Assembly: GCA_011364975.1 (NCBI GenBank)
Contig: RDOE01000002.1
Span: 9,793 to 73,792 of the forward strand
Origin: Promethearchaeota archaeon
GTDB lineage: Archaea; Asgardarchaeota; Lokiarchaeia; Sigyniarchaeales; SOKP01
Reading direction: 5' to 3'
DNA length: 64,000 nucleotides
Each line of letters starts with the position of its first letter. Positions within the stretch are counted from its first letter, which is position 1. The notes below the pieces were generated by a model. That model was not told the DNA's origin. It did not search any database and saw only the letters and a list, made by a program, of their open reading frames with translations. This document shows positions 1-64,000 of the stretch, in pieces. Made by a program: the position numbers and the translations under genes.

Positions 1-1
1 A

Positions 2-679
2 CCAGAAGAAATTCCTAAAGAATCCGATACCCTTTTTTTTATGGGGTGTCTTTCTACTATACGAATTCCCAGATATACGGAACATGCGCTAGAATATTTA
101 TTAAAACAAAAAGTTGACTTTACTATTTTAGATACAGAAATCTGTTGCGGTTGGCCTTGGTTTGCGAGTGGGTCAAAAAGAGAATTCGAGATTTGTAAAA
201 AAGAAAATATTGAAATTTTTCAAAAATATAATAAGGTAATATGCTTATGTCCTGCATGTTATTTTCTTTTCAACGAATATTATAAACCAGAAATGAAGAA
301 TCCCCCAAATTTTGTATATATTTCTGATTACTTAAGACCCTCAGAAAAGAAAAAAAAGGGGAAAATTGGAATACAGCATCTTTGTCAATTGAAAAATAGA
401 GGCAGGGAAGGAGTAGATACATTTGTTAACAGTATATTGGAAAAGAGCGGATATGATGTTAAGAATGTACCTCACTGGTGTTGTGGTGGTGGCTTGGGTT
501 ATATGCATAGAACCGATATAATTGAAGCGATTGCTCAAAAGAGAATGGAAGATTTTGATGATTCGAATGCTGATTTCGTTACAACCTACTGTCCTTCATG
601 TTGGTGGATTTTACAAAGATTCAGTAAGATAAATAAGATTAATCCAAAAGCTAAAGATTTATTCGAGCTACTTTTATAG
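2..679 (+). CDS. CCG-domain Fe-S oxidoreductase (HdrD/GlpC-like), 5'-truncated by the window edge
   Basis: The frame is open from position 2 (PEEIPKESDTLFFMGC). Motifs ICCG, CPAC, QHLC, WCCGGG and YCPSC make two CCG repeats. Paralog of the next ORF. Confidence 0.85.
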   Translation, partial: PEEIPKESDTLFFMGCLSTIRIPRYTEHALEYLLKQKVDFTILDTEICCGWPWFASGSKREFEICKKENIEIFQKYNKVICLCPACYFLFNEYYKPEMKNPPNFVYISDYLRPSEKKKKGKIGIQHLCQLKNRGREGVDTFVNSILEKSGYDVKNVPHWCCGGGLGYMHRTDIIEAIAQKRMEDFDDSNADFVTTYCPSCWWILQRFSKINKINPKAKDLFELLL

Positions 680-688
680 GTAAAACTC

Positions 689-1687
689 ATGAAAGAAGAA
701 TACGTATGTCCTTGTCGCGATATTGATCCCAAGAATTTCCTGGAAAATGAGGAAGTCATAAAACTTTTAGAAACTAAAGAGGAATTTAAATTTACTCAAA
801 AAGATTACCTCAAATTGTATAATTGTATTCATTGTAATGATTGTGGGATTTCAGAAGAAAGGTTTATGCTAAAGCAAAAATTTCTTGATGATGGGAATAA
901 AATAGAAGGCTTAAAGGAAATGATTCAAGTTCTCGAGACATATGGAACCCCATTTAAAATTAATAAAAGCAGGATTAAACCTATTCCAGGTGTTTCAAAA
1001 CATAGCAGTACTTTATTATACCTTGGTTGTTTTACAACCGTTAAAACACCTCAATACGGAGTGAATGCGATAAAATATCTTTTAAGTCAAAAGATTAAAT
1101 TTTGTATCTTAGAGGAAGAAATATGTTGTGGATATCCTATTTTATGTACTGGATCAATAAATATTTATGAGAAGTTAGTGGATAAAAATCTAAAATTATT
1201 TAAGGGAAGAGGATTTAGCGAGATAATCACAGTATGCCCAAGCTGTTTTATGGTTTTTAAAAAACATTATAGTAAAGAGAATATTAGGATAAGATATTTC
1301 ACAGAATATCTTAAACCTTCAGAAAAGAAAAAATCTGGGAATTTAATCATTCAGCATGCATGTCCTTTAAGAAATGGTGAAATGCCTGGAATTGTAGAAT
1401 ATCTTGAAAAATTATATAAGGAAAGTGGATATAATGTTATAGATAAAATTCCTACACGTTGTTGTGGATTTGGTGTTGGACATCAATTGCGAATTGATAT
1501 CTCGGAGGCAATCGCAGTAAAAAGAATGTTAGACTTTAAAGATGAGGGAGGTTTTTTGGAAGATTTGAAAGAAGGAGAAAATTATATTACAAGTTATTGT
1601 CCAGATGCTTATTGGGTTTTAAAAGCATATGGAAGGAAAAAAAAAGTTAAATTTAAAGTTAAGGATATGTGTGATTTGTTGTTATAA
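689..1687 (+). CDS. CCG-domain Fe-S oxidoreductase (HdrD/GlpC-like)
   Basis: N-terminal CIHCNDC, then YLGC, ICCG, CPSC, QHAC, RCCG, YCP. Confidence 0.85.
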   Translation: MKEEYVCPCRDIDPKNFLENEEVIKLLETKEEFKFTQKDYLKLYNCIHCNDCGISEERFMLKQKFLDDGNKIEGLKEMIQVLETYGTPFKINKSRIKPIPGVSKHSSTLLYLGCFTTVKTPQYGVNAIKYLLSQKIKFCILEEEICCGYPILCTGSINIYEKLVDKNLKLFKGRGFSEIITVCPSCFMVFKKHYSKENIRIRYFTEYLKPSEKKKSGNLIIQHACPLRNGEMPGIVEYLEKLYKESGYNVIDKIPTRCCGFGVGHQLRIDISEAIAVKRMLDFKDEGGFLEDLKEGENYITSYCPDAYWVLKAYGRKKKVKFKVKDMCDLLL

Positions 1688-1706
1688 AGATTAATCCTCC
1701 GTTCTA

Positions 1707-2300
1707 TTATTCAGGAGTCCACATTAGTTTACAATCTTCCCTCTCAGTATCATCCTCGTACATTTGAAACCACTCAAAAATTTCAAGCGCAAAATCGATG
1801 AATGCACTACCTTTAGCAGTAATAATATTATTATCTTTAACTATTCGTTTTTCTATATAATTATTTCTAGGAAACGGATCAGTCTCTCGTTTTTCTTTAT
1901 ATTCTTCAGGTGTCATCGTAGTAGTATACTTTTTTGAGCCTAATATCCCTGATTTTGCGAAAAACTCTGGGCCTGCGCAAATTGCTGCTAATAATTTATT
2001 CTCATTATTAAGTCTAATAATTAATTGTTTTAATTCAGGTTTAAATGGTCTTTCATGGCCTCCAGGAATAATCAATCCTTCTATATTATCAATCTTGATT
2101 GCTTCCTTAACGGTCATATCAGGATGAACTTTCATTCCCGCTCTACTTGAAACAGGAGTCTTCTCATAAGAAATATATGTAAGTTGAAAATTTTCATCTT
2201 CATTTATATAATAACATGCGAGCGTTATTTCAAAATCAACATAAGTATCATAGAGAAAACAGAGAACTTTTTTCATAACAGTTTGAATTAATGTCACCAA
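1707..2300 (-). CDS. DJ-1/PfpI family protein
   Basis: DFE near the N-terminus, IIPGG, AAICAGP nucleophile elbow, ITAKG. Probable start at the internal MKKVLCF. Confidence 0.9.
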   Translation of the reverse strand: MVTLIQTVMKKVLCFLYDTYVDFEITLACYYINEDENFQLTYISYEKTPVSSRAGMKVHPDMTVKEAIKIDNIEGLIIPGGHERPFKPELKQLIIRLNNENKLLAAICAGPEFFAKSGILGSKKYTTTMTPEEYKEKRETDPFPRNNYIEKRIVKDNNIITAKGSAFIDFALEIFEWFQMYEDDTEREDCKLMWTPE

Positions 2301-2471
2301 AAAAGTATTATTGAATTATACTTAAATATAAGTGAAGTCCAAAAAAGTGGTTTTTTGTTTTCCAAAATATAACGTAACCTTTAATTATATATTTCTATAA
2401 AGCATTACCCTCCTTTATGTTACTGATTTGATAAATTAATTACAATTATAAACTAAGAAGGTGATAAAATA

Positions 2472-2810
2472 ATGATTTTGGTTCAATGGTCGTGTGAAGT
2501 TCCTCAGGTAAAGCTGGAAAGCTTCCTTATTTATGTTAAAGATAGACTATTACCATTTTATGAATCTTTTGGTTGTTTACGTTATGAACTCTTTTTCCCC
2601 ATGATAACAGATAAAAAATATTTCCCTTATCACATTTCAGAAGATAATAATCGATACACAGAGCAGTTACTATTTAAAGATTTAAAAGATTTTGATAAGT
2701 TCTACGAAAGAATAGAAAACGAACGGGCTGCTCAAGAGATTGTTGGCATGTATACAAAAGAATTCGGGATTAAAAATTGTAATTTTAAGATATTAATGCA
2801 AGTGGGTTAA
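2472..2810 (+). CDS. hypothetical protein, possible dimeric alpha/beta-barrel (NIPSNAP-like)
   Basis: 112 aa ORF with a GGTGA RBS. The fold is a guess from size and pattern only. Confidence 0.6.
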   Translation: MILVQWSCEVPQVKLESFLIYVKDRLLPFYESFGCLRYELFFPMITDKKYFPYHISEDNNRYTEQLLFKDLKDFDKFYERIENERAAQEIVGMYTKEFGIKNCNFKILMQVG

Positions 2811-3135
2811 TCAGATTTATAAATTTGATTTTTTCCTACTTTTTCTTGAATTTATAAAGGAATTATTTGGAAGCTTTATTGATTTTAATTATAAGAAAAA
2901 GAAGTTAAATTTATTTCTTAATTACATCTTTAATTAAGCCAGAAAAAATACCATGAATCAATGCCTTTAATATGATTCTTATCCCTTTTTGAGTATTTAA
3001 AACAAGAATTTGAATCCCTTAAGATTATTTTTTATTGTATTTATGAGTGAACCAAAAACAATTGAGTTTTTTTATAAATTAAACGAATAAATATTTTAAG
3101 ATTGAACATAAATATTCATAATAGAAGGTGATTAG

Positions 3136-3828
3136 ATGTTATTTTCAGAAAATGAGTTAGCAAATGTTAAAAGAGAAATGAGTAAACTGAAGAATGAAGT
3201 GACCTTAAAACTGTTCACTGATTTTAAAACTCAAGCAGGAGGATCGAAATTACGCAATTGTATGGCTTGCGAAGCCTCTTATGAATTATTGAAAACCTTA
3301 ACTAATTATTCTGAAGGAAAATTGAAGATTGAGGAATTTTCTATTATAGAGAATGAAGAAGAAGCAAAAAAATATGGAGTTTCTAGGATTCCCGCAATAT
3401 TATTCGTAGATGAAGAAGGCAAGGAAGTTTTACGCTATTCCACTAATCCAACTGGTGCGGAGTTCGTACCTTTTTTAAATAGTATTCAATATTTCTCAGG
3501 TGTGCGGCCATATTATGCTGATCAAATAATAACTCACTTAAAAAAAATACCTAATTCGAAATCTAAGATATTTATCACCCCTACATGCCCTTATTGCCCT
3601 GCTACTGTCCCTGTATTAACATTGTTCGCGATTGTATCAAAAGGAAAGCTAACTGTAGATGTAATTGACGTTGATTTGAATCCAGATATTGCAATGAAAT
3701 ATCAAGTTCAAAGTGTGCCCCACACAGTTATTAATGAAAAAGAACACATTTTTGGAATGTTTACTCCTCAAGATTTATTAGATAAACTAACAAAGGGGCA
3801 AAGAGATTTTGGAGGAATGTATGCATAA
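3136..3828 (+). CDS. protein disulfide oxidoreductase (PDO, AhpF-NTD-like, two thioredoxin folds)
   Basis: CMAC and CPYC active sites, RIP and SVP cis-Pro loops, GGTGA RBS. Confidence 0.88.
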   Translation: MLFSENELANVKREMSKLKNEVTLKLFTDFKTQAGGSKLRNCMACEASYELLKTLTNYSEGKLKIEEFSIIENEEEAKKYGVSRIPAILFVDEEGKEVLRYSTNPTGAEFVPFLNSIQYFSGVRPYYADQIITHLKKIPNSKSKIFITPTCPYCPATVPVLTLFAIVSKGKLTVDVIDVDLNPDIAMKYQVQSVPHTVINEKEHIFGMFTPQDLLDKLTKGQRDFGGMYA

Positions 3829-3856
3829 CCATATTATATGAGAGGTGATTTAAAAA

Positions 3857-4540
3857 ATGTCTCAAGATGATAGATACCGAGAAATAATAAAACGAGAAAT
3901 GGCAAAACTAACAAAACCAGTTCGGTTAAAAGTTTTTACATCTCAAAGAACAGAAGCAAATGGAAGTAAAATAAAAGCTTGTATGGATTGTGGACAGTTC
4001 ATGGCATTGCTTAAAGTTTATGAAGAGAATTCTAATGGAATGTTATTCATCGAAGAATTATCTATCGATAATAACCCCGAATTTGCAAAAACATATGATA
4101 TTCAACGAGTTCCAACGATTTTATTCATTGATAATCAAGGTAGGGAATTAATTCGCTATTTAGCAGCACCTCACGGCGGAGAGATTCAACCATTCATTCA
4201 AACATTGTTTACTTTTGCTGGGGCTCCAAATTATTATGAAGCCGCGATTAAGCAGAATCTTAATAGAATCAATAGTGCAACAATTAAAGTAATGATTACC
4301 AACTCGTGTCCTTATTGTCCTCAAGTTGTGACCATTGCCAATCAATTCGCGCTTGCTTCAGGAGGGAAAATAAGAACCATCATTATAGATATTATGGCAA
4401 ACCCAGATATAGGACAATATTATGATGCTGCAGGTGTTCCTTACACGATTATTAACGATAGAAAACCATTAGTGGGTATGGTAGGTCCGAATGAAATTAT
4501 GAGGGAACTTATAGGGGGAAATATACGGGTTCAGTATTAG
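3857..4540 (+). CDS. protein disulfide oxidoreductase (PDO) paralog 2
   Basis: CMDC and CPYC sites, RVP and GVP loops, GAGGTGA RBS. Confidence 0.88.
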   Translation: MSQDDRYREIIKREMAKLTKPVRLKVFTSQRTEANGSKIKACMDCGQFMALLKVYEENSNGMLFIEELSIDNNPEFAKTYDIQRVPTILFIDNQGRELIRYLAAPHGGEIQPFIQTLFTFAGAPNYYEAAIKQNLNRINSATIKVMITNSCPYCPQVVTIANQFALASGGKIRTIIIDIMANPDIGQYYDAAGVPYTIINDRKPLVGMVGPNEIMRELIGGNIRVQY

Positions 4541-4743
4541 CTATTTCAAGAAATTTTCTTTCTACAAAAAATTGTGTTTGGCAAATAATAAACCATAATT
4601 TTTATATTTATAAGCTTTGATTCTGCTTTTTTAAATCTATAATTACTAAATTCGAATATACATTTTTTATGGAAAGAAAAATTAAACATCATAGTAATAT
4701 TTCAAAAATTATTACGTAAATTTAGATGTGAGATTATATCTTC

Positions 4744-5385
4744 ATGCCAGCTTCGTATGTTTTTAAGAGAATGATTAAGGATGAGATGAAAAAACTTTCA
4801 AAACCGATTAAATTACGAGTGTTTATGGATAACAATGGGGAATCGCAAAAATATGCATATACAATGTCAATATTAAAGGCATATGAAGAGAATTCTAATG
4901 GGTTGTTAACTATTGAAGAATACACCCTCAAGAATAATGCCGAATTAGCTCAAAAATACAAGGTTGATAGAAGCCCTACTATTCTTTTTATTGATGATGA
5001 GGAAAATGAGCTGATTCGATATTTATCAGCACCCCAAGGAAGTGAAATCCAACCGTTTATTCAAGCGTTATTAATATTCGGGGGAGCTCCAAATTACTAT
5101 GAGTCCACAATTAAAGAGAATTTGGACAATTTATCACCCTCAACGATCAAAATAATGGTGACTAACTCTTGCGCTTATTGTCCTCAGATGGTAAGTATAG
5201 TTTCCCAGTTCGCTCTTGCCTCAGAAGGGAAAATAAAGGTTATAATAATAGATATAATGGAAAACCCTGATCTAGGAGAAGCTTATGACACTTCAAGCGT
5301 TCCCTTAACTATAATAAATAATGAAAAAATAATAACAGGCATGGTAGGAGCGAATGAAATATTTGATTACTTGTTTTGTAAATAA
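4744..5385 (+). CDS. protein disulfide oxidoreductase paralog 3, lacking the N-terminal CXXC
   Basis: Closely similar to paralog 2. Only the C-terminal CAYC is kept; the N-terminal site reads ESQKY. Confidence 0.85.
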   Translation: MPASYVFKRMIKDEMKKLSKPIKLRVFMDNNGESQKYAYTMSILKAYEENSNGLLTIEEYTLKNNAELAQKYKVDRSPTILFIDDEENELIRYLSAPQGSEIQPFIQALLIFGGAPNYYESTIKENLDNLSPSTIKIMVTNSCAYCPQMVSIVSQFALASEGKIKVIIIDIMENPDLGEAYDTSSVPLTIINNEKIITGMVGANEIFDYLFCK

Positions 5386-5567
5386 AAACAATTTATTTTT
5401 TTATTATTCAAAGTTTAAGTCTTAGTCTAAGGATGCTTATCTTATTGGTAAGATTATCAATTTATATCTTCTCAGTTTATTTTATATCCATAAATTCTTA
5501 ATTTTTATAAATTTACTAACTTTTTATTACATTATTAAGAATATTACAAATTTAAAGAAGTTGTTAA

Positions 5568-6113
5568 ATGAAAATTGTAATCCTTCATGGGAGTCCAAGA
5601 AAAAATAGAAATTCAGATACTTTAGCAAAGTATTTTATTAAGGGAATAAATGAAAATAAAAATAACCAAATTAAGCATTTCTATTTAAATGATCTAAACA
5701 TCAGTCCCTGTCAAGGATGTTTAAGTTGTGCGACATCCTTAAATCATAGCTGTGTCATTAATGATGATATGCAAGAAATTTACAGATCATATACAGATGC
5801 AGATATAATTGTATTTGTAACACCTATGTACTGGGGCTACATGACTGCTCAATTAAAAACAGTAATGGATCGAATGGAAGCACTTGCATGGGAGCATTTT
5901 TATCATAAGCATTTTGTTATCATTATTACTTATCGTCACCATTATGAATCAACTGTAGCGTTCTTTAAACGAATAGCACCATTTTTTGATATCAAATTAG
6001 ACTTTATAATATGTCAAACTTATGATCCAGTATCGCAGAAAGACATTCCTATTGAAAATATTAAAGAAAAATTAGAAGATGCATACAAGCTTGGAAAGAA
6101 ATTATTTTTTTAA
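5568..6113 (+). CDS. iron-sulfur flavoprotein / NADPH-dependent FMN reductase family
   Basis: GSPR, CQGCLSC...C, DDM, TPMYWG, LKTVMDR. Confidence 0.88.
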   Translation: MKIVILHGSPRKNRNSDTLAKYFIKGINENKNNQIKHFYLNDLNISPCQGCLSCATSLNHSCVINDDMQEIYRSYTDADIIVFVTPMYWGYMTAQLKTVMDRMEALAWEHFYHKHFVIIITYRHHYESTVAFFKRIAPFFDIKLDFIICQTYDPVSQKDIPIENIKEKLEDAYKLGKKLFF

Positions 6114-6295
6114 ACTTTATGTCTTTGTGAATTTAAATTTTTAGAAATTATATTTTTAAGGATTTCTTTAATGTTTTGTTATTTATGAAATAATAAAGAA
6201 AGGTTTTTTATTCCTTATTATTTACTAATAGTTTGAATTAGTTTTAGGAATTAATTATTCAATAAAGAATTAAAGATAAAAAGAAGTTTAGAATC

Positions 6296-7240
6296 ATGTT
6301 TAATGTTGATATGGAAGGGCTGGATTTAGAGAAGAAATATGATCTAATCATTCTAGGTGGAGGTCCAACCGCTATTGGATGTGCAATCTACGCAGCACGA
6401 TTTGCAATGGAGGTACTAGTAATAGGAAAAACATTTGGTGGCTTAATAGCAACCACACATCTGGTAGAAAATTACCCTGCCATAACAAGTACAAGCGGAC
6501 AAGGATTAATGGACATGTTTAAGGAACATATGGACTCACTCAGTATCCCTTATATCTCAGATGAAATACAGAGTATCGAAAAAGGAGAGGTTGATTTTAC
6601 TTTACATTCCTTTTTTCAGAAATTTAACGCACATAGTATTTGTATCGCTACTGGTTCAGAACGTAAAAAATTAGGAATTCCCGGTGAGGACCAGTTTCTT
6701 GGGCGAGGTGTTTCTTATTGTGCTACTTGCGATGGCCCTTTTTATAAAGATAGGATCGTATGTGTGATTGGAGGCAGTGATTCAGCGGCTAAGGAAGCTT
6801 TGTTTTTGGCTCAAAACACCAAGAAAGTTTACATCATTTATCGAGGAGAAGATATTAGAGCTGAACCTATTAATAAACAACGAGTGCTTCAAAACGACAA
6901 AATTGAGATAATTTATAATACTAATGTAGTTGAGATTAAAGGAGAAAATAATGTAAAATCCGTTGTTTTCGAAAATGGTACTCAACTAACGATCGATGGA
7001 GTATTTATCGAGATTGGATCTATTCCAAACTCAAAACTAGCCAAAAGGATTGGAGTTAAGGTTAATAATAAGGAAGAGATTCTAATTAATCGAAAATCTG
7101 AAACCAACATACCGGGTATTTTTGCTGCAGGAGATGTTGCAGATGCTCCCTTTAAACAAGCTATTACGGGTGTTGCTGAAGGCGTTATAGCAGCATACTC
7201 TGCATTTGATTATATAAAGGGCATGAATATTGATTATTAA
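6296..7240 (+). CDS. trxB: thioredoxin reductase
   Basis: GGGP FAD motif, VENYP, GRGVSYCATCDG, IGGSDSA, FAAGDV. Confidence 0.93.
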   Translation: MFNVDMEGLDLEKKYDLIILGGGPTAIGCAIYAARFAMEVLVIGKTFGGLIATTHLVENYPAITSTSGQGLMDMFKEHMDSLSIPYISDEIQSIEKGEVDFTLHSFFQKFNAHSICIATGSERKKLGIPGEDQFLGRGVSYCATCDGPFYKDRIVCVIGGSDSAAKEALFLAQNTKKVYIIYRGEDIRAEPINKQRVLQNDKIEIIYNTNVVEIKGENNVKSVVFENGTQLTIDGVFIEIGSIPNSKLAKRIGVKVNNKEEILINRKSETNIPGIFAAGDVADAPFKQAITGVAEGVIAAYSAFDYIKGMNIDY

Positions 7241-7272
7241 ATAATAAACAATTAAAAGAAAATAGTAATTAA

Positions 7273-7590
7273 TTATTCTATTTTTACATCTATAGCATCT
7301 TCCATGGGATCTTTGAAAGGTACGTCTATTTTCAAGATACCATTTTTATAACTGGCTTTTGTCTCTTCAGCTTTTACAGGACAACAAATTGCATATGACC
7401 CTACATAAACTGTATTATCAGTTTCTCCGCTAATAAAGAAAGAATCTTCATGGATTTTTAACTTAATTTTATCTTTCTCAACACCAGGTAAGGTCACTTC
7501 AATATGATAAGTATCATGCTCATCATCTGCCCATGCGCATGTCTCTGGAGATCTTATAAATTTTTCTTTTGCTTCAGTCATTAATATCAC
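7273..7590 (-). CDS. Hsp20 small heat-shock protein
   Basis: LPGV, ASYKNGILKI, C-terminal IDVKIE. Confidence 0.88.
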   Translation of the reverse strand: MILMTEAKEKFIRSPETCAWADDEHDTYHIEVTLPGVEKDKIKLKIHEDSFFISGETDNTVYVGSYAICCPVKAEETKASYKNGILKIDVPFKDPMEDAIDVKIE

Positions 7591-7770
7591 CTTCGTTTTT
7601 CTTTTTCATTAAACTATTCAAAACAAAACAGATGAATAGAAGTATTAAAAATTAGCATAATAAATTAGAACAAAAAACAGGAAATTCCTTTCCTTTATGA
7701 ATACTTATGAGATTTTGTTTTTAATTTATAAATTATTGAAATAAAATCGATTTTTCTCTAAAAGTAAATA

Positions 7771-8439
7771 TTAAAAATCACAGAGTGGAATATTTCCTCT
7801 ATAATAAATTGTTTCTCCATCAAAACTTATTCTTATAGCAAAAATTTTAATATTTTTCTCCTTCGCTTCTGATAATGCTTTAAAAAATTTAGGATCTGTT
7901 TCATAATTCGGTTTTAAACAGCTTGCTTCACGAAATATTAGAAATAGAAGCATTCCATTGTACTTAATTATTTCTCTTACATGTCTAGTTCCTCTTTCAG
8001 TTGGAGCATCTGGGAACAAAGCTAACCCATCTTCAACTAAAGTGACTCCTTTAACTTCAAGATATCTACCATCTAACATGAAATCAATTCTACTTTTTCC
8101 TAATGGAACCTCCCTCCTAATATCTTGCACCTTAGAAAATTCTGTTAGATATTGAAAAACTAAAGAAGCAATTTTAGAATGGAGGGATGTATCGATAATT
8201 ACCCATTCATTTTTGGCTTTTACAGCTTTAACATAATAATCTAATTTTCCCTTAGATTCAGCAAATAAAATTTCACTTCCTTTAATCAATAATTCTGTCA
8301 ATCGTCCCGGATCATGTATGTGAGCAAGTTTCACAACCTTGTTATATTCAATTTCACTTACAAAGCGATTCGGTCTAGATAAAAATTTTCCTTTTCTTAA
8401 GTTCTCTAATTTAAAGAGTGTAATTTTTAGATCTGCCAT
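7771..8439 (-). CDS. sfsA: SfsA family nuclease / sugar fermentation stimulation protein
   Basis: RPNRF, HIHDPGRLTELL, SRIDF, EVKGVTL, FPDAPTERG. Confidence 0.92.
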   Translation of the reverse strand: MADLKITLFKLENLRKGKFLSRPNRFVSEIEYNKVVKLAHIHDPGRLTELLIKGSEILFAESKGKLDYYVKAVKAKNEWVIIDTSLHSKIASLVFQYLTEFSKVQDIRREVPLGKSRIDFMLDGRYLEVKGVTLVEDGLALFPDAPTERGTRHVREIIKYNGMLLFLIFREASCLKPNYETDPKFFKALSEAKEKNIKIFAIRISFDGETIYYRGNIPLCDF

Positions 8440-8552
8440 TTTTAGCTTTCAATAATTAATCTATTTAATAAGCATTATTAGGATACGATTTAATAATATT
8501 TTGTTATATATTATAAACTAAAGAGATAAAATTTACTCTAAATATAGTTATA

Positions 8553-8795
8553 TTGATGAGCAACGCCGAGGAACAAAAAAATATCGCGAATTATAAGTTC
8601 CATCATATTGATCTTGATAAGTGCAAAATTTGTAAGGACTTTTCTTGTGAAAATGCATGTTTTAGGGGCATATATGAGGTTATTGATAAGGAAAGTATGC
8701 CAAAATGCACTGTTATAGAAGATCGAGAAGATAGATGTGTAAAATGCCATATTTGCACGACTTTATGTAAATTACGTGCAATTTTAATCGATTAG
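8553..8795 (+). CDS. small 2x[4Fe-4S] ferredoxin
   Basis: CKICKDFSCENAC and CVKCHICTTLC. Confidence 0.85.
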   Translation: MMSNAEEQKNIANYKFHHIDLDKCKICKDFSCENACFRGIYEVIDKESMPKCTVIEDREDRCVKCHICTTLCKLRAILID

Positions 8796-8949
8796 TTTAA
8801 ATATTTCTCCTTAAGTGACTTAATTGTTGACATATTTTATAAATCAGACTTTTTGATAAAAAGTAACGCTTTTCTATCTGAACTTATAAAATATAAATTA
8901 TTTACATTATTAATCATATATAGACTAATTACATAATTTGTGAACTTTT

Positions 8950-9489
8950 ATGATATCAGAAAAGTTAAAGCTAGATGATATTGATCGTCAGATAATTTCT
9001 TTAGTACAAGAGGACCCTAGTTTAACCCATACTCAGATTGCTGAAAAAATAAATCGCTCGCAACCTACTGTTGGAATGAGAATAAAAAAGTTGGAAAAAG
9101 AGGGAATTCTGCAATTTCAACCAGGCATTAATTTTAAAAAAGTTGAGTTGAATTTAGCTACTGTTGAAGTGAAATGCACTAATCCCGATGAAATTATGGA
9201 AATGGCCTCTTGTTGCCCTTTCATGCTTAATGCATTCCGATTAAGCGGAGAACATAATATATGTATTCTTCTTGCAAGTTCAAAATTGAATAAACTGGAT
9301 GCTATAGTAAATTATCATTTCCGCAAAAATCCAGAAGTATCTTCTGTTTCTATGGAGATCGTCACTGATATTGCCAGGGATTTTATTTTACCTATCGATT
9401 TTGACAGCGAAAATCATGAACCTAATGAAGAAGAAGGATGCGGAGAGAAGTGTAAGTTTAAGATTGCTAAAAAGAAAGGAGAAATTTAG
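8950..9489 (+). CDS. Lrp/AsnC family transcriptional regulator
   Basis: LDDIDRQII...SQPTVGMRIKKLEKEG HTH, RLSGEHN in the RAM domain. Confidence 0.9.
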   Translation: MISEKLKLDDIDRQIISLVQEDPSLTHTQIAEKINRSQPTVGMRIKKLEKEGILQFQPGINFKKVELNLATVEVKCTNPDEIMEMASCCPFMLNAFRLSGEHNICILLASSKLNKLDAIVNYHFRKNPEVSSVSMEIVTDIARDFILPIDFDSENHEPNEEEGCGEKCKFKIAKKKGEI

Positions 9490-9493
9490 ATTT

Positions 9494-10069
9494 TTACTCT
9501 GCTTCCTCTTCTTTTTCTTTCTCAAATTTATATTTTGGTAGATTTACATTGAGATTGCAATCTGCACCACAACTATTTGAGTGATAATCAAACTTTTCAA
9601 TTTCAAAATCGATTGGTACAACAAAATCATGCACAGATTCAATCAAAATATTAGTTTTAACATTAATTACGTTAGGATCTTTTCTAAAACATAAATCTAC
9701 CAATTTTTCAATAGTTTGGAGATCTGAAGCAGCAATAAAACAAAGTAAATTAAATTCACCGGAAATCTTAAAAGCATGATTTATAAAGGGACAATGAATT
9801 ATTTTCTCAACAATACTTTCCACATCCTTGGTTGATATAAAGACAATCGCAACCTTAATATCTACTTTTTTAATATTAAATCCTACTTGTTTCGTAAGAA
9901 GGCTCTTTCGTTCAAGTTTAATGATTCGTGCCCCTACTGCGGGTTGAGATTTCTCTATTTCGTGTGCTATGTCTGAATGCGTTATATTTGGATTTTTTTC
10001 AATCATTTCTATTATTTTGTAATCATCATCGTCAATACCTAAAATTTCCTTAAAAGTTTTTTTAATCAT
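9494..10069 (-). CDS. Lrp/AsnC family transcriptional regulator (paralog)
   Basis: IDDDDYKII...SQPAVGARIIKLE, KISGEFN. Confidence 0.9.
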   Translation of the reverse strand: MIKKTFKEILGIDDDDYKIIEMIEKNPNITHSDIAHEIEKSQPAVGARIIKLERKSLLTKQVGFNIKKVDIKVAIVFISTKDVESIVEKIIHCPFINHAFKISGEFNLLCFIAASDLQTIEKLVDLCFRKDPNVINVKTNILIESVHDFVVPIDFEIEKFDYHSNSCGADCNLNVNLPKYKFEKEKEEEAE

Positions 10070-10289
10070 AGTCTTGTTCCTAGAGATGCAATATTAATTT
10101 AAATTTTGTTTTAATGGATTTAAAATTTACTTATAAAATTACTTTAAGAATTTGGTTAGATTGCATAAAGATATTTTATTTTATAAATCATTTTATAAAA
10201 AGCATTAATAACTAAAAAGAATGATTTTGTTCTTACTTAATAGAATTAAGTTCCTAATTTTAAAGCATGAATATCTTGAAAATAAAAAA

Positions 10290-11252
10290 CTAAGTTAGAC
10301 TCGTAAATAGGTTAATGATAAATATAATTATGGTGTATCCAATAAATCCGATTAAGAAATATAATGGTTTTCCCTTTTCTTTCTCAGGAATAACTTCTCT
10401 TACCACAGTATACAGGATTACTCCCGAAATAAATGAATAGAGAATATAAAATAATTCGGTATACTCAAAATAGAATAATTCCAATAATAAACCTATTATT
10501 ACCCCCATTAATGTAGCAAAAGATAGGAGAAATTTTTTAACCTGGTTCTGTTCAATATCATATGTTTCATATATTTCTAAATCCGTAAATATAATATGAG
10601 CTTCAGATCTTTTTGTAATGATTGCCCTAAACCAAGCAAAAATGAAGAAAAGGATGCCAGGAATGAGATTAATAGTTAAAAGTCCCACTACAATTATTCC
10701 AACTAGTAAATGATAGGTAAAATTGGTAAAAAATCGTAAATTTCCAAGATCTTCATTAATACGGTTTTGAATTTTGGTTTTATACTTATCAATTTCTTTC
10801 TTTATGTCCACTTCTTGTTCATTTAATGTAGTTATAGTTCGTGCAAGATCTTTTAATGCAGACGGCTCTAAATCTTCATTATTAATTTCTCTTGTAAGAG
10901 TTTGTTCCATATTTTTTTCAACTTCTTCTAAGGTCTTTTCTTTTATCAATAATTTTCTCATCCTCTTCTGAGATCTTAATTCAACTTTTTGCAGAATAAG
11001 CTTTTCAGTAATGTGAACAAAGGCAAATCCAATAACTACATATAAAAATTCAAAGAGTTTTAGATTTAATGGATAATCTGGTTGATTTTCAGAGATTTCT
11101 GGGAGTAATACCAAAAAAAAGTAAGCAATTGAGATACCTGCGATAAACGAAACATGTAATTGAGGGTGTTTATGTTCAAAAAAATCAACAATAAAAAATA
11201 AACTAGCAAAAATAAGAGATAAGCAAATTATTAAGAAGTAATTTGTACTCAT
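10290..11252 (-). CDS. ZIP-like membrane protein with a coiled-coil insertion
   Basis: AGISIAYFFLVLLPE and SGVILYTVVREVIPE are ZIP-type motifs. Has a long charged helical loop. Confidence 0.65.
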   Translation of the reverse strand: MSTNYFLIICLSLIFASLFFIVDFFEHKHPQLHVSFIAGISIAYFFLVLLPEISENQPDYPLNLKLFEFLYVVIGFAFVHITEKLILQKVELRSQKRMRKLLIKEKTLEEVEKNMEQTLTREINNEDLEPSALKDLARTITTLNEQEVDIKKEIDKYKTKIQNRINEDLGNLRFFTNFTYHLLVGIIVVGLLTINLIPGILFFIFAWFRAIITKRSEAHIIFTDLEIYETYDIEQNQVKKFLLSFATLMGVIIGLLLELFYFEYTELFYILYSFISGVILYTVVREVIPEKEKGKPLYFLIGFIGYTIIIFIINLFTSLT

Positions 11253-11368
11253 TAGATAAAGGTATAGAGCTTTAACTTTTTAAATTTTTCAAAAAGCGTC
11301 TAAAAAATTAATAATTCTTTATGTCTTTTTAAAATACAACGAAAAAATATATTTTAAGGTTAGAGTTT

Positions 11369-12265
11369 ATGGATTTTTTAATTTTACATTCATCAGAAGA
11401 TAACGCTTCAATGAATATACGAGAAAGATTTTTAAATTCGATGCAATATCAGTTCCAAGAGACACATTTGACTATTAATAATCAACAGTTAATTGAATTA
11501 AAAGGGAAAAGGTTTGACCTAGATATGGAGAATCGTATTTATTTAGGATTAGTCGATGTTCCACTAATTTTTTTAGAAGATTTAAGTTTTAGCAATAATA
11601 AATTTCTACCCGACTTGCTAATCTTTGCTAGTAGACATCGATCAGAAACTGCTCGTCCTGCATTCTTAGTGCATTCTACTGGTAATTGGACCGCAGATAC
11701 GGAGTTTGGAGGAAAACCTTTTCAATTATCTAAAACAAGTGCTTTATTGCTTAAGGCGGGTTTTATTGCATTAGCACAACAATTCAAAGTTTCAAATTTA
11801 AATAAATTTGTAATTGATCTTGAGGTAACTCACCATGGTCCAACAGCTTTAAAAATCCCGTTAATATTTATGGAATTAGGGAGTAGTGATAGTGAGTGGG
11901 TAATTAAGGAAGCGGGAGAGTTAGTCTCAAAAGCTATAGTTAATGCAATTGAGAAATATATTGAATTAAGAGAAAGAAAAACCCAATTAGTCGGTTTAGG
12001 ATTTGGAGGGACTCATTATGCGCCCAACTTTAGTCGAATACTATCGAATAACGATATCGCATTGTCTTTTATTTGTCCAAAATATTTTATATTGAATCTA
12101 AATTACGATATGATAAAAAACATGATTAATAACACTTTAGAACCTGTTGATTATTTCATTATTGATTGGAAAGGAACTAGTTCGGATGATAAGAAACATC
12201 TAATTCCACTACTAGAAGAATTTGATAAACCAATAGTAAAAACTAAGGATTTTAAATCAGATTAA
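11369..12265 (+). CDS. dtdA: archaeal D-aminoacyl-tRNA deacylase (DTD2/GEK1 type)
   Basis: SRHRS, HSTGN, EVTHHGPT, FMELGS, GFGGTHYAP. Confidence 0.92.
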   Translation: MDFLILHSSEDNASMNIRERFLNSMQYQFQETHLTINNQQLIELKGKRFDLDMENRIYLGLVDVPLIFLEDLSFSNNKFLPDLLIFASRHRSETARPAFLVHSTGNWTADTEFGGKPFQLSKTSALLLKAGFIALAQQFKVSNLNKFVIDLEVTHHGPTALKIPLIFMELGSSDSEWVIKEAGELVSKAIVNAIEKYIELRERKTQLVGLGFGGTHYAPNFSRILSNNDIALSFICPKYFILNLNYDMIKNMINNTLEPVDYFIIDWKGTSSDDKKHLIPLLEEFDKPIVKTKDFKSD

Positions 12266-12288
12266 GGATTAAAATTTCTAATTAAATA

Positions 12289-13155
12289 TTATGACGCTTC
12301 TTTTATTTTTTGATAATAATTAACTAAGTTCTTAAAAACATAATGAGATGCAACATAGCCTTGTGTTGCTGCTTTTAATAATATATCATTCAAATAATCA
12401 CTTTCTTTAATATCTTTATCAACAGTAACATTCAATTCTCTTATATTATAATAACTTCTCCAAAAAAGAGTTGGCCATTCAACCAATGGACGAATAGTTT
12501 GATTATACACTAACATAGCATCTGCAGAAAGAGCTAATTCGAGATTAAGATCATAATAAAAATATCTACCTCGTCTAGTTTTGTTTAGGAATCCATCATT
12601 AACAATATCATCTAATATATTTTTAAGTTCAGCAAGTTCTATTTCAATTTTTACTTTCTTCATATTTTCAAGTATATCAATATCTTTCTGACCCTTTAAT
12701 TTAATCATCGTATAATTTCTTGCTAGGATATTAAATTTTAATGGCACTGTTTCATGATCGAGTTGATTATATTGAATTAAATTTCCAAGAATTTCTTTGG
12801 CTACTAGATACTTTAAGATTAATTGATCATGATCATTAAAGTCTCTTTTAAACTCTGTAGAATCCTTAAAGTAGTGGTTATATAGCGTATTAAGAAGGCT
12901 TCTAATTGAATTGAAACCATCTTCGAAAGAAAGTCTAACAGTATCAAGAATGTTAATTCTATAGTCAATTTCATTTAAAAATTTATCTTTAAGCACAGGA
13001 ATTTGACGAACTAAATGTGGAGTTTGGTTTAGAGAAGTTAAATTCTCATCCCATTCTTTCTTGAAGCGGTAAGATTGCGTTTTTGCAATGCCTGAAAGTT
13101 TATATACTACTTCATATAATTTTTGTAAAAATATCTCACCACTGACATTGGTCAT
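12289..13155 (-). CDS. hypothetical protein with an embedded winged-helix-like segment
   Basis: 288 aa ORF. ELKNILDDIVNDGFLNKTRRGRYFYYDL resembles a recognition helix plus wing. Confidence 0.6.
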   Translation of the reverse strand: MTNVSGEIFLQKLYEVVYKLSGIAKTQSYRFKKEWDENLTSLNQTPHLVRQIPVLKDKFLNEIDYRINILDTVRLSFEDGFNSIRSLLNTLYNHYFKDSTEFKRDFNDHDQLILKYLVAKEILGNLIQYNQLDHETVPLKFNILARNYTMIKLKGQKDIDILENMKKVKIEIELAELKNILDDIVNDGFLNKTRRGRYFYYDLNLELALSADAMLVYNQTIRPLVEWPTLFWRSYYNIRELNVTVDKDIKESDYLNDILLKAATQGYVASHYVFKNLVNYYQKIKEAS

Positions 13156-13349
13156 ATGATAATATCCTACCTTAAAGTATCAAATAATACTCAATTAATA
13201 ATTATTAAACTCTAAAGGCTTTTAAACTTTCATTTAGACTATTTAAAATTATCAAAATTCAAGGAAGTATTGTAGATTAGATCAATTATTAATATAAAAA
13301 AATCCTTTTCTGTAAATAATGCTCATAATATTTTATTGAACAACTCAAG

Positions 13350-13733
13350 ATGCGAATTGAACATATTGCGATTGCTTCTAAATCAGAAGAGGAAAGTGAA
13401 GAATTCTTTTCTAAATTATTAGGTCTTAAGAAGATTAGAGAATTTGTAATATCAGCAGATTTAACGGAACAGTTTTTTAATGTGCATAAAGATCAGAAGA
13501 TTATTAGATATAGTAATAATGAAATGGAAGTAGAAGTCTTCATAACAGATGATGAAAGTAGAAAAAAAGATATTTATACCCATACATGCATAATTGTGAA
13601 GGATAAAATGAAGTTGATAGAAAAAGCGGATTTAATGGGGTATAATGTAATCAAAGTAGCTCGAAAAGGTAATGATGATTTTTACTTATTTCTTAAAGAT
13701 AAATTTGGAAATTTATATGAGATAAAATCATAG
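13350..13733 (+). CDS. VOC/glyoxalase family protein
   Basis: IEHIAI, EVEVF, HTCI, FLKDKFGNLYEI. Confidence 0.85.
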   Translation: MRIEHIAIASKSEEESEEFFSKLLGLKKIREFVISADLTEQFFNVHKDQKIIRYSNNEMEVEVFITDDESRKKDIYTHTCIIVKDKMKLIEKADLMGYNVIKVARKGNDDFYLFLKDKFGNLYEIKS

Positions 13734-13783
13734 TAAAACTTATTAGATTAGTTTAGTATTTTTAGCATTGATATTAATTTTTC

Positions 13784-14617
13784 ATGCTCACTATTGTATG
13801 GAGTGGATGTCAATTGCCTAAACAATTTAAACTTAAGCTTGTATTAGGTGGAGCTAAAGGATCAGGTAAGACTTCATTCATTAGTGGAAATTATAAAGAA
13901 GATACACCAATCGGTGTTTCATTCGAATCAATTGAATGTTATGCAAATCAGGGAGATTTGTATAAATTTGTAATATGGGATCTGAAAGATAAACCAAGAT
14001 TTGAATTTCTATTTCCTCTTTTTTGTCGTGGTGCATGTGCTGGGCTTCTATGTTTTGATATTAATGATCAACAATCATTTTATGATTTAAAAAGATGGAT
14101 AAAGTTATTGAGAGATGTAGTTGTTGACATTCCGATAATAATAATAGGTACTAAATTAGATTTAGGTAAAGAAAAAGTTAGTGATGAAGAAATTGATGAA
14201 TTATTAGTAAGTGAAAATCTTGAAGATGTTTTTTTTGTCTCTCGTTTCAACCTCCCCGAAAAAAGAGAAGAAATTTTTAAACGAATTGTACAAATCATCG
14301 ATAAGGATTATTATATACGTGAATTTTATATTCCAAATTATATAGATGATCAAGAATTTAAAAATTTAGAACATTTATTCGATCACTGTCCTATATGTAA
14401 AAAGAAGAACCATGGAAGTGGAGAATTGAGAAATATATTCTTTAATAGAAATAATCCTTTTACAATGAGATTTAGAGAGAGTTTATTAAGACTAATAGAT
14501 AACATTGATATTCTGAACATTGCCTATCCTAATAAAATATCATTAGGAATTCCTTGTTGTGATTGCTATAAAAAGATCTTTAATGAAAATCCAAGATCTT
14601 TAATCAATAATCCCTGA
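13784..14617 (+). CDS. divergent Rab/Ras-like small GTPase with a C-terminal Cys-rich domain
   Basis: G1 GAKGSGKTS, IWD, G4 GTKLD; C-terminal CPIC and CCDC. Probable start is the TTG near 13814. Confidence 0.82.
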   Translation: MLTIVWSGCQLPKQFKLKLVLGGAKGSGKTSFISGNYKEDTPIGVSFESIECYANQGDLYKFVIWDLKDKPRFEFLFPLFCRGACAGLLCFDINDQQSFYDLKRWIKLLRDVVVDIPIIIIGTKLDLGKEKVSDEEIDELLVSENLEDVFFVSRFNLPEKREEIFKRIVQIIDKDYYIREFYIPNYIDDQEFKNLEHLFDHCPICKKKNHGSGELRNIFFNRNNPFTMRFRESLLRLIDNIDILNIAYPNKISLGIPCCDCYKKIFNENPRSLINNP

Positions 14618-15016
14618 AGCCTTTATAATATGGTAATGATCAAATGCTAATGTTAAGGAAGAAAGCTTTTTTAATGGAATAATTTCAATACTTTTAGCAT
14701 CATCTTTTGCTTTTGGATTTTCATCCATACTCGAAGGTTTGCATAAAAATGCAATGGAGATATTATGCCCCCGTGGATCACGTTTAGGATCAGAAAATAC
14801 ACCGATTAGATTAATTATTTTAATATGAATGTTTGTCTCTTCATATGTTTCTCTAATACACGCTTCTTCAACAGTTTCTCCAATATCGACAAATCCTCCA
14901 GGTAATGCTAATACTCCTTTAAACGGATCATTTTTTCTATGAATTAAAACAATTGAATTATTCTCATATATGATTACAGCATCAACTGTGACTAATGGAG
15001 TTTTAGGCATTGGCAT
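14600..15016 (-). CDS. Nudix hydrolase (ADP-ribose pyrophosphatase-like)
   Basis: Nudix box GGFVDIGETVEEACIRETYEET, RDPRGH, LAFDH. Confidence 0.93.
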   Translation of the reverse strand: MPMPKTPLVTVDAVIIYENNSIVLIHRKNDPFKGVLALPGGFVDIGETVEEACIRETYEETNIHIKIINLIGVFSDPKRDPRGHNISIAFLCKPSSMDENPKAKDDAKSIEIIPLKKLSSLTLAFDHYHIIKASGIID

Positions 15017-15042
15017 GATAGTTTTACTGGTTTGGTATTAGT

Positions 15043-15864
15043 TTATTCATCCCATACTTCTGAAGTTAATAAATGTTCTATTCGTGTTCTTCGAGGTCTT
15101 ACAAATTTTGTTAAGCCTTCTCTACGTTCTAGTAGTAAATTTTTTTCAAGATTAGTAGAGTTTACCATATATACTTCCAAATCTCCCTTTTCAAGAAATA
15201 TATGATTGAAACATGGAGAATCATTTGCTCTTACTTTATTCGAAGTAGAGGTGCCACAGTATAAGAATATTGTATCAGTTCTATTATTATCAAAAATATA
15301 AGCATGCGGTACATGACGATGACCCATTAATACTAAGTCCACTTCAAATAATTGGGTTAATTCAAGTATTTCACCTGCATCTCTTACAGTTGTAAACTTC
15401 TGACCGGATAAAGGAGGAGGAATTAAATGGTGATGCAATGCAAGTATTCTATTTTCTAGGTTTTTATTAAAACATCTTCCTGTGAAATCTAGTTGTTCAT
15501 CACCAATCATACCTTCACTCATATCATCCCTTGCAGAGCAGATTCCTACTAATATGGTATCTTTATCATCTAATAACATTCTCGAACGGCGTGGCCCTAT
15601 AATTTTTTCATAATAAACCAAACCTGAGTTTTTTGCGTCGTGATTTCCAGGAACAGCTACAAATCTAGTAATCTCTCTTATTTTCTGAATGTAGGGAAGA
15701 ATTGCCTTAAATTCTTTTATTCTTCCTTTATGAACAAGATCTCCAGTACAAATGACAACATCTGGTTTTGCATCCTCTATATATTTAATGATATTATCAA
15801 AATATTCTCCTACAAATTCACTTCCATAATGTAAATCACTTATATGAATAATTTCAACCATCAT
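15043..15864 (-). CDS. calcineurin-like metallophosphoesterase (Icc/CpdA-like)
   Basis: SDLH, GD, GNHD, LHHH, GHRH. Confidence 0.92.
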   Translation of the reverse strand: MMVEIIHISDLHYGSEFVGEYFDNIIKYIEDAKPDVVICTGDLVHKGRIKEFKAILPYIQKIREITRFVAVPGNHDAKNSGLVYYEKIIGPRRSRMLLDDKDTILVGICSARDDMSEGMIGDEQLDFTGRCFNKNLENRILALHHHLIPPPLSGQKFTTVRDAGEILELTQLFEVDLVLMGHRHVPHAYIFDNNRTDTIFLYCGTSTSNKVRANDSPCFNHIFLEKGDLEVYMVNSTNLEKNLLLERREGLTKFVRPRRTRIEHLLTSEVWDE

Positions 15865-16130
15865 ATACCATCTCTAAAATAAAATTCACTTAAATTTAAT
15901 CTTAATTTAATTTACAAACTTTTTTTTTGTTATTCTTATTGTTAAATCTTGTTCTTCTATGAACGATTATCTAAATAAATAATAATAAGTTCTATATTTA
16001 AAATATTTTTAATTTTCGAAAGAACCAAGTATAAATTATTAAAGTGGTCCCAATAGAAGAAAAATTAAATAGTTTTTATAAAATAATATAGAATGTTCTA
16101 CTAAATAAAAATTTCTTAAAAAGAGTTCAA

Positions 16131-16298
16131 TTAATTCTCAATATATATCTCTTTATTCAAAAAAATGTTGGTTTTTCGGATTTGCGAGATTTTTAGGAGA
16201 TTCCTCCTATCTTGACAATCTACACATATATCTTCGAGTTTCAACCATTTAAATTGCTTACATTCTGGGCAGTAAAATTCTTTAAATATTAATTTCAT
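16131..16298 (-). CDS. unannotated 55-aa zinc-finger microprotein
   Basis: Hand translation MKLIFKEFYCPECKQFKWLKLEDICVDCQDRRNLLKISQIRKTNIFLNKEIYIEN*. Contains CPEC and CVDC, with an AGGTGA RBS upstream of the ATG. Confidence 0.72.
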   Translation of the reverse strand: MKLIFKEFYCPECKQFKWLKLEDICVDCQDRRNLLKISQIRKTNIFLNKEIYIEN

Positions 16299-16538
16299 TT
16301 AATTTTTTCACCTAAATTTGTAATAAATTAATTATTTTGTTAATATCTTGATTAATGTGATTTAAAAAATAGTCAATTGAAGCTTCAGGCCGTGTAGAAT
16401 ATATTTCTTCTTAAAGAACTAAATACTCTAGTTTCTGCTTTATTAAGGTATTTAATATTACTTCAAACAATATATAGACGTTATCATTAGTTTAATCTTA
16501 TGTTAAATTAGGAGATAAGTAAATAAAAAAACTTACTT

Positions 16539-16577
16539 TATACTATATATTATCTATATTGAAATATATATAGTATA
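16539..16577. repeat. 12-bp perfect inverted repeat just downstream of alaS (possible terminator or operator)
   Basis: TATACTATATAT-N15-ATATATAGTATA. AT-rich, so chance occurrence is possible. Confidence 0.35.
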
Positions 16578-16588
16578 TACTAAGAACT

Positions 16589-19543
16589 CTAGATCTTTAA
16601 TTCATCTTGGATTGATTTTATAACTCGATTTAAGGAAATTTTTTTGTTTTCAATAAAACCTTGGCCGTAATCCTTACGACCTCCGCCCTTGCCATCAAAT
16701 TTTTCTGAAACATTCTTAATTAAATCACCAATATCCAGAGTAAGGTTTTCAGCAACTTTTTTACCTAACATACCCATTATAAGTATTCCGCTCTTGGTTT
16801 TATCAATAAATATGGTGATTAATTCATTAGAATTTTTATGTAATTTTTTGCCTAAATTTTGAAGCTCTTTCTGGGATATATCCTCAAAATGCTGAATTAT
16901 CAATTTAAATCCCTTATAATCTTTTGAATTTTCAATTAGTTCATTAAGGAAATCATCACTAAGAAGATCCTTCATATATTTTAATTTTTCTTTTGCCTGA
17001 CTCCATTCATAATGAAAGTTTTGTATTCGATTATAAATATCATCTTCTTTAACCCCTAAAATTGTGGTTAATTCTTTTATAATTTCTCCCCTAAATGTCT
17101 CTTTCGAATTTAAAATTAAATCCTGCTTAGATATAGTGCCAGTTTCTAAAGCTTTATTGAGATTTTTCCACTTTTCAATAAGTTCTTTTACTCTACCAAC
17201 TACTTGATCTTTTGGAACTTGTAATAATGCTATTAATCGTCCTAAAAGTTCAGTTTGTTGGTCTACAATTTCATCAGTAGCTTTACCTGCAGTGAACGTT
17301 AATCTAACTACTCCATCAGAAATTTTCTGTGATTTAATTATTTTTATTGTTCCCGCTTCTGACGTATTATTTAAATGAGTTCCACCACATGCCTCTACAT
17401 CTAATCCAGGGATTTCAACGATCCGAAGATACTTACCGGGTACAGCACCGCCTTGATAGATTGACATACCATATCTCTGTTCAGCTTCAGCACGTGGTAT
17501 AAAATCTAAGTGTAAGTCAATCTTTTTATTTACTATCTCATTTGCTCGGTTTTCTATTTCTTTCAATTTATCATATGGGATCTGCTCATAATGAGTAATA
17601 TCCAGATTAGAATTATCCAAGGTTTTTTTTGCTCCTGCTTGGTTTATATGAGACCCTAATATTTCTCTTGCTGCTGCATTGACAATATGAGTAGCTGTAT
17701 GATGTTGAGAAAGTTGGGTTCTCCATTCCTTGTCCACTTGAATTTCTACTGTATCTCCTTCATTAAATTTAGGTTTCTCATCCAAAACATGGATGACATG
17801 ATTACCTTGTTTAAATACATCACTGAACTTTTGATTGTTGATAGTTCCGATGTCATGTAATTGTCCTCCAGAGGTAGGATAAGCCACAGACTGATCCAGA
17901 ACTACAAAATTATTGATAATCTTTAAAACTCGAGCTTTATTATTCGTTTCGTTATAATTGTAATAATAAAGCGATTTTGTCTCTGGGATGTTTTTTAAAT
18001 CTAAATTGATTAGTTTTTCAGTTGCATATATCCGTTCTCCTTGTTCATGTCGCTCCACAACTAAACTATAAAAATTGTCCGGTATTCTTACTTTTTTTCC
18101 ATACTTCGTTGCAACTTCTTTAACCATCTCAGGATTGATCCCTTTTGAATCATATAATTCGATTAATTTATCTTCATTAATCATCCCTTCAGAAAGTAAT
18201 TTTTCGAGAAGTGTACTTGCCTTTTTCTTTGTCTTATAATACTTACTTTTTTCAACATCTAAAATACTCCGAACTTCATCTAAATGCTCTGAAACTTCAG
18301 GAAAAAGGTCTTGTAACTCTTCCGCATGCCATTCACACACGTTAGCTATATCTATATTCCACTTAAATTCGTCAATGAAACCAATTGCCCGTCTAAAAAT
18401 CACCCTTAAATTATATCCGCCCCCAACGTTGGAAGGTAATTTACCATCATTTATCGCAAACAAAAGACTCCTAGCATGCTCTGCAATTGAATATAATGCA
18501 GTCATAGGCAACATTTTCGCTTTTAAGATATCTACTTCCATGTTTAACTTTTTTCCTACCTTTGCCCAAGCTTCATCAAGGTTATCCACCTCATCTATAT
18601 TCAAATAAGCAGAATATTTTGAAAATTCACTATACAAATTATAATCTAACTTTATGTTTGTAATGGATTTTAATTTGGATAAAACGCCTGGAAACGTCGC
18701 TTCATAGATGTTGGGGGTACCTTGAGAGAACCATGCAACCCGTTCTTGACCTAACCCCATATCTAATACTTTTAATCCCAACTCTTTTGGGCCTTGAGGT
18801 GTTTGCTCGAACATAGTATATACTTGATTGAAAAGTTCAACGCCTCTGCTAAAGAACTCAAGACTGCACCCAAAAGATCCTCCCCCAGCCCAGGAATCTT
18901 CATGGATAGTTATTTCTTCTTTGGGTAATCCTACTCCTTTATGAATGAAATCATGAATATCTAGAAAAAACTGGTCTTGATCCCATTCTTCTGGAGTGCC
19001 GAAAAAATGCTGTCCGATCATTACGAATCCGGTATTATGTGAAAATGTCACACCTACGTTTTCGATATCATTAAAACGCAAACAAAATTGAGGAATTATT
19101 AATTTTTTTGCAGGGGGCTCGATTTCACCGGTAATTACATAGGGTTGAAAGGCAGATATGGATGCAATTGTAAATTCTGAGGTAGGATTCCATCGAGCTA
19201 CACAAGGATAGCGTTTTATAGGCATATATCCCCTTGGTTCAAGAATTTCAACAATTTTTTTCCAAACTTCTACATAACTTAATTTAATAGGAGAAGGATT
19301 GTTAATAACTACTTGAAATCCACCCGAACACACTGGATCTCCACAAACATCTCTTTCCTTTAAAGTAGTCCAGAAAAAAACTCCACATATTTTACACTGT
19401 TTCCTCATATAACCTAGTTTTTTTAGTTCTTGCGTAGGAAAGTATTCATCAGGATTTTTTGAAGCAATAGATTTAAAAACTTTTTTTAGTTCTTTATCAG
19501 TTCGAGCTCCTTTGAGCTTATCCTTGTCTTTATTAGTTAGCAT
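16589..19543 (-). CDS. alaS: alanine--tRNA ligase, archaeal type
   Basis: N-terminal CKIC...CGDPVC, LDMGLGQER, GGGYNLR, editing HTATH and ACGGTH motifs, C-Ala GKGGG. Confidence 0.96.
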   Translation of the reverse strand: MLTNKDKDKLKGARTDKELKKVFKSIASKNPDEYFPTQELKKLGYMRKQCKICGVFFWTTLKERDVCGDPVCSGGFQVVINNPSPIKLSYVEVWKKIVEILEPRGYMPIKRYPCVARWNPTSEFTIASISAFQPYVITGEIEPPAKKLIIPQFCLRFNDIENVGVTFSHNTGFVMIGQHFFGTPEEWDQDQFFLDIHDFIHKGVGLPKEEITIHEDSWAGGGSFGCSLEFFSRGVELFNQVYTMFEQTPQGPKELGLKVLDMGLGQERVAWFSQGTPNIYEATFPGVLSKLKSITNIKLDYNLYSEFSKYSAYLNIDEVDNLDEAWAKVGKKLNMEVDILKAKMLPMTALYSIAEHARSLLFAINDGKLPSNVGGGYNLRVIFRRAIGFIDEFKWNIDIANVCEWHAEELQDLFPEVSEHLDEVRSILDVEKSKYYKTKKKASTLLEKLLSEGMINEDKLIELYDSKGINPEMVKEVATKYGKKVRIPDNFYSLVVERHEQGERIYATEKLINLDLKNIPETKSLYYYNYNETNNKARVLKIINNFVVLDQSVAYPTSGGQLHDIGTINNQKFSDVFKQGNHVIHVLDEKPKFNEGDTVEIQVDKEWRTQLSQHHTATHIVNAAAREILGSHINQAGAKKTLDNSNLDITHYEQIPYDKLKEIENRANEIVNKKIDLHLDFIPRAEAEQRYGMSIYQGGAVPGKYLRIVEIPGLDVEACGGTHLNNTSEAGTIKIIKSQKISDGVVRLTFTAGKATDEIVDQQTELLGRLIALLQVPKDQVVGRVKELIEKWKNLNKALETGTISKQDLILNSKETFRGEIIKELTTILGVKEDDIYNRIQNFHYEWSQAKEKLKYMKDLLSDDFLNELIENSKDYKGFKLIIQHFEDISQKELQNLGKKLHKNSNELITIFIDKTKSGILIMGMLGKKVAENLTLDIGDLIKNVSEKFDGKGGGRKDYGQGFIENKKISLNRVIKSIQDELKI

Positions 19544-19770
19544 TTTATTTCAAGAGGATGTATTATATCTAACCATTTACTATTGAATGATAAAATCAAT
19601 ATTCTCCTATAATTTTTTCTTTAAATTTTAAAAATTTCACTTAAGCATGAAATGTATGGGTTTTATTTCATATGAAATATCTGACTAAAACGTAAAAGAA
19701 TTTAAAAGAATTTATCATATCTTGCTTTACCCATTAATATTTTAAAATTTAAAACAAAATAAATAGATAG

Positions 19771-20079
19771 GTGAAATTCCAAATGGTTTACGTAATGAGT
19801 ATTGTTAAATATCCTCCTCATATCGCTAAAGAATTAATTAAGTTTTATGTTTCAGGTAAAGCTCCAAAATACCCTGATTTCGTAAAGAGAACTCATCAAT
19901 GGGTCGTTTCGGATTACCATTATAAGACTTACAACATATATGAAATACCGAAGGATAAATTATATGAGGGAATTAAGGGTATAGCTAAGCGTCTTTCTGC
20001 TTTCACTGAATTTGAAGGATACGTTTATAAAGTTATCCCATTAATGGAAGGTCCAGAAGCTATGGAAATGATAAAATAA
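19771..20079 (+). CDS. hypothetical protein
   Basis: About 100 aa ORF. The AGGTGA RBS suggests a true start at ATG 19783. Followed by a T-tract. Confidence 0.7.
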   Translation: MKFQMVYVMSIVKYPPHIAKELIKFYVSGKAPKYPDFVKRTHQWVVSDYHYKTYNIYEIPKDKLYEGIKGIAKRLSAFTEFEGYVYKVIPLMEGPEAMEMIK

Positions 20080-20095
20080 TTTTTTTCTTTTTTTT

Positions 20096-20533
20096 TTATA
20101 ATTCTAATATTTGAAAGCGTGAAAATCCTCTTTGAGCCATACTATAATCAAGAAATTCAATCTTTTCAGGTATTATTTTTAAAATAAGTTGTCTTTTTCC
20201 AAAGACTATTTTTTGTGCATGTTCAAATTCGGAATCTCCTTCTTTTAAAAAAATTAATCTATTTTTTCCCGTTGCAGTAATTTGCATTCCCTGAATCTTA
20301 CCTGTATCCATTGGTGTGTAAATTCCTATACTTACAATTGGATTTTCTTCGATATTTTTTACTTTCCTTCCGGGAGTGGGTCCTACATAAATATTAAAAT
20401 TATTATCCCCTTCTTCCATGTAAAAATCCATTGGTGTAGCTCTTGGAATATTATTTGAGGAAGTACATAGCACCAATACTTTTCGTTGGTTTAAAAATTG
20501 GCGAATTTCTTTTTTTAATTGCTCTTCTGGCAT
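20096..20533 (-). CDS. pyridoxamine 5'-phosphate oxidase-like split-barrel protein
   Basis: LCT..NIPRATPM, RKVKNIEENPIVSI, GMQITA. Confidence 0.85.
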   Translation of the reverse strand: MPEEQLKKEIRQFLNQRKVLVLCTSSNNIPRATPMDFYMEEGDNNFNIYVGPTPGRKVKNIEENPIVSIGIYTPMDTGKIQGMQITATGKNRLIFLKEGDSEFEHAQKIVFGKRQLILKIIPEKIEFLDYSMAQRGFSRFQILEL

Positions 20534-20649
20534 CTTTTTAGCTATATTAATTCACCCATATTAATTATATGATTAAAAATAAGGTAACCTAGTTAAAAAA
20601 TTAATCCTATTAAAAAATGATGGTGAAGAATGTTAATTGATTGAAAATT

Positions 20650-21870
20650 TTAAAATGAAGTTAAATTTGATTGAGGAAATTGAGATTCTTCCCCTGCAGC
20701 TTGAACATAGGGGGAGATTGGTCCTCGTCCTAGAGCCATAATTCGAATTTTTGATCCTAACATCGGATTTAGAGCAGTCCCAAATTTTAGGGTTGCATCT
20801 TCAGGGATTTCATTTGAAATCGCAGATACAATCTTATCGATCTTTGATAAAGAAAGTTGATGATCTCCTGTAACAGAAATAATGCATCGATCTACGTTAT
20901 CGGTATTTAATTCTAAAAGGGGATTATGGAGAGCCAGTCTAGCCTTTCTGATTAAATCCTTCTCTTCTCCCAAGGATTCCGTAATCCCTATCAATCCTGA
21001 GGGATATTCTCCCTTTTTTTCAAGAACTTTTCTAACATCAGCATAATCGATATTGATTAAACCACAGTTATTGATAAGATTGATAATTTCATTGATACTT
21101 CTAATGAGAACTTCATCCATTATTTTAAAACCAGTTAAAATTGGCATCTTTTGATTAAATCGAAGTAAATTATCATTGGGTATTGGTATTAAAGTATCGG
21201 TATAGTTTAAAAGATCTTTTAAGCCTCTCTGGGCTCTTAAAATTCGCTCTTTACCCTCAGAAGTGAACGGGATTGAGCAGAAGCTTACTACTGTTGCATC
21301 GTTTTTCTTAGCTTCTCTTGCTACTATTGGAGCGGCCCCTGTTCCCGTACCTCCACCTAAACCAAATGTTAAAAATACAACATCAGCATTCAGAACTTGA
21401 GCTAATCTTTCCACATCCTCTTCTGCTGCATTTTTACCCACATCAGGATCATTTCCAGACCCTAATCCGCTGCAAGTTTCCTTTCCAATTAATACTTTCT
21501 GTTTTGCGTTTGAGTAATATAAATCATGAGCATCTGTATTAATATTGAGAGTTTCAATGAATTTAGAACCTAAATCTTGCATTCTTGAGATGGTATTATT
21601 ACCCGCCCCTCCAATACCTACCACTAGGGACTTAATCTTTAAGACTTTAAGTAAGTCAGCTAAGTATTTATCACTATCCAAATTTGTAGATCCTTTATCA
21701 TTTAAATTTTGACGGGCAATTTCTTGAAATCTTGACCTCACAGACATTCTTGATTTGGCTATTTCGGTTAAATTAAGCTCATCCTCAGTCATAATTTTAT
21801 CCATAAAGTAGAAGTAATTCTTATATAATACGAGTATTATATCCAAATAATATAGGATAGTAATATGCAT
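20650..21870 (-). CDS. ftsZ: cell division GTPase FtsZ
   Basis: GIGGAGNN, NTD, GLGGGTGTG signature, IPND, T7 loop INIDYADV. True start is probably near 21804. Confidence 0.93.
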   Translation of the reverse strand: MHITILYYLDIILVLYKNYFYFMDKIMTEDELNLTEIAKSRMSVRSRFQEIARQNLNDKGSTNLDSDKYLADLLKVLKIKSLVVGIGGAGNNTISRMQDLGSKFIETLNINTDAHDLYYSNAKQKVLIGKETCSGLGSGNDPDVGKNAAEEDVERLAQVLNADVVFLTFGLGGGTGTGAAPIVAREAKKNDATVVSFCSIPFTSEGKERILRAQRGLKDLLNYTDTLIPIPNDNLLRFNQKMPILTGFKIMDEVLIRSINEIINLINNCGLINIDYADVRKVLEKKGEYPSGLIGITESLGEEKDLIRKARLALHNPLLELNTDNVDRCIISVTGDHQLSLSKIDKIVSAISNEIPEDATLKFGTALNPMLGSKIRIMALGRGPISPYVQAAGEESQFPQSNLTSF

Positions 21871-22144
21871 GTAATATCGCTCTTAAAATTAAATGCAACT
21901 AGTGCTATGGAGATAACATATTTTTTCAAATATTATAAGGAAAATATCTCATTAGTATTATAATAACATATATGTCAATTTGAGAGCTATTAGCAATAGT
22001 AGATAAATCCCATTTAGGTTATTAGATACTTCGAACCCCATGATATTTAGCTCTAATTATTCGTGGGAAAAAAATGATTGGTTCTAAAGTGAATAAATTT
22101 ATAAGATTATATTTTCACTTGTATTATGTTAGGGGTTTAAAGAA

Positions 22145-22384
22145 ATGGAAATTGATTTGAATAGGAACTCTACAGGTAAAACGTTGGAAGAATCTGAACA
22201 GGCTGATTTAATAAAAGTTAGAGCCTTAATTTCTTGCCCTAATGGAGATTATAGTAAGAAATTTCGTAATCAGTTTCCGAGGAATCAACTAGAATTGTTT
22301 ATAGTAGCAGCAAAAGTGTTTGATTTCATGACTTGCCCTAAGTGTGGAGAGATTCTAAAGTTAGATTTAGAATTTAATATATAA
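22145..22384 (+). CDS. small zinc-ribbon-like protein
   Basis: CPNG and CPKCGE, GGGG RBS. Confidence 0.7.
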   Translation: MEIDLNRNSTGKTLEESEQADLIKVRALISCPNGDYSKKFRNQFPRNQLELFIVAAKVFDFMTCPKCGEILKLDLEFNI

Positions 22385-22424
22385 ATTATATTTCCTTTAT
22401 TTTTCGAGTAGTAGCTACTACTTA

Positions 22425-23741
22425 TCATTCTAATATATCAAGCTTAATTTCTCCATATGTACCTCCGCCACCAGGGGTATAATCAATATTGTTTGATCGA
22501 AAAGCATCGATTACAGAGGCTATTTTTTCATCAAACTGCGAAATTTTTTGAATTGGAATATCAATTAAAATTTCATATTCAGTTCCTAATTGTTCAGTAA
22601 TTTTTTGATAGATGCTTAATACGGTTTTGCTAGTTGCACTTTTGATATGCTTTACAGATCTAATGATGTTGACTAATTGTATTGCATTTATATAAGTTGG
22701 TCTGTGATTTGGATGATTTGGTTCTTTGTATGAAGATATAACGTTGATTCTTTCGCTTACTCCGAGTTTAATTTTAACATTTTTTTTATTTTGTTCCTTG
22801 CAAGAGGGACAAATTGCTTTTTCTTTTGAAACCATATTAATATATACATTCTTAGCTTTTTTTGGGTCAGCAGAGAAATAGATTATGAAATTGTCTGATA
22901 TTGAATATTGATTAAAAATATTTGAAGTTCTAGTGTTAGTCTTCTTAAATATTACGCGTCTTCTGCATTTATTACAGAACATATTATAATATTTCCCTAA
23001 TTTTGGATGAAGTCCAACATTTAAAGTAATTTTTCGATTACTTTTTCTATTAATAGCAAGATTTATTTCCTCAAAAGAGGGATTATCGATTTCAAATCTA
23101 TTAAATTCTCTACCCAAAGAAAGAGGACTTTCTGAATGTGCATCACTATTACTAAGGAAAGTAACATGTTTTAAACAATCAAGACGATCTGCTAAATCAG
23201 TATTAGCAGATAAACCTAATTCAATGAATTTTACATGTTTTATTGCATCTTGATAACACTGCTCCAAAGAGTCGAATTTATTTTGGCGAAATATTGCTTT
23301 AAAAGGAGTAAAAGCATGAGCTGGCCCAATTAATGCCCCCGATTCTGAAACTAATTCTACTAATTCTGCAGGGGATAAATTAACCCTGGGACGACCACCC
23401 CATTCATCAAGTAGATTTTTGGAATATGGAAGCATCTTGTTCTGAAGTTCTTTTACTGTTTTAAAATCTGGAAATAGAATTATTTCATGTATACTTTCCT
23501 TATCTTCAATTTCAGTTTGTAAAATAAAGGAAATATCCTTATAAGTAAAAGCTCCTTCTTTATCTTTTTTAAGGTTAGTTTCTAAATATTTTAACCAATC
23601 TGGCTGTAGCACATCACCAGTTCCCAAAATTTGAAGCCCTTTCTTTTTACACGTTTCAACCATCGTGTCTAAATTTAACGATTTAGATACTGCTATGGAG
23701 TGAGGAGAATGAATATGTAAATCAGCATTGAAGATATCCAT
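22425..23741 (-). CDS. PHP-domain endonuclease Q-like protein (TIGR00375-like)
   Basis: DLHIHS, GTGD, GRP, PAHAFTP, ELGLSA, SNSDAHS, LGRE, LGKY, CNKC..CPSC, GGGGTYG. Confidence 0.9.
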   Translation of the reverse strand: MDIFNADLHIHSPHSIAVSKSLNLDTMVETCKKKGLQILGTGDVLQPDWLKYLETNLKKDKEGAFTYKDISFILQTEIEDKESIHEIILFPDFKTVKELQNKMLPYSKNLLDEWGGRPRVNLSPAELVELVSESGALIGPAHAFTPFKAIFRQNKFDSLEQCYQDAIKHVKFIELGLSANTDLADRLDCLKHVTFLSNSDAHSESPLSLGREFNRFEIDNPSFEEINLAINRKSNRKITLNVGLHPKLGKYYNMFCNKCRRRVIFKKTNTRTSNIFNQYSISDNFIIYFSADPKKAKNVYINMVSKEKAICPSCKEQNKKNVKIKLGVSERINVISSYKEPNHPNHRPTYINAIQLVNIIRSVKHIKSATSKTVLSIYQKITEQLGTEYEILIDIPIQKISQFDEKIASVIDAFRSNNIDYTPGGGGTYGEIKLDILE

Positions 23742-23844
23742 TTGATATAAGAAAGGGTTAATACAATAAAAAGTTTAATTCAATAGTTATTAATAATATA
23801 ATAGGGTCTAATTTTACCCAGCTTCATCTTAAAAATAATAAAGT

Positions 23845-24867
23845 TTACAGAGATTCGCCCAATTTTTTATTACATGAAACTAATAACACTTTAATCTCAT
23901 CATCATTGGGATCCAATGATAATACTTGTTTATAATAAACAATTGCTTGAGTATAATCCTTCTTTATAGTTAAATAGATATTCCCAAGCTTTTTTAAATT
24001 AGATATATTTTCAGGTTCAAGTCGAAGAGCTTCTTTATAATAAAATATTGCGTTGTCAAAATCTTCTATATTACAATAACTGAAAGCAATATTTTCAAAT
24101 AATATTGTATCTTGTGAACTTAAAGTGAGTGCTTTTTCATAACACTCAATTGATTTTTGATAATTATTTAGTAAGGTATAAGAAAGACCTAAATTATTCC
24201 ATGCCTCAATGAAGTAAGGATTGATATCAGTTGCTTTGGAATAAGATTTTACTGCTAAATCATAATCATTTTTCTCATAAGCAACATCACCCAAATCAAA
24301 CCATATATCCTCATTGTCCGGATCTAATTCTAAGGCTTTATTATAGAATTTTATAGCATTTTCAAAATCTTCAATATCAAAATAGATATTTGCTAAATTA
24401 TTATAGAGAATAGGCTCATCAGGGTTAATTCTAATAGATTTTTCATAACATTCAATTGCTTTATCAAAATCTTCCATATCACGGTAAAGTAATGCAATAT
24501 TGTTCCACACATCGGTATAACTTGGTTCATATTCCAAAGCGATCTTATAATATTTTAAAGCATTATCCAGATCTCCAAGATCTTCATAAGCGAACCCAAG
24601 ATTATAGTAAGTTACTGCATCTTCGGGATCAAGCTCTAAAGCTTTTTCATAGCACAGAATAGCGTTCTTATAATCCCTTATCATCCCGTATGATAATCCT
24701 AGGTTGTTCCATACCTCTGAAAAGTAAGGGTTAATTTCTATAGCTCTTTTATAAGATTCGATTGCCTCCTCATAACTATTCGTATCATAATAGGCATCTC
24801 CTAAATTGATCCAAGCATCGGCGTCATTAGGATCAAGTTCCACTGATTTTTTATATCTTTCAATCAT
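23845..24867 (-). CDS. tetratricopeptide repeat protein (about 9 TPRs)
   Basis: Repeated 34-aa W/Y.NLG..Y...A...Y.KALE..P units. Confidence 0.93.
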   Translation of the reverse strand: MIERYKKSVELDPNDADAWINLGDAYYDTNSYEEAIESYKRAIEINPYFSEVWNNLGLSYGMIRDYKNAILCYEKALELDPEDAVTYYNLGFAYEDLGDLDNALKYYKIALEYEPSYTDVWNNIALLYRDMEDFDKAIECYEKSIRINPDEPILYNNLANIYFDIEDFENAIKFYNKALELDPDNEDIWFDLGDVAYEKNDYDLAVKSYSKATDINPYFIEAWNNLGLSYTLLNNYQKSIECYEKALTLSSQDTILFENIAFSYCNIEDFDNAIFYYKEALRLEPENISNLKKLGNIYLTIKKDYTQAIVYYKQVLSLDPNDDEIKVLLVSCNKKLGESL

Positions 24868-24944
24868 AATTTAAGGTTAGAACTATTGAAGATTAAAATG
24901 ATATCTCTCTATTATTTTTTTATATTTTTGAAAATCATGAAAAC

Positions 24945-25985
24945 TTAAACCATTAGGAGCATTTTATCAATCTTTTGATCAGTTAAGAGTATTCTATAAT
25001 ATGGTTCATTATTTTTATAAATAACCTCCTCTAATTTACCTAATACGAAAACTTTCTCCCCTTTAACTGCCTGTTCACAATATCTTCCTCGGTATGAAGT
25101 AATCTTAGTTATTTTATTCATATCGAGATGAGATATTTTTAGATGTTGTTCAATAATCTGGAAACATTTTATTGAATAGGAGCAGGGTGTAAAAATTGAT
25201 TCAGAAGAATCGATTATTTCACCTTTTACTGCGATGGTACCTAGATTCTTGAATTGATAATCATAATATGTTCCTTCCCAATCTTCAGGACTTTTAATAT
25301 AACGAATAAAGAAATCAATATTAAGATATTTTCCTTGATGTTGTTTTCTTTGTTCACTTCTTAAGAAATCTTGAAATGAAACATCAGAGCCCCCAAATCT
25401 CCAATTGTAGTGAGATTTAAACTCATCAAGTTTATATTTTCTGCAGGAATTTGGTTTTTCATATATTTCTTTTAATTTATTTTGAAATTCTAAAGAATTT
25501 TGAGTACCATAAATGATGATATCTATATCCGAATCTAAGTTACTTAATCCGATCATAGAAGATCCGGATATCCCAATAGAATTCTCTGAAAGAGAAGAGT
25601 TTTGTATAAATAGATCGCATAAATCAAAAGACATTAACTCTAATTTTGAAAGGTTTTCTTTATGATGTAAAAATTTGAAATAGTTTTTTGGAGTATAAAT
25701 TTTTTTAATATCTTCACATTTAACTCCTTGAAGTGGAATGTCAAGTTCTTTAGAATAGAATAAATATTGGGGAAATTTCTCTTTTAGTATCAAAAATCTA
25801 TCATCAAAAGCATAGACTTTTTTGAATTTAATACCATTTTTTACACGATCTCCATTTTGATCTGGAAAAAATCGTAAAAAACAAATTTTTCGATCTTTTG
25901 GGTGATGAATACCTTTTATATCAAAAAAAAGATTATCTTTTTTCGTTTCAAGGTAATCTCCTTCAATTCCTTTTGGAACTTCCAT
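24945..25985 (-). CDS. archaeal Pol-beta-fold nucleotidyltransferase (COG1665-like)
   Basis: KGIHHP, GISGS...SDIDIIIYG, C-terminal OB-like GEKVFVLGKLE. Confidence 0.8.
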   Translation of the reverse strand: MEVPKGIEGDYLETKKDNLFFDIKGIHHPKDRKICFLRFFPDQNGDRVKNGIKFKKVYAFDDRFLILKEKFPQYLFYSKELDIPLQGVKCEDIKKIYTPKNYFKFLHHKENLSKLELMSFDLCDLFIQNSSLSENSIGISGSSMIGLSNLDSDIDIIIYGTQNSLEFQNKLKEIYEKPNSCRKYKLDEFKSHYNWRFGGSDVSFQDFLRSEQRKQHQGKYLNIDFFIRYIKSPEDWEGTYYDYQFKNLGTIAVKGEIIDSSESIFTPCSYSIKCFQIIEQHLKISHLDMNKITKITSYRGRYCEQAVKGEKVFVLGKLEEVIYKNNEPYYRILLTDQKIDKMLLMV

Positions 25986-26006
25986 ATCTTTTTTTAAAGA
26001 TTTTAA

Positions 26007-27110
26007 TTAATAATTTGAAGGAGTCTTTGTTTTAATTTTATATTTTGGGATTTCTCTTACTTTTCTTAATTCTCTTTCAAAATCCTTCTTTTCTTGTAAA
26101 AATCTCTCTTTGTCTCGATCTAATTTCTCTCTTTCTCGTTTAATTATATTTTTTTCACTTTCAATTCGAGATTTTTCATTTTCTAATCGCTTAAATTGAT
26201 TATTTAATTCTTTTAATTTATTTTCTGAATTACGAATTTTATGTTCTAATGAAAAGTAAGTATCTTCAGCTTTAGGAACCTTGTAATTTAATTCCTTTAA
26301 TTTTGCTTCTTGTTCTTTTCTCTTTCTTTCGAGGTTCTTTAATTCATCTTCTAGCTTGTCTTTAAATTTCTCTAATTCCGTTTTTTTCTTTTCTACTTCT
26401 CGGTTTTTAAGGTTTAAGTCTTTCTTTTTATATTTTACTCCTCGCTTTTCTTCTTGTAATTTTCTTTTCTCATCTTCAATTCGATTTCTTTCATCAATAA
26501 TTTCTCTTTTCAAATCATTAATCTCTTTGTCTAAATTGTCTCTTTCTCTAGTTAGACTTTTTATTTCATTTCTTAACCGCATTAAATCGTTTTCTAGCTT
26601 TTCAATAGTTCGTTCTAATGCTTCCTCTCGTCTCTCCATTCCAGGTATTTTAGTTTTAATTTCCTTTATACGGTTTTGTGCTCCTTCTTTTTCTCTTTCT
26701 AATAGTCTTTTTTCCTCGGTTAAGTTTTCTTTTAATCGCTCTAATTGTTCTTGATATGCTCTTAAGTCTGACTTTTTTTGATTTAACTCTCTTTCTTTTT
26801 GATCAATCTTATTTCTACTCTCATATATTACATTTTTCATCGCATCCATTTCTTGCTTTAACTTCTCGCGCTGATCGAGTAGATCTCTGACTTCAAGTTC
26901 TTTTTCTTTTCTTTTATGTTCTAAATTTTTAATGTTTACTTGATAGTCTTCAAATTTCTTTATAACTCTTTCCCATTCGGTTTTTTCTCTGTTTAATTTA
27001 ATTCTTTCTTCCTTAATTTTTTTCAATAATTTCGAATCTGGAATGCTTTCTATACTTTCTTCCGGTGTTTTCTCTCGAATTTGAAACTTTGGAATATTAT
27101 TATCAGTCAT
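26007..27110 (-). CDS. long coiled-coil protein
   Basis: About 320 aa of E/K/R-rich heptads with no globular or ATPase motif. Confidence 0.85.
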   Translation of the reverse strand: MTDNNIPKFQIREKTPEESIESIPDSKLLKKIKEERIKLNREKTEWERVIKKFEDYQVNIKNLEHKRKEKELEVRDLLDQREKLKQEMDAMKNVIYESRNKIDQKERELNQKKSDLRAYQEQLERLKENLTEEKRLLEREKEGAQNRIKEIKTKIPGMERREEALERTIEKLENDLMRLRNEIKSLTRERDNLDKEINDLKREIIDERNRIEDEKRKLQEEKRGVKYKKKDLNLKNREVEKKKTELEKFKDKLEDELKNLERKRKEQEAKLKELNYKVPKAEDTYFSLEHKIRNSENKLKELNNQFKRLENEKSRIESEKNIIKREREKLDRDKERFLQEKKDFERELRKVREIPKYKIKTKTPSNY

Positions 27111-27285
27111 ACTAACTTAATAACTCAATTTTTCGTTTAATTAAACTATATTAATACAGGCTCTAAAGTGTTTGCACTTTCAATTTTAGATAAATTTCTA
27201 CTTGTTAATTATTTATATATCTTAATTTCCATAACTTACTAGAAGTATAATAAAAAGATCATTCAAAAATTATGGTGTTTCTATA

Positions 27286-27708
27286 ATGGAATTTGATGAG
27301 GAGTTTGATGAAGAGTTTGATGAAGAGTTTGATGAGGAGTTTGATGAGGATTTAGATGAAGATCTAGATGAGCAATCATCAGAACCTCCTGGAAAAATTC
27401 CAGATGATGATGTTAAAACCAAAACCCCTGAACCTAAAGTAATTCAGGAAGGGAAAAAGATTTCAGTCTACTTCATGTCAACTATAGGTCCAGGTGAAAA
27501 AAAGCAAAAACTGTTAATTAACACGGGAAATAAGGTTGGTGATGTAAAAGAAACCGCTGCAAATTTGTTTGGTTTAGATCCTGCTGACTTTCATTTATCC
27601 TCGAGTGGGGTTACGATGGATGAAAATTCAAGCTTAAACGATTATAATATAGCTGATGGAGATGATATTCTTTTGATTCCGGCAAGCACCGCGGGATTAA
27701 AATGTTAA
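27286..27708 (+). CDS. ubiquitin-like (UFM1-like) modifier 1 with an acidic N-terminal extension
   Basis: Beta-grasp signature G..MD....L.DYNI.DGD.ILLIP. Ends PASTAG-LKC. Confidence 0.85.
   Translation: MEFDEEFDEEFDEEFDEEFDEDLDEDLDEQSSEPPGKIPDDDVKTKTPEPKVIQEGKKISVYFMSTIGPGEKKQKLLINTGNKVGDVKETAANLFGLDPADFHLSSSGVTMDENSSLNDYNIADGDDILLIPASTAGLKC
27289..27372 (+). repeat. 7 x 12-bp tandem repeat encoding (E/D)(F/L)DE
   Basis: GARTTTGATGAR x5 followed by GATYTAGATGAR x2. Confidence 0.9.
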
Positions 27709-27725
27709 TTAAATTTATAAAATAA

Positions 27726-28547
27726 TTAGCTTTTTCCATTAATTTTTTTTCTGGTAGGAATTAGAGCTAATTCATCATCATCTTCAATATTGTAGTCAAT
27801 AATTTTTAAATCATCATCTAACAAGATTCCTCCAGAGGAAATTAGAAAACCATCTGGATTATAATCAAATAAAACACCTATTTTCTGTTTGATTATATTT
27901 ATCAATTCCGATGTATCAATTATCATTATTTTCGTTTTCTCACCAGGTTCAATTAATGATCGAACATAAACACGTATTTTCTCATCAATTTCAACAATTC
28001 TTTTTGGTGGGGTATAATTTATAGGATCGTCTGTGACACTTCTGTTTTTTATCATAGTTTCAATTAGTTGAATTCTCTCATCAGGATCGAAGTATAATAA
28101 TTCTCTAATGAAAAAAATTTTATCCATTTTTGAAAGTCCCAATAGGTTTATTTTCTCTAAATCTTCTTTTTTAAATACAGAAAAGATATAGTCATTAATT
28201 TTTGGAATATCTTCAAATGATTCATTTGAATCAGCATAACTATCAATTAAAGGATTTGCCTCAAAGTAGTCTTCAATAAATTGATTAGCTAGATTTTTTA
28301 ATGATTTCTTTTGAGGTTGATATTTTTGTTGAGGTAGCGCTTTTTTCTTTCCTAAAAACTTATATGAGCTCTCTTTTGACTGAATAATGGTATAAGCAGT
28401 ACTAGTAGATAATACAGCTACACTACTAATAGTTAAAAAGAGATATAAAGGAATACTCTCTACCCTCGAAAGGAACAATATTATATAAATACAAGTTACA
28501 ACAATGTAGAGAGTTATTAAACCAAATGCTCTATTTTTATTTCTCAT
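27726..28547 (-). CDS. membrane-anchored protein with a C-terminal UFM1-like domain (no terminal Gly motif)
   Basis: Two N-terminal hydrophobic helices. The C-terminal domain VYVRSLIEPGEK...SSGG..LD.....DYNIEDDDELALIP is a paralog of both modifiers. Confidence 0.82.
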   Translation of the reverse strand: MRNKNRAFGLITLYIVVTCIYIILFLSRVESIPLYLFLTISSVAVLSTSTAYTIIQSKESSYKFLGKKKALPQQKYQPQKKSLKNLANQFIEDYFEANPLIDSYADSNESFEDIPKINDYIFSVFKKEDLEKINLLGLSKMDKIFFIRELLYFDPDERIQLIETMIKNRSVTDDPINYTPPKRIVEIDEKIRVYVRSLIEPGEKTKIMIIDTSELINIIKQKIGVLFDYNPDGFLISSGGILLDDDLKIIDYNIEDDDELALIPTRKKINGKS

Positions 28548-28628
28548 AATTTTTATACTATTATTCTAAATTTCTAATGTATTATTCAAAATTTAAATTC
28601 CATTGGTATAAATCTGAAATTTTATAAC

Positions 28629-29300
28629 CTACTCACCCACAATAGAGTTCATTATTTTTGTATATTTCTCAGTATCTAATCTAAATAATATTCTTTTATT
28701 ATCTTTTTCAACCTTTATAATCCTTAATTTATGAAGAATTTTAAGATACTTTTTAATTGTATTGTAATTCTTCTTTAAATTCTTCGCTAATTGGGTAGCT
28801 TTTAAGCTATTTTCTTCTTTTAACATAAATTCGATTATTTCTTGGATAATTACTTGTTTTAAATAATAAGATAACTCGTCGTATTCGGGATTTGACTCAT
28901 AGTGAAAGATTATTCTTTGATTATCAATTTTTTTTGATCTAGTAAATCCAAATTTTTCTAAGCAAGATAAATGCCATAATACTTGATTGCTACCAATATT
29001 TATCGCTTTCATAATTTCATTGATATTGGCAGGTTGTTTCTTGATATAATTATAAATTTCATTTCTGATTGGATGTTCGATAATATTATTTTTCATTAAT
29101 TTAGTTCCTGGTATTAGGATTCTTTTTTTAATTAGTTTTTTTATAATTTTTTCAATACTATTTTTATTCAAATTTGGGTTAAATTTCACCCTATTATTTA
29201 TATAAACAACAATATCCTCAATTGAAAAAAATGGCTTCTTTTTTAAATACTCCTTTATTAGATCACAAACAATAGCTTGAAGGGTATCAGAAGAGCTCAT
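28629..29300 (-). CDS. tandem winged-HTH transcriptional regulator (ArsR-like)
   Basis: RNEIYNYI...NQVLWHLSCLEKFG and TQLAKNLKKNYNTIKKYLKIL. Confidence 0.8.
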   Translation of the reverse strand: MSSSDTLQAIVCDLIKEYLKKKPFFSIEDIVVYINNRVKFNPNLNKNSIEKIIKKLIKKRILIPGTKLMKNNIIEHPIRNEIYNYIKKQPANINEIMKAINIGSNQVLWHLSCLEKFGFTRSKKIDNQRIIFHYESNPEYDELSYYLKQVIIQEIIEFMLKEENSLKATQLAKNLKKNYNTIKKYLKILHKLRIIKVEKDNKRILFRLDTEKYTKIMNSIVGE

Positions 29301-29565
29301 AAACTTTAATTTTTTTTTGTTAAAATACCTTGATTTTTAAACTAAATCTTCTTTCTAAACAGTATTTCCAATAATTATATATTAATAAGCCTACACTCAA
29401 TTTATAAATATATTTTCCTAAGAATGCTTTTGAAACTTTAGTACTTATTTGAGAAATTTTTAATATTTCAAATTCATTCCAAATGGTTTTTTAATATCAG
29501 ATTTGCGTGTTATTATTAAAAAATAAAATAAAATTAATATTTAAAAATATAAGAATGTGATTTGA

Positions 29566-29898
29566 ATGAGTTTTGACAACGATTTTGATGAAGAATTAGA
29601 GCCTGTTAAATCTAAAACTCCATCAAGTAAAACACCCACAACAGGTAAAAAGTTGACTTTATACTTTATGTCAACTATTGGTCCTGGTGAAAAGAAAGAG
29701 AAATTAACAGTGAATGACGCTAACCGTGTAAGTGATATCAAACAAACATTAGGAAATTTATTTGGACTCGATCCTGATGAATTTCACCTTTCATCTGGTG
29801 GAGTAACTATGGATGAAAGTAATCAACTAAAAGATTATAATGTTAATGATGGCGATGATATCCTTCTGATCCCAGCGAGTACTGCGGGATACTTTTAA
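29566..29898 (+). CDS. ubiquitin-like (UFM1-like) modifier 2
   Basis: Close paralog of 27286..27708. Ends PASTAG-YF and lies directly upstream of the E1. Confidence 0.87.
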   Translation: MSFDNDFDEELEPVKSKTPSSKTPTTGKKLTLYFMSTIGPGEKKEKLTVNDANRVSDIKQTLGNLFGLDPDEFHLSSGGVTMDESNQLKDYNVNDGDDILLIPASTAGYF

Positions 29899-29924
29899 AT
29901 AATTCTTTTCATAAAATCTAATAT

Positions 29925-29959
29925 AAGGGCATTAAGCCCTTTAATTTTTTTATTTTTTT
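29925..29959 (+). terminator. hairpin plus U-tract between modifier 2 and the E1
   Basis: AAGGGC-ATTAA-GCCCTT followed by TAATTTTTTTATTTTTTT. Confidence 0.55.
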
Positions 29960-29973
29960 GATTAACATTTAAG

Positions 29974-31206
29974 GTGATAATATTGGATAAGGATTCAGAT
30001 TTTTTTGCAAAAGGAATGTCAGCGGAAGAGAGAGATCTGTATGATCGCCAATTTCGTTTAGAAGGATGGTCTCAGAAATTGGTAAAAAACTCGAGAGTCT
30101 TAATAGCAGGTGTTGGTGGATTAGGTTGTGAAATTGCAAAAAATCTAGCGATGTTAGGAGTAGGTCATTTAGATCTTGTTGATTTAGACATTATTGAGCA
30201 TTCTAATTTAAATCGTCAAATTTTATTTACAGGCGCTAAGTTAGGGGCACCAAAAGCAATTGTCGCGGCTCAAAAATTAACCGAGATTAATCCAAATATT
30301 GTTGTGAAAGGATATCATTCTTCTTTAGAACGGTTAGACCCTGCTTTATACTATGCTGCTGATGTTATTATTGGAGGCCTTGATTCAATGAATGCCCGCT
30401 TGAATTTAAATGCTCAGTGTATACGCTTTAGAAAGCCGTTTGTAGATGGTGGAGTATCTGGTTATCATGGGCATATGTATTCGATCTTTCCTTATCAAAA
30501 TGCTTGTTATGAATGTAATCCACTTCCAGTATCGGAAAGTGATGAAATGGCGGCCTGTACTGTAGTAGGGGTTCCTCGAAAACGTATTCATTGTCTTTTT
30601 AAAGGAGATATGGCCTTTAAAGAAAAATTTGATAGAGATCCAAATCCAAAAAATATAACAGATATTGAATTTATTCAAAAAGTTGCAAATGAATTAGTAA
30701 ATAAACATAATTTCTTACCAGAATATACAATAGATGATATTGTTAAAATCATTAATCGCCACGATCCTGGGATCATCACGATTAATGCGGTAATATCTGC
30801 TTTAGAATCTCATGAGGCTGTTAAAATATTGCATTGGAAAAAAGGTCATAAGGGTTTAGGACACCCTATTGCGAGTTATGTAATATTTAATGCAATGACA
30901 ATGAAACTTTATCACATAGAAAAGAAGAGAAATCCAGAATGTTCTCAATGTGGTAAAAATACAAGGCGTGTGGTCATAAAGATGAGAGCTCAATCACCAT
31001 GTTTGAATATAATTCGAACATTAAAAAAGAATGGGTTTGAATTAGAGCCTGAATTTGAACCAGTTCTAACCCTGCAAGATTATAATGATATCTTGGTTTT
31101 AGATTTAGAGCAGAGTTTGATTGAGAATGGTTTGAGGAATTACGAATTTTTAACTGTTGCAGGGTTTAAGGGTGGAGAAATTTATGTTACCTTAAAATTA
31201 ATTTAA
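29974..31206 (+). CDS. ubiquitin-activating enzyme E1 (UBA3/UBA2-like)
   Basis: YDRQ, GVGGLG, D.D.IE.SNLNRQ, CYEC, catalytic ACTVVGVPRKRIHC, CSQC and a C-terminal UFD-like domain. Probable start is the TTG at 29983 after GGTGA. Confidence 0.93.
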   Translation: MIILDKDSDFFAKGMSAEERDLYDRQFRLEGWSQKLVKNSRVLIAGVGGLGCEIAKNLAMLGVGHLDLVDLDIIEHSNLNRQILFTGAKLGAPKAIVAAQKLTEINPNIVVKGYHSSLERLDPALYYAADVIIGGLDSMNARLNLNAQCIRFRKPFVDGGVSGYHGHMYSIFPYQNACYECNPLPVSESDEMAACTVVGVPRKRIHCLFKGDMAFKEKFDRDPNPKNITDIEFIQKVANELVNKHNFLPEYTIDDIVKIINRHDPGIITINAVISALESHEAVKILHWKKGHKGLGHPIASYVIFNAMTMKLYHIEKKRNPECSQCGKNTRRVVIKMRAQSPCLNIIRTLKKNGFELEPEFEPVLTLQDYNDILVLDLEQSLIENGLRNYEFLTVAGFKGGEIYVTLKLI

Positions 31207-31298
31207 AGTTTAATTTAAAAATGATTGGTATCTAAAATTTATCAATAAAAGAAAAGTATGATAAAAAAATTATAATTATAATAAAAAAGGTTAAGAAA

Positions 31299-31826
31299 AT
31301 GAGTATAAGAAGTAGTCGGATTTCTCAAGATTTTGCAGGATTAAAAAAGTTACTCAAGGATGGTACTATTATTCAATTAAAACCTTTTAATCCAAAAAAG
31401 AAAAGCATTGATCATTTAGCAATTACGCTCAAAGGACCTAAAAATACAGCATATGCAGGAGGCTTGTTTAAATTGGAGATGAGTTTCCCTGCTCAATATC
31501 CTAAGCAACCACCATTTGTAAGAATGCACACTCCGATATGGCATCCAAATTTTTGGCCAAAACCAAATGAATATAAGGGACAGAGAAATATTTGTTTAGC
31601 ATTAGTGGATCCTTCTTTAGCAGGTAAAAAAGGAGGATGGAGTCCTTCAAAAACTGCTGTCACCATTGTTCAAGCCATAATTGCTATGTTAAATACCAGT
31701 GGTAAATATGTAAATCCTACTGATGTGTTTAATAAGAAAGCTGCAATGGAAATGATGAAAGATCCAAAGTTTTTCGATAAAAAGGTTAAAAATTTAGTAA
31801 AGAAGTATGCAAAGGATAAATGGTGA
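31299..31826 (+). CDS. ubiquitin-conjugating enzyme E2 (UBC)
   Basis: GP..T.Y.GG.F, YPKQPP, HPN, catalytic ICL, WSP. Confidence 0.94.
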   Translation: MSIRSSRISQDFAGLKKLLKDGTIIQLKPFNPKKKSIDHLAITLKGPKNTAYAGGLFKLEMSFPAQYPKQPPFVRMHTPIWHPNFWPKPNEYKGQRNICLALVDPSLAGKKGGWSPSKTAVTIVQAIIAMLNTSGKYVNPTDVFNKKAAMEMMKDPKFFDKKVKNLVKKYAKDKW

Positions 31827-31832
31827 ATCTAA

Positions 31833-32654
31833 ATGAATGAAGATGATAAGATTAGTATCTCGATTAAGGAAGCAGTTAAGCAAAAAATTAAAGAGAAAAT
31901 TAAAAAAGAATTACTTGAAGAGATATATAATGAACTAAAGTTAGAAGAAGAATTAGAGGAAGAAATAACATTTGAGTTAATAGATACCAAACCGTTAGAA
32001 CACTCAGAAAGTATTAAGGAAAAACTCGAACCCATTCCTATGGTGCCAGTAAAAACTACCGCTAATAGTGATAAAATTAAAGCACAAATTGTGATAACTG
32101 TTAAAGCTGTTCTAAAGATCGCAAGTCATTCTTTAAAGTACGCTCACTCTAAAATTCCACGAGAAGATTGGGTTGAAGTGATCGGCTTGTTGGCAGGAAA
32201 ATACGATAACGCAAAGGGAGTGTTATATGTTGAAGATGCTTATCCTATGGGTCATGGCACAGCTGTCTACGCAGAGATTAATGTTGAAAGGAATCGAAAG
32301 TCTGGTCATGAACGAGCGTATGAAGAAATTATCAAAAAGGGGTTATTCATTTGTGGATGGTATCATTCTCATCCTTCCTATGGTTGTTTTATGTCTAGAG
32401 AAGATTTAGGAACTCAAGCACGGTATCAAAAGTTATGGGATAAAGCTATAGCTTTAGTTATAGATCCATATCAAATTAATGGATTATCATTAGGATTTGA
32501 AATATATCGTGCAAATTTTAAAACTAAAAAATGGTTTTCGGTACCTTTTGACATCAAGGGGTACTTAGACGTAAAAATGTTACCTGAGATATTAGACTTT
32601 ATGAATCCAATAATTGAGGGAAGAGCAGCCTATTTAGAATATGATGAAGAATAA
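31833..32654 (+). CDS. JAMM/MPN+ metallo-isopeptidase (CSN5/Rpn11-like)
   Basis: EVIGLLAG and GWYHSHPSYGCFMSREDLGTQ...ALVIDP. Confidence 0.94.
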   Translation: MNEDDKISISIKEAVKQKIKEKIKKELLEEIYNELKLEEELEEEITFELIDTKPLEHSESIKEKLEPIPMVPVKTTANSDKIKAQIVITVKAVLKIASHSLKYAHSKIPREDWVEVIGLLAGKYDNAKGVLYVEDAYPMGHGTAVYAEINVERNRKSGHERAYEEIIKKGLFICGWYHSHPSYGCFMSREDLGTQARYQKLWDKAIALVIDPYQINGLSLGFEIYRANFKTKKWFSVPFDIKGYLDVKMLPEILDFMNPIIEGRAAYLEYDEE

Positions 32655-32683
32655 TTTTTGAGTTGAAAGGGGTTAATTAAATC

Positions 32684-33880
32684 ATGGTAAAAAAGAAGGG
32701 AATAGCAATAATATTTATTCTATTTCTCCTAATAGGACTTATCCATGGTTTAATTTCAATTTCACTAAATATTTCTTTAACCTGGATATTAATTGGATTG
32801 TGGATAATAGTTTCCTTAAAAATTATAGAAAATATAAGAAGACATCGCGAGTTTAATTCTCCTCATAATACTGCCTTTTTTGTTGTAATCCCTTTATTCA
32901 TGGGGATTTTTTATTCCATTTGGGGGTATTTTACGGGTATTTTTGGAGAAAATCTTATCGAAGGTTCGAATCTTTATTTTAGTGGTTGGAGTCTTATTTT
33001 TGGATTTCCTTATGTAACATATGGTTCCTACTCATTATATCGTTGCTTTAAGAAATATAATGTTATTTATTTTGGGGCAAAATCTATAAAAGCTAAGACT
33101 TTTGGATTTATTTTAGCTTTTGTGGTACTTAGCTTTATTATAACTTATTGGATAATATTTTATTCAATATTTGATTATTTTGAGACAATATTAATACCAC
33201 TTCATTTGTCGTTAAATCTTAATCTTTTAATATTATTTATTAGTTCTATTTTAATATTAACTATATTTGGATTTTTTGCTTCACAGAGAACCCTACCTGC
33301 ATTAACTAATGATTATATAGAACAACGAACGAGAAAAATAAATTCTTTAGCGAATGCTTCACCGTCATCTTTGCCCAGAACTCAGAGACGACAAGTAACA
33401 AATAGACACTCAATCCAAACGCCCTCCAGTAAAACTGAAACTATTGCTTCAAGAACTCGAACTAATTCATCAAGAACTACTCCAACCTCTCAAAGAAAGA
33501 CTCAAAGGACCAAGATAACTTATAAAACGAATTCAACAAGAAAAACCTCTGGAACATCACAAAATCGAGGAAAAAAAATGCGAAATTTAGATATATACAA
33601 ACCTATAGCAGCATTACTTTCACCAGAAGATTTTAAATGTATTTTCTGCTTTAAATTACCAAAACTCCCCGAAGATAGAAGTAGAGGTATCATTTTATGC
33701 CCAAATTGTAAATATCCTGCACATGCAGATGAGTTCAAAGATTGGGTAAGAACTTCGAATCTCTGTTCAAGATGCAGTACACCAATTTCCTCTAGCTTCA
33801 GAAACAATCCTAAAATTATTAGCGTAAAAAATTATATGGTAATTTATAAATACTTTTTAAACAAGAAAAATAAAAAATAG
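32684..33880 (+). CDS. multi-pass membrane protein with a C-terminal RING-variant finger (putative E3 ligase)
   Basis: About 6 TM helices, an S/T/R-rich linker, then CIFC-x16-CPNC-x4-H-x2-E-x3-W-x6-CSRC. Confidence 0.78.
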   Translation: MVKKKGIAIIFILFLLIGLIHGLISISLNISLTWILIGLWIIVSLKIIENIRRHREFNSPHNTAFFVVIPLFMGIFYSIWGYFTGIFGENLIEGSNLYFSGWSLIFGFPYVTYGSYSLYRCFKKYNVIYFGAKSIKAKTFGFILAFVVLSFIITYWIIFYSIFDYFETILIPLHLSLNLNLLILFISSILILTIFGFFASQRTLPALTNDYIEQRTRKINSLANASPSSLPRTQRRQVTNRHSIQTPSSKTETIASRTRTNSSRTTPTSQRKTQRTKITYKTNSTRKTSGTSQNRGKKMRNLDIYKPIAALLSPEDFKCIFCFKLPKLPEDRSRGIILCPNCKYPAHADEFKDWVRTSNLCSRCSTPISSSFRNNPKIISVKNYMVIYKYFLNKKNKK

Positions 33881-33899
33881 ATGTATGTCCTACTAAAAT

Positions 33900-34859
33900 T
33901 TAGTGGGGCAATTTTACGCTTTTGGTTAATTCTCCTATTGTAGTTTCTAATTCAGAGTATACGTTATGGGGGTGAATCGACTCATAACTTTCAATTTTAA
34001 AAATTATTTTAAAATTGTCTTCTAAATTGGGAAAATTGCGTAAAATGAAATTTTTTGCCATTTCTCTTATAACATCCTCAGCAAATAGAGGCTTTAAATG
34101 AGCAGTTCTCACTAATTTTGCCTCTTCAGGTCGCTTTAAGACTGATTGCATTTTCCCACTCATTGATTCTTCGATTACATCAATTATATCTAAAACATCA
34201 ATTTTATGGTGGTTTAAATCTTTGATTTGCACAATAATTGTTCCCAATGATCTCTGATTATGAGAACTAAAAGGTAAAATATTTAGCAATTTTTTGACGA
34301 TCTCAGGTGACAAGTCGATATCTTTTCTATTTTTAATGATTTCCTCAGCATATTCCTGGCTCATTTCCTTTGCACAAGGGCATACAGTCATTCCTAAAGC
34401 GCTCGCTCCGATATAATAATTGAAATCAACACTCTGATCTTCTTTCTTTATTGCTTTAACAGATGAACTTATATCATATGCCTTTTGAATAGTTCGTTGT
34501 TGGTCATCCTTAGCTAACACAATTATCTTTCCTTCAAGATTTACATGCACTTTTTCTGTATAAGGATGTTTTTCAAGCAATTTCCTAGCTATTCTATCTC
34601 CAACCGCCTCAACTGAAGGTGTTGATTTAAAAATTACCTCATTAATTATCTCTTCAATTGTTTCTGAAGTTCTCGACATATGAATTCCTCTTTGTTGAGC
34701 AGGAAGGGAAATTAAAGCAGAAATTTTAGGATAAAAAGAATATTTTTTATTCTGTTGAACGATATCAACCTTTTTTTCAACACCTACAATACCCACTTTA
34801 TCAATTGATATATCAATAATGGACCCTGAATCTTGTAAATCTTTTTTAAATTGATGAAT
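33900..34859 (-). CDS. mptA: GTP cyclohydrolase MptA/FolE2 family
   Basis: RGIHMSR, GMTVCPCA, HNQR, LKRPEE, FAED, ESIHPHN. The conserved DLQ..IDKVG lies upstream of the tracked GTG at 34796, implying an ATT start at 34859. Confidence 0.9.
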   Translation of the reverse strand: MHQFKKDLQDSGSIIDISIDKVGIVGVEKKVDIVQQNKKYSFYPKISALISLPAQQRGIHMSRTSETIEEIINEVIFKSTPSVEAVGDRIARKLLEKHPYTEKVHVNLEGKIIVLAKDDQQRTIQKAYDISSSVKAIKKEDQSVDFNYYIGASALGMTVCPCAKEMSQEYAEEIIKNRKDIDLSPEIVKKLLNILPFSSHNQRSLGTIIVQIKDLNHHKIDVLDIIDVIEESMSGKMQSVLKRPEEAKLVRTAHLKPLFAEDVIREMAKNFILRNFPNLEDNFKIIFKIESYESIHPHNVYSELETTIGELTKSVKLPH

Positions 34860-34965
34860 TCATAACCACCGATTTTTTCTCTATTTATAAAGATATCTCA
34901 ATTTTTATAATATATATTCGATTATATTATTTTTTGAAATAATAGAAAAAGAATTGTAGTAACTC

Positions 34966-36138
34966 ATGTCTAATTTAATAATTAAGAGTGATTTTGGGTT
35001 TATAGGTGAGGATTTAGAGCTAAAAGCAGAGATATCCATCACCATCAACGAAAAAGGAAGGATTAAAGATATAGATTGTAAAGATATAGGGGATTCAAAC
35101 AACATAAAGTATAATGAAAATTCCTCGTTAATCATTCCTGGATTAATTAACTCTCACATTCATATTGGTGATAGCTTTGCGAGAGAATTAGGATATAATA
35201 AACATTTAATTGATGTTGTTGCGCCACCAAATGGATTAAAACATAAACTTTTGAATATAGTTGACAGAAATCTTATGATAAAAGGTATAAAAACAGCTAT
35301 AGCTGAAATGTTATCATATGGAATTACATTTTTCATTGATTATCGGGAAAATGGTTTGGATGGTATTAAGATACTTCAAGAAGCTCTTAAAGACACTTCC
35401 ATTAGAAGGATGATACTAGGAAGACCGAATTATGATAAAGAGTTAGAAACGATATATAAGGAAGCCGATGGAGTAGGGTTTGCAAGTTATAATCATGTGT
35501 CAAATAAAATCAGAGAGAAACTTAAACTAATAAAAAAGACAATTCCTGGAAAAATTATATCTTGTCATGATGGTGAATTAGAAAGAAATGAGGAATTATT
35601 CGATAAATTAGTTAACGATAGGTTAATTAATGTTATAATCCATGGTACTCATTATAATGAGCAAGATTTAGAGGCAATAAAACAAAGAGCCATTTCATTG
35701 GTATTATGCCCTAGAAGTAATGGATATTTTGGATTGGGATTTCCTCCGATTTCCCAAATTATTAGGCTGCGTATTCCAATAAGCATAGGAACTGATAATG
35801 TGATGGTAAACAACCTTGATTTATTCGAAGAATTACGTTATTTATATCGGATATACAGGGTATTAGATAAGGATAAAAAAAATCCACTCTTACCATCCAG
35901 AGAACTACTAAAAATGATTACTATTAATGCCGCGAGAAATTTCAAAATAGAGGAAGATCATGGTTCCATATCCAAAGGTAAGTTTGCAGATTTTTTTAAG
36001 GTAAATCTAGCTGCAACTAACTTTTACAGCATTTATACAAATACAGCGCATTTCTGTGACTTATTAGTTCAAAGATTAAAGTCAAATAACATTAGCAAAG
36101 TATATATTGGAGGTAAGACGGTTTATGAAAGAGATTGA
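34966..36138 (+). CDS. amidohydrolase-family deaminase
   Basis: PGLINSHIHIGD, VAPPNGLKH, H..E, CPRSN, GTDN. Confidence 0.88.
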   Translation: MSNLIIKSDFGFIGEDLELKAEISITINEKGRIKDIDCKDIGDSNNIKYNENSSLIIPGLINSHIHIGDSFARELGYNKHLIDVVAPPNGLKHKLLNIVDRNLMIKGIKTAIAEMLSYGITFFIDYRENGLDGIKILQEALKDTSIRRMILGRPNYDKELETIYKEADGVGFASYNHVSNKIREKLKLIKKTIPGKIISCHDGELERNEELFDKLVNDRLINVIIHGTHYNEQDLEAIKQRAISLVLCPRSNGYFGLGFPPISQIIRLRIPISIGTDNVMVNNLDLFEELRYLYRIYRVLDKDKKNPLLPSRELLKMITINAARNFKIEEDHGSISKGKFADFFKVNLAATNFYSIYTNTAHFCDLLVQRLKSNNISKVYIGGKTVYERD

Positions 36139-36796
36139 ACGACCATATATAATTTTAAGTTGTGCAATGACTATAGATGGAAAAATAGCATCTAAAATAG
36201 GTGATACCGAGTTATCTGATGAGATAGATTGGAGAGAGGTACATAAGCTTAGAAGCAAAGTAGACGCAATCCTTGTGGGAAAAGGGACAATTATAAAAGA
36301 CAATCCGAAACTTCATATTAAATTTGTAGATCATCAAGGATATTACAGACTGGTTGTTGATAGTAACCTTTCAATACCTATTGATGCACAAGTTATTAAG
36401 TATAAACCAGATCTCTATCCTACAATAATAATTACTACTGAAAATATAAAGTTGAATAAAGTTGCTCAATATGAAAAAGCGGGAGTTAAAATTATAAAAT
36501 CAGGCAAACAAGAAAGGGTAGATATTATTAAATTAATGCCTTTACTTTATCAAAAAGGAATTCATAAAATATTATTAGAAGGAGGCGGTAATCTAAATTG
36601 GAGTTTTATTAAGGCGAAATTAGTAGATGAATTGCGAATAACTATAGCTCCTTGGATTATTGGTGGTGAAAATGCTGTAAGTATAGTTGAAGGAGATGGC
36701 TTTTTAAAGATGATTGAATGTCCTAGGTTTAGATTAATAGAAACAAAACAATGGAATAATTATATTACCTTATTTTATGAAAAGGATTATGAATGA
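36107..36796 (+). CDS. arfC: 2,5-diamino-6-ribosylamino-4(3H)-pyrimidinone 5'-phosphate reductase (RibD-C)
   Basis: AMTIDGKIA, VHKLR, DAILVG.GT...DNP.L, LLEGGG. Probable start is the ATG at 36125. Confidence 0.88.
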   Translation: MEVRRFMKEIERPYIILSCAMTIDGKIASKIGDTELSDEIDWREVHKLRSKVDAILVGKGTIIKDNPKLHIKFVDHQGYYRLVVDSNLSIPIDAQVIKYKPDLYPTIIITTENIKLNKVAQYEKAGVKIIKSGKQERVDIIKLMPLLYQKGIHKILLEGGGNLNWSFIKAKLVDELRITIAPWIIGGENAVSIVEGDGFLKMIECPRFRLIETKQWNNYITLFYEKDYE

Positions 36797-37901
36797 AGAG
36801 AAGAATCAGATCGAGAAATTAAAGACTTTAAGTTTAAAGAAACTAAAAACTTTAGTAAAAGAGATTAAATCACAATTACCAGAAAAGGATCAGAATATTA
36901 TTACCTATTCTAAAAATTTTACTTTAGTTCTTTCAACGTATTGTTCAAATAGATGTAGTTATTGTTATTTTAATCATAGAATTCAGAAAGAACAAGAAGA
37001 TGATAATGTAACTCTATTAGAAAAAGAAAAAGTAGTATCTACTTTATTGATCGCAAAACAATATGATTGTAAAGAAGCTCTTTTAATGTCAGGAGAGTGT
37101 TCTGATCATTTTAAAGAAGTAAGAGAGGAATTATTAAAAAGTAATTATCAAAGTTTTATTGAATATGTAAGTAGTTTATGTGAAAGGTTATTACAACAAA
37201 ATTTCTTACCCCATACAAATATAGGTACTCTTAATTATCAAGATTTAAAGGAGTTGAAAAAATACAATGCAAGTATGGGATTGATGTTAGAAAGTACAAA
37301 TAATAAATTATGTAAACCAGGAGGAGTACATCAATATTCACCTGATAAAGCACCTGAAAGAAGGATAAAACATATTGAAGATGCAGGTGAACTGAAAATA
37401 CCATTTACTACTGGATTATTACTTGGAATTGGAGAAACAATTGAAGATAGAATTAATGATTTATTTCTCATTAAGCAACTCAATGAAAGATATGGCCATA
37501 TCCAAGAAATTATTATTCAGAATTTTATTCCACATCAAGGGATTTCATATGAACCAAAGCATTTAATCACAATAAAAGAAACTTTAAGAACCGCTGCTTT
37601 AGCAAAAATCATATGTGGAAATGATATTTCTATTCAAGTACCTCCAAATTTAATCAGAGAATATGAAAGCTTTGCTATTGATCTTGGGATAGATGATTTT
37701 GGTGGTATATCTCCATTTACTAAGGATTATATAAATCCCAAACATCCATGGCCTCAAATTACATACTTAAAGGAAATATGTGAATCCAAAGGGGTAATTT
37801 TTAAAGAAAGATATCCTATTTATGACAAATTTATAGAAAAATCTGAATTTTGTCCAGAAAATATTAAAAATACAATAAATAATATTAAGCAAAATGAATA
37901 G
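36777..37901 (+). CDS. cofG: FO synthase subunit CofG (radical SAM)
   Basis: ITYSKN, CSNRCSYC, LPHTN, SMGLMLE, FTTGLLLGIGE, QVPPNL, DDFGGISP. Confidence 0.93.
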   Translation: MKRIMNEEKNQIEKLKTLSLKKLKTLVKEIKSQLPEKDQNIITYSKNFTLVLSTYCSNRCSYCYFNHRIQKEQEDDNVTLLEKEKVVSTLLIAKQYDCKEALLMSGECSDHFKEVREELLKSNYQSFIEYVSSLCERLLQQNFLPHTNIGTLNYQDLKELKKYNASMGLMLESTNNKLCKPGGVHQYSPDKAPERRIKHIEDAGELKIPFTTGLLLGIGETIEDRINDLFLIKQLNERYGHIQEIIIQNFIPHQGISYEPKHLITIKETLRTAALAKIICGNDISIQVPPNLIREYESFAIDLGIDDFGGISPFTKDYINPKHPWPQITYLKEICESKGVIFKERYPIYDKFIEKSEFCPENIKNTINNIKQNE

Positions 37902-39018
37902 CAGAGAAATTATAATTGATCCTAAAATTAGGTCTATTTTAAAGAAAGCGGAAGATTCAGAGGAAATTTCTCCTCAAGAGGGTTTAGTTTTGTTAAAAGT
38001 TACGGGGAAGGAGTTTTTCGCTTTACAACAGACCGCAGATCGTTTATGTTTTGAAAAAAAAGAAAATGTTGTTACTTTTGTGATCAACCGGAATATAAAT
38101 TTTACTAATATATGTTATCAAGGTTGTAAATTTTGTTCATTTAGCGTTCATAATAAGCATGAAGATGGGTACCTTTTAACAATTGAACAAGTAAGAAACA
38201 AAACAGAACAAGCTAAAGATGTTGGTTGTACTGAGGTATGTATTCAAGGAGGAATTAATCCAAATTTAGATATTGATTATTACTTAAATATTCTTAAAAC
38301 GGTTAAACAAGTTGATTCTAAGATCCATACGCACGCTTTTTCACCTCAGGAAGTATATTCCATGTCAAATTTATATCAAACTTCAATAGAAGAGACATTA
38401 AAAGAATTAAAAAGTGCAGGGTTGGATTCTATGCCGGGAACTGCTGCTGAGATATTAGTAGATAAAATTAGACACATAATCTGTCCAAATAAAATTACAA
38501 GCTCACAATGGATTGAAATCATTAAACAAGCTCATATCTTAGGGATTCCCACAACTTCTACAATTATGTATGGTCATATTGAAGAACTAAAAGATCGTAT
38601 TAGTCATCTTGAAATTATAAGAGAGCTACAAAGAGAAACAGGTGGGTTTACAGAATTTGTGCCACTTCCATTTGTAAGAGAAAACCCCGCATTATCAAAA
38701 TTACCTGAATTTCCTTTAAGGCCCAGTTATGGAATGGCGGACCTAAAATTATTTTGTGTAGCACGCTTATTTTTTAATAATTATATTGATAATATTCAGT
38801 GTTCATGGGTTAAATTAGGTCCAAAATTTGCCCAAGTTTCTCTTAATTATGGAGTAAATGATTTTTCTGGAACTCTAATGGAAGAGAATATTTCTAAAAG
38901 CGCAGGAGCAGAATTTGGAGAATATTTAAAACCTCAAGAAATAATAAATATCATTAAAGATGCCGCAAAAAAACCAGCGCAGAGGGATACTCTTTATAAA
39001 ATTTTAAAATATTTTTAA
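37894..39018 (+). CDS. cofH: FO synthase subunit CofH (radical SAM)
   Basis: NRNINFTNICYQGCKFC, PGTAAEIL, TIMYGH, SWVKLG, GTLMEENIS. Adjacent to cofG. Confidence 0.93.
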   Translation: MNSREIIIDPKIRSILKKAEDSEEISPQEGLVLLKVTGKEFFALQQTADRLCFEKKENVVTFVINRNINFTNICYQGCKFCSFSVHNKHEDGYLLTIEQVRNKTEQAKDVGCTEVCIQGGINPNLDIDYYLNILKTVKQVDSKIHTHAFSPQEVYSMSNLYQTSIEETLKELKSAGLDSMPGTAAEILVDKIRHIICPNKITSSQWIEIIKQAHILGIPTTSTIMYGHIEELKDRISHLEIIRELQRETGGFTEFVPLPFVRENPALSKLPEFPLRPSYGMADLKLFCVARLFFNNYIDNIQCSWVKLGPKFAQVSLNYGVNDFSGTLMEENISKSAGAEFGEYLKPQEIINIIKDAAKKPAQRDTLYKILKYF

Positions 39019-39053
39019 AACTTAAAAGATAAATAAACAATTAATTTTTTAAT

Positions 39054-40907
39054 TTAATCTTGTAGGAAATTTAAAATATATCGTTGAGCAATAAGATCTG
39101 AGCTGATTTTTCCAAGAACTTTTCCTTCTAATACTATAGGCATGGCAGAAATTTGGTATTGTTCAAACTCTCTAACAATATCTAGTATAGAAAGATTTGG
39201 AGATGCTGAAATAACATCTTTTGTCATAATTTCATTTACACTTGCATCACAAACACCTTCAGCAGATGCTTTAGTGATATCCCAGTCCGTTACTACGCCT
39301 ACAAGTTTTTCATTTGATATTACTGCTATAATTCCGCTATTATTATCAATCATGGACTTAGCGGCTTCCTGGATTGTAGAATCGACTTCAATTATGGGAA
39401 TAGAGATCATAATATCTTTAGCAGTCAATTCATTCTCTTTAACTTTTAATCGTTGCAAACTTATCTGCTCAGCAGCCTGAGAAGGTAAGGTATCAGGCGA
39501 TTTTGTTAAAATATCAACTAATTCAATCATATTATGATGAATTACATTTTTTCGATATTCTTCTCCTGCTCTTAAACGTTTTTGAGAAAGTTGAACAAAT
39601 TCATCGGAATGATCTTTAAGCCATTTATTTACCGCATCTTTTTTACCTAACAATTTTTCAGGAATTTGAATATGTTCTGGAGTTTTTACAATATGTTCTT
39701 GAGCAGCAAAAATTACTCCGCCTGAATTTACTAAATAATCATTTGCTATCATAACACCCTTCTCACGATATACTATTTGTTCCATGCGTGTTCTTGCTGC
39801 TTTTCTATTTGGATCTGGGGAGTAAGTATTTGCGCCCTCAATGATTATATTCCATTTTCCCATGTGATCAACAATCATTGATGCATTATCGGAAGGTCTA
39901 ACTCCAAGATAATTAAATATTGGGGCTGCAGGGATAAAGCAAAAAGCATCTTCACGTAATAGATCATTCGAATTAGTTGAAAATTTAACGGGATGTTTAT
40001 ATCCCTGTGATAGCATTTTTTGTTTAAAATAGATGTTTGTAACAAGGCCTTTTTCATGCCATAAATCAAATAGATCTTCTATTGGGAGCCCAAATTCATT
40101 ATATAGATATCCCTCTAAATCACTTATCCCTATCACTTTCACTTCTGGAATCGAACTTCTTAATATTCTTGCTACGTGAGCACCAACAGCTCCAAATCCT
40201 TGAATTAGTATTGTAAGATCTTTACTTTCAGGTATTTCTATATTTTCAAATTGAGATAAAACTCTCATTCTTGGAAGAATTTCTAAAAGTGTCTGAAGTG
40301 CGGTCACAACACCTCCCGCAGCAGCACCTAACTCGTCTATTCTATTTCCACCCATATCTGCAGTCTTAGAAACAGCACTATCAAGCCCATTTTCAATCGC
40401 AATTAATTTCATATCCGCATCATTAGTACCTACATCAGGACCGGGGACATAAATCTCTTTATATCTTCTAATTAATCGTGCAAATCCTCGTACAATTTCT
40501 TCATGAATTTCTAGGGGTAAATCCCTTTCAGCTACAATTCCAGATTTGCCTCCCCCATAAGGAAGGTTCGCCGCAGCATTTTTTAAAGTCATACCGCGAG
40601 CTAAATTATGGATATCAGATGGAGTAATGTTAGGTAACATTCTTATTCCTCCCATAGAGGGCTTTCCCATTGAAAGATTATCTACGACTACAAAACCTCC
40701 GATCTCCAATTTTGAGGTCTCATCCCATATGCATGCGACTAACTGTGGCCCCAGAGAGTCTCTAATAATTCCTAATCTTGATAATAATTGCTCATCAATA
40801 TTACTAAACTCTAAGTAGCATTTTCCGTCCTCTTTTTTAAGACGATTTTTTAATGTAATTTCTGGAAGTCGTTCTTTAAGAAATCTATCCATTGCTTTTG
40901 GTATCAT
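39054..40907 (-). CDS. Glu/Leu/Phe/Val dehydrogenase fused to a C-terminal CBS pair
   Basis: GGIR, MTLKN, GGGKSG, GPDVGT, QGFGAVG, EGAN, NSGGV, then two CBS repeats (TAKDIM...VNEIMTKDV). Confidence 0.9.
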   Translation of the reverse strand: MIPKAMDRFLKERLPEITLKNRLKKEDGKCYLEFSNIDEQLLSRLGIIRDSLGPQLVACIWDETSKLEIGGFVVVDNLSMGKPSMGGIRMLPNITPSDIHNLARGMTLKNAAANLPYGGGKSGIVAERDLPLEIHEEIVRGFARLIRRYKEIYVPGPDVGTNDADMKLIAIENGLDSAVSKTADMGGNRIDELGAAAGGVVTALQTLLEILPRMRVLSQFENIEIPESKDLTILIQGFGAVGAHVARILRSSIPEVKVIGISDLEGYLYNEFGLPIEDLFDLWHEKGLVTNIYFKQKMLSQGYKHPVKFSTNSNDLLREDAFCFIPAAPIFNYLGVRPSDNASMIVDHMGKWNIIIEGANTYSPDPNRKAARTRMEQIVYREKGVMIANDYLVNSGGVIFAAQEHIVKTPEHIQIPEKLLGKKDAVNKWLKDHSDEFVQLSQKRLRAGEEYRKNVIHHNMIELVDILTKSPDTLPSQAAEQISLQRLKVKENELTAKDIMISIPIIEVDSTIQEAAKSMIDNNSGIIAVISNEKLVGVVTDWDITKASAEGVCDASVNEIMTKDVISASPNLSILDIVREFEQYQISAMPIVLEGKVLGKISSDLIAQRYILNFLQD

Positions 40908-41046
40908 AATTATTCAATAAAATCTGAATTTCATTTTTTAAATCTAATTATATTTTCATATATGAATCTCTTAAATTTAAAATTGTTCTCTATTAAAAAA
41001 TGTCAAGTTAAATTAGAAATGTTAAATGTTAAATAATAGAGAGTAG

Positions 41047-42894
41047 ATGATGAAGGGATCAAAAAAATTATTACTAATAGGTATTGATCAAGCTATTCCT
41101 TGTTTGCTTAATAAGTTCCTTGATACTAATATCTTACCTAATATAGCTAAACTCCGGGAAAATGGAGTAATGACTGAAGCGTTTTCTTGTCCTCCGTGTG
41201 ATACACCAACTAATTGGACTACAATCGCAACAGGAGCTACAACTGCTATTCATGGAGCAACCAGTTTTTATATGCATAATTCCGGAGATTCTTTTGAAGA
41301 AGGATTAAAATTTCGATCTAGAACGCAATTATCTCGATATTGTAAAGCGGAATATATATGGAACGTTGTGGATAAGAGTTCATTAATTCCATTTGTATTT
41401 AATTACCCTTCAGGATGGCCAAATAATTTTAAAAAAGGAGTTATGAGTTTATTCACTTGGGAGATACCTGAATCATATCCTATATTGATGTCTACATCAA
41501 AAACATATAAATTTGATATAGAAGATAACAAAAAGTCAATCCAACTAAATATCAGTATTAAAAATAAGAATTTTAAATGCAATTACAATAAAGAGGTATT
41601 CTTGATCAATTTAAAGGGGAATAAATTTGATGCTTTGAAACTATTAATAAGTGAGAAGTTAGGATGGCAAACTATTAGGGAAAAAGAATGGAGCAATTGG
41701 ATAGAAGCAATCATAAATACAAACATTGGTCAATTACCTTGCTTATTTAAAATAAAGTTACAAGAGATAGATTATGAGGAAAAATATGTTAAAATTAAAC
41801 GCTCTACTGTATATAATATTAAAGGTTGGGCATATCCTGAGACTTTTGGTGATAAATTAATCAAAAATGTTTTTGAATATGATTTACCCGAAAAACATGA
41901 TGTTGAGTTTATGATGTATGAGGGGATAAAAAAGTACTTAATATCTGCAAGGGAAGAAAGTTTAACTTTGGCTAAAACTATAAATTTTGCTAAAACGGAC
42001 TTTAACTGGGATGTATGCTTTTTTCATTATCATCCTTTAGACACTATTAATCATAATTCTCTCGCATTTTTATTTAATAAATCACCATTTTATGAGGAGG
42101 ATAAAGCCAAGAAAACACTCAAGAATGTTGAAACTGCTTATAAAATCGTTGATGAGCTTATTGGTAATTTATTCAAAACTTGTGTTGATCAAAATACTAT
42201 TGTTTGTTTTGTTTCAGACCATGGGGCAATCCCTATATGGAAAATAGTAAATCTTCCTCATTTTTTTATAAAATCTGGGTTACTTAAATATAAATGGAGT
42301 TCTAAAGAAAATTGCTATATTATAGATTGGAAAAAAACAAAAGTATTCCCTTATATAGAGCCACCCTTTATTTGGATTAATTTAGAAGGACGAGATCCAA
42401 AGGGAATAGTAAAACATTCTGAATATGACGATTTAAAAGATGAAGTTATCAAGATACTTTATGATATAAGAGATCCTTACACTAACGAAAAATTGATTGA
42501 TTTGGCAATAAAGAAGGAAGATGCTGATTATCTTGGTCTAAATGGTGAAAGAATTGGTGATATAATATATTTTTTAAAACCCCCCTATAGTTTATTCGAT
42601 GGGAATCTAGAGATGCTTAATGCCTCTCGCCTTTCAAAAAACCTTTTTAATAAACCAGAGGTTTATAATTCCCAATCATTTTTTGGAGCACATGCTTATT
42701 TCCTTCCGAAAACTAAATTTGGAGAATATTCAATCAGCGTCCCATTGATTTTATCTGGACCAGGAATTAAAAAAGGGGAGATGTTGAAAAAACCAGTAAA
42801 TCTTGTCAATTTGGCACCCACATTTTCTCATTTACTGCAAATTCCGAAACCTAAAGATTCTCAAGCTAGGGTCCTTTATGAAATAATGGAATAA
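41047..42894 (+). CDS. alkaline phosphatase / nucleotide pyrophosphatase superfamily protein
   Basis: IGID, TPTNWTTIATG..HG, SDHG, INLEGRDP.G.V, C-terminal APT. Confidence 0.85.
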   Translation: MMKGSKKLLLIGIDQAIPCLLNKFLDTNILPNIAKLRENGVMTEAFSCPPCDTPTNWTTIATGATTAIHGATSFYMHNSGDSFEEGLKFRSRTQLSRYCKAEYIWNVVDKSSLIPFVFNYPSGWPNNFKKGVMSLFTWEIPESYPILMSTSKTYKFDIEDNKKSIQLNISIKNKNFKCNYNKEVFLINLKGNKFDALKLLISEKLGWQTIREKEWSNWIEAIINTNIGQLPCLFKIKLQEIDYEEKYVKIKRSTVYNIKGWAYPETFGDKLIKNVFEYDLPEKHDVEFMMYEGIKKYLISAREESLTLAKTINFAKTDFNWDVCFFHYHPLDTINHNSLAFLFNKSPFYEEDKAKKTLKNVETAYKIVDELIGNLFKTCVDQNTIVCFVSDHGAIPIWKIVNLPHFFIKSGLLKYKWSSKENCYIIDWKKTKVFPYIEPPFIWINLEGRDPKGIVKHSEYDDLKDEVIKILYDIRDPYTNEKLIDLAIKKEDADYLGLNGERIGDIIYFLKPPYSLFDGNLEMLNASRLSKNLFNKPEVYNSQSFFGAHAYFLPKTKFGEYSISVPLILSGPGIKKGEMLKKPVNLVNLAPTFSHLLQIPKPKDSQARVLYEIME

Positions 42895-42995
42895 TAATAA
42901 CGAGAAACTTGGTTTTTTGAATTCTAAATATTATTATAATTTAAGTAAAGTGTATAATTTAATAATATTAAATCAATTTTGGAGATCTTATAAAA

Positions 42996-43286
42996 ATGGT
43001 TACTTTAATAGCAACTCTCAAAATAAAAGAAGGCAAAATGCCTGAAGCCATTCAAGTACTTAAAGAGATGGCAGCAAACATAAAATCATCTGAACCTGGG
43101 ACTTTGGAATATATCCCTCATACGGTAAAAGGAGAAGGATTAGAAAATACAATAATTTTCTATGAAAAATATGAAACTGAAGAAGCAATGAAATTCCATA
43201 GTAAAAATTTAGTTAAAACAGCAATTAGGTTGGCTCCACTTTTAGATCCAGGAAGGGATATAAAAGTCTGTAAAGAGATTATTTAA
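42996..43286 (+). CDS. ABM (antibiotic biosynthesis monooxygenase-like) domain protein
   Basis: EPGTLEY, FYEKY, A..FH. Confidence 0.85.
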   Translation: MVTLIATLKIKEGKMPEAIQVLKEMAANIKSSEPGTLEYIPHTVKGEGLENTIIFYEKYETEEAMKFHSKNLVKTAIRLAPLLDPGRDIKVCKEII

Positions 43287-43304
43287 GTTTAGTTAATCTA
43301 AATT

Positions 43305-44900
43305 TTATTTATTTTTTTTAAATAATAACTCATCTTGAATATATGGTCTTCCGGTATATAAACAAAGCTCTGCTTTACTTAATTCTCTCCCTAAGTAATT
43401 TAAATGATAAATATCATCGGTTATGCGTAATTCCATAACCTTTTTACTTAAAGTTTCTGCATTCTTTCCTATTATAAGATTGAGTAGCTCATCGTTATTA
43501 GAATAAAATAATATATAAATTTGTTTTGAATAGTGATCCACAAAAAACCTAAAATAACCTTTTTTATCAGAAATGTAATCTGGGTTTTCAGGATCGACGA
43601 AAATGGCTTTTGTCTCATCAATTTGAGGGAAATCCTGACTAACTTTTCCCTTTGCTTTAAATATTGAAATGCCATGATTAATAGGAGGTGTTTTTTTACA
43701 TTTTGCTAAATAATTAAGTTTAATAGATTCTTTTAATTCACGAACTCCGCCCATAAGTTTTATACTATGTTCTACGGTAAATAAAACGCCCATCTCTAAT
43801 TCTATTGCTATACAAGCTAATAATCCATTAATACCGATGGAATCAATGTCCATTAATTCAACAACGTTTGAAATTCCAAAAAATAATGGTAATTCAATGC
43901 TTTTATCTCTTATTTGAGAGACTTTCTTTTTATATAAAAAATAAGCTTCCAAAGAATTTGTAAACCCAGGACTTATTGGAGTCTCAAGCAGAGGATCAGC
44001 TATCAGTTTTTGAAATCCCAGATTTTGCAATTCCTCTGTAAAGTAAAGTAAATTTTCAACTCTTAATGCAGGTTCTTTTGGAAAATACGCTGCTTTAATA
44101 TTCGTGGGAAGAATTACAATCGGTATATCTTTTGGAATATTTAGTAGCTGTTTGTAATTTCCTTTATCAAAACTTAGAATCATATCAATCCCTTCATCTA
44201 TTGCGGACCTTATTTCTTCTTTTTCCATTGAATCTATACTTATTAAAGTATTAAATTTAGATTGAATGAGATTAATAACTTCACGAACCCTTTCAGGATT
44301 AGGTTTATTAGCTATACATCCTATATCAATAATATCTGCTCCTGAGTCTAAATAATGCTTCACTTTTCTAAGTATTGACTCATTAGGCTTCTCTGGACAA
44401 TTTACTATCTCAGCGATTATGGGAGGGGGTAAATCGCGACCAATTATTAAATCGGATTTTTGTCTATTAATATAAAAAGTATGAGTCCCAATATTTTCTT
44501 TAGCTAATTTAATTTTTTCAGATAGGATATCATTATATTCTCGAATTCCAGATAATTGGATTAACTTATTAGCTGCAATATTGGTAGATAATTGAATTGA
44601 GTCTAAATTATTTAATATAAAAGGCAAATCAGACGCAAATTCTGGGCCTTTTTTAATTTCAATTGAAAATTCTTTTTCTAGATTAAAAGTATCCCATTGA
44701 ACAAATCCAGGCAATAATATAATATCATAATTAGATTTGGAGATTTTTTTCAAAATCTCTTTAGTTAAATCTTCCGATAGAAAGGCTGAAATTGTTATAG
44801 GTGCTTTGTATACTTCGATTTCATTCTTATGTATATCTTTTATAAGGTTATTAATTATGGGATAACTATTAAGACCGGTTATAATTAATATTCTTTTAAT
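43305..44900 (-). CDS. dihydropteroate synthase-like protein (methanopterin pathway, TIGR00284-like)
   Basis: GADIIDIG, SIDS, ADPLL, NVVELMDIDSIGIN, HLNYLGRELSKAE. The frame is open upstream of the tracked TTG to an ATT at 44900 (IKRILIITG...). Confidence 0.85.
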   Translation of the reverse strand: MKRILIITGLNSYPIINNLIKDIHKNEIEVYKAPITISAFLSEDLTKEILKKISKSNYDIILLPGFVQWDTFNLEKEFSIEIKKGPEFASDLPFILNNLDSIQLSTNIAANKLIQLSGIREYNDILSEKIKLAKENIGTHTFYINRQKSDLIIGRDLPPPIIAEIVNCPEKPNESILRKVKHYLDSGADIIDIGCIANKPNPERVREVINLIQSKFNTLISIDSMEKEEIRSAIDEGIDMILSFDKGNYKQLLNIPKDIPIVILPTNIKAAYFPKEPALRVENLLYFTEELQNLGFQKLIADPLLETPISPGFTNSLEAYFLYKKKVSQIRDKSIELPLFFGISNVVELMDIDSIGINGLLACIAIELEMGVLFTVEHSIKLMGGVRELKESIKLNYLAKCKKTPPINHGISIFKAKGKVSQDFPQIDETKAIFVDPENPDYISDKKGYFRFFVDHYSKQIYILFYSNNDELLNLIIGKNAETLSKKVMELRITDDIYHLNYLGRELSKAELCLYTGRPYIQDELLFKKNK

Positions 44901-45987
44901 CTAAATCACTTAATAATCTCTCTTTATTGAATGGAATATAAATATCGTCTAATATTGAGCCCTTAGCTTCTCTAACTCGTAGATTATTTACAATGGATTC
45001 AAATTTGCCTCCCAGCAAACCGTTAGCTATAAAGGCTGCTCCTTGGGCAGCATGTTTTGATAAATGGCTATATGATTTCATTAGTCTTACTGGAGCAATT
45101 TCACTTAAATTATTAATCATTTTCTGATCTAAATATTTTAGTTCTGCTCCTCTCCCTGCTATTAAAATTTCACATATCTTTTTTCGGTTAGTAAATGAAG
45201 CAGAGATACCATAAACTGCTTTTTTGACATCTGATAAATACGCATCAAGAGCCATCTTAGTTTGGTCATCCTTTTGTGCTAGTAATATTATCTCATCTAA
45301 GCTCAAATCTTGATAACCTGCAATAAAAGACACTCCGCCTTTATAAATATTCTTCTTTTTTATGTCTTTAATTAAATAAGCTAACTCTCCATCAAGACTA
45401 CCGCATGCTCGAAATCCCATTATATTTGATCCTCCAATACCGTCGATGATTTGACCATTTTCAATTGCAAGTACAGCAGTAAATCCGTAACCTATTTCTA
45501 CCATGATAAAATTTACGTCTTCAGGGCGGTTATTTTTTCGTTCCATCTGATCCCTTATACCTGTAACAGCAGTACATAATTTATCTGCCGTCCCCATGTC
45601 AATTTTGTTAATTTTTCGATAATTTGGAACAGTTGGTAAATGTTTAACACCTGGAACAATAACTCCTGGAATATTTTCAGCTTTAATAAGCCTAAGAACA
45701 TTACCAAGACCAATTAATTTATCCTTTTCTTTTTTCTCGAATTTGAGTACTGTAAAAAATATATCTTTCTCTGTTAAATCTTTTACACTCTTTAATGGTA
45801 ACCCAAAACCGCTTGGCGCTACCATTAAATCAATATTTTCCATTGATTTGATAACTGCAATAGCTTTTTTTGGATCTTCAATTAACTCTTTTGATGGTAA
45901 TGAGGTGTCTAATATTATTTCATCCTCATCTAAGCCACAAAAATCCCACGAAAGTGACCCCGGATCAATTCCAAGTACCCTATACAC
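44896..45987 (-). CDS. DUF1464 / ASKHA (butyrate kinase-like) protein
   Basis: GIDPGS, APSGFG, IDMGTADK, DGIGG, LDGE, AAQGAA. Confidence 0.82.
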   Translation of the reverse strand: MYRVLGIDPGSLSWDFCGLDEDEIILDTSLPSKELIEDPKKAIAVIKSMENIDLMVAPSGFGLPLKSVKDLTEKDIFFTVLKFEKKEKDKLIGLGNVLRLIKAENIPGVIVPGVKHLPTVPNYRKINKIDMGTADKLCTAVTGIRDQMERKNNRPEDVNFIMVEIGYGFTAVLAIENGQIIDGIGGSNIMGFRACGSLDGELAYLIKDIKKKNIYKGGVSFIAGYQDLSLDEIILLAQKDDQTKMALDAYLSDVKKAVYGISASFTNRKKICEILIAGRGAELKYLDQKMINNLSEIAPVRLMKSYSHLSKHAAQGAAFIANGLLGGKFESIVNNLRVREAKGSILDDIYIPFNKERLLSDLD

Positions 45988-46168
45988 TAATAATCAGATC
46001 TTATATAATGCTCAATTTATAAAAGTTCAATAATTCATTTTATATTTATTAATTTTTAATAGTTCTTCTTAAAATCTAAAGAATAAATTTTAACTAGAAA
46101 AAATTAATACTCATATAATTTGATTAATAATTTTTTCCATTGGAGTAAGAATTCTTTTATATATCATT

Positions 46169-46909
46169 ATGAATATGGATTATAAATCTATAGGACTAGA
46201 AGAGAATTCATTGTATGAAGTCTTAGCGACAACTTTTTCAATTGAAAGTGAAAATCAATTTGTTCCTAATACGGCATCTATGGGAATTAGAATATTGAAT
46301 AATGGTTTAATTAGTATGAGCCCTTATCCTTCAACAAAAACTTTTCAAAATTTGAATCAAATACCCCTTGTAACGCTTAATTTTGTAGATAATATCTTTT
46401 TATACGCTTTAACTTCATTAAAAGGTTCAAATATGCTTAATAATATTAAAGGAGAAAAGGAAAATTTTTATGATTATTATCAATTAAAATCATTGACTCA
46501 TTTTAAGGATCAACTTAAAGCTAAAAAACTCCAAGAAAGTTTCTCAATTCCTTTTATAAAAGATTCTTGGGCAATAATTATTAGTGAAGTAAAAATGAGA
46601 AATAATAGACATAAAGAAGATGAGTTTGGAATGCTGAAATTAACGGAATTTTTACTAAGCCCAATTTTAATTAAAAAATTTAGAGAATCATACAAACTTT
46701 TTAATAGAGCAGAAAATATTACTTTAGAAACTATAATTTTAGCAACAAGATTAAAGGTTGCCTTTGAAGTAAAAGATAAAAGCTCTTTAGATCAAATCAA
46801 CTATAAAATCGCAGAAAATGTAAAAACAATAAACAGATTTAGTAAAAATGAAAGGGTGTTGAGATCCTTAGAATATATTCAGCAATATATTGAGAAATTT
46901 AAAGATTAA
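46169..46909 (+). CDS. DUF447 family protein
   Basis: EVLATT, PNTASMGI, T..NL, FNRA...LE..ILATR. Confidence 0.78.
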   Translation: MNMDYKSIGLEENSLYEVLATTFSIESENQFVPNTASMGIRILNNGLISMSPYPSTKTFQNLNQIPLVTLNFVDNIFLYALTSLKGSNMLNNIKGEKENFYDYYQLKSLTHFKDQLKAKKLQESFSIPFIKDSWAIIISEVKMRNNRHKEDEFGMLKLTEFLLSPILIKKFRESYKLFNRAENITLETIILATRLKVAFEVKDKSSLDQINYKIAENVKTINRFSKNERVLRSLEYIQQYIEKFKD

Positions 46910-47301
46910 TCCTTTACTTTAATGGTTTCAATATACATTAAGGGATACTTTAGGGTATCAATCCACTTAATAAAGGCAGTTACTTCAACAGATTCAAATT
47001 CAATAATTACTTTAGCATTTATGATTTTTCCAGTTACTTCATCATAGTCAAACTCGGTAGATTTATCACCAGAGATTTTAGTTTTATCAATATCGATTTT
47101 CACAAATTTGACATATGGTTGGCATGATATTGCAGCTTCTATTCCTTTTTCAATAGATTCAATAACTGCTGAATCTGAACGTATTGGTATACCACATAAA
47201 ATGTGATAAAGTGCTCCTAATTTTATTCCAACTTCAAAGCAAGCTCTTTCTCTAATACTCAGGTTAGGATCAAAGAAAGACCGTTCATCAGTAAGAGGCA
47301 T
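46906..47301 (-). CDS. mptD: archaeal dihydroneopterin aldolase
   Basis: RERACFEVGIKLGALYH, QPYV, YPLMYI. Confidence 0.88.
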   Translation of the reverse strand: MPLTDERSFFDPNLSIRERACFEVGIKLGALYHILCGIPIRSDSAVIESIEKGIEAAISCQPYVKFVKIDIDKTKISGDKSTEFDYDEVTGKIINAKVIIEFESVEVTAFIKWIDTLKYPLMYIETIKVKD

Positions 47302-48314
47302 TAAATATCATCCAAATACTCAATTTTTGCTCCATCATTATTTGGTTTACAGATGTAAATATGACCACCTATAGGTTTCAGACGCATTTGCACTTCTTTT
47401 AATAAGGCATTTGCTTCTTCATCTGATTCGACAATTCCAACTATACTTGGACCAAATGAAGACATAGCATATGCTTTTAATCCAAATTCCTCAAAAAATT
47501 TAAGAATCCCCTTAACAATGTCGTGTTGTAGAGAAATCTCGATTTTCTTGAATCCAATTTTTTGAATACTTTTTAACCCTTCTCCGAAACATTTTAAATC
47601 GTTTTTAATAATTCCTGGAATAACTTTCATTAAAATTTGATGAGAAACTTCTGTGACTTCTGATTTAGGTATTGGGGCATTAGATTGAAAAATACTCACT
47701 TCTTCATCCCCATAAGCACCTTTTTTTACATTTGGTATAACTAAAACAAATCTCCAATTTTCAGGGATGGGATATCTTAAAATTGTAATTGCAGGATCTA
47801 CTTCGGTTGATGCTGAAGATGGCAAAAAGGTTTCTTTTTCTTTTCCTATTCCAAAATCATGCCCTGCATCTAATATGAAACCCCCGTTTTCAAAACCTCT
47901 CCAGCCTATTCCAGAAGTTCCTCCTCTTCCAACGAGTTTGGTTAATTCATTCGTATTTAAATTATTTATATTCTTTAGTTTGGTTATAGCTCGAGCAATA
48001 GCTAAGGATAATTGGGTTTTTGAGCCTAACCCTACGTGGCTGGGGTAATATCTTATAAGATTAAAATGAAAATTTTTATTACTTATATTAAACGCTTTAA
48101 ATACCCTTGATGCAATTTCGTTTATTACCTCGATTGATTCTCGATAATATTTATTTGCTTTAATTTTGAATTCTTCAGCATTGTTTGAAGCTTCGAAAAC
48201 AACATTTGGACGGTCTAACATAAGACCTATCCCTCCATCTACCCTTCCCGTGAAACCATTCTCATCAATTAAGGAAAGATGAATACGACAGGGCGTAATT
48301 ATTCTAATTTTCAT
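47301..48314 (-). CDS. mptG: beta-ribofuranosylaminobenzene 5'-phosphate synthase (GHMP fold)
   Basis: TPCRIHLSLID, GRVDGG, HVGLGSKTQ, GRGGTSGIG, GGFILD.GH, MSSFGP. Confidence 0.9.
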   Translation of the reverse strand: MKIRIITPCRIHLSLIDENGFTGRVDGGIGLMLDRPNVVFEASNNAEEFKIKANKYYRESIEVINEIASRVFKAFNISNKNFHFNLIRYYPSHVGLGSKTQLSLAIARAITKLKNINNLNTNELTKLVGRGGTSGIGWRGFENGGFILDAGHDFGIGKEKETFLPSSASTEVDPAITILRYPIPENWRFVLVIPNVKKGAYGDEEVSIFQSNAPIPKSEVTEVSHQILMKVIPGIIKNDLKCFGEGLKSIQKIGFKKIEISLQHDIVKGILKFFEEFGLKAYAMSSFGPSIVGIVESDEEANALLKEVQMRLKPIGGHIYICKPNNDGAKIEYLDDI

Positions 48315-48655
48315 TTTATCTTAAATAAGAAAAGTTTCAAACTAAATGTAAGAATCTTTAAAATAATTTAAATTTAATATAAATTCATGGTTTTTTTAAT
48401 ATTATGGAATATAATAGATTTTATTAATGATTAAACTTTGATGAAAATTCGACCAAAACAAACAGTTATAAAAGAAACATTCTATATTATAACTTAAAGA
48501 CTTCTAAATGACTATCTATTAACAAAACTGTCAGGTAGTATATGCCATCTTGATAGTACTTGATGGATTAATGTGTTATTTGTTTAAATAATATGATTAA
48601 AAGGGTAATGCAAAGTTTAAGTAATTTAGATATAATTTTTGGGGGTTAATTAAAG

Positions 48656-49048
48656 ATTATCACTATTTTCGTAGTTGAGGATGACCATTCGTTAAGGATG
48701 CTTTACGAGAAAGCCCTAGAACTAAATGGATATACTGTTATAGGCGCCGCAAAGGATGGAGACGAAGCAGTAAAAATGTTTGTAGGTTTCACTTCTAAAC
48801 CAAAGGTTATTATAATGGATCATAGAATGCCTATAAAAAATGGAATTGAAGCAACGAAAGAAATTTTAGCAATATCTGATAATCCAAAACCCAAAATTAT
48901 ATTTGCGAGCGCTGATCTTTCAATTAAAGAAGAGGCTTTAGCGATTGGTGTTTCATGTTTTAAGGATAAACCATTTACACTAGAAAGATTATTTAGTAAT
49001 ATTGAAAAGGTAATAGCCAAGGATCAAATACTAAAAATTCAAAGTTGA
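48656..49048 (+). CDS. single-domain response regulator (CheY-like receiver)
   Basis: IFVVEDD lies upstream of the tracked ATG at 48698, followed by IMDHRMP..NG, ASA and KPF. This needs an ATT start near 48656. Confidence 0.88.
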   Translation: MITIFVVEDDHSLRMLYEKALELNGYTVIGAAKDGDEAVKMFVGFTSKPKVIIMDHRMPIKNGIEATKEILAISDNPKPKIIFASADLSIKEEALAIGVSCFKDKPFTLERLFSNIEKVIAKDQILKIQS

Positions 49049-49198
49049 AAAAAACTATGCTTATTTTTTTTTAGTTTTATAGCAATAATTTAACAATAGG
49101 ATCCTAAATTCTATATATTTTCTATTCTTTATTTTTATGATATTTAGAAAGAATAAATTTGATTAAAAAGGATAAATCAACGTAAAAGGCGTATTTTT

Positions 49199-50593
49199 TT
49201 GAGTGATTTGGAAGGATTAACTAGAAGATTATTAAAACGAGGAAAAAATGATGAAGAAATTATTAGTAGAATTATCCAAGAGTACCTCGATTTTAAAGAT
49301 ATTAACGAAGATGAAGCTAAAAAATATTCTAAAGCTATTTTAGATGAATGCAAAAGGAGTGATCTTAGTTATATTTCTAATCGATTTATTAAAGAGCTTT
49401 TAGAAGTTGAAATTGCTGATGTTACTATTGGAAGGCAGGGTGTGGGGTGTAGAGGAGCAGGCGACTTTTTTGTGCATAAATTAATTGCAGAATTATCTGA
49501 AACCACACAAAAGCCATTCTTAGCCCCAAATTCCCTCGATGATGCAGGAGCAGTAAAACTATCTGAAATAAAAGGTTTTGAAAAATACGAAGATATTATT
49601 GTTGTTTCAAAGATGGAGGGCATTCATAGTCGTTTAAGCGACTTTCCATTTATTTGTGGATTCCATGTTACAAGAGCATGCTTACGAGATTTATATGTCA
49701 AAGGTGCGAAACCAATCTCCATTATGGTTGATGTTCATTTAGGAGATGATGCTGATGTGGGTAAATTATTTGATTTTATGGCGGGAATATCTAGTATATC
49801 AGAATTAACAAATGTACCAATCACCGCAGGTTCTACACTAAGAATAGGAGGTGATATGGTAATCGGAGATCGCTTAGTAGGAGGTTTAAGTGCCGTTGGC
49901 GTTCTTACTGATAATATATTAGCTCGACGAAACATTCAAATAGGGGATAAAATTCTGATGACCGAAGGGGCAGGGGGTGGGACAATTGCTACTACAGCTA
50001 TTTATTCTGGAAATCATGAAGTCGTAAAAGAAACCTTGAACATAAAATTCCTTGAAGCATGCGAATTAATTCTTGAAAGTGATTATCGTAAGCATATTCG
50101 AGCAATGTGTGATGTTACAAACGGTGGATTACGTGGAGATTTATATGAGATCAATTACGAGGCAAATTGTGGTGTATTAATCTATGAAGATAAAGTAAGG
50201 AAGTTGGTTAATCCCAATGTTCTAAACTTATTAGAAAAAGTGGGTGTAGATTATTTAGGTGTTTCTTTAGATGCATTATTAATTTATTGTTCTGAAAGTG
50301 CTGTAAGTAAGATTATATCAGATTTAAGTAAAATTGATATTAAATGTTTCGAAATTGGTTATGTAGATAACTCAAAAGAAGTGAAAATGATACATATTGA
50401 TGGAAAAGAGAAGACCATACTCCCTCGTTTTAGAGAATCTGCTTATACTAAAATAAAGCAAGTAATAGGAGAAGATACGCCTGAAAAAAAAGATATTATG
50501 GAAAAGAAGATTGAAATTGCAGCTGAAAAATCTTTAGAAAAACGCAAAAATATAATTAATTATATTAAAACTAATTCAAAAATAAAAAATTAA
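49199..50593 (+). CDS. AIR synthase (PurM/HypE)-related archaeal protein
   Basis: DLEG, GVGCRG.GDF, DDAG, GIHSRLS, DVTNGG. Confidence 0.85.
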   Translation: MSDLEGLTRRLLKRGKNDEEIISRIIQEYLDFKDINEDEAKKYSKAILDECKRSDLSYISNRFIKELLEVEIADVTIGRQGVGCRGAGDFFVHKLIAELSETTQKPFLAPNSLDDAGAVKLSEIKGFEKYEDIIVVSKMEGIHSRLSDFPFICGFHVTRACLRDLYVKGAKPISIMVDVHLGDDADVGKLFDFMAGISSISELTNVPITAGSTLRIGGDMVIGDRLVGGLSAVGVLTDNILARRNIQIGDKILMTEGAGGGTIATTAIYSGNHEVVKETLNIKFLEACELILESDYRKHIRAMCDVTNGGLRGDLYEINYEANCGVLIYEDKVRKLVNPNVLNLLEKVGVDYLGVSLDALLIYCSESAVSKIISDLSKIDIKCFEIGYVDNSKEVKMIHIDGKEKTILPRFRESAYTKIKQVIGEDTPEKKDIMEKKIEIAAEKSLEKRKNIINYIKTNSKIKN

Positions 50594-50614
50594 AAAAAAA
50601 TTTATTTGATAAAT

Positions 50615-51643
50615 TTAGACTTTATATTTCTGTAATTTGAAGATTTTATAGAAATCCTCGATTGTTGTAAGACATACTATGACAATTAAAGCAACAAAAC
50701 CTAACTGATATTCATCATAGAATTCTACAGGAATTCCAACATGAACCCAAGGCTCTGAGAAGTAAGGAAATATAGCTGGATTAAACATTAAATATAGAAA
50801 CAGTGGTATCCATAAGAATTTTATAATTATTATAAAAACATGGAGTACCTGGTGGGTTTCTGGTTTTCTATTACCGATAATTCCACGGGAAACATCTAAA
50901 ATGCCTTCAATGATCAATAGCAAACCCGCAAATCTGAGAACCACTAAGAAATCAGGGATAAACATAAATGTCGGGAATGGCTGAAATAGTAATAAAACTC
51001 CAAATATTAAACCAATGCTAGCAGCAATAACTTCACCAATTGGTTTAATGAAGGGTTTTAGAGGTTTAGCTAGTACTTCTGACACAGGTGTACCTGCTTC
51101 AGCAGCTTTTTCTAATTCCAGTTTTCTTAACTTCTGTTCTTTTTTGGATTTAAAATCTTCTGGGAAATATCCTTCCATGGATAAAACTACAAATATGATT
51201 GATATTATAACAAATGATGCAAGTAAACCCATTTGGATTCCCGTTACAAATCCATCAATTAATTGTTCTAAAGAAACAACCTCAGTTAAGATGCTAGCAA
51301 TCATCCCTACTAAATTTAGAATGATAATTACTGCAAATACAATTCCTAATACTCGAGTATAAAGAGGCCACATTTCTTTGGTAATGTAGACTTTTGGTTC
51401 ACCACGGCGTTTGTACTCTTTAGCTATACTTTTAGGTGTTCCCATCTGAACAATTGCTTTTCTAACTGATTGTTCGGTAGGTTGTCCAGTTTCAGATATT
51501 TCTGTTGCTTTCTGCCATATATGCTCTTCTAGTTCAGTCAAAACGTCTTTATGTTCCTTTTTATCTTTTAGCCAATCAGGAAGAGCTTTCTTCACTTTCT
51601 TCATAAAGTCTTTAACTAAATCTTCTTTACTTTGTTGGTTCAT
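50615..51643 (-). CDS. HAAS/DUF1700-like membrane protein
   Basis: ELEEHI...A..QMGTPKSIAKEY N-terminal helical domain plus about 6 TM helices. Overlaps the PadR gene. Confidence 0.78.
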   Translation of the reverse strand: MNQQSKEDLVKDFMKKVKKALPDWLKDKKEHKDVLTELEEHIWQKATEISETGQPTEQSVRKAIVQMGTPKSIAKEYKRRGEPKVYITKEMWPLYTRVLGIVFAVIIILNLVGMIASILTEVVSLEQLIDGFVTGIQMGLLASFVIISIIFVVLSMEGYFPEDFKSKKEQKLRKLELEKAAEAGTPVSEVLAKPLKPFIKPIGEVIAASIGLIFGVLLLFQPFPTFMFIPDFLVVLRFAGLLLIIEGILDVSRGIIGNRKPETHQVLHVFIIIIKFLWIPLFLYLMFNPAIFPYFSEPWVHVGIPVEFYDEYQLGFVALIVIVCLTTIEDFYKIFKLQKYKV

Positions 51644-52166
51644 TCTTATAACCTCGTGATATTAATTCATTTTCAATATTATGCCCACAAACATCGCAAA
51701 ATCGAAGCTCAACATTAGAGAGATCTATTCTGTTAGCACACATCGGACAGAAGAGATAGCGATCTTGCTTTAAATTTACATTAACGTCAAATAGTGGTGC
51801 GATAGCTTCTGTTAATTTAGAAAAAAATCCCTCTAAATAGTTGAATACTTTTGTTCCATAATTTGTCATCGAATAAAACTTTTTTCTTCTTCCCGTCTTC
51901 TCTCGTTCGGACTTTATAATCCCGTCCTCTTCAAGCTTCCTCAATATAGGATATAAAGTTCCTTCCTCAATTACAAGAATTTTGTTCGTAAATTCTAATA
52001 AATCTTTTGAAATTTGATATCCATGTACACCTTCATAACTATAACGTTTTATAATCGCCAAAATACACAACGTAGAAATCCCTCTATTGAGCTCTGACTC
52101 TAGTTTAGAGGCATATTCTTGAAATTCTGGATCTAATCCTTTAAGACTTTTTATCATTTCATTCAA
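51627..52166 (-). CDS. PadR family regulator with a C-terminal zinc ribbon
   Basis: HGYQI, EGTLYPILRKLE, RRKKFY, then CPMC...CDVCG. Confidence 0.9.
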   Translation of the reverse strand: MNEMIKSLKGLDPEFQEYASKLESELNRGISTLCILAIIKRYSYEGVHGYQISKDLLEFTNKILVIEEGTLYPILRKLEEDGIIKSEREKTGRRKKFYSMTNYGTKVFNYLEGFFSKLTEAIAPLFDVNVNLKQDRYLFCPMCANRIDLSNVELRFCDVCGHNIENELISRGYKNEPTK

Positions 52167-52181
52167 CTCCTTAATTTATTT

Positions 52182-53030
52182 TCATTTTTTATTTGGTTGG
52201 AATGAAATCTCATCCCTTATTGAAATTATTTCTAAATTTAATTTATTCCTTTTCCATTCGAAAGTTCTCAAAACTATTATTGCAATCAAGAAGATCAATA
52301 ACACATAAATATTTTGTGATTGGTATATGTAATTATAGGTTATAATAGCAGAGCTATGGGCAAACATGGCACTTAATAGATTTTTGCTTGATAGGTTATA
52401 GATCGAATCGAATAGAAAAGAATGACTTAACATAATCAGATAAGAATAGAAGTTTACTTCTAATCCATTTGCGATATTAATTGGTTGATGCCAAAGCCAC
52501 CAAAATGAGCCCAGAATTAAGCTTCCAATGTGTTTACCGAATTTATTTTGTAAGTGCCCCAATGCGAACCCTCTCCAACAAGGTTCTTCTAAAATAGGAC
52601 TTGATAATAATCCCGCAAAAAAAGTTAAAGGAATTATAGCAATTAACCAAAAACCTAAGGTATTCAGAGGGGCAATAGCAAGAATTCTTAATTCTCCTTC
52701 ATTAATTACCCAATAATTTAATAAGCTTCCACTGATTGTTGTTAAAGGTAGAATTAATGCCGCAGGAATTAACCATATTATATTTTTTCCTTTTATTCGA
52801 ATACTGTCAAATATTTGTTTTATTCCATAACCTCCTTTTGTTATTTTGTCAAGCAAGATTAAAACGATTAAAGGAGCGATACCTCCAATACTTTGTCCAA
52901 TAATTATGGGAACATTGAACTCAATTATTCCTAATCGTCCTAAAGCCATAGGTATCCATATTGACCAACTTGAGATGAGTGCGATAACTAAGAATAACAG
53001 CACTTTATATCTACTGATGAAGTTTTTCAT
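52182..53030 (-). CDS. CPBP/Abi (type II CAAX protease) intramembrane metalloprotease
   Basis: EEPCWRG, WWLWH, AMFAH. Confidence 0.88.
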   Translation of the reverse strand: MKNFISRYKVLLFLVIALISSWSIWIPMALGRLGIIEFNVPIIIGQSIGGIAPLIVLILLDKITKGGYGIKQIFDSIRIKGKNIIWLIPAALILPLTTISGSLLNYWVINEGELRILAIAPLNTLGFWLIAIIPLTFFAGLLSSPILEEPCWRGFALGHLQNKFGKHIGSLILGSFWWLWHQPINIANGLEVNFYSYLIMLSHSFLFDSIYNLSSKNLLSAMFAHSSAIITYNYIYQSQNIYVLLIFLIAIIVLRTFEWKRNKLNLEIISIRDEISFQPNKK

Positions 53031-53123
53031 ATTTCCAACCTTTTTTTTATAACTTTATAGTTTTTTATAGTATTTTTTCAATACTGTTCTACGCATAGTA
53101 TGTGATCGATACTATTTAAATCT

Positions 53124-54023
53124 TTGGATAACTTATATTTTCACAAAATAAGTTTTTTAAAATTAATGAGATTCAAAATTATAAGGAATATTATGTCCCT
53201 TAATGAAAATATTAAGAACAAACTTAACGCTCTAATAACTTTTTTAGAGGAGCATAAAGTTATTTTAGCTTTTTCTGGAGGAGTAGACAGTAGTTTATTA
53301 GCATATTTGGCGAAAAAATATTCTAAAGATATGATAGCAATAACCGTAGAGTCAATACTTAATCCAGGTGATGATGTTTCTGAAGCAAAAAAATTTGCTG
53401 AACTATTTAAAATTCCGCAAATCGTTATTAGAAAAGAAGCATTAAAAAATGAGAAATTTATTCAAAATCCAAAGAATAGATGTTATATTTGTAAAAAAGA
53501 TATTTTTACAAGTATCTTGAAAATTAGGGATGAAAAAGGTTTTGATATCATAATAGATGGCTCGAATGTAGATGATCTTGGGGATTATCGTCCCGGAATA
53601 CAGGCATTAAATGAATTGAATATAATTTCACCCTATATTAAATATGATGTTAATAAACAAGAAATTAGAGAGATCAGTAATTATTTTAATTTACCAACCC
53701 ACAATAAACCTTCTGGTGCTTGTTTAGCTTCCCGAATTCCATATGAAGAGGAAATTACAGAGAAGAAACTGTTAATGATAAAACAGGCGGAACATTTTTT
53801 AAGAGAAAGGTTTAATTTAGAACAGGTTCGGGTAAGACTGCATAAGGGATATCTTGCCAGAATAGAATTAATACCTCAAGATATAATTAATATCACAAAT
53901 AAGGAGAATTTAAATATTATTAATCAAAAATTTAAGAGTTTAGGCTTTTGCTATATTACTATTGATTTACAAGGGTTTCGCTCGGGGTCATTAAATGAAG
54001 TAATAGATGCTAAAAGTGACTAG
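53124..54023 (+). CDS. larE: LarE-like ATP-dependent sacrificial sulfur transferase (TIGR00268)
   Basis: SGGVDS, RCYICK, DGSN.DD..DYRPG, CLASR, QVRVR, GFRSGS. Real start is probably at MSLNE. Confidence 0.9.
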   Translation: MDNLYFHKISFLKLMRFKIIRNIMSLNENIKNKLNALITFLEEHKVILAFSGGVDSSLLAYLAKKYSKDMIAITVESILNPGDDVSEAKKFAELFKIPQIVIRKEALKNEKFIQNPKNRCYICKKDIFTSILKIRDEKGFDIIIDGSNVDDLGDYRPGIQALNELNIISPYIKYDVNKQEIREISNYFNLPTHNKPSGACLASRIPYEEEITEKKLLMIKQAEHFLRERFNLEQVRVRLHKGYLARIELIPQDIINITNKENLNIINQKFKSLGFCYITIDLQGFRSGSLNEVIDAKSD

Positions 54024-54098
54024 ATCTTCTAAATTATTATTAGAATATTTAAAACTTTTCTATAGTAGAACAATTAATCTAAAAAAGAGAGATGTGAA

Positions 54099-54827
54099 TT
54101 GGAAGATATAATAAAATATGCAATTATCGCAGATATTCATGCAAATAAATATGCCTTAGAGAGTTTTCTTAATTTCATTGAAGAAGAAATTCCTGTGGAT
54201 AAAATCTTAAATATGGGAGATTTTGTCCATATTGGCCCCCATCCAAAAGAAGTTTTAGAGGTTATTTTAAAGGATAAGAGATTTTTAAATGTTCTTGGAA
54301 ATAATGATCTAATAGTTTTGGGTCGGAGAAAAGAAGAATGGCCCGCTGGGATTGAACGACACAGAGCATGGACATTGGATCAGATTGGAAGCCCTTTATT
54401 AGATGAGTTAAGAAAAGTTCCTGACTCTATGACTTTTAAAACTAAAGGAAAAATGATTCTTATGCTTCATTCGCATTTATATTCTTTACCTAATCGTTCA
54501 ATACGGGATAATATTCTATTATATCAAGGAAAATCACTAAAAGAATTTGTAGATGATTATCCGGATGCTGCTGATATAATTTTGCTTGGTCATACACATG
54601 AAAAAATGTATCTTGTCACCAAGAATAAGATTTTTATCAATCCTGGCTCACTTAGTTTAACTAATAAATCCAGTATCTCATTCTGCTTGATGGAATTCGA
54701 TTCTGATGACATTAACGTTACATTTAAAAGTATTCCATATGACAGCTCTCAACTTAAAAATGATTATGAGAACCGAAATGTTGCTGAAAGAGAATTTTTA
54801 CTCAAATATTTCTATCCTTTTATATAA
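54099..54827 (+). CDS. metallophosphoesterase (YfcE-like)
   Basis: DIHAN, GD, GNND, GHTH, NPGS. Confidence 0.9.
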   Translation: MEDIIKYAIIADIHANKYALESFLNFIEEEIPVDKILNMGDFVHIGPHPKEVLEVILKDKRFLNVLGNNDLIVLGRRKEEWPAGIERHRAWTLDQIGSPLLDELRKVPDSMTFKTKGKMILMLHSHLYSLPNRSIRDNILLYQGKSLKEFVDDYPDAADIILLGHTHEKMYLVTKNKIFINPGSLSLTNKSSISFCLMEFDSDDINVTFKSIPYDSSQLKNDYENRNVAEREFLLKYFYPFI

Positions 54828-54897
54828 GGCAATTTAATTAATTATACTTCAAAAAGTAAATAAATAGAATATAAAAAAAAAGAAAAGAATTATGAAT

Positions 54898-56145
54898 TTA
54901 ATAAAAATCTTTTTTTAATTTGGAAATTTTTCCAACTTTATAGAAATTTCCAATAATTCCACCAATTGTACCTATAATAATAAGTATAATTACCCAAAAG
55001 TAAATGATATATATCATACTTGTAGGATCAGAGGGAATTGATGGTATTATACCTCCAGAGAATAATGAGATTGGAAAAATCTCAGGTTGATTAAGAAGTA
55101 ATAACCATATCGGTATATATGCAAAATTATACAATGCTATGACAACTAACATTACTTGTTGCCCAGTATAATTACTTACACCAATAGCTAATCTAACTAA
55201 ATCGAAAATACCCCCAAGAAATATTAAAAACCCGAGTAATTTTAGCCAATCTAAAAAACCTTGTCCCATTAAACCCAAAACTGCAAACGGTTGAATCAAA
55301 AGAATTAATCCAAAGATAATTCCTGCAACTGAACCAAAAATTAATTCTCCTAGAGAAACAGGCTCCTTCTTCTTTAATTGCCTTTTTGCTTTAGCTTCTG
55401 CCATTTTTTGTTTTCTTTTTTCTTTTGCCTCAGCCAGCTTGCGTTTACGAAGAGCTGCTGCTTCAGATAACTTCTGTTCTCTAATTAATTTTGCTTCTTC
55501 TAACCTAGTTTCAACCTTAATTCTTGCTTCTGCTATTTTTTCTTCTCTTTGAGTTTTAAACTCTTCTAATTTGTATCTTGTGTATTCCCTCACTTCTTCT
55601 AATTCTGCCTCTGTTAAATGGAATGGAAATATAAGTGCTAATCTACCTGGAACAATTCCAAAATCTTCGGGTAAAAAACCCTCCATCGAGAACCACACAA
55701 ATGCAATCGTAATTACTACTGCAGCAATAAGACATCCAATCCAAATTCCAGAAAACATATTTCCCAATACTGTCCACCAGGGAATAAAAAAGAATTGAAA
55801 TGCGGCAATAATTATATTGATAAAGAAGATTAATAACCAGAAGAAGAATATGGTTCTAAGATAAAATTCAGATAATTCTTCGGTTATGTAGAATTTAGGA
55901 GTCCCACGACGTTTATATGATTTGGCAATAGTTTCTGGAGCTCCTAATCTTATCATTGCTTCATTAATACTTTCTGAGGTGGGCTCTATTTCACCAGAAA
56001 TTTCTTTAGCTTTTTCAATAATTTGAGATTTTAAATCATCTAATATGTTTTGGACCTCTCCTTGTTTCCATTTAAGCCATTCTGGAAGCTTTTTTTTGAC
56101 TTGTGCTAAATATTCTTGAATAGCGTTATTTTCAACATTACTCAT
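54898..56145 (-). CDS. HAAS/DUF1700-like membrane protein (paralog of 50615..51643) with an inserted helical repeat
   Basis: Shares LP.WLK, GAPETIAKSYKRRG.PK.YIT and SMEG..PEDF with the paralog. Confidence 0.78.
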   Translation of the reverse strand: MSNVENNAIQEYLAQVKKKLPEWLKWKQGEVQNILDDLKSQIIEKAKEISGEIEPTSESINEAMIRLGAPETIAKSYKRRGTPKFYITEELSEFYLRTIFFFWLLIFFINIIIAAFQFFFIPWWTVLGNMFSGIWIGCLIAAVVITIAFVWFSMEGFLPEDFGIVPGRLALIFPFHLTEAELEEVREYTRYKLEEFKTQREEKIAEARIKVETRLEEAKLIREQKLSEAAALRKRKLAEAKEKRKQKMAEAKAKRQLKKKEPVSLGELIFGSVAGIIFGLILLIQPFAVLGLMGQGFLDWLKLLGFLIFLGGIFDLVRLAIGVSNYTGQQVMLVVIALYNFAYIPIWLLLLNQPEIFPISLFSGGIIPSIPSDPTSMIYIIYFWVIILIIIGTIGGIIGNFYKVGKISKLKKDFY

Positions 56146-56194
56146 AATAATTCACTATTGTTAAAATATACATTTTTATAAATTTCTTTCTATA

Positions 56195-57727
56195 ATGTTT
56201 AATAGAGGAACATTAAAAGTTTTTAATAAAATATTTGGAGCCCAATTTTCAATATTTTTTTTTAGAATGGATAAACTAGTTGAACTAATGGGATTAGAAA
56301 AAAAAGAAAATATGGATAAAAAGTCTAGAAGAAAATTTGGATCCCATTTCACCTCAATAGAAATTTTTGAGACCTATATTTTTCCTCAAATTAAGAATGA
56401 TTTAGATAAATATATTTGGGTGGATCTGTTTGCGGGAGAAGGCAATTTAGTTTTGCCAATTTTAAAACACATACCTCTTGAAAAGCGTGAGATTTATTTC
56501 AGGAATCGGATATTCTTATTTGATATTCAAGAAAATATGGTACAAAAATGTATTAAAAATGCTCAACTTTATGGCATATCAGAAAATACAGCTAAAGGAA
56601 ATATCATTGTAAGAGACAATCTTGAAGACTATCCCAAATTTCTATTAAGAAAGAAGTTACCGGTTTTTCACATTACAAATCCGCCCTATCTTTATTTAGG
56701 ATATATAAGAAAACAAAAAGACACCCAAAAATATCTCAAACTTTTTAATGCACAAAATAATAGTTATCAAGATTTATATCAATTAGCCTTGATGAATGAT
56801 TTACATAATGGAATAGAAAATTTAATATATATAATCCCATCTAATTTTCTATTTGGAGCATCGGTATCTAATAAATTTAGGAAAGATTTTCTTCTACATT
56901 ATACCATTTATAAAGTTGTTATTTTTGAAACTAAAGTATTTGAGTTCACTGGTACAAATATTTGCATTACATTTTTGAAGAAGAAACATATTCCAAAAGA
57001 AGAAATAATCACATTTCAGGGCATAAAAATTAAACAAGGGAATAAGTTTCTAGAGAAAGAATATAGACTAGATCCTAAAAATTATTATAGAGCAGGTTCT
57101 ATATTTGCTGACTTTTTAAATGCATATCAAACTAAAAAGCCTCTTGAGGTTAATTATTACTTGTTAAAGAAGGAAGTATTAGAAAATAGAGGTCCCTTTG
57201 AAATACAAGCTATTGATGCGAATCAATATGCTAATAATAATTATAAAAAACTTCTTCTAAGAGTAAATAAGGAATTAAAGGAGAAAATTAAAAATAATAT
57301 CTTGTATGTTAGGACACTAGACTCCGGTCGATATGAAGGAAGGGTGGGATTAGGAATTATCGAAGATGATTTTAATGTTTCTGCTATTTACGTATCCGGT
57401 AATACATATAGAACTCATCCAATTCAAATTTTTTTCAAACCGATAATTTCTATTGAATTACAGTTGATTATTCAGAAATATTTTAATTATATTTTGGAAG
57501 ATTTTAGGAAGAAAACAGATAGTGAATTCTTGACTACTTACAAGTATTCCCAAGCATTATATACACGTAAATATTTAGGATTAACACAGACAAGAAAACT
57601 AATTGAAACTTTTCCTTTTAATTCATTAACTCCAAACGAGGTTGAAATTCTAGAGCGATATATATCTAATGATAAATTTGATAACCTCACAAGTTTTTTA
57701 ATTAATCTTAAAGAGAGGCAAAAATAA
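56195..57727 (+). CDS. amino-DNA methyltransferase (gamma-type motif order)
   Basis: G.HFT, motif I DLFAGEG, motif IV TNPPY, YIIPSNFL. True start is probably a downstream Met. Confidence 0.85.
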   Translation: MFNRGTLKVFNKIFGAQFSIFFFRMDKLVELMGLEKKENMDKKSRRKFGSHFTSIEIFETYIFPQIKNDLDKYIWVDLFAGEGNLVLPILKHIPLEKREIYFRNRIFLFDIQENMVQKCIKNAQLYGISENTAKGNIIVRDNLEDYPKFLLRKKLPVFHITNPPYLYLGYIRKQKDTQKYLKLFNAQNNSYQDLYQLALMNDLHNGIENLIYIIPSNFLFGASVSNKFRKDFLLHYTIYKVVIFETKVFEFTGTNICITFLKKKHIPKEEIITFQGIKIKQGNKFLEKEYRLDPKNYYRAGSIFADFLNAYQTKKPLEVNYYLLKKEVLENRGPFEIQAIDANQYANNNYKKLLLRVNKELKEKIKNNILYVRTLDSGRYEGRVGLGIIEDDFNVSAIYVSGNTYRTHPIQIFFKPIISIELQLIIQKYFNYILEDFRKKTDSEFLTTYKYSQALYTRKYLGLTQTRKLIETFPFNSLTPNEVEILERYISNDKFDNLTSFLINLKERQK

Positions 57728-58580
57728 ACGCAATTAATCCTAAGAAAGCACCTATTTTTAGTAACAAGCTAATTTTTTTAAAATCTCTTTGTTCGAGTGT
57801 TTTTTTAAGCATTATTATTATAGCATAAAAAACAACTGTTAATCCAAAGATCATAAAAATCAGAAATAAAAGGGGATTAATAATAGGAGTAATTACTGGT
57901 AAAATAAAGAAAATTATTGCAGTCCACGAAAATGTTATAGAAAAATATGTAGATTTCTTAATTCCTAGCCTAATAGCAAGTGTTCTAACCCCCTCAGTCT
58001 TATCTCCTTCAATATCTTCACAGCCTTTGATTATCTCTCTCGAGAGTAATAAAGAAAAAGAAGTAAGGAAGAAGAAATAGATGTAATTGGGAATAACAGA
58101 ATTATTTAATATTGCTCCATAAAGCATTCCAATTGAAAAAGAAATACTAACGATAACATTTCCTAAAAAACCACTTTTTTTACCCCATTTAGCGTAAATC
58201 CAACCTATAAATCCAAAAAGAATAGCAATCATGATATTTAGCATGCCCAAATTAAAAATGATACTATTAATTATGCTTAAGCTTATCCCAGTTAAAAAAT
58301 ACAACGTATAAAGTAATTTGGCTTGTCTAAGTGAAATTGCTCCTCTTGGAATTGGGCGAGTGGGTCTATTAATTTTATCTATTTCGATGTCGTAAATATC
58401 GTTTATTACCATTCCTGAACCAGCTAAGAAAAAGTAAGTAATTACTCCGAAAATAAGATTAATTACCAATTGTTCAAACGGAATTCCAATTTTAGTATTT
58501 AAAAGTCCAATGATAATTGTAAGTGAACCCATCAAGCAATTGATAGGTCGAAGTATTTCAAAAGCGTCTTTAATTCTCAT
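57708..58580 (-). CDS. digeranylgeranylglyceryl phosphate synthase (UbiA family)
   Basis: RPIN, NDIYDIEIDKINRPTRPIPRG, REIIKGCEDIEGD. Confidence 0.92.
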   Translation of the reverse strand: MRIKDAFEILRPINCLMGSLTIIIGLLNTKIGIPFEQLVINLIFGVITYFFLAGSGMVINDIYDIEIDKINRPTRPIPRGAISLRQAKLLYTLYFLTGISLSIINSIIFNLGMLNIMIAILFGFIGWIYAKWGKKSGFLGNVIVSISFSIGMLYGAILNNSVIPNYIYFFFLTSFSLLLSREIIKGCEDIEGDKTEGVRTLAIRLGIKKSTYFSITFSWTAIIFFILPVITPIINPLLFLIFMIFGLTVVFYAIIIMLKKTLEQRDFKKISLLLKIGAFLGLIAFIFASL

Positions 58581-58602
58581 TATAAGATATTTTTTATGGA
58601 TA

Positions 58603-59430
58603 TTATCGTAGACAATATTTTTTCTTACAATTTTTCCCTACTCTTTTTATTTCATCTATAATGGATTTCAGGGCATTTCCATTATCCTTCAATAAATTAT
58701 TTTCGAGAAAGGAACCCATTACAATTATATCTGCACCCGCCTCTGCAAAGGATATCGCATCTTCTTTATTAGCCACTCCTCCACCGGCAATAATTGGAAT
58801 GTTTAACATAGTAGAACATAATTTTATAATCTCACATGGTATTTTTTGACTGCCTGATCCTGCTTCTAAGTAAATAAGTTTAAATCCAAAAAGTTCTGCT
58901 GCCAACGAGTACGCCACCGTTAATTTTGGTTTTTCTCTAGGTAATAATTTAGCTTTTCCAATCCAACCAGCTGTTGCTCCTGGTTCAATTATTAAATAAG
59001 CTGTTGAGATGGGTTCTAAATTAGCCATTTTCACAGTATATGATGCTAGGGCTTGTTGTCCAATAATAAAATAAGGATCTTCGGAATTTAATAGTGACAT
59101 AAATAAAATCGCATCTGCTTCCTTAGATACATTAGAGATTCCACCTGGAAAAATAATTATAGGTAAATCGATTTTTTCTTTGATTGCAATTATGGTATCA
59201 TCTACAAATCGTTGGTCGAATACGGTACTTCCTCCAATAAGAATCGCATCTGTACCTGCCTGTTCAGCGTAATAAGCCATACTAGCTGCTTTTTTAGGAG
59301 TCTGCTTTATCGGATCGGGATCGATTAAGGAAAAATGAAGTACTCCTTCATTATTTATCTTATTTATAATGTATTCATAAGTGCTAGTTTTCAAAGTGTT
59401 GCTTGTCAATGCCCTACCCATAATTTTCAC
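58603..59430 (-). CDS. geranylgeranylglyceryl phosphate synthase (group II)
   Basis: LIDPD, IGGS, FPG, MSLLNS, YLEAGSG, GGG. Confidence 0.92.
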   Translation of the reverse strand: MKIMGRALTSNTLKTSTYEYIINKINNEGVLHFSLIDPDPIKQTPKKAASMAYYAEQAGTDAILIGGSTVFDQRFVDDTIIAIKEKIDLPIIIFPGGISNVSKEADAILFMSLLNSEDPYFIIGQQALASYTVKMANLEPISTAYLIIEPGATAGWIGKAKLLPREKPKLTVAYSLAAELFGFKLIYLEAGSGSQKIPCEIIKLCSTMLNIPIIAGGGVANKEDAISFAEAGADIIVMGSFLENNLLKDNGNALKSIIDEIKRVGKNCKKKYCLR

Positions 59431-59444
59431 ATAATATAATTAAT

Positions 59445-60833
59445 TTACTTTTTAGTATTTATTAAAATTTTTCTTATTTTATTATATTCTTGAATAACTC
59501 TTAATTTCCATTCTTCAAATTTTGTTAGATCACGTGGAAATTTTTTATACAATTTAGCGATTTCATTCATTCTAATTCTAAGATAATTTAAATCTAACAA
59601 TAAATCTGGTTTGGAAATGCCTCGAAATGCTTTAGAAACAATGTCTAATATAGATAATTCAATTCTCCCAGTAGAAGAAATTTCAAGAATTTCTTGTCCA
59701 CTCAATAATTCTTGAGATAATCCAAAATTAAGTTCTTCATTAGAAAAGATTTGAAGCATCATTCTTAGTAAATCTAAAGGCGCATACTCAGCACCAAAAC
59801 TTGTCATAACTTGGTAATTATAATCCCATAAAAATTTAATGGAGGAATCTTCATTATTTATAGCATTGAAGGCAGTATTAGCTGCGAAAAATCCAGCTCT
59901 CATGGATGGATCAATACCCCCTCCATGTAGAGGATTAACTTGGCAAGCAGCATCTCCGACAATCATAATACCATTATCTGCACACGACCATAAAGGTCTT
60001 CTAACAGGAACTACTCCTCCTCCTGAAGATAAAATTTCATATTTTGAAGTTGTTATATACTGATCAAAAACGTTTTTTCTGTACAATTCTTTAATTCTTC
60101 CTCTAAGATTCATATAGGTTCCTAACCCTATATTTACGGATGTATTATTCTTAGGAAAATACCAGATATACCCTCCAGGAGCTTTTTCTTGGTCCAAAGT
60201 AATTGAAATATATTCTGGGTCTTGAACTTTGCACTCTTGAGAAGAAATTTTAATTATTTCTCGATAACATAATATAACATCTTCTTTAGAAATTTCTGTC
60301 TCAATTAGGTTACTTTTAACTTTTTTTCTTAAAGGAGAGTAGAATCCAGATGCATCAATTATAACCTTAGCTTTAAGTTCCTCTTTATTTCCATTACTCA
60401 ATTTTACTTGAACCCCTTCTACCCGCTCCTTGTTATAAATTAAGTTAAGAGCTTTGGTATCATCAAGGAATTGCTCAACTCCAGCATCAAGTGATTCATT
60501 TAGTAATCTCTGACCGAACTCAAACCTATTTACAATGTATCCTGCTTGTTTAGGATCCATCAATGTAATACATTTTTGTAAATTTGGAGCGTATAATTTA
60601 GCACCTTTAATATTACAAGATAATTCCTCATTTTTAGGAGGTGAAATCTTGAGAAAGTCAAAAATCTCTGTTCCGATTGCATCACCGCATATCTTATTAC
60701 CAATTTCATCCCTTTGTTTTGCATCAATAAGACAAACTTTTAAACCATGCTTAGCTGCAAAACGAGCAGCAGTGCTACCACCAGTACCAGAACCAACAAC
60801 TATTACATCAAAAACTTTTTGGATGGAGCCCAT
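59445..60833 (-). CDS. geranylgeranyl reductase
   Basis: GSGTGG, KICGDA, PGGYIWYFP, NIGLG, GDAACQVNPLHGGG. Confidence 0.9.
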   Translation of the reverse strand: MGSIQKVFDVIVVGSGTGGSTAARFAAKHGLKVCLIDAKQRDEIGNKICGDAIGTEIFDFLKISPPKNEELSCNIKGAKLYAPNLQKCITLMDPKQAGYIVNRFEFGQRLLNESLDAGVEQFLDDTKALNLIYNKERVEGVQVKLSNGNKEELKAKVIIDASGFYSPLRKKVKSNLIETEISKEDVILCYREIIKISSQECKVQDPEYISITLDQEKAPGGYIWYFPKNNTSVNIGLGTYMNLRGRIKELYRKNVFDQYITTSKYEILSSGGGVVPVRRPLWSCADNGIMIVGDAACQVNPLHGGGIDPSMRAGFFAANTAFNAINNEDSSIKFLWDYNYQVMTSFGAEYAPLDLLRMMLQIFSNEELNFGLSQELLSGQEILEISSTGRIELSILDIVSKAFRGISKPDLLLDLNYLRIRMNEIAKLYKKFPRDLTKFEEWKLRVIQEYNKIRKILINTKK

Positions 60834-60896
60834 TATTTTTCTTTTATAAAAATGTAGAATTAAAAATATAATATAAATTTAATATCTGAAACGCAA

Positions 60897-61649
60897 TTAC
60901 ATTAAGGTTATTAGAAAAATGATTAAAGTTGTTAGGATCGGTACAGTTAAGTCATCCCAAGTACTAGGAGAAATCAATTCAACTACTGTTGCCAAACTAC
61001 TTGTTATTAAAGACAATACCAATGCATATTCGAAGGAGATATGAATTTGAGTAAAAGGATTTGTCACTCCAAGGATAGTAAACGCGATCATACATAAAAG
61101 AAAACCACTAATAAAAAAAGCCAATGACCCTTCAAGCGTTCTTGGGGTTTTGATCCATGGAACCTTAATTTTAATTTTTCCGTATCTTTTTCCAATTACC
61201 GATGCTAAAGTATCTGAAACTATCATTAATAATATTCCCGCAATTGGAAAATATAGCTGTGTGGGAGCAAATATAACAAATAATAACATTAAACCAGTTA
61301 TAGATAGGCAATAATGAAAAGGGCCTTGCAGGTATCCCACTTTCTCTTCTGCTTCTTCTCCAATTGAATCATACAATTCTTTTAGTTGCTTCACTTTTGA
61401 TTGTTTGGAACTTAGTAATACTAATATAGTAAGTGTAGCTGCAATTATAACAGACCACCAGGGCCACTCATAATAAGGACTCGAAAAAACTGCAAATCCG
61501 GCAAATAAGTGAACCGCTTTTCGAGCTTGAAATTTCGTAATCTTGCTTCTTTTCTTCAGTTGAACAGGTATCAAAATCGCAGCAAATACATATAGATATG
61601 TAATAAAAACAATTAAAATGTCAATTACAATACTCATAATTATCATCAA
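60897..61649 (-). CDS. CTP-dependent polyprenol/diacylglycerol kinase family (SEC59/VTE5/Dgk1-like) membrane protein
   Basis: RKAVH, GP.HY, D.LASVIG..YG, RTLEGS, E..S...DDL.VP. Confidence 0.85.
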   Translation of the reverse strand: MMIIMSIVIDILIVFITYLYVFAAILIPVQLKKRSKITKFQARKAVHLFAGFAVFSSPYYEWPWWSVIIAATLTILVLLSSKQSKVKQLKELYDSIGEEAEEKVGYLQGPFHYCLSITGLMLLFVIFAPTQLYFPIAGILLMIVSDTLASVIGKRYGKIKIKVPWIKTPRTLEGSLAFFISGFLLCMIAFTILGVTNPFTQIHISFEYALVLSLITSSLATVVELISPSTWDDLTVPILTTLIIFLITLM

Positions 61650-61880
61650 GTAAAATAGTTAATAATGCAGTGTTATTTTTATTTTTTAAAAACAATATCA
61701 TACTTCTATAAATATTAATTGTTAGAATTAGAAAAAGGATAAAAACCTAACTATAAGTGTGACATATAATTTAAATTAGAATGACTTCTAACTTTTTACA
61801 ATAAGTTTTTATATTTATACTATTGGTAACAATTATTTTTTAGTAAATATTCTTCTTATTAGCATTACTAGGGATAATTT

Positions 61881-63908
61881 ATGAATGATAAAACGTTAAA
61901 GAAGGATATTCAACAATTACCTTATATGAATATGCATCTGGATTTAGAATCAAGAATAAATGATTTATTTGACAGATTAACTCTAGAAGAAAAGATAAAA
62001 TTATGTGCAGGAAGGCGGATGTGGTATATCCCGACCATAAAAAGACTTGGTTTAAAAAATTTTATTATGTATGATGGTCCTCATGGTGTAAGACCGTCTA
62101 TAACAGGTGAAGTAAAAGCTACATATTTTCCTTCAGCTATCTGCCGAGCAGCCACGTGGAATCCAGAATTATCAGAACGTTTTGGAGTCGCATTAGCAGA
62201 GGAAGTTCGAGCAGTTGGAGCACATATGATTCTGGCTCCTGGGATAAACATTCAAAGAACTCCGATGGGAGGACGTACATTTGAATATCAAACAGAAGAT
62301 CCTTATTTAAATAAGGTTCTTGCAGTTGCGGTTGTAAAAGGGGTTCAAAGCCAGAAAATTGCTGCTTGTGTAAAACATTTTATTTGCAATAATCAAGAAA
62401 CTAAACGATTTACTGTTAGTTCTGAAGTAAGTAACCGAGCTCTAGAAGAAATTTATTTTCCAGCCTTTAAAGCCACAATTCAGGAAGCAGATGCTTGGGC
62501 TTTTATGAGTTGCTACAATAAAGTAAATGGCATTTTTGGCTCAGAACATTTTTATTTACTAAGAGAAACTTTAATGAATAACTGGGGTTTCAGAGGATTT
62601 GTAGTTTCAGATTGGAATGCTACAGCGTTCACAAAAACTCAAGACATGATCCTAGCTGGTTTATCACTTGAGATGCCCATGCAACAAAGATATAAGAAAA
62701 AAAAATTATTGGAACTTTATCAAGAAGGCAAAATTAACAAGGATTACTTTCACGATAATATTAAAAGAATATTAAGAGTAATGTTCCTCGTAGGACTTTT
62801 TGATAATGAGGGTTCTTCGCCTAAGGGAAAAATAAACACGAAAGAACACCAAAATTTGGCTCTGGAAATTGCTCAAGAGGGAATTGTGCTCTTAAAAAAT
62901 GATAAGAATTTACTTCCATTAAATATAAAGAATTTAAAAAAAATTGCAGTAGTCGGTCCAAATAAAAATTTAAAAACTTCGTTAAAAGGAGGAAGTTCTC
63001 AGAATTTTCCACCATATGAAATTACTCCACTTCAAGCAATCGAAGAAAAATGTAAAAATAGGATAGTTATTGTCGATAATCCTTCAGAAGCTGATATTAC
63101 CATCCTTTTTGTAGGACTTAACCATGAATTGGGGATGGATGCTGAAGGTGAAGATAAAAAAATTTTCAGTTTACCAGATGAACAAATTGGCTTCATTAGA
63201 AAAACTGTAAATGAAAATCCAAGTACCGTTGTAGTATTAATTAATGGAAGCCCAATTTCGATGGATAATTGGATAGAAGATATACCTGCCGTTATTGAAG
63301 CATGGTATAGTGGTATGGAAGCGGGAACTGCAATTGCTAATATACTCTTCGGAGATGTCAATCCTTCAGGAAAATTACCCATAACATTTCCACATAAACT
63401 TTCTGATTCACCAGCTCACGTCTCAAGTAGGACTTTTCCTGGAAATGATAAAGTTTATTATGAAGAAGGTATCTTTGTTGGATATCGCCATTTTGATACT
63501 AAAAATATTGACCCTCTATTTCCTTTTGGTCATGGATTATCATATACTACATTTACCTATGAGAATATTAAATCAGATAAAGCTATTCTCTCTGGAAATG
63601 GGAATATAATAATATCAGTTGATATTCTTAATGATGGTCAACGTGAGGGTTCAGAAGTTGTTCAATTATATGTAAAGGATGTTCACTCAAGTATAGAACG
63701 CCCATTAAAGGAATTAAAGAAATTTAAAAAGGTAAAATTAAAGCCAAGAGAGAAAAGGACTATAAATTTCGAATTGAGCAGTGAAGATTTATCGTATTAT
63801 AATGAAGAAAAAAAAAGTTGGATTACTGAAGAAGGCGAATTTAATATTTTGATTGGCGGTTCCTCACGGGATATACGATTACAAATAAAAATTAATTATT
63901 CTAAGTAA
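61881..63908 (+). CDS. glycoside hydrolase family 3 beta-glucosidase
   Basis: DGPHGVR, GRTFEY.EDP, KHF, VSDW nucleophile, EG.D, PSGKLP, FGHGLSYT, Fn3-like tail. Confidence 0.95.
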   Translation: MNDKTLKKDIQQLPYMNMHLDLESRINDLFDRLTLEEKIKLCAGRRMWYIPTIKRLGLKNFIMYDGPHGVRPSITGEVKATYFPSAICRAATWNPELSERFGVALAEEVRAVGAHMILAPGINIQRTPMGGRTFEYQTEDPYLNKVLAVAVVKGVQSQKIAACVKHFICNNQETKRFTVSSEVSNRALEEIYFPAFKATIQEADAWAFMSCYNKVNGIFGSEHFYLLRETLMNNWGFRGFVVSDWNATAFTKTQDMILAGLSLEMPMQQRYKKKKLLELYQEGKINKDYFHDNIKRILRVMFLVGLFDNEGSSPKGKINTKEHQNLALEIAQEGIVLLKNDKNLLPLNIKNLKKIAVVGPNKNLKTSLKGGSSQNFPPYEITPLQAIEEKCKNRIVIVDNPSEADITILFVGLNHELGMDAEGEDKKIFSLPDEQIGFIRKTVNENPSTVVVLINGSPISMDNWIEDIPAVIEAWYSGMEAGTAIANILFGDVNPSGKLPITFPHKLSDSPAHVSSRTFPGNDKVYYEEGIFVGYRHFDTKNIDPLFPFGHGLSYTTFTYENIKSDKAILSGNGNIIISVDILNDGQREGSEVVQLYVKDVHSSIERPLKELKKFKKVKLKPREKRTINFELSSEDLSYYNEEKKSWITEEGEFNILIGGSSRDIRLQIKINYSK

Positions 63909-64000
63909 AAGAGAATGTAATTATCGCCATTGATTTCTACTTATTTTTGAAGGAATATTACAATACTTACTCAGTAATTGGAGATATGTTTTAATTTGTT

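Follow-up and report, generated by a model that had tools for sequence, protein, structure and literature searches.

A conserved Asgard gene cluster that apparently encodes a ubiquitin-type tagging system with Ala-Gly modifiers and a putative membrane RING-like ligase

The gene cluster described here occupies positions 26007 to 33880 of a 64,000-nucleotide stretch of Promethearchaeota archaeon DNA (GCA_011364975.1, RDOE01000002.1:9793-73792), hereafter called the window. Five genes follow one another on the plus strand: Ubl2, a ubiquitin-family modifier of 110 aa assigned by PF00240 and PDB ubiquitin matches (29566..29898); a canonical E1 of 410 aa that has two CxxC pairs and an insert bearing the catalytic Cys (29974..31206); a UBC-type E2 of 175 aa (31299..31826); an Rpn11-like JAMM/MPN+ metalloprotease of 273 aa (31833..32654); and a membrane protein of 398 aa (32684..33880) in which about six TM helices are followed by a linker rich in Ser, Thr and Arg and by a RING-like zinc finger in the C-terminal part (residues 316-368; 33629..33787, plus strand). 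The gaps between these genes are 75, 92, 6 and 29 bp, as in a tight operon, and all five functions of a Ub-E1-E2-RING-Rpn11 operon are encoded together. A divergent intergenic region of 265 bp (29301..29565), presumably the promoter region, separates Ubl2 from a regulator gene on the minus strand (28629..29300). Farther out lie TM-Ubl, a membrane-anchored protein with a C-terminal ubiquitin-like domain (273 aa; 27726..28547, minus strand), a second ubiquitin-family modifier, Ubl1 (140 aa, PF00240; 27286..27708, plus strand), and a coiled-coil protein (367 aa; 26007..27110, minus strand), whose coiled-coil and SMC-like matches were all below threshold. All nine reading frames were found where the initial annotation had placed them, with the five core genes in the proposed order on one strand, flanked by the two-HTH regulator, the 2-TM Ubl-domain protein, the second modifier and the coiled-coil gene. 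Its statement that two of the components are membrane proteins was likewise borne out, by hydropathy and an AF2 model, which indicate the TM helices of the zinc-finger protein and a hydrophobic anchor at the N-terminus of the Ubl-domain protein.

Ubl2 matched the Pfam ubiquitin model (PF00240) with 29.1 bits against a cut-off of 25.4, and Ubl1 reached 24.0 bits (E 3.3e-05), slightly below the same cut-off. In the PDB, the Ubl2 profile matched both Asgard 'putative ubiquitin' structures (about 1e-09) and mono-ubiquitin (about 1e-07); the modifier matches comprised ubiquitin, ISG15, FAT10 and ubiquilin, and the Atlas clusters near the modifiers were annotated as ubiquitin or Rad60-SLD. Both proteins carry an acidic N-terminal tail, with KSKTP in Ubl2 and KTKTP in Ubl1, and they end in ...STAG-YF and ...STAG-LKC, respectively, in agreement with the earlier description of modifiers that have a single terminal Gly and no Gly-Gly. 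The C-terminal tail equals that of ubiquitin in length (query residue q aligns to ubiquitin residue q-32), and A107-G108 of Ubl2 align with ubiquitin G75-G76, so that Gly75 is replaced by Ala. The Ala-Gly end was present in 69/69 Ubl2 and 53/53 Ubl1 species copies; the terminal Gly is kept and Gly-Gly does not occur. Among the 120 listed of 857 Ubl2 homologues, all end in AG plus 0-4 variable residues, with 33 stopping at the Gly. The Ubl2 gene stops directly after AG in 48 of the 69 species copies, the others having variable extensions, and the Ubl1 homologues finish exactly at [TIV]AG in 42 of 53, again with variable extensions elsewhere. Since the sequence is kept up to the Gly and is variable or absent beyond it, the Gly is the mature end, as the single-Gly claim had supposed.

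The modifiers had initially been called UFM1-like. UFM1 has a single terminal Gly, which is exposed once a short extension is removed, and the single terminal Gly and short cleavable extension of the present modifiers resemble this arrangement. Moreover, structure-based Ufm1 homologues were published in 2026 for nine Asgard clades, according to the available part of that paper (PMC12962969). The locus might then represent an ancestral form of UFMylation, with the modifiers being UFM1 relatives that canonical enzymes serve. The searches argue against this. At E <= 0.1, Pfam Ufm1 (PF03671) had no match to Ubl2, Ubl1 or TM-Ubl, and its best match genome-wide (E 0.54; 12.3 bits, where the cut-off is 27) includes a stop. 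UFM1 was absent from the best 60 of 283 and the best 60 of 444 PDB matches, all of which were ubiquitin-type, and the Atlas neighbours point the same way. By their sequences, Ubl2 and Ubl1 are members of the ubiquitin family and not of UFM1. The absence of a second Gly is their sole likeness to UFM1, and the label is not supported.

The enzymes weigh against UFMylation as well. The E1 scored 193 bits with Pfam ThiF, and its best PDB matches were UBA2 (1.2e-36), Uba1 (1.2e-35) and UBA3 (4e-33; query residues 34-334), whereas UBA5 reached merely 5e-15, 22 orders of magnitude worse than UBA2. Its motifs GxGxxG (46-51), CxxC (178-181 and 323-326) and AACT (193-196) are intact, the candidate catalytic Cys is in register with the catalytic Cys of UBA2, found there in PGCT, and the adenylation domain, Cys insert and CxxC pairs of a canonical E1 are all present. 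The E2 scored 89 bits with Pfam UQ_con and its PDB matches are E2s; as a UBC-type enzyme it carries HPN (82-84) and Cys99, which are invariant in 22/22 aligned species. The JAMM protein scored 52.3 bits with Pfam JAB, and its best PDB match was the Caldiarchaeum Rpn11-like protein (7.5e-16), followed by Rpn11 and CSN5. The metal site of the JAMM/MPN+ type is intact (E115, and HxHx7Sx2D at 178-191). Thus no pairing of a UBA5-type E1 with a UFC1-type E2 was found, as the E1 is closer to UBA2 and the E2 is a UQ_con protein with HPN. The initial annotation had named canonical UBA3/UBC/CSN5-type enzymes instead of UBA5, UFC1 and UfSP, and the set is indeed canonical (a UBA2/UBA3-like E1, a UBC E2 and a JAMM protease). 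An ancestral UFMylation system is highly improbable.

No significant Pfam family was found for the membrane protein or among its 370 homologues, and none of the Pfam RING models matched the finger at cut-off. Residues C319, C322, C339, C342, H347, E350, C361 and C364 of the finger are invariant in 30/30 sequences. Seven ligand positions are Cys or His, and the sixth is Glu350, which is Ala in one of eight distant homologues (L094). The finger was aligned by hhalign with four RING domains from this genome; the Pfam zf-RING_2 cut-off is passed or reached by three of them. The result (94.3%, E 1e-07, 63 columns) indicates homology, and the ligand spacing is identical to that of these domains, including a Trp four residues past ligand 6. 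On this profile evidence, the membrane protein has a C-terminal domain that shares ancestry with RING fingers. The model of the domain (pLDDT 71) has a beta-beta-alpha core, and RING or U-box domains of E3s made up 42 of 50 among the VIA matches listed, with a best Z of merely 5.2 (rmsd 3.9, 66 aligned); HRD1 RING entries occurred among many weak RING matches only.

These results bear on the possibility that the membrane protein with the zinc finger acts as a receptor, scaffold or substrate instead of an E3, its finger binding the modifier or mediating assembly in the manner of the C-terminal IFT-A and GATOR2 zinc fingers, while E1 and E2 suffice for conjugation. Foldseek gave no match to the finger model at E <= 0.001, and its best match was an IFT-A chain (E 0.02, TMq 0.52, 72 columns). 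The best PDB match of the finger profile was IFT144 (E 0.09), with the CPxC-[FY]PA motif in common. To our knowledge, the C-terminal zinc fingers of IFT-A are not known ligases. A similarly weak score was obtained for the ubiquitin-binding zinc finger zf_UBZ in 28/30 finger members, and ligand 6 is neither Cys nor His. A non-E3 role is nevertheless unlikely given the hhalign match to true RING domains, the identical spacing with its Trp and the prevalence of E3 domains among the VIA matches. In addition, the gene comes last after E1-E2-JAMM, which matches the small RING protein of Caldiarchaeum in the available text of the report (PMC5654768). We therefore prefer a RING-like ligase. The positively charged N-terminus and inner loops, together with six TM helices, would place its finger in the cytoplasm. 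Between the membrane domain and Hrd1 no TM homology was detectable, and the highest Z in a VIA search with the full-length model was 8.4, for helical proteins that are unrelated, with no Hrd1 among the 50 matches listed.

The flanking genes encode further candidate partners. The regulator matched HTH_5 (43.6 bits) and NCBIfam ArsR/SmtB, each in two stretches corresponding to two ArsR-type winged-helix domains. It is divergent from Ubl2, its position is kept across relatives, and it probably regulates the operon. TM-Ubl matched PF00240 with 26.8 bits over residues 195-262 and has a hydrophobic segment at 5-47. It lacks a terminal Gly, and no Gly occurs within the last nine residues in 53/56 homologues. 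This membrane-anchored protein with a non-conjugatable Ubl domain probably serves the same membrane site as an adaptor. The coiled-coil gene adjoins the system in 49/56 loci, and its product ends in a C-terminal KTKTP, with [KR][ST]KTP found within the last 25 aa in 48/51 homologues. Genome-wide, no protein other than the two modifiers and the coiled-coil protein contains this motif, and the coiled-coil protein is a candidate substrate or docking partner on account of the motif that it shares with the modifier tails.

The linkage is widely conserved. Of 63 species loci that extend 3.3 kb or more upstream, 61 have Ubl2-E1-E2-JAMM immediately before the membrane protein, and all nine genes are present in 49 of 56 loci that extend 7.2 kb or more upstream, so the synteny on which the original proposal depended is confirmed. 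The arrangement is far beyond chance. Median identities across species are 87% for the E2, 83% for Ubl2 and 82% for the E1, suggesting strong constraint. Because the conserved order reaches housekeeping neighbours (GTP cyclohydrolase and nucleotidyltransferase), part of it may be plain collinearity among relatives. The five-gene core is not confined to one class of the phylum: the Ubl(...STAG)-E1-E2-JAMM-membrane-finger operon was found in 4/4 fetched loci that belong to the class of the window or have strong matches (L093-L095; L088 is from another class) and in two more loci from other classes (L089, L091), giving 6/8 fetched loci.

A separate ubiquitin system exists in the same genomes. GG-type ubiquitin (84 aa) was found in 136/161 genomes of the class, and the present genome encodes elsewhere such a GG-type ubiquitin, a second E1 (47% identity to the operon E1 in the adenylation domain) and a second E2 (35% identity to the operon E2). 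A second, parallel pathway is thus plausible, and of the earlier claim of a second, orthogonal Ubl pathway it is the 'second pathway' part that these genes support. Pfam matches to Snf7 and ESCRT-II (Vps25) were confined to contigs C157 and C180, whereas the window belongs to contig C128; as stated before, the window contains no ESCRT genes.

It might be argued that the locus is merely the known Asgard/Loki ubiquitin operon, in which Ala-Gly is neutral and the enzymes serve general cytosolic ubiquitylation and accept GG-ubiquitin as well, with no separate membrane pathway. Every enzyme is indeed of a canonical type. In the available portions of the literature, Ub-E1-E2-RING-Rpn11 operons are already reported for Asgard archaea (PMC6043591, PMC5654768), and Hatano et al. 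describe in Lokiarchaeota a discrete ubiquitin region apart from ESCRT (PMC9192718). The claimed novelty of the complete linked system is reduced to this extent, while STAG tags and a putative membrane ligase seem to be undescribed in these sources. However, with a second E1, a second E2 and GG-ubiquitin in the genome, it is simpler to assign one E1-E2 pair to each modifier type. The ...STAG end persists in different classes alongside the GG-type, which argues for selection and not drift, and the finger protein carries a membrane domain in every homologue examined. We hence regard the known operon alone as an improbable explanation. The operon is rather probably a paralogue of the GG-ubiquitin system.

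Our preferred reading, to which we give fairly good though not high confidence, is a self-contained Asgard conjugation system, namely an AG-tagging operon with a membrane RING-like ligase. What was observed directly is the gene content, with its catalytic motifs and homologies, the conservation of the AG end and the synteny, and from this we infer the biochemical steps, the E1-modifier pairing and the membrane substrates. The Rpn11-like JAMM protease would strip the 2-3 residue extension of Ubl1 and Ubl2 in this genome; the genes of most relatives end at the Gly. The operon E1 would then adenylate the terminal Gly, load the modifier onto its own catalytic Cys and hand it to Cys99 of the operon E2. 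The RING-like finger, presumably cytoplasmic, may recruit the E2 and steer the modifier onto lysines of membrane-located proteins, and the JAMM protease may also reverse the modification.

A more speculative proposal, which we hold to be doubtful, is a membrane-quality-control or signalling module beside GG-ubiquitin that combines a polytopic RING-type ligase, a Ubl adaptor and AG ubiquitins, prefigures Hrd1/Herp and is site-directed, with [KR][ST]KTP as an acceptor or docking consensus. SUMO-2/3 forms chains via sites in its own N-terminal tail. If the proposal were true, [KR][ST]KTP in the N-terminal tails of the modifiers would similarly allow chains, and the coiled-coil C-terminus would be a dedicated substrate. 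Hrd1 with its membrane Ubl-domain partner Herp/Usa1 is a ligase of ER-associated degradation. Like the present system, it pairs a polytopic membrane protein, whose RING-type finger is C-terminal and cytoplasmic, with a separate membrane-anchored protein whose Ubl domain is non-conjugatable. This likeness is at the level of architecture only, so the ERAD-like reading is an analogy.

Compared with the eukaryotic UFM1 pathway (UFM1, UBA5, UFC1, UFL1, UfSP), the locus shares a single terminal Gly behind a short extension, but its modifier is ubiquitin-family by sequence, and a UBA2/UBA3-like E1, a UBC and a JAMM protease stand in place of UBA5, UFC1 and a Cys protease. The ESCRT-linked Helarchaeia system, in the available part of its preprint, has pro-ubiquitin GG-SPKN, E1, E2 and a soluble RING E3 that modifies UEV-Vps23 (bioRxiv 10.1101/2023.07.25.550441). 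Both systems have an Asgard ubiquitin-family modifier, a canonical E1, a UBC E2 and a RING-type E3. However, the Helarchaeia system has a GG end, adjoins ESCRT genes and uses a soluble RING, whereas here the ESCRT genes are on other contigs and GG-ubiquitin and the second E1/E2 lie elsewhere. The Caldiarchaeum subterraneum operon, as described in the accessible text, encodes Ub, E1, E2, a small RING finger protein and an Rpn11-like JAMM, and was reconstituted in vitro (PMC5654768, PMC6043591). The same five functions are gathered in one operon, its Rpn11-like protein is the best PDB match (7.5e-16) of the present JAMM, and in both the modifier may bear a C-terminal extension that the JAMM protease removes. 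In contrast to Caldiarchaeum, the modifier here ends in Ala-Gly and not Gly-Gly, and its N-terminal tail, acidic and with KSKTP, is conserved. The RING-like finger forms one protein with a 6-TM domain and has Glu at ligand 6, and there are extra conserved partners (the second modifier, the membrane Ubl-domain protein, the regulator and the coiled-coil protein). Taken together, the gene cluster appears to be a complete ubiquitin-type tagging system with Ala-Gly tags and a putative membrane ligase, a widespread variant of the Asgard ubiquitin operon already known, and one that has apparently not been described.

Nine ORFs were found at window positions 26007-33880, in the arrangement given by the initial annotation, and the proposed operon was confirmed by ORF calls, Pfam and NCBIfam assignments and motifs. 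The operon is a five-gene run on the plus strand, in which the modifier Ubl2 (110 aa) comes first, followed by E1 (410 aa) after 75 bp, E2 (175 aa) after a further 92 bp, a JAMM protease (273 aa) after 6 bp and a membrane protein (398 aa) after 29 bp. A regulator of 223 aa, bearing two HTH domains of the ArsR type, is encoded divergently, upstream of this run. It is followed on the same strand by the TM-Ubl protein (273 aa), which has a hydrophobic anchor at its N-terminus and a ubiquitin-like domain at its C-terminus. A second modifier, Ubl1 (140 aa), and a coiled-coil gene (367 aa) form a second divergent pair. Pfam and NCBIfam assigned the ubiquitin, ThiF, UQ_con, JAB and HTH_5 families, and gave no significant match for the membrane protein.

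The catalytic motifs were intact in all three enzymes: GxGxxG, two CxxC and a Cys-bearing insert in E1, HPN and Cys99 in E2, and E115 plus HxHx7Sx2D in the JAMM protein. Among solved structures, E1 was closest to UBA2, Uba1 and UBA3, with UBA5 and ATG7 far weaker, and E2 was closest to ordinary UBC enzymes. The JAMM protease was closest to the Caldiarchaeum Rpn11-like protein, then to Rpn11 and CSN5. A sulphur-carrier role of the ThiS/MoaD type was also considered for the Ubl proteins, and was set aside in view of the E2, RING-like protein and Rpn11-like protease encoded alongside them.

The two modifiers had been described as UFM1-like, and this part of the initial annotation was not supported. 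Ubl2 scored above the Pfam ubiquitin cut-off, while the Pfam Ufm1 model matched none of the Ubl proteins of the locus and gave no score above cut-off anywhere in the genome. When Ubl2 was searched against the PDB, the best 60 of 283 matches were all of ubiquitin type; its family profile retrieved ubiquitin, Asgard 'putative ubiquitin' structures, ISG15, FAT10 and ubiquilin, and the closest ESM Atlas clusters carry ubiquitin or Rad60-SLD. In the HMMER alignments, residue q of Ubl2 corresponds to ubiquitin residue q-32 through residue 102, after which six residues lead to Gly108. Thus the Ubl2 tail has ubiquitin length, with A107-G108 in place of G75-G76. The Lys or Arg nearest to this end is 19 residues ahead of the terminal Gly, so that trypsin would leave a long branch on a modified protein. 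As judged from sequence, Ubl1 and Ubl2 are members of the ubiquitin family with an Ala-Gly end, not relatives of UFM1.

A search of 5.8 billion proteins returned 857 Ubl2 homologues. In each of the 120 listed, 0-4 variable residues come after ...AG, and the Gly is the last residue in 33. Among the 80 species loci, 48 of 69 Ubl2 copies and 42 of 53 Ubl1 copies terminate with the AG itself, and the others bear variable extensions; in the window the extension is YF for Ubl2 and LKC for Ubl1. This comparison of species marks the Gly of ...AG as the mature end. The Ubl domain of the TM-Ubl protein lacks a terminal Gly in 53 of 56 copies, and it is predicted to be non-conjugatable. Variants of the modifier genes were seen as well. 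In one genome from another class, the operon is adjoined by a 580-aa protein whose C-terminal Ubl domain ends ...SSRAG (locus L093:14572-16314, minus strand), possibly a modifier with a large N-terminal fusion; in some genomes (L091:12929-14082 and L059), a tandem pair of Ubl genes stands directly upstream of E1.

The membrane protein consists of about six TM helices (model pLDDT 70-90), a disordered linker rich in Ser, Thr and Arg, and a strongly conserved C-terminal finger domain. None of the 120 homologues listed, from a total of 370, has a Pfam family or a name. In the full-length AF2 model the finger and the linker had pLDDT < 50, and the finger was therefore folded as an isolated domain, which gave a pLDDT of 71 and a beta-beta-alpha core. 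C319, C322, C339, C342, H347, C361 and C364 are invariant in the finger, as are E350 and W354. The spacing CPxC-x4-H-x2-[C/E]-x3-W-x6-CxxC is the same as in four RING domains of the same genome that match Pfam zf-RING_2, and a profile-profile comparison of the finger with these four gave 94.3% probability and an E-value of 1e-07 over 63 columns. When the isolated model was compared with 48,161 chains, RING or U-box ligase entries occupied 42 of the best 50 rows, with low scores (best Z 5.2, rmsd 3.9, 66 residues aligned). Pfam searches with 30 finger domains returned only sub-threshold zinc-finger and RING matches, and a Foldseek search of the PDB with the finger returned nothing at E <= 0.001. 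We conclude that the finger is homologous to RING domains and that Glu occupies its sixth ligand position.

A likeness to IFT-A proteins was also observed. The best Foldseek match, which was not significant, was the C-terminal zinc finger of an IFT-A protein, and GATOR2 chains were also present. A PDB profile search gave eight matches at E <= 10, the best being IFT144 at a non-significant 0.09. At window positions 33629-33787, the finger has a CPxC-[FY]PA...CxxC pattern that recurs in the zinc fingers at the C-terminus of IFT-A proteins (IFT144/WDR19).

Homology and operon position suggest ligase activity for the finger protein, and its charged N-terminus and loops would place the finger on the cytoplasmic side. 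Three runs of complex prediction for E2 and the finger scored 0.00, 0.52 and 0.00, which speaks neither for nor against binding. The TM domain (window 32684-33300) matched no known family or fold, and the VIA wide search with the full-length model gave generic helical matches only (best Z 8.4, rmsd 11.7), which neither assign a fold to this domain nor exclude one. Its cytoplasmic loops are near-invariant, namely HREFNSPHNTAFF between TM2 and TM3 and SLYRCFKKYNVIYFG following TM4.

Synteny across Asgard genomes bore out the proposed linkage of the core genes. A scan with one genome per species yielded 137 loci encoding the membrane protein, of which 80 were kept. Ubl2-E1-E2-JAMM lies directly upstream of the membrane protein in 61 of the 63 loci with enough sequence, the two exceptions being L046 (no JAMM detected) and L064 (no Ubl2 detected); 49 of 56 loci have the complete nine-gene set. 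Relative to the proteins of the window, identity had a median of 87% for E2, 83% for Ubl2 and 82% for E1; for the coiled-coil protein and the membrane proteins it was 54-57%. Because housekeeping neighbours (GTP cyclohydrolase, nucleotidyltransferase) are syntenic too, gene order by itself overstates the functional linkage of the outer genes. The membrane protein was matched in 200 of 400 genomes of the phylum. Among these are 117 of the 134 genomes of the family to which the window belongs, and several families from other classes are represented as well. Six of eight more distant loci encode Ubl-E1-E2-JAMM-membrane finger, with a Ubl ending ...[AVH]STAG; one of the remaining two is broken by a contig end, and the other has a soluble finger protein only. 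One of the genomes that carry the operon is closed. A full archaeal operon was also seen in a record titled Nanopelagicaceae bacterium (L060), and several loci are titled Thor-, Odin-, Hod- or Hermodarchaeota, with proteins 52-66% identical to those of the window. These odd titles are likely due to mis-binning or loose labels.

The coiled-coil gene is linked to the modifiers by a short motif. In a six-frame scan of all Met-started ORFs >= 60 aa of the 3.74-Mb genome, [KR][ST]KTP occurred in only three ORFs: Ubl1 (residue 44), Ubl2 (residue 15) and the coiled-coil protein (residue 360). Among the coiled-coil homologues, 48 of 51 have the motif within their final 25 residues, and 58 of 67 Ubl2 homologues have it in the N-terminal tail; its strict form is found in only 5 of 53 Ubl1 homologues. 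The motif was not found in the other conserved proteins of the locus, and is present in distant classes as well. Since coiled-coil protein and modifiers have it in common and it is co-conserved across species and classes, the coiled-coil gene is tied to the system. As an idea rather than a result, the motif suggests a common docking or acceptor site, and its exclusiveness offers a concrete handle on substrates.

The same genome also encodes a GG-type ubiquitin of 84 aa ending ...GG-K (PF00240, E 1.7e-10) on contig C191:52408-52662 (L097:8408-8662, minus strand of that locus). A second canonical E1 of 524 aa (contig C132:20581-22155) is 47% identical to the operon E1 in the adenylation domain, and a second UBC E2 of 172 aa (C132:24448-24966) is 35% identical to the operon E2. 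These two genes (both in locus L096) lie about 2.3 kb apart with unrelated genes between them, and do not form an operon. Of 161 genomes of the class, 136 have the GG-ubiquitin, mostly at >90% identity, and ESCRT genes are located on further contigs of the genome. Five further JAB-domain ORFs of 332-541 aa were noted on contigs C136, C171 and C191, three of them on C136. Because the genome has GG-ubiquitin, a second E1 and a second E2 in addition to the operon, two modifier types co-exist, each with a candidate E1/E2 pair. Together with the membrane finger and TM-Ubl proteins, this leaves the proposed second pathway with membrane components plausible, with the UFM1 kinship removed from it. The suggested ERAD-like role is an analogy of architecture.

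Asgard ubiquitin systems are used to reconstruct the origin of eukaryotic protein tagging. If the operon works as inferred, archaeal relatives of eukaryotes already had at least two parallel ubiquitin-type cascades with their own E1 and E2 each, one of them membrane-anchored via its ligase and a Ubl-domain adaptor. The division into several modifier pathways would then predate eukaryogenesis, as would the link between ubiquitylation and membranes. The system is small and strongly conserved, and has neither introns nor large complexes, which makes reconstitution in vitro and swaps of specificity (Ala-Gly versus Gly-Gly, operon E1 versus second E1) directly feasible.

A literature search of the running text of papers gave no account of an Ala-Gly-terminated Asgard ubiquitin, or of a transmembrane RING or membrane Ubl-domain protein in such an operon. 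The locus may already have been depicted in figures or supplements, such as the PMC9192718 synteny figure or the Ufm1 homologues listed for PMC12962969. In the accounts consulted, Hatano et al. placed the ubiquitin and ESCRT genes of Lokiarchaeota in two separate regions (PMC9192718), and a 2026 paper (PMC12962969) reported Ufm1 homologues, identified by structure, in nine Asgard clades. For Caldiarchaeum and Asgard archaea, operons of the type Ub-E1-E2-RING-Rpn11 have been described and partly reconstituted (PMC5654768, PMC6043591), and a Helarchaeial GG pro-ubiquitin cascade has been reconstituted with a soluble RING (preprint 10.1101/2023.07.25.550441).

Follow-up and report, generated by a model that had tools for sequence, protein, structure and literature searches.

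Asgard-type ubiquitin systems attract study as forerunners of ubiquitin signalling in eukaryotes, and we know of no described substrates or rules of site choice in them. In the SUMO system, the E2 Ubc9 directly reads the acceptor motif hydrophobic-K-x-E, and a copy of this consensus in the N-terminal tail of SUMO2/3 serves for chain building. An archaeal ubiquitin operon of Caldiarchaeum subterraneum has been described to consist of Ub, E1, E2, a small RING protein, and Rpn11 (PMC5654768, PMC6043591). In Lokiarchaeota, the Ub and ESCRT genes form two separate genomic regions (PMC9192718). By a term search, that paper does not mention "N-terminal extension", "acidic", "di-glycine" or "Ala-Gly", and its two "coiled-coil" passages deal with Vps23-type proteins and the title of a reference rather than with a modifier partner.

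The locus described here lies in a stretch of 64,000 nucleotides (the window) from a Promethearchaeota archaeon. Like the Caldiarchaeum operon, it encodes a modifier, E1, E2, a JAB/Rpn11-like protein, and a RING-like protein in one row. Compared with the published description of that operon, it differs in the acidic N-terminal arm with a KTP motif and the Ala-Gly end of the modifier, and in having a membrane-anchored E3-like protein and an attached coiled-coil partner gene. As in the Lokiarchaeota Ub region of PMC9192718, no ESCRT genes are found among the annotated genes of this locus. No description of the KTP motif of these modifiers was found in the literature passages searched. The term "KTP motif" was used there only for a Raf kinase in a nematode.

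The locus and its motif sites

The features of the locus are listed in the table. In the Pfam profile search, modifier 2 scored 29.1 bits against PF00240, above the cut-off of 25.4, and modifier 1 scored just under it (24.0 bits). Solved ubiquitins were matched by the modifier profile. The C-terminal ends of modifiers 1 and 2 are ASTAG+LKC and ASTAG+YF, respectively. All modifiers end in A-G or in A-G followed by 1–6 residues, and G108 is invariant; the end is Ala-Gly rather than Gly-Gly, and E1, E2, and JAB are encoded in the same row. The presumed E3 has no Pfam match, and its Cys and His columns are invariant over positions 307–384 (38 sequences). The membrane-anchored protein with a ubiquitin-like (Ubl) domain has neither the motif nor a terminal Gly, and KTP was absent from its 26 orthologs. 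For the family of the coiled-coil protein (CC), Pfam and NCBIfam gave generic coiled-coil matches alone, far below the cut-offs, and a protein search for CC relatives returned one fragment from a candidate list saturated by coiled-coil words. The nucleotidyltransferase (NTase)-like gene follows CC in 24 loci of the source genus and in one locus of a second genus of the family; it was not seen beside CC in other families.

Table. Genes of the locus and motif sites within them (positions in the window)
Feature	Position	Strand	Remarks
NTase-like gene	24945..25985	-	directly downstream of CC; weak PF01909 match
CC, 367-aa coiled-coil protein	26007..27110	-	divergent from modifier 1; motif at both ends
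CC C-terminal motif IKTKTP	26019..26036	-	aa 359-364; three residues from end
CC second internal K-V-P	26274..26282	-	aa 277-279
CC internal motif-like IKTKIP	26643..26660	-	aa 151-156
CC N-terminal motif IREKTP	27063..27080	-	aa 11-16
Modifier 1, 140-aa ubiquitin-like protein	27286..27708	+	acidic FDEE run, one motif, beta-grasp fold
Modifier 1 motif VKTKTP	27412..27429	+	aa 43-48
Membrane-anchored protein, C-terminal ubiquitin-like domain	27726..28547	-	PF00240, 26.8 bits
Modifier 2, 110-aa ubiquitin-like protein	29566..29898	+	first in Mod-E1-E2-JAB-E3 row
Modifier 2 double motif VKSKTPSSKTP	29605..29637	+	aa 14-24; VKSKTP-S-SKTP
E1-like adenylating enzyme	29974..31206	+	PF00899 ThiF, 193 bits
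E2 conjugating enzyme	31299..31826	+	PF00179, 89 bits; candidate motif reader
JAB/MPN isopeptidase	31833..32654	+	PF01398, 52.3 bits
Presumed E3, membrane protein	32684..33880	+	C-terminal zinc (RING-like) domain
E3 linker string QTPSSKT	33416..33436	+	not part of motif

Every string that a first-pass annotation had reported in CC, the two modifiers, and the E3 was found where it had been placed; the E3 string lies beyond the interval given in that annotation (26007..29643). The alignments indicate that the motif is real, with the consensus [IV]-x-[ST/E]-K-T-P. The CC motifs lie 3 to 16 residues from the protein ends. An internal CC site, IKTKIPGMERRE, is kept among closer relatives and not across families. 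The E3 linker, which had been counted among the motif carriers, has to be dropped as a chance match: TP..KT or KTP occurs in 0/37 E3 orthologs, the corresponding part of the alignment is an S/T/R-rich linker without conservation, and K[TV]P was not found in 35 E3 sequences.

The AF2 model of modifier 2 has a mean pLDDT of ~49–66 over the three 10-residue blocks of residues 1–30 and block means of ~87–91 over residues 31–100, and the fold's strands and helices cover residues 29–103. The tails that carry the motif are therefore modeled with low confidence and are probably disordered. There is no sign in this model that the tail docks on its own Ubl fold.

Conservation, rarity, and the coiled-coil partner

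Among the first 40 loci compared, KTP was kept in 34/34 CC, 31/35 modifier-1-type, and 31/32 modifier-2-type orthologs. In an alignment of 45 CC sequences, which are 26–69% identical to the CC of the window, only five columns are invariant (K14, P16, L39, E64, and K362), and three of them belong to the motif. In the N-terminal motif, I11 is Ile in 42 sequences and Val in 3; in the C-terminal motif, I359 is Ile in 42 and Met in 3. Over 71 modifier sequences from several families, K17, T18, and P19 are each conserved in at least 90%, and the acidic arm varies in length. The motif lysine is present in 45/45 sequences at each CC end (K14 and K362) and in 68/68 modifiers where residues were aligned; the proline two residues after it is present in 45/45 and 44/45 (P364) at the CC ends and in 68/68 modifiers. 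The compared sequences are relatives, so these counts overstate the number of independent events. More distant relatives have two to five tandem heptad copies, and the copy number overall is one to five. The motif is, as judged from these alignments, the most conserved feature of the tails. The earlier claim that it is kept in otherwise divergent, probably disordered tails is supported by the ortholog alignments and the AF2 model of modifier 2.

Single-genome statistics were based on 3348 ORFs with a minimum length of 80 aa (1,087,078 aa) of the source genome. Both [VI]K[TS]KTP and K[TS]KTP occur three times genome-wide, and all three occurrences are in this locus. For plain KTP the count is 173, near the expectation from composition (a hand estimate) and not raised. 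The looser pattern [IVM].[STE]KTP occurs six times, four of them in CC and modifiers 1 and 2, against an expectation of 5.0 by composition and a mean of 4.3 over 100 within-protein shuffles. Proteome-wide enrichment had been suggested as a check: in this one genome, K[TS]KTP is private to the locus, and the looser pattern is near the shuffled and compositional expectation. KTP located at most 25 residues from a terminus was observed 15 and 11 times (13.3 expected), and no proteome-wide set of KTP carriers was found in the source genome. CC alone among its proteins carries KTP at each end. A single genome is a weak basis for the motif, and the comparative evidence decides.

In relatives, KTP is found 6.5 times per 1000 aa in CC and 10.8 and 11.4 times in the modifiers, compared with 0–0.17 in E1, E2, JAB, E3, wHTH, the membrane Ubl protein, and the NTase; this is a 40- to 70-fold excess of CC and the modifiers over the neighboring gene families. 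A DNA pattern for tandem KTP-4aa-KTP gave 55 sites in 61 related genomes. Thirty-two are in modifier or CC genes, 1 in a CC relic, 15 in short or stop-bearing frames, and 2 in an unrelated enzyme, which leaves 5 unassigned. In five genomes of families lacking CC, the counts of tandem KTP in other proteins were about those of the reversed-pattern control, and the modifier alone was recognizable. By these comparisons, the motif is essentially private to the modifiers and CC.

CC orthologs adjoin the modifier in other genera and families, and the divergent synteny is conserved. Among 251 genomes of the phylum, all CC-positive genomes (55/55) have the modifier, and CC occurs in 0/147 modifier-negative genomes. 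Among the 61 relatives, co-occurrence of CC and the modifier was 45/49, with CC in 0/12 modifier-negative genomes. The proposal that the motif links CC to the modifiers is supported by the conserved divergent synteny and by the confinement of CC to genomes that hold the modifier. The KTP tail also extends to families in which no CC was found. In one family, a K/P-rich protein with KIPKQ repeats, and not a coiled coil, occupies the position of the divergent neighbor. We regard this protein only as a possible analogue of CC.

Possible roles of the motif lysine

The first-pass annotation left a choice between an acceptor lysine and a proline-directed phosphosite. K[TVI]P occurs 298 times and R[TVI]P not once in 9,586 aa of tails that contain 478 Arg, although the basic residue at position −2 exchanges between Lys and Arg (38 K/6 R, 26 R/4 K, and 36 K/5 R at the sites counted). 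On this comparison, the motif lysine is irreplaceable. The threonine is conserved in 41/45 (T15) and 38/45 sequences at the CC ends and in 64/68 modifiers. In CC, it is replaced by Val, Leu, Lys, Arg, Ala, or Gln in 4/45 and 7/45, and in the first modifier copy by Ala or Val in 3/68; over all orthologous sites, Ser occurs as well. The second modifier copy frequently reads K-V-P or K-I-P or has Ala for Thr. Ser or Thr does not always precede the proline. Because the lysine never becomes Arg and the threonine is sometimes Val, Ile, Ala, Lys, or Arg, the data lean toward a lysine-centred site and weaken the phosphosite.

We predicted a four-chain complex of E2, the E3 zinc domain, the Ubl domain, and residues 333–367 of CC. 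The CC tail scored 0.51 (runs 0.52, 0.51, and 0.40), which is graded weak, with 0.01 for the best of three controls and 0.00 when E2 was replaced. The runs agreed in at least 85% of the contacts, with a partner pLDDT of 61 or more. In the calibration, 116 of 157 solved complexes and 2 of 215 mismatches attained the mark; scores of 0.60 or less comprise only 18 of the 157 solved complexes and both passing mismatches, and a score at such a level is wrong more often than not unless the proposal was already likely. The four-chain fold is unlike the calibration set, and the result gives no contacts. The prediction lends weak support to an E2-dependent docking of the CC tail on the conjugation enzymes.

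Our tentative preference, to which we would give somewhat less than an even chance, is that the motif is a functional short linear motif whose lysine is read by the conjugation machinery of the operon, with the lysines of the modifiers and CC as acceptors. The motif would act from the flexible N-terminal tail of Asgard-type ubiquitin-like modifiers ending in Ala-Gly and from both extremes of CC, and it would most likely be read by E2 directly. Since the KTP tail occurs in families without a detected CC, the primary reader is to be expected among the operon's core enzymes. Chains would arise as the tail lysine of one modifier accepts the next modifier, and the ends of the CC rod would be tagged likewise; CC, whose ends would duplicate the tail signal of the modifier, would then be a built-in substrate or scaffold. 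A bolder version, which we consider rather unlikely, is that K-T-P constitutes an archaeal, E2-read acceptor-lysine code, independent of the SUMO consensus, by which rods and modifiers are covalently stitched. Each modifier would contribute a single donor end plus one or two lysines as acceptors, and CC would have acceptors at both ends. With such donors and acceptors on modifier and rod, the enzymes would stitch covalent chains or a network, possibly a ubiquitin-like cross-linked scaffold at the membrane where the E3 sits.

The same residues can be explained by non-covalent docking, a doubtful but possible alternative in which a common reader (E2, the E3 zinc domain, E1, JAB, or the CC rod) binds the motif and the lysine is not an acceptor. 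With multivalent copies at its ends, the rod would bring the reader and the modifiers together, and CC would serve as a scaffold or compete with the modifier tail. The conserved hydrophobic residue at −3, the Lys, and the Pro resemble a pocket-binding peptide, the one to five tandem heptads recall avidity-driven motifs, the motif persists where CC was not found, and the weak E2-dependent score fits docking as well as catalysis. However, charge alone would predict some Lys-to-Arg replacement, which is absent although the neighboring basic position swaps; moreover, no reader domain was identified, and the modeled modifier tail is not docked on its own Ubl domain. A lysine or proline modification unrelated to conjugation (methylation, acetylation, or hydroxylation), a polyproline-type hinge, or a contact with nucleic acid or membrane seems quite unlikely. 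The invariance of Lys and Pro, the internal K-[IV]-P sites in the middle of CC, and the KIPKQ-repeat neighbor of one family would suit it, but the motif is restricted to the modifier and the partner encoded beside it, which argues for a system-specific reader and not for a general enzyme or a physical property, and no modifying enzyme is conserved at the locus across families.

Regulation of the modifiers and CC by a Ser/Thr kinase at a proline-directed phospho-Thr is improbable. T-P is the commonest form, and tandem heptads with S/T-P resemble known phospho-repeat tails, but in addition to the replaceable threonine, which is less conserved than the lysine, and the second modifier copy, often without it, the repeat is K-I-P in the K/P-rich neighbors of one family, possible analogues of CC, and no kinase gene is conserved at the locus. 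A chance or compositional product of K/T/P-rich tails has a negligible probability. An exact 5-mer of the modifier 1 tail does recur in 43/3346 other proteins of the genome, and the E3 string is such a match; however, the invariant motif columns at both ends of diverged CC sequences and the excess over neighboring families, with genome-wide KTP not raised, are incompatible with it, and a chance origin of the CC and modifier motif is ruled out by the ortholog comparison.

Comparison with SUMO

The analysis defines a six-residue motif with an irreplaceable lysine on the modifier and one dedicated partner, which offers a specific candidate for a substrate or scaffold together with a residue to mutate. 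An acceptor role of this lysine would make the motif an archaeal counterpart to consensus-directed conjugation, for which SUMO is the best-known case to date; a docking role would make it the first partner-recognition code of Asgard-type ubiquitin systems. As in SUMO, a lysine-centred short motif is present in the disordered N-terminal tail of the modifier and in a candidate substrate, and the lysine is irreplaceable; E2-dependent docking has weak support from the fold. The motif sequence itself is not SUMO-like, contrary to the first suggestion: the hydrophobic residue is at −3 and not −1, position −1 is Ser, Thr, or Glu, Thr is at +1, and Pro, not an acidic residue, is at +2. The carriers are a single dedicated partner rather than many substrates, and the covalent use of the lysine is putative here. 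Against the acceptor reading, the hydrophobic residue at −3, the invariant Lys, and the Pro at +2 would suit a tight non-covalent pocket or a different lysine modification just as well, and the motif departs from the SUMO type, the only well-known E2-read consensus. The E2 is not especially Ubc9-like and resembles Ubc9 no more than it does other E2s; among solved structures, its best relatives are of the Ubc15, UBE2R, UBE2T, and UBE2L3 types.

The motif in its locus and genome

The coiled-coil protein (CC) and two ubiquitin-like modifiers encoded in the window share a short motif, [IV]-x-[ST/E]-K-T-P, whose positions are counted here from its lysine. It occurs near both ends of CC (IREKTP, aa 11–16; IKTKTP, aa 359–364) and in the N-terminal tails of modifier 1 (VKTKTP, aa 43–48) and modifier 2 (VKSKTPSSKTP, aa 14–24). 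The first-pass annotation had quoted these strings together with QTPSSKT in the linker of the E3-like membrane protein, and all of them were found in the translated window. The E3 linker had been counted as a further motif carrier; its string matches by chance, in an S/T/R-rich, unconserved linker.

Features of the locus in the window and of related genes in loci of relatives (L-numbers)
Feature	Sequence	Position	Strand	Remark
Nucleotidyltransferase-like gene	window	24945-25985	-	after CC
CC, 367-aa coiled-coil protein	window	26007-27110	-	divergent from modifier 1
Modifier 1	window	27286-27708	+	upstream of operon row
Membrane-anchored protein, 273 aa, with C-terminal ubiquitin-like domain (membrane Ubl)	window	27726-28547	-	upstream of operon row
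Winged-helix protein (wHTH)	window	28629-29300	-	upstream of modifier 2 row
Modifier 2	window	29566-29898	+	first in ubiquitin-like operon row
E1-like ThiF protein	window	29974-31206	+	193 bits
E2	window	31299-31826	+	PF00179, 89 bits
JAB/MPN peptidase	window	31833-32654	+	operon row, after E2
Membrane protein with C-terminal zinc domain (E3-like)	window	32684-33880	+	no Pfam match
K/P-rich neighbour, example	L105	3196-3855	-	divergent from modifier
Long Ubl-ended protein	L067	9691-11448	-	two KTP right before Ubl fold
Long Ubl-ended protein	L102	8072-9814	-	no KTP
Long Ubl-ended protein	L103	37-1719	+	no KTP

Calling ORFs of at least 80 aa across the whole genome gave 3348 ORFs with a total of 1,087,078 aa. 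Three K[TS]KTP sites lie among them, one in each of CC, modifier 1, and modifier 2, and CC is the only called ORF with KTP at both ends. The plain KTP core occurs 173 times, about the expectation estimated by hand from composition, and shows no general enrichment at protein termini (15 and 11 seen versus 13.3 expected). The looser pattern [IVM].[STE]KTP was found six times, four of them in CC and the two modifiers, against 5.0 expected from composition and a mean of 4.3 in 100 shuffles. An exact 5-mer is shared with the modifier 1 tail by 43 of 3346 proteins. Statistics from a single genome are by themselves feeble evidence for the motif.

The divergent CC and modifier 1 genes are separated by 175 bases. 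The nucleotidyltransferase-like gene (NTase), on the CC strand, begins about 20 bases past CC; it comes after CC at 24 loci of the window's genus and at one locus (L130) of a second genus in the family, was not seen beside CC in the fetched loci of other families, and has no family in NCBIfam. The membrane Ubl lacks a terminal Gly, carries KTP in 0 of 26 orthologs, and is kept between both modifiers in the window's family only. An insert separates its gene from modifier 1 in three loci (about 8.8 kb in L033, G017:C43, 4078–12939; about 2 kb in L046 and L048).

Conservation and anatomy of the motif

The modifier was detected in 49 of 61 related genomes, from whose matches 40 surrounding regions were fetched. 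The window's genus retains the full arrangement, including the divergent CC, and elsewhere in the class, other genera and families have a single modifier with a divergent CC, in the order CC, modifier, E1, E2, JAB, E3. KTP is kept in orthologs: it is carried by 34/34 CC sequences (6.5 per 1000 aa), 31/35 sequences of modifier-1 type (10.8 per 1000 aa), and 31/32 of modifier-2 type (11.4 per 1000 aa). The density is 0 in membrane Ubl, JAB, and E3 orthologs and 0.06–0.17 per 1000 aa in those of E1, E2, wHTH, and NTase. More distant relatives have tandem repeats of the motif with a seven-residue period, reaching five copies at one CC N-terminus and at most three at CC C-termini. A DNA pattern for KTP-4aa-KTP matched 55 places across the 61 genomes, 50 of which were examined: 32 fall within genes for a modifier or CC, 15 in frames that are at most 66 aa or stop-bearing, two in an unrelated enzyme, and one in the 24-aa remnant of a CC C-terminus in a genome without a detected modifier.

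The anatomy of the motif was derived from the tails of 110 modifiers and 46 CC proteins, which contain 266 KTP instances and include sequences from 30 loci added from other genera and families. In the consensus, −3 is [IV], −2 varies and is often basic, and −1 is S, T, or E, followed by K-T-P. The 45 aligned CC sequences are 26% to 69% identical to the window's CC, with a mean column identity of 37%; K14, P16, L39, E64, and K362 are invariant, and conservation reaches at least 90% at I11, T15, I359, and P364. In 71 aligned modifiers, conservation of K17, T18, and P19 is 90% or higher, level with the fold core. The AF2 model of modifier 2 places the folded strands and helices in residues 29–103 and has low confidence in the tail (block means of 49, 53, and 66 over residues 1–30).

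The motif lysine is Lys at 45/45 and 45/45 CC sites and in 68/68 modifiers with an aligned residue, although these sequences are relatives, so that independent events are fewer than the counts suggest. Across the tails (9,586 aa, 478 Arg), K[TVI]P occurs 298 times and R[TVI]P never. Position −2 readily exchanges Lys and Arg at the CC C-terminus (38 K, 6 R), at the CC N-terminus (26 R, 4 K), and in modifiers (36 K, 5 R). Because the motif lysine is never Arg while position −2 swaps, the pattern indicates that the lysine side chain itself is needed, not just its positive charge. The threonine is looser: it is kept at 41/45 and 38/45 CC sites and in 64/68 modifiers, with V, L, K, R, A, Q, or S as its replacements, and I, V, or A are common there in the second modifier copy. 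The replacement of Thr at motif sites indicates that its hydroxyl is dispensable. These patterns favour a lysine-centred function. The first-pass observation of the shared motif is confirmed, and stands on firmer ground than the window alone could show.

CC also has internal K-[IV]-P sites, IKTKIP (aa 151–156; 26643–26660, minus strand) and YKVPK (aa 276–280; KVP at 26274–26282, minus strand). The former is the terminal motif with I for T and is kept among closer relatives only.

Possible roles of the motif lysine

Our best, tentative reading is that the motif lysine is an acceptor read by the conjugation enzymes. In the modifier tails it would serve chain building, and the motifs at the CC ends would be sites of tagging. 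The acceptors would then be K17 and K22 in modifier 2, K46 in modifier 1, and K14 and K362 in CC. The last Lys or Arg of modifier 2 is distant from its C-terminus, so trypsin would leave a long remnant on a tagged lysine. The likeness to SUMO proposed at first does not extend to sequence form, as the motif lacks the form of the SUMO consensus, and the window's E2 is not specially Ubc9-like. A proline-directed phosphosite, also proposed at first, would centre on the Thr-Pro pair and is unlikely, weakened by the replacement of Thr at motif sites and by the frequent I, V, or A in the second copy. A non-covalent docking motif is nearly as likely as an acceptor site. No description of the motif was found in the literature searched.

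A possible reader of the motif was modeled in a four-chain fold of E2, the E3 zinc domain (300–398), the modifier 2 Ubl domain (28–108), and the CC C-terminus (333–367) as partner, with a separate alignment for every chain. The E2 has an invariant cysteine, C99. The verdict was weak support, with a score of 0.51 (runs 0.52, 0.51, and 0.40) versus 0.01 for the best of three controls. The runs agreed in at least 85% of contacts, the partner pLDDT was at least 61, and an unrelated protein in place of E2 gave 0.00. The output was a score with no residue contacts. The mark was reached by 116/157 solved complexes and 2/215 mismatches, a calibration set unlike a four-chain fold; 18/157 solved complexes and both passing mismatches reached it at 0.60 or below. 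The model leans no more than mildly toward an E2-dependent contact of the CC tail.

Distribution of the modifier and CC

The modifier turned up in 104 of 251 genomes drawn from the phylum, spread over eight families. Loci were fetched from all eight, and each encodes a modifier whose tail carries KTP, mostly in two or more copies. CC was found in 55/251 genomes, limited to four of the eight families. All 55 also have the modifier, and 0/147 modifier-negative genomes gave a CC match; the range of CC therefore lies inside that of the KTP-tailed modifier. It follows from this nesting that the first role of the motif should sit with a core operon component, and that CC should bear the modifier's tail signal as a copy. 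Among the 61 relatives, a CC match covering the termini was found in 45/49 modifier-positive and 0/12 modifier-negative genomes; four of the latter gave weak matches to the central coiled coil only.

The relic lies in locus L078 (G044:C1:592613-595641) near base 1501 on the minus strand, as a 24-aa stop-to-stop frame that ends in a double KTP heptad and looks like what remains of a CC C-terminus. No modifier was detected in the same genome, a hint that CC and the operon were lost together.

Eight genomes of the window's genus have an extra modifier-2 copy on another contig (e.g. G016:C25, G024:C39, and G014:C220), 80–85% identical to that of the window, which could represent a second operon or strain mixture in the assemblies. 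One family without CC has a K/P-rich protein of 215–267 aa divergent from the modifier (L104–L106, L117, and L118), with KIPKQ-type repeats at its N-terminus, middle, and C-terminus; it is a possible analogue of CC. The operon of this family is divided into E2-JAB-E3 and Mod-E1. In L067, L102, and L103, proteins of 560–585 aa with a terminal modifier-like Ubl domain lie beside CC. Another family has a second modifier paralogue right after the first (L107 5505–5876, L115 1604–1924, and L116 3721–4098), which retains the acidic arm and lacks the KTP motif entirely.

The modifiers of the window and of loci L031–L132 all end in Ala-Gly, none in Gly-Gly, and G108 is invariant in 71 sequences. Many orthologs stop right at Ala-Gly and others extend one to six residues further, as do modifier 1 (LKC, 27694–27708) and modifier 2 (YF, 29881–29898) of the window.

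Follow-up and report, generated by a model that had tools for sequence, protein, structure and literature searches.

Two predicted ubiquitin-type modifiers with an Ala-Gly end in a conserved gene cluster of a Lokiarchaeial archaeon

Results

In this work, a cluster of ten genes was analysed in the genome of a Promethearchaeota archaeon of the class Lokiarchaeia (assembly GCA_011364975.1, contig RDOE01000002.1). The window, that is, the whole stretch of DNA that was analysed, comprises 64,000 nucleotides of this contig. The cluster contains the genes of two small proteins, Ubl1 and Ubl2, and its features are listed in Table 1.

Table 1. Features of the gene cluster, with positions in the window
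Feature	Position	Strand	Length	Remarks
Upstream neighbours	24945..27110	-		Nucleotidyltransferase-domain protein and coiled-coil protein
Nucleotidyltransferase-domain protein	24945-25985	-		NTP_transf_2 E 3.7e-4
Coiled-coil protein	26007-27110	-	367 aa	Pfam matches to coiled-coil families only
Ubl1, predicted ubiquitin-type modifier precursor	27286..27708	+	140 aa	Open reading frame; acidic repeat arm, KTKTP motif, beta-grasp, IPASTAG end, LKC tail
12-bp tandem repeat	27288..27359	+		Codes the N-terminal acidic (E-F-D-E)n stretch of Ubl1
Membrane-anchored UBL-domain protein	27726..28547	-	273 aa	PF00240 26.8 bits, above cut-off
Protein with two ArsR-type winged-helix domains	28629..29300	-	223 aa	Divergent from the Ubl2-E1 operon
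Ubl2, predicted ubiquitin-type modifier precursor	29566..29898	+	110 aa	Open reading frame; disordered arm 1-28 with KSKTP, beta-grasp 29-103, ASTAG to G108, YF extension
E1 activating enzyme	29974..31206	+	410 aa	ThiF fold, inserted Cys region
E2 conjugating enzyme	31299..31826	+	175 aa	Canonical UBC fold
Rpn11-like JAMM metalloprotease	31833..32654	+	273 aa	JAB 52.3 bits
Polytopic membrane protein, candidate RING-type E3	32684..33880	+	398 aa

Ubl1 and Ubl2 are 61% identical (73/119 positions, E 2e-49, BLASTP), and both have a ubiquitin-family beta-grasp. The core of Ubl2 was modelled as a beta-grasp with a pLDDT of 86-91 (AF2); its beta1-beta2 loop (residues 37-42) exceeds that of ubiquitin in length, and the Pfam ubiquitin match begins at residue 43. 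The tandem repeat in the Ubl1 gene has a period of 12 and 6.0 copies with 91% matches (Tandem Repeats Finder). The K[ST]KTP motif, which was present in 98 of 120 homologues, sits in an N-terminal arm that is disordered, spans some 28 residues and has conserved lysines. The C-terminus is DGDDILLIPASTAG-LKC in Ubl1 and DGDDILLIPASTAG-YF in Ubl2. The 14 residues preceding and including the Gly are the same in both proteins and the tails beyond it differ, which confirms the claim of a first-pass annotation of this DNA that the paralogues agree through the Gly and diverge immediately after it. The last 19 residues of the two translations contain neither Lys nor Arg.

The shared end of the two proteins goes beyond chance. 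The number of homologues of Ubl2 at E<=0.001 was 857, and all of the 120 closest keep Ala-Gly at the same position instead of the C-terminal Gly-Gly that marks the ubiquitin family. The Gly is followed by no residue in 33 of these 120, by one in 2, by two in 59, by three in 25 and by four in 1. The masked single Gly with a short pro-extension, as proposed in the first-pass annotation, is thus upheld in this set (Ala-Gly plus 0-4 residues), and so is the conservation of the Gly (120/120). The residues L100, I102, P103, A107 and G108 are invariant in an alignment of 43 sequences. Among 150 representatives at 50% identity, 39 have the C-terminus [LIVM]Px[ST]xAG plus 0-6 residues, and one of these (P0137) has Ala-Gly-Gly. 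Over 80 species loci, an exact Gly terminus was found in 43 of 54 copies of Ubl1, 37 of 62 copies of Ubl2 and 14 of 19 solitary copies. Moreover, P0121 and P0122 are head-to-tail poly-Ubl precursors of three and two units, respectively, and the units end in STAG in four of five cases and in SQAG in the remaining one. The labile tails, together with the poly-Ubl precursors, point to a free Gly that would be released for ligation. The Gly is the predicted functional end of the modifiers, and the extension that masks it appears short and evolutionarily labile. The family alignments support Ubl1 and Ubl2 as predicted conjugatable ubiquitin-fold modifiers with a single conserved C-terminal Gly, which removal of the tail would expose.

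The affinity of the two proteins to ubiquitin was seen in profiles, alignments and structures. The curated cut-off of the ubiquitin family PF00240 is 25.4 bits; Ubl2 scored above it (29.1 bits) and Ubl1 slightly below it (24.0 bits, E 3.3e-5), and the Rad60-SLD score of Ubl2 was 18.7 bits as against 29.1 bits for PF00240. With hmmscan at E<=10, PF00240 matched 42 of the 43 family members and Rad60-SLD 35, and ThiS gave weak matches in 3. Residues 46-102 of Ubl2 align without gaps to residues 14-70 of ubiquitin (phmmer), in line with the earlier remark that the DYN segment is ubiquitin-like. On extension of this alignment, G108 falls on Gly76 and A107 on Gly75 of ubiquitin, and because of this placement the spacing from the Pro to the Gly cannot separate ubiquitin from UFM1. 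The position of ubiquitin Ile44 is occupied in the family by the nearly invariant Ser76 (phmmer and 43-sequence alignment), and receptors of the kind that bind ubiquitin in eukaryotes may therefore not be relevant here. The top Foldseek matches of the Ubl2 model were the Caldiarchaeum ubiquitin entries 6fno, 6fj7 and 6fnn (identity to CsUb 21-23%), and the structural matches listed after them were ubiquitin, ISG15, NEDD8, SUMO and Hub1 (Foldseek-PDB and VIA-wide).

Downstream of Ubl2, a complement of conjugation enzymes is encoded. The E1 (ThiF 193 bits, Pfam) has Cys195 as its candidate catalytic residue as well as two CxxC pairs (178 and 323), and its scores against PDB proteins were 130 bits for SAE2 (UBA2), 127 for UBA1, 118 for UBA3, 112.6 for MoeB, 92 for ThiF and 58.7 for UBA5. 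By these scores the E1 is of the UBA1/UBA2/UBA3 type, the UBA5 score being under half. The E2 (UQ_con 89 bits) contains HPN at 82, and its only Cys is residue 99; Ubc15, UBE2R, UBE2T and UBE2L3 were its best matches among the best 60 of 288 in the PDB, and UFC1 was not among these 60. In the JAMM protein the HxHx7Sx2D motif is intact at 178, and among PDB proteins the Rpn11-like protein of Caldiarchaeum (6fjv) matched best, at 61.8 bits, with RPN11 and CSN5 next. As in archaeal ubiquitin operons, the neighbourhood contains an E1 with a Cys domain, a UBC-type E2 with its Cys and an Rpn11-like JAMM. The last gene encodes a protein with at least five hydrophobic segments, together with a linker rich in Ser, Thr and Arg and, at the C-terminus, a Cys/His zinc-finger domain in which CxxC at 319, 339 and 361 together with His347 give only seven obvious Cys/His ligands. 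Its zf-RING_16 match was weak (E 0.23), a sequence search of the PDB gave no match, and its nearest language-model clusters were archaeal RING-finger proteins at 0.89 and 0.87, under the lead threshold of 0.9. The possible identity of this protein as a RING-type E3 is the weakest assignment of the cluster.

In the membrane-anchored UBL protein, two hydrophobic stretches at the N-terminus (8-26 and 29-47) are followed by a beta-grasp at the C-terminus that carries a basic tail; the protein shares 37% identity with Ubl2 over a stretch of 86 aa (E 2e-20). Its relatives P0192, P0219, P0239 and P0268 likewise have basic tails and no terminal Gly, and since a conserved terminal Gly is lacking, this protein is probably not conjugated. 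The winged-helix protein matched HTH_5 in two stretches (E 2.7e-11) and an ArsR/SmtB subfamily of NCBIfam (E 8.7e-12), and could be a local regulator. An ESCRT-II or UFL1-like winged-helix protein was also considered for this gene and rejected, because there was no such Pfam match and the ArsR-type HTH_5 was clearly the best.

The order Ubl1, membrane UBL protein, winged-helix protein and then Ubl2, E1, E2, JAMM and membrane zinc-finger protein is conserved, including the membrane UBL gene, the position of the winged-helix gene and the terminal membrane zinc-finger gene. Among 80 related loci, which were found with a single-protein query, the full ten-gene order was present in 39, and 61 had either the cluster or a part of it cut short by a contig end; an orthologue of Ubl1 lies at the same place in 54. 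Both upstream neighbours occur in all 39 complete loci and also in further partial ones. The ten-gene cluster is thus conserved across Promethearchaeota. As for sequencing runs, 20 DNA runs from 7 studies were listed as containing this DNA, and no RNA run was among those listed.

A second set of genes was found elsewhere in the same genome, on contig C149. This conserved operon encodes a UBA5-like E1, a JAMM, an 88-aa protein ending in Val-Gly and a UFC1-like E2, with the 88-aa protein lying between the E1 and the E2. The C149 E1 scored 172.5 bits against UBA5, as against 58.7 bits for the E1 of the window. UFM1 occupied ranks 1-10 of the Foldseek matches for the model of the 88-aa protein, which therefore serves as a positive control for the structure search. 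The genome, at a completeness of 99%, also has genes similar to UFL1/DDRGK, and Peptidase_C78 had no match in it. Thus, there are two gene sets, one ubiquitin-type and one UFM1-type, each equipped with a separate E1, E2 and JAMM, and the window holds the ubiquitin-type set.

The alignment to human UFM1 proposed in the first-pass annotation was approached indirectly, through the Ufm1 profile of Pfam, structure searches and the UFM1-like protein of the same genome. The Ufm1 family PF03671 was searched in six frames at E<=10, a range in which the HMMER filters discard most matches beyond E of about 0.1; no match was found in the contig of the window, and the only one in the genome (12.3 bits) lies on contig C129. 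The hmmscan results for the 43 family members (E<=10) covered 29 families, and none of the 25 that were listed was Ufm1. Of 400 Asgard genomes, none had a PF03671 match above the cut-off, and ten had matches at E<=0.01, all of them in long unrelated frames; PF03671 therefore misses the Asgard UFM1-like family too, which weakens the negative result for the window. In the structure search with the Ubl2 model, UFM1 was not among the best 50 matches of either Foldseek-PDB or VIA-wide. On the other hand, direct comparison of the window family with the UFM1-like family of the genome gave 59 gapless columns with E 4.8e-4 at a probability of 32% (hhalign). The medians in hmmsearch between the two families were 8.8 and 7.0 bits, where shuffles attained at most 5.0 and 5.1, and none of 880 shuffles reached the median of 8.8 bits. 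With the UFM1-like profile, the median was 7.0 bits for the window family and -3.6 bits for eukaryotic polyubiquitin, a set that had been picked by the query's own search. These values suggest that a weak profile similarity between the two families is real and above the null.

Discussion

We consider it very likely that a ubiquitin-type conjugation system in this Lokiarchaeial lineage of Promethearchaeota uses Ubl1 and Ubl2 as its two modifiers. The system belongs to a known kind of Asgard ubiquitin cluster and is unusual in its Ala-Gly terminus. Points that speak against this reading are the Ala-Gly end itself, the score of Ubl1 slightly below the PF00240 cut-off, the Ser at the place of Ile44, the weak assignment of the E3, the lack of a tail in most orthologues and the weak profile similarity to the UFM1-like family. 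By analogy with the Caldiarchaeum and Helarchaeial cascades, both of which have been reconstituted, the Rpn11-like JAMM would cut off LKC or YF and expose the Gly, and would likewise cleave the poly-Ubl precursors of relatives and reverse conjugation. The E1 would adenylate the Gly and then form a thioester, for which Cys195 is the candidate, and the modifier would be handed on to Cys99 of the E2. The membrane RING-like protein may then steer the transfer to lysines of membrane-proximal targets. The JAMM probably both trims tails and removes the modifier from targets; since most orthologues are tail-less, precursor trimming cannot be its main role. More speculatively, the disordered Lys-rich arm with its K[ST]KTP motif could accept further modifiers in the manner of the SUMO arm, and the membrane-anchored UBL protein could act as a non-conjugated adaptor.

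The system of Caldiarchaeum subterraneum consists of CsUb, an E1, an E2, a small RING finger protein and CsRpn11, and cleavage of its pro-ubiquitin by Rpn11 is described as preceding activation (PMC5654768; PMC6043591). The present locus resembles it in the operon of Ubl, E1, E2, zinc-finger protein and JAMM, in a modifier encoded with a C-terminal extension, and in the best structural match of Ubl2 (CsUb) and the best PDB match of the JAMM (6fjv). It differs in that the Caldiarchaeum modifier has Gly-Gly and a 9-residue tail, whereas the end here is Ala-Gly with a tail of 0-7 residues that is usually absent. Further differences are an N-terminal arm that is disordered and measures about 28 (Ubl2) to about 60 residues (Ubl1), two modifier paralogues, a membrane-anchored UBL protein and a polytopic-membrane zinc-finger protein in place of a small, soluble one. 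The Helarchaeial pro-ubiquitin is reported to end in Gly-Gly followed by a 4-residue tail, unlike the Ala-Gly of the window family, and its cascade to have been reconstituted in vitro (bioRxiv 10.1101/2023.07.25.550441). Other Asgard cascades are described with the same kind of E1, E2, RING and ubiquitin set and a short-tailed pro-ubiquitin, and a discrete ubiquitin region has been catalogued in Lokiarchaeal genomes (PMC9192718). In the literature searched, no mention of the Ala-Gly end or of the N-terminal arm of a Lokiarchaeal ubiquitin was found, and either may already be in print. Heimdall and Odin ubiquitin is reported to bind the ESCRT-I UEV, whereas the ten-gene cluster contains no ESCRT gene.

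The first-pass annotation had taken the two proteins for relatives of UFM1, intermediate between it and ubiquitin. Our results do not sustain this, as ubiquitin was best in profile, in structure and in the neighbouring enzymes. By the refuting condition that the first-pass annotation had set for itself, a best match to another beta-grasp family, the reading is already largely refuted. It is most improbable that Ubl1 and Ubl2 are UFM1-like or intermediate modifiers handled by a UFM1-type pathway. UFM1 also has a single Gly after a non-Gly residue and a short pro-extension, and the resemblance in this respect, the longer beta1-beta2 loop, the weak profile similarity (hhalign E 4.8e-4, median 8.8 bits) and the UFL1/DDRGK-like and UFC1-like genes of the genome speak for such a reading. 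Against it, the best profile is PF00240 (42/43) and a specific UFM1 affinity is not supported, PF03671 having no match in the window at E<=10 and Ufm1 being absent from the families listed; the hhalign probability is only 32%. The structural neighbours listed for Ubl2 are ubiquitins, Caldiarchaeum ubiquitin being the best of them and UFM1 not among the best 50, while the same pipeline ranks UFM1 first for the C149 protein. Unlike the UFM1 system, which works with UBA5, with UFC1 lacking HPN, with UFL1-DDRGK1 and with the cysteine protease UfSP, the window has a non-UBA5 E1, an HPN/UQ_con E2 and a JAMM, all ubiquitin-type, and the UBA5-like and UFC1-like genes flank another Ubl in a conserved operon. 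Ubl1 and Ubl2 are very probably not UFM1 orthologues.

It is likewise very unlikely that Ubl1 and Ubl2 are UBL proteins that act as adaptors and are not conjugated, or that they carry sulfur in the way of ThiS, MoaD and SAMP, with the Gly serving thiocarboxylation and not tagging. The E1 does resemble MoeB (112.6 bits) and ThiF (92 bits) and has NCBIfam matches, ThiS matched weakly in 3 of 43 members, and the membrane UBL protein of the same cluster is a paralogue that is probably not conjugated. However, in 39-61 of 80 loci the Ubl genes are conserved together with an HPN/Cys E2, an Rpn11-like JAMM and a RING-like protein, none of which a sulfur-carrier system needs; the E1, which has an inserted Cys region, is nearer by score to UBA2, UBA1 and UBA3, and the poly-Ubl precursors and labile tails suggest a free Gly for ligation. 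SUMO has a flexible N-terminal arm, and the disordered Lys-bearing arm of the modifiers here resembles it. A SUMO-like mode of working, in which the arm serves chain building and the outcome is signalling and not degradation, could appeal to this arm (about 28 residues, conserved lysines, K[ST]KTP in 98/120), to Rad60-SLD matches in 35 of 43 members, to SAE2 as the top PDB match of the E1 (130 bits) and to the SUMO chains among the structural matches listed. We nevertheless regard it as very unlikely, because SAE2 leads UBA1 by 3 bits only, the E2 prefers ubiquitin E2s (62 bits) over UBC9 (46.9 bits), PF00240 outscores Rad60-SLD (29.1 vs 18.7 bits), and the protease is a JAMM and not an Ulp-type cysteine protease; the archaeal system is, besides, probably older than the split of ubiquitin, SUMO and NEDD8.

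The pairing of a membrane RING protein with a membrane UBL protein is known from Hrd1 and Herp/Usa1 in ER-associated degradation. The present cluster is similar in layout only, with a polytopic zinc-finger membrane protein, weakly assigned as RING, encoded near a membrane UBL protein. We regard it as unlikely that the Lokiarchaeial Ala-Gly modifiers form a distinct membrane-working branch of the ubiquitin clade, in which both paralogous tags would use a common E1 and E2, chains would grow on the Lys-rich K[ST]KTP arm and not on the beta-grasp with its Ser in place of the Ile44 patch, and a polytopic zinc-finger E3 would ligate with the help of a membrane-anchored UBL protein that is itself not conjugatable. 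If it were true, it would be an archaeal counterpart of membrane protein quality control of the Hrd1-Herp/Usa1 type, and would operate beside a separate, complete UFM1-type system in the same cell.

For the two modifiers as parts of a ubiquitin-type conjugation system, the analysis corrects a tempting mis-assignment to UFM1. Gly-Gly is the defining end of ubiquitin, NEDD8 and SUMO as well as of the archaeal ubiquitins that have been characterised, and the invariant Ala-Gly here shows that it is not universal within the archaeal ubiquitin clade. Because no Lys or Arg occurs in the last 19 residues, proteomics based on the tryptic di-Gly remnant would miss the modification in cultured Lokiarchaeia. 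The replacement of Ile44 by Ser is a warning against presuming receptors of the eukaryotic type. Outside the window, the conserved operon of UBA5-like, JAMM, UFM1-like and UFC1-like genes would open the origin of UFMylation to tests in archaea.

Modifier genes and their neighbourhood

Two small ubiquitin-like modifiers, Ubl1 and Ubl2, are encoded in the window, where the G+C content is low (25-33%). In a pairwise alignment, 73 of 119 residues are identical (61%, E 2e-49). The end DGDDILLIPASTAG is common to both proteins, and they diverge directly after it (LKC vs YF). The open reading frames and the alignment thus bear out the first-pass annotation in its description of two paralogous modifiers with a common end and divergent tails. 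The N-terminal arm of the modifiers has an acidic stretch, which in Ubl1 is encoded by six copies of a 12-bp repeat, and a K[ST]KTP motif is present in the arm of 98 of the 120 listed homologues. The third domain copy, in the membrane-UBL protein, shows 37% identity over 86 aa (E 2e-20); this protein has two N-terminal hydrophobic segments and a basic tail at the end, without the conserved Gly.

Features of the window and of two other contigs (C149, C162) of the same genome (G000)
Feature	Coordinates	Strand	Description
Nucleotidyltransferase-domain and coiled-coil proteins	24945-27110	-	Upstream of Ubl1; coiled-coil protein 367 aa, Lys/Glu-rich
Ubl1	27286-27708	+	ORF, 140 aa, ends DGDDILLIPASTAG then LKC
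Membrane-UBL protein	27726-28547	-	273 aa; third, more distant domain copy at C-terminus
Ubl2	29566-29898	+	ORF, 110 aa, ends DGDDILLIPASTAG then YF
E1	29974-31206		Downstream of Ubl2; ThiF 193 bits
E2	31299-31826		UQ_con 89 bits; HPN at 82; single Cys at 99
JAMM protease	31833-32654		Intact HxHx7Sx2D motif
Polytopic membrane protein	32684-33880		C-terminal Cys/His domain
UFM1-type operon	C149, locus L019, 4325-8860	+	Around UFC1 match
UFL1/DDRGK/PCI-repeat protein	C162, locus L020, 6013-8382	+	789 aa; UFM1-pathway scan 56 bits

The genes for E1, E2, the JAMM protease and the membrane zinc-finger protein are the four directly downstream of Ubl2; for the last, a RING nature is weakly indicated. 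Against the PDB, the E1 scored 130 bits with SAE2, 127 with UBA1, 118 with UBA3 and 113 with MoeB, but only 58.7 bits with UBA5. The best matches of the E2 were ubiquitin E2s, and the closest protein to the JAMM protease was the Rpn11-like protein of Caldiarchaeum, followed by RPN11 and CSN5. Of 80 related loci from species-representative genomes, 39 have the full ten-gene order (NTase / coiled-coil / Ubl1 / membrane-UBL / wHTH / Ubl2 / E1 / E2 / JAMM / membrane zinc-finger protein) and 61 have at least part of it. In the remaining 19 loci (L043, L049, L052, L053, L061 and 14 others), one Ubl2-like gene stands alone, apart from the E1/E2 cluster. These solitary copies are 75-86% identical; the genome of the window has none, and its three matches all lie inside the window. 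The NTase and coiled-coil genes are co-conserved in the 39 complete loci and in further partial ones, without any evident functional tie to the modifiers.

The layout of the cluster is the same as that described for the reconstituted ubiquitin operons of Caldiarchaeum (PMC5654768, PMC6043591) and of a Helarchaeon (bioRxiv 10.1101/2023.07.25.550441). In both systems, the pro-ubiquitin tail is removed and the Gly-ended form alone is activated (PMC5654768, PMC6043591, bioRxiv 10.1101/2023.07.25.550441). Hatano et al. had already listed Lokiarchaeal genomes as carrying a discrete Ub region (PMC9192718). The window system is of a kind already described, the ubiquitin operon of Asgard archaea and Caldiarchaeum. 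Three of its details, namely the invariant Ala-Gly end, the N-terminal arm and the co-occurrence of membrane-bound zinc-finger and UBL proteins, found no mention in the searchable literature texts, supplements lying outside the search; they are variations and not a new class.

The conserved Gly and the proposed pathway

Among 5.8 billion proteins searched, 857 were related at E<=0.001, and tails were read in the 120 listed. Named relatives come from Promethearchaeota or Lokiarchaeota MAGs, some being annotated as 'ubiquitin-like domain-containing protein'. The Ala-Gly end is present in all 120 and is followed by 0 (33), 1 (2), 2 (59), 3 (25) or 4 (1) variable residues. Across the 80 loci, the protein ends exactly at the Gly in 43/54 Ubl1 orthologues, 37/62 Ubl2 orthologues and 14/19 solitary copies. 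Since the tails are variable or absent and Ala-Gly is kept, the comparison shows that the residues after the Gly are dispensable and that the Gly is the conserved end. The 'masked Gly' of the first-pass annotation is supported in this respect, and masking is the exception within the family.

When 1.84 billion cluster representatives were searched exhaustively with HMMER, 402 matched at E<=0.001 and 150 of them were listed; [LIVM]Px[ST]xAG followed by 0-6 residues at the end occurs in 39 of these 150. Two of the 39, P0125 and P0138, carry the domain C-terminal to long unrelated N-terminal regions, which by eye we take to resemble a Roadblock/LC7-type domain and a P-loop ATPase, respectively. 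In another listed representative, P0254, the motif is internal to a 1395-aa protein. In fusions of these types, whole proteins might be ligated via the Ubl end. P0121 and P0122 are head-to-tail precursors of three and two units, with STAG ends in four of the five units and SQAG in one; the acidic arm of the next unit follows directly after each internal unit.

We hypothesize that the JAMM protease trims LKC or YF from Ubl1 and Ubl2, and that it would also cut the poly-Ubl precursors of relatives and act in deconjugation. The E1 would adenylate the Gly and form a thioester, for which Cys195 in an A-C-T context is the candidate residue, and the modifier would then pass to Cys99 of the E2. Ligation close to the membrane would be under the direction of the membrane zinc-finger protein. 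Chains might be built on the N-terminal arm, or the arm might serve in docking; an adaptor role is possible for the membrane UBL protein, and a regulatory one for the divergently encoded protein with two ArsR-type domains. The last 19 residues of Ubl2 (90-108) contain neither Lys nor Arg, so tryptic digestion would leave modified lysines with a remnant of 19 residues, and Ubl2 modification would escape standard di-Gly remnant enrichment.

Ubiquitin or UFM1 affinity of the modifiers

The first-pass annotation had placed the modifiers near UFM1. All three window domains match ubiquitin best among Pfam families (PF00240; 24.0, 29.1 and 26.8 bits, cut-off 25.4). Among 43 diverse family members, 42 matched ubiquitin, 35 Rad60-SLD and 28 UBL_USP40, and Ufm1 was absent among the 25 listed of 29 families (E<=10). 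Nor did the Pfam Ufm1 profile match the contig of the window when the whole genome was scanned in six frames at E<=10. In a sequence search of solved structures, the top 60 of 303 matches were ubiquitin, its variants and Hub1. Because Ubl2 46-102 aligns with ubiquitin 14-70 without gaps, G108 and A107 correspond to Gly76 and Gly75, and the tail is as long as that of ubiquitin; the nearly invariant Ser76 is aligned with Ile44. Profiles, structures and enzymes all place the window family with ubiquitin, and the proposed UFM1 affinity is not upheld.

A weak likeness was observed by comparing the window family with a UFM1-like family encoded on contig C149. An hhalign comparison aligned the two over 59 columns without a gap, spanning beta1 to beta3 (probability 32%, E 4.8e-4). 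The profile of 43 window-family sequences gave a median of 8.8 bits on 44 C149-family proteins, reached by 0/880 shuffles (maximum 5.0), and the C149-family profile gave a median of 7.0 bits on 120 window-family proteins, reached by 0/960 (maximum 5.1). The C149-family profile scored lower on polyubiquitins (median -3.6 bits, 14/53 scored), and the window-family profile scored higher on ubiquitin units (median 15.2 bits); this comparison is biased because the polyubiquitin set came from the query's own search. The beta1-beta2 loop in both families is longer than the stretch aligned by the ubiquitin profile. The families are homologous beta-grasps and, as far as their profiles indicate, weakly but detectably alike. 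The UFM1 likeness noted at first is thus real but generic, the window family being ubiquitin-side.

A UFM1-type operon elsewhere in the genome

When the genome was scanned for families of the UFM1 pathway, UFC1 was matched on C149 (25 bits), and no Peptidase_C78 turned up anywhere in the genome. The 180-aa UFC1-like E2 encoded there matches PF08694 at 26.3 bits (cut-off 25), and UFC1 accounts for 25 of its 27 PDB matches (E 3e-4 to 2e-3). The best PDB matches of the 277-aa E1 are UBA5, at 172.5 bits over nearly the full length, compared with 96.7 bits for MoeB. A JAMM-like protein and a winged-helix protein are also encoded, together with an 88-aa protein with ...RGIVG at its very C-terminus, a Val-Gly end. 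This protein has no Pfam match and no PDB sequence match; in its AlphaFold2 model (pLDDT 84), UFM1 occupies Foldseek ranks 1-10 (TM 0.69-0.91). The pipeline therefore finds UFM1 likeness where it is present, which in this genome is outside the window. The gene set is a complete UFM1-type operon. In six of 30 loci, from genomes of relatives (L111, L113, L114, L115, L118, L120), the reading frame of the UFM1-like gene stays open beyond Val-Gly and leads, through a short linker, into the UFC1-like E2 (181-183 further residues). A modifier naturally fused to an E2 in this way would have to be cut after the Gly, presumably by the JAMM encoded next to it. Of 400 Asgard genomes scanned, 37 encode a member of the UFM1-like family; among the 90 of high quality, 10 do.

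The protein encoded on C162 has N-terminal zinc ribbons followed by repeated PCI / UFL1 / DDRGK-type winged helices (PCI E 4e-20, E3_UFM1_ligase E 1.4e-16, DDRGK E 7e-16), with a weak adaptin C2 match (E 0.03) and a VPS28 C-terminal match at the cut-off (24.5 bits). This type of architecture is mentioned in the preprint of Liu et al. (2020).

The 88-aa protein is very likely of the kind reported as Asgard Ufm1 homologues, found by structure, in the main text of Köstlbacher et al. (2026; PMC12962969). That main text mentions neither UFC1 nor UBA5, and Picchianti (2023; PMC10183829) gives UFM1 and UFC1 as exclusive to eukaryotes; the operon context may therefore be unreported so far, supplements apart. 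The UFM1-type operon on C149 is a more interesting lead than the window system.
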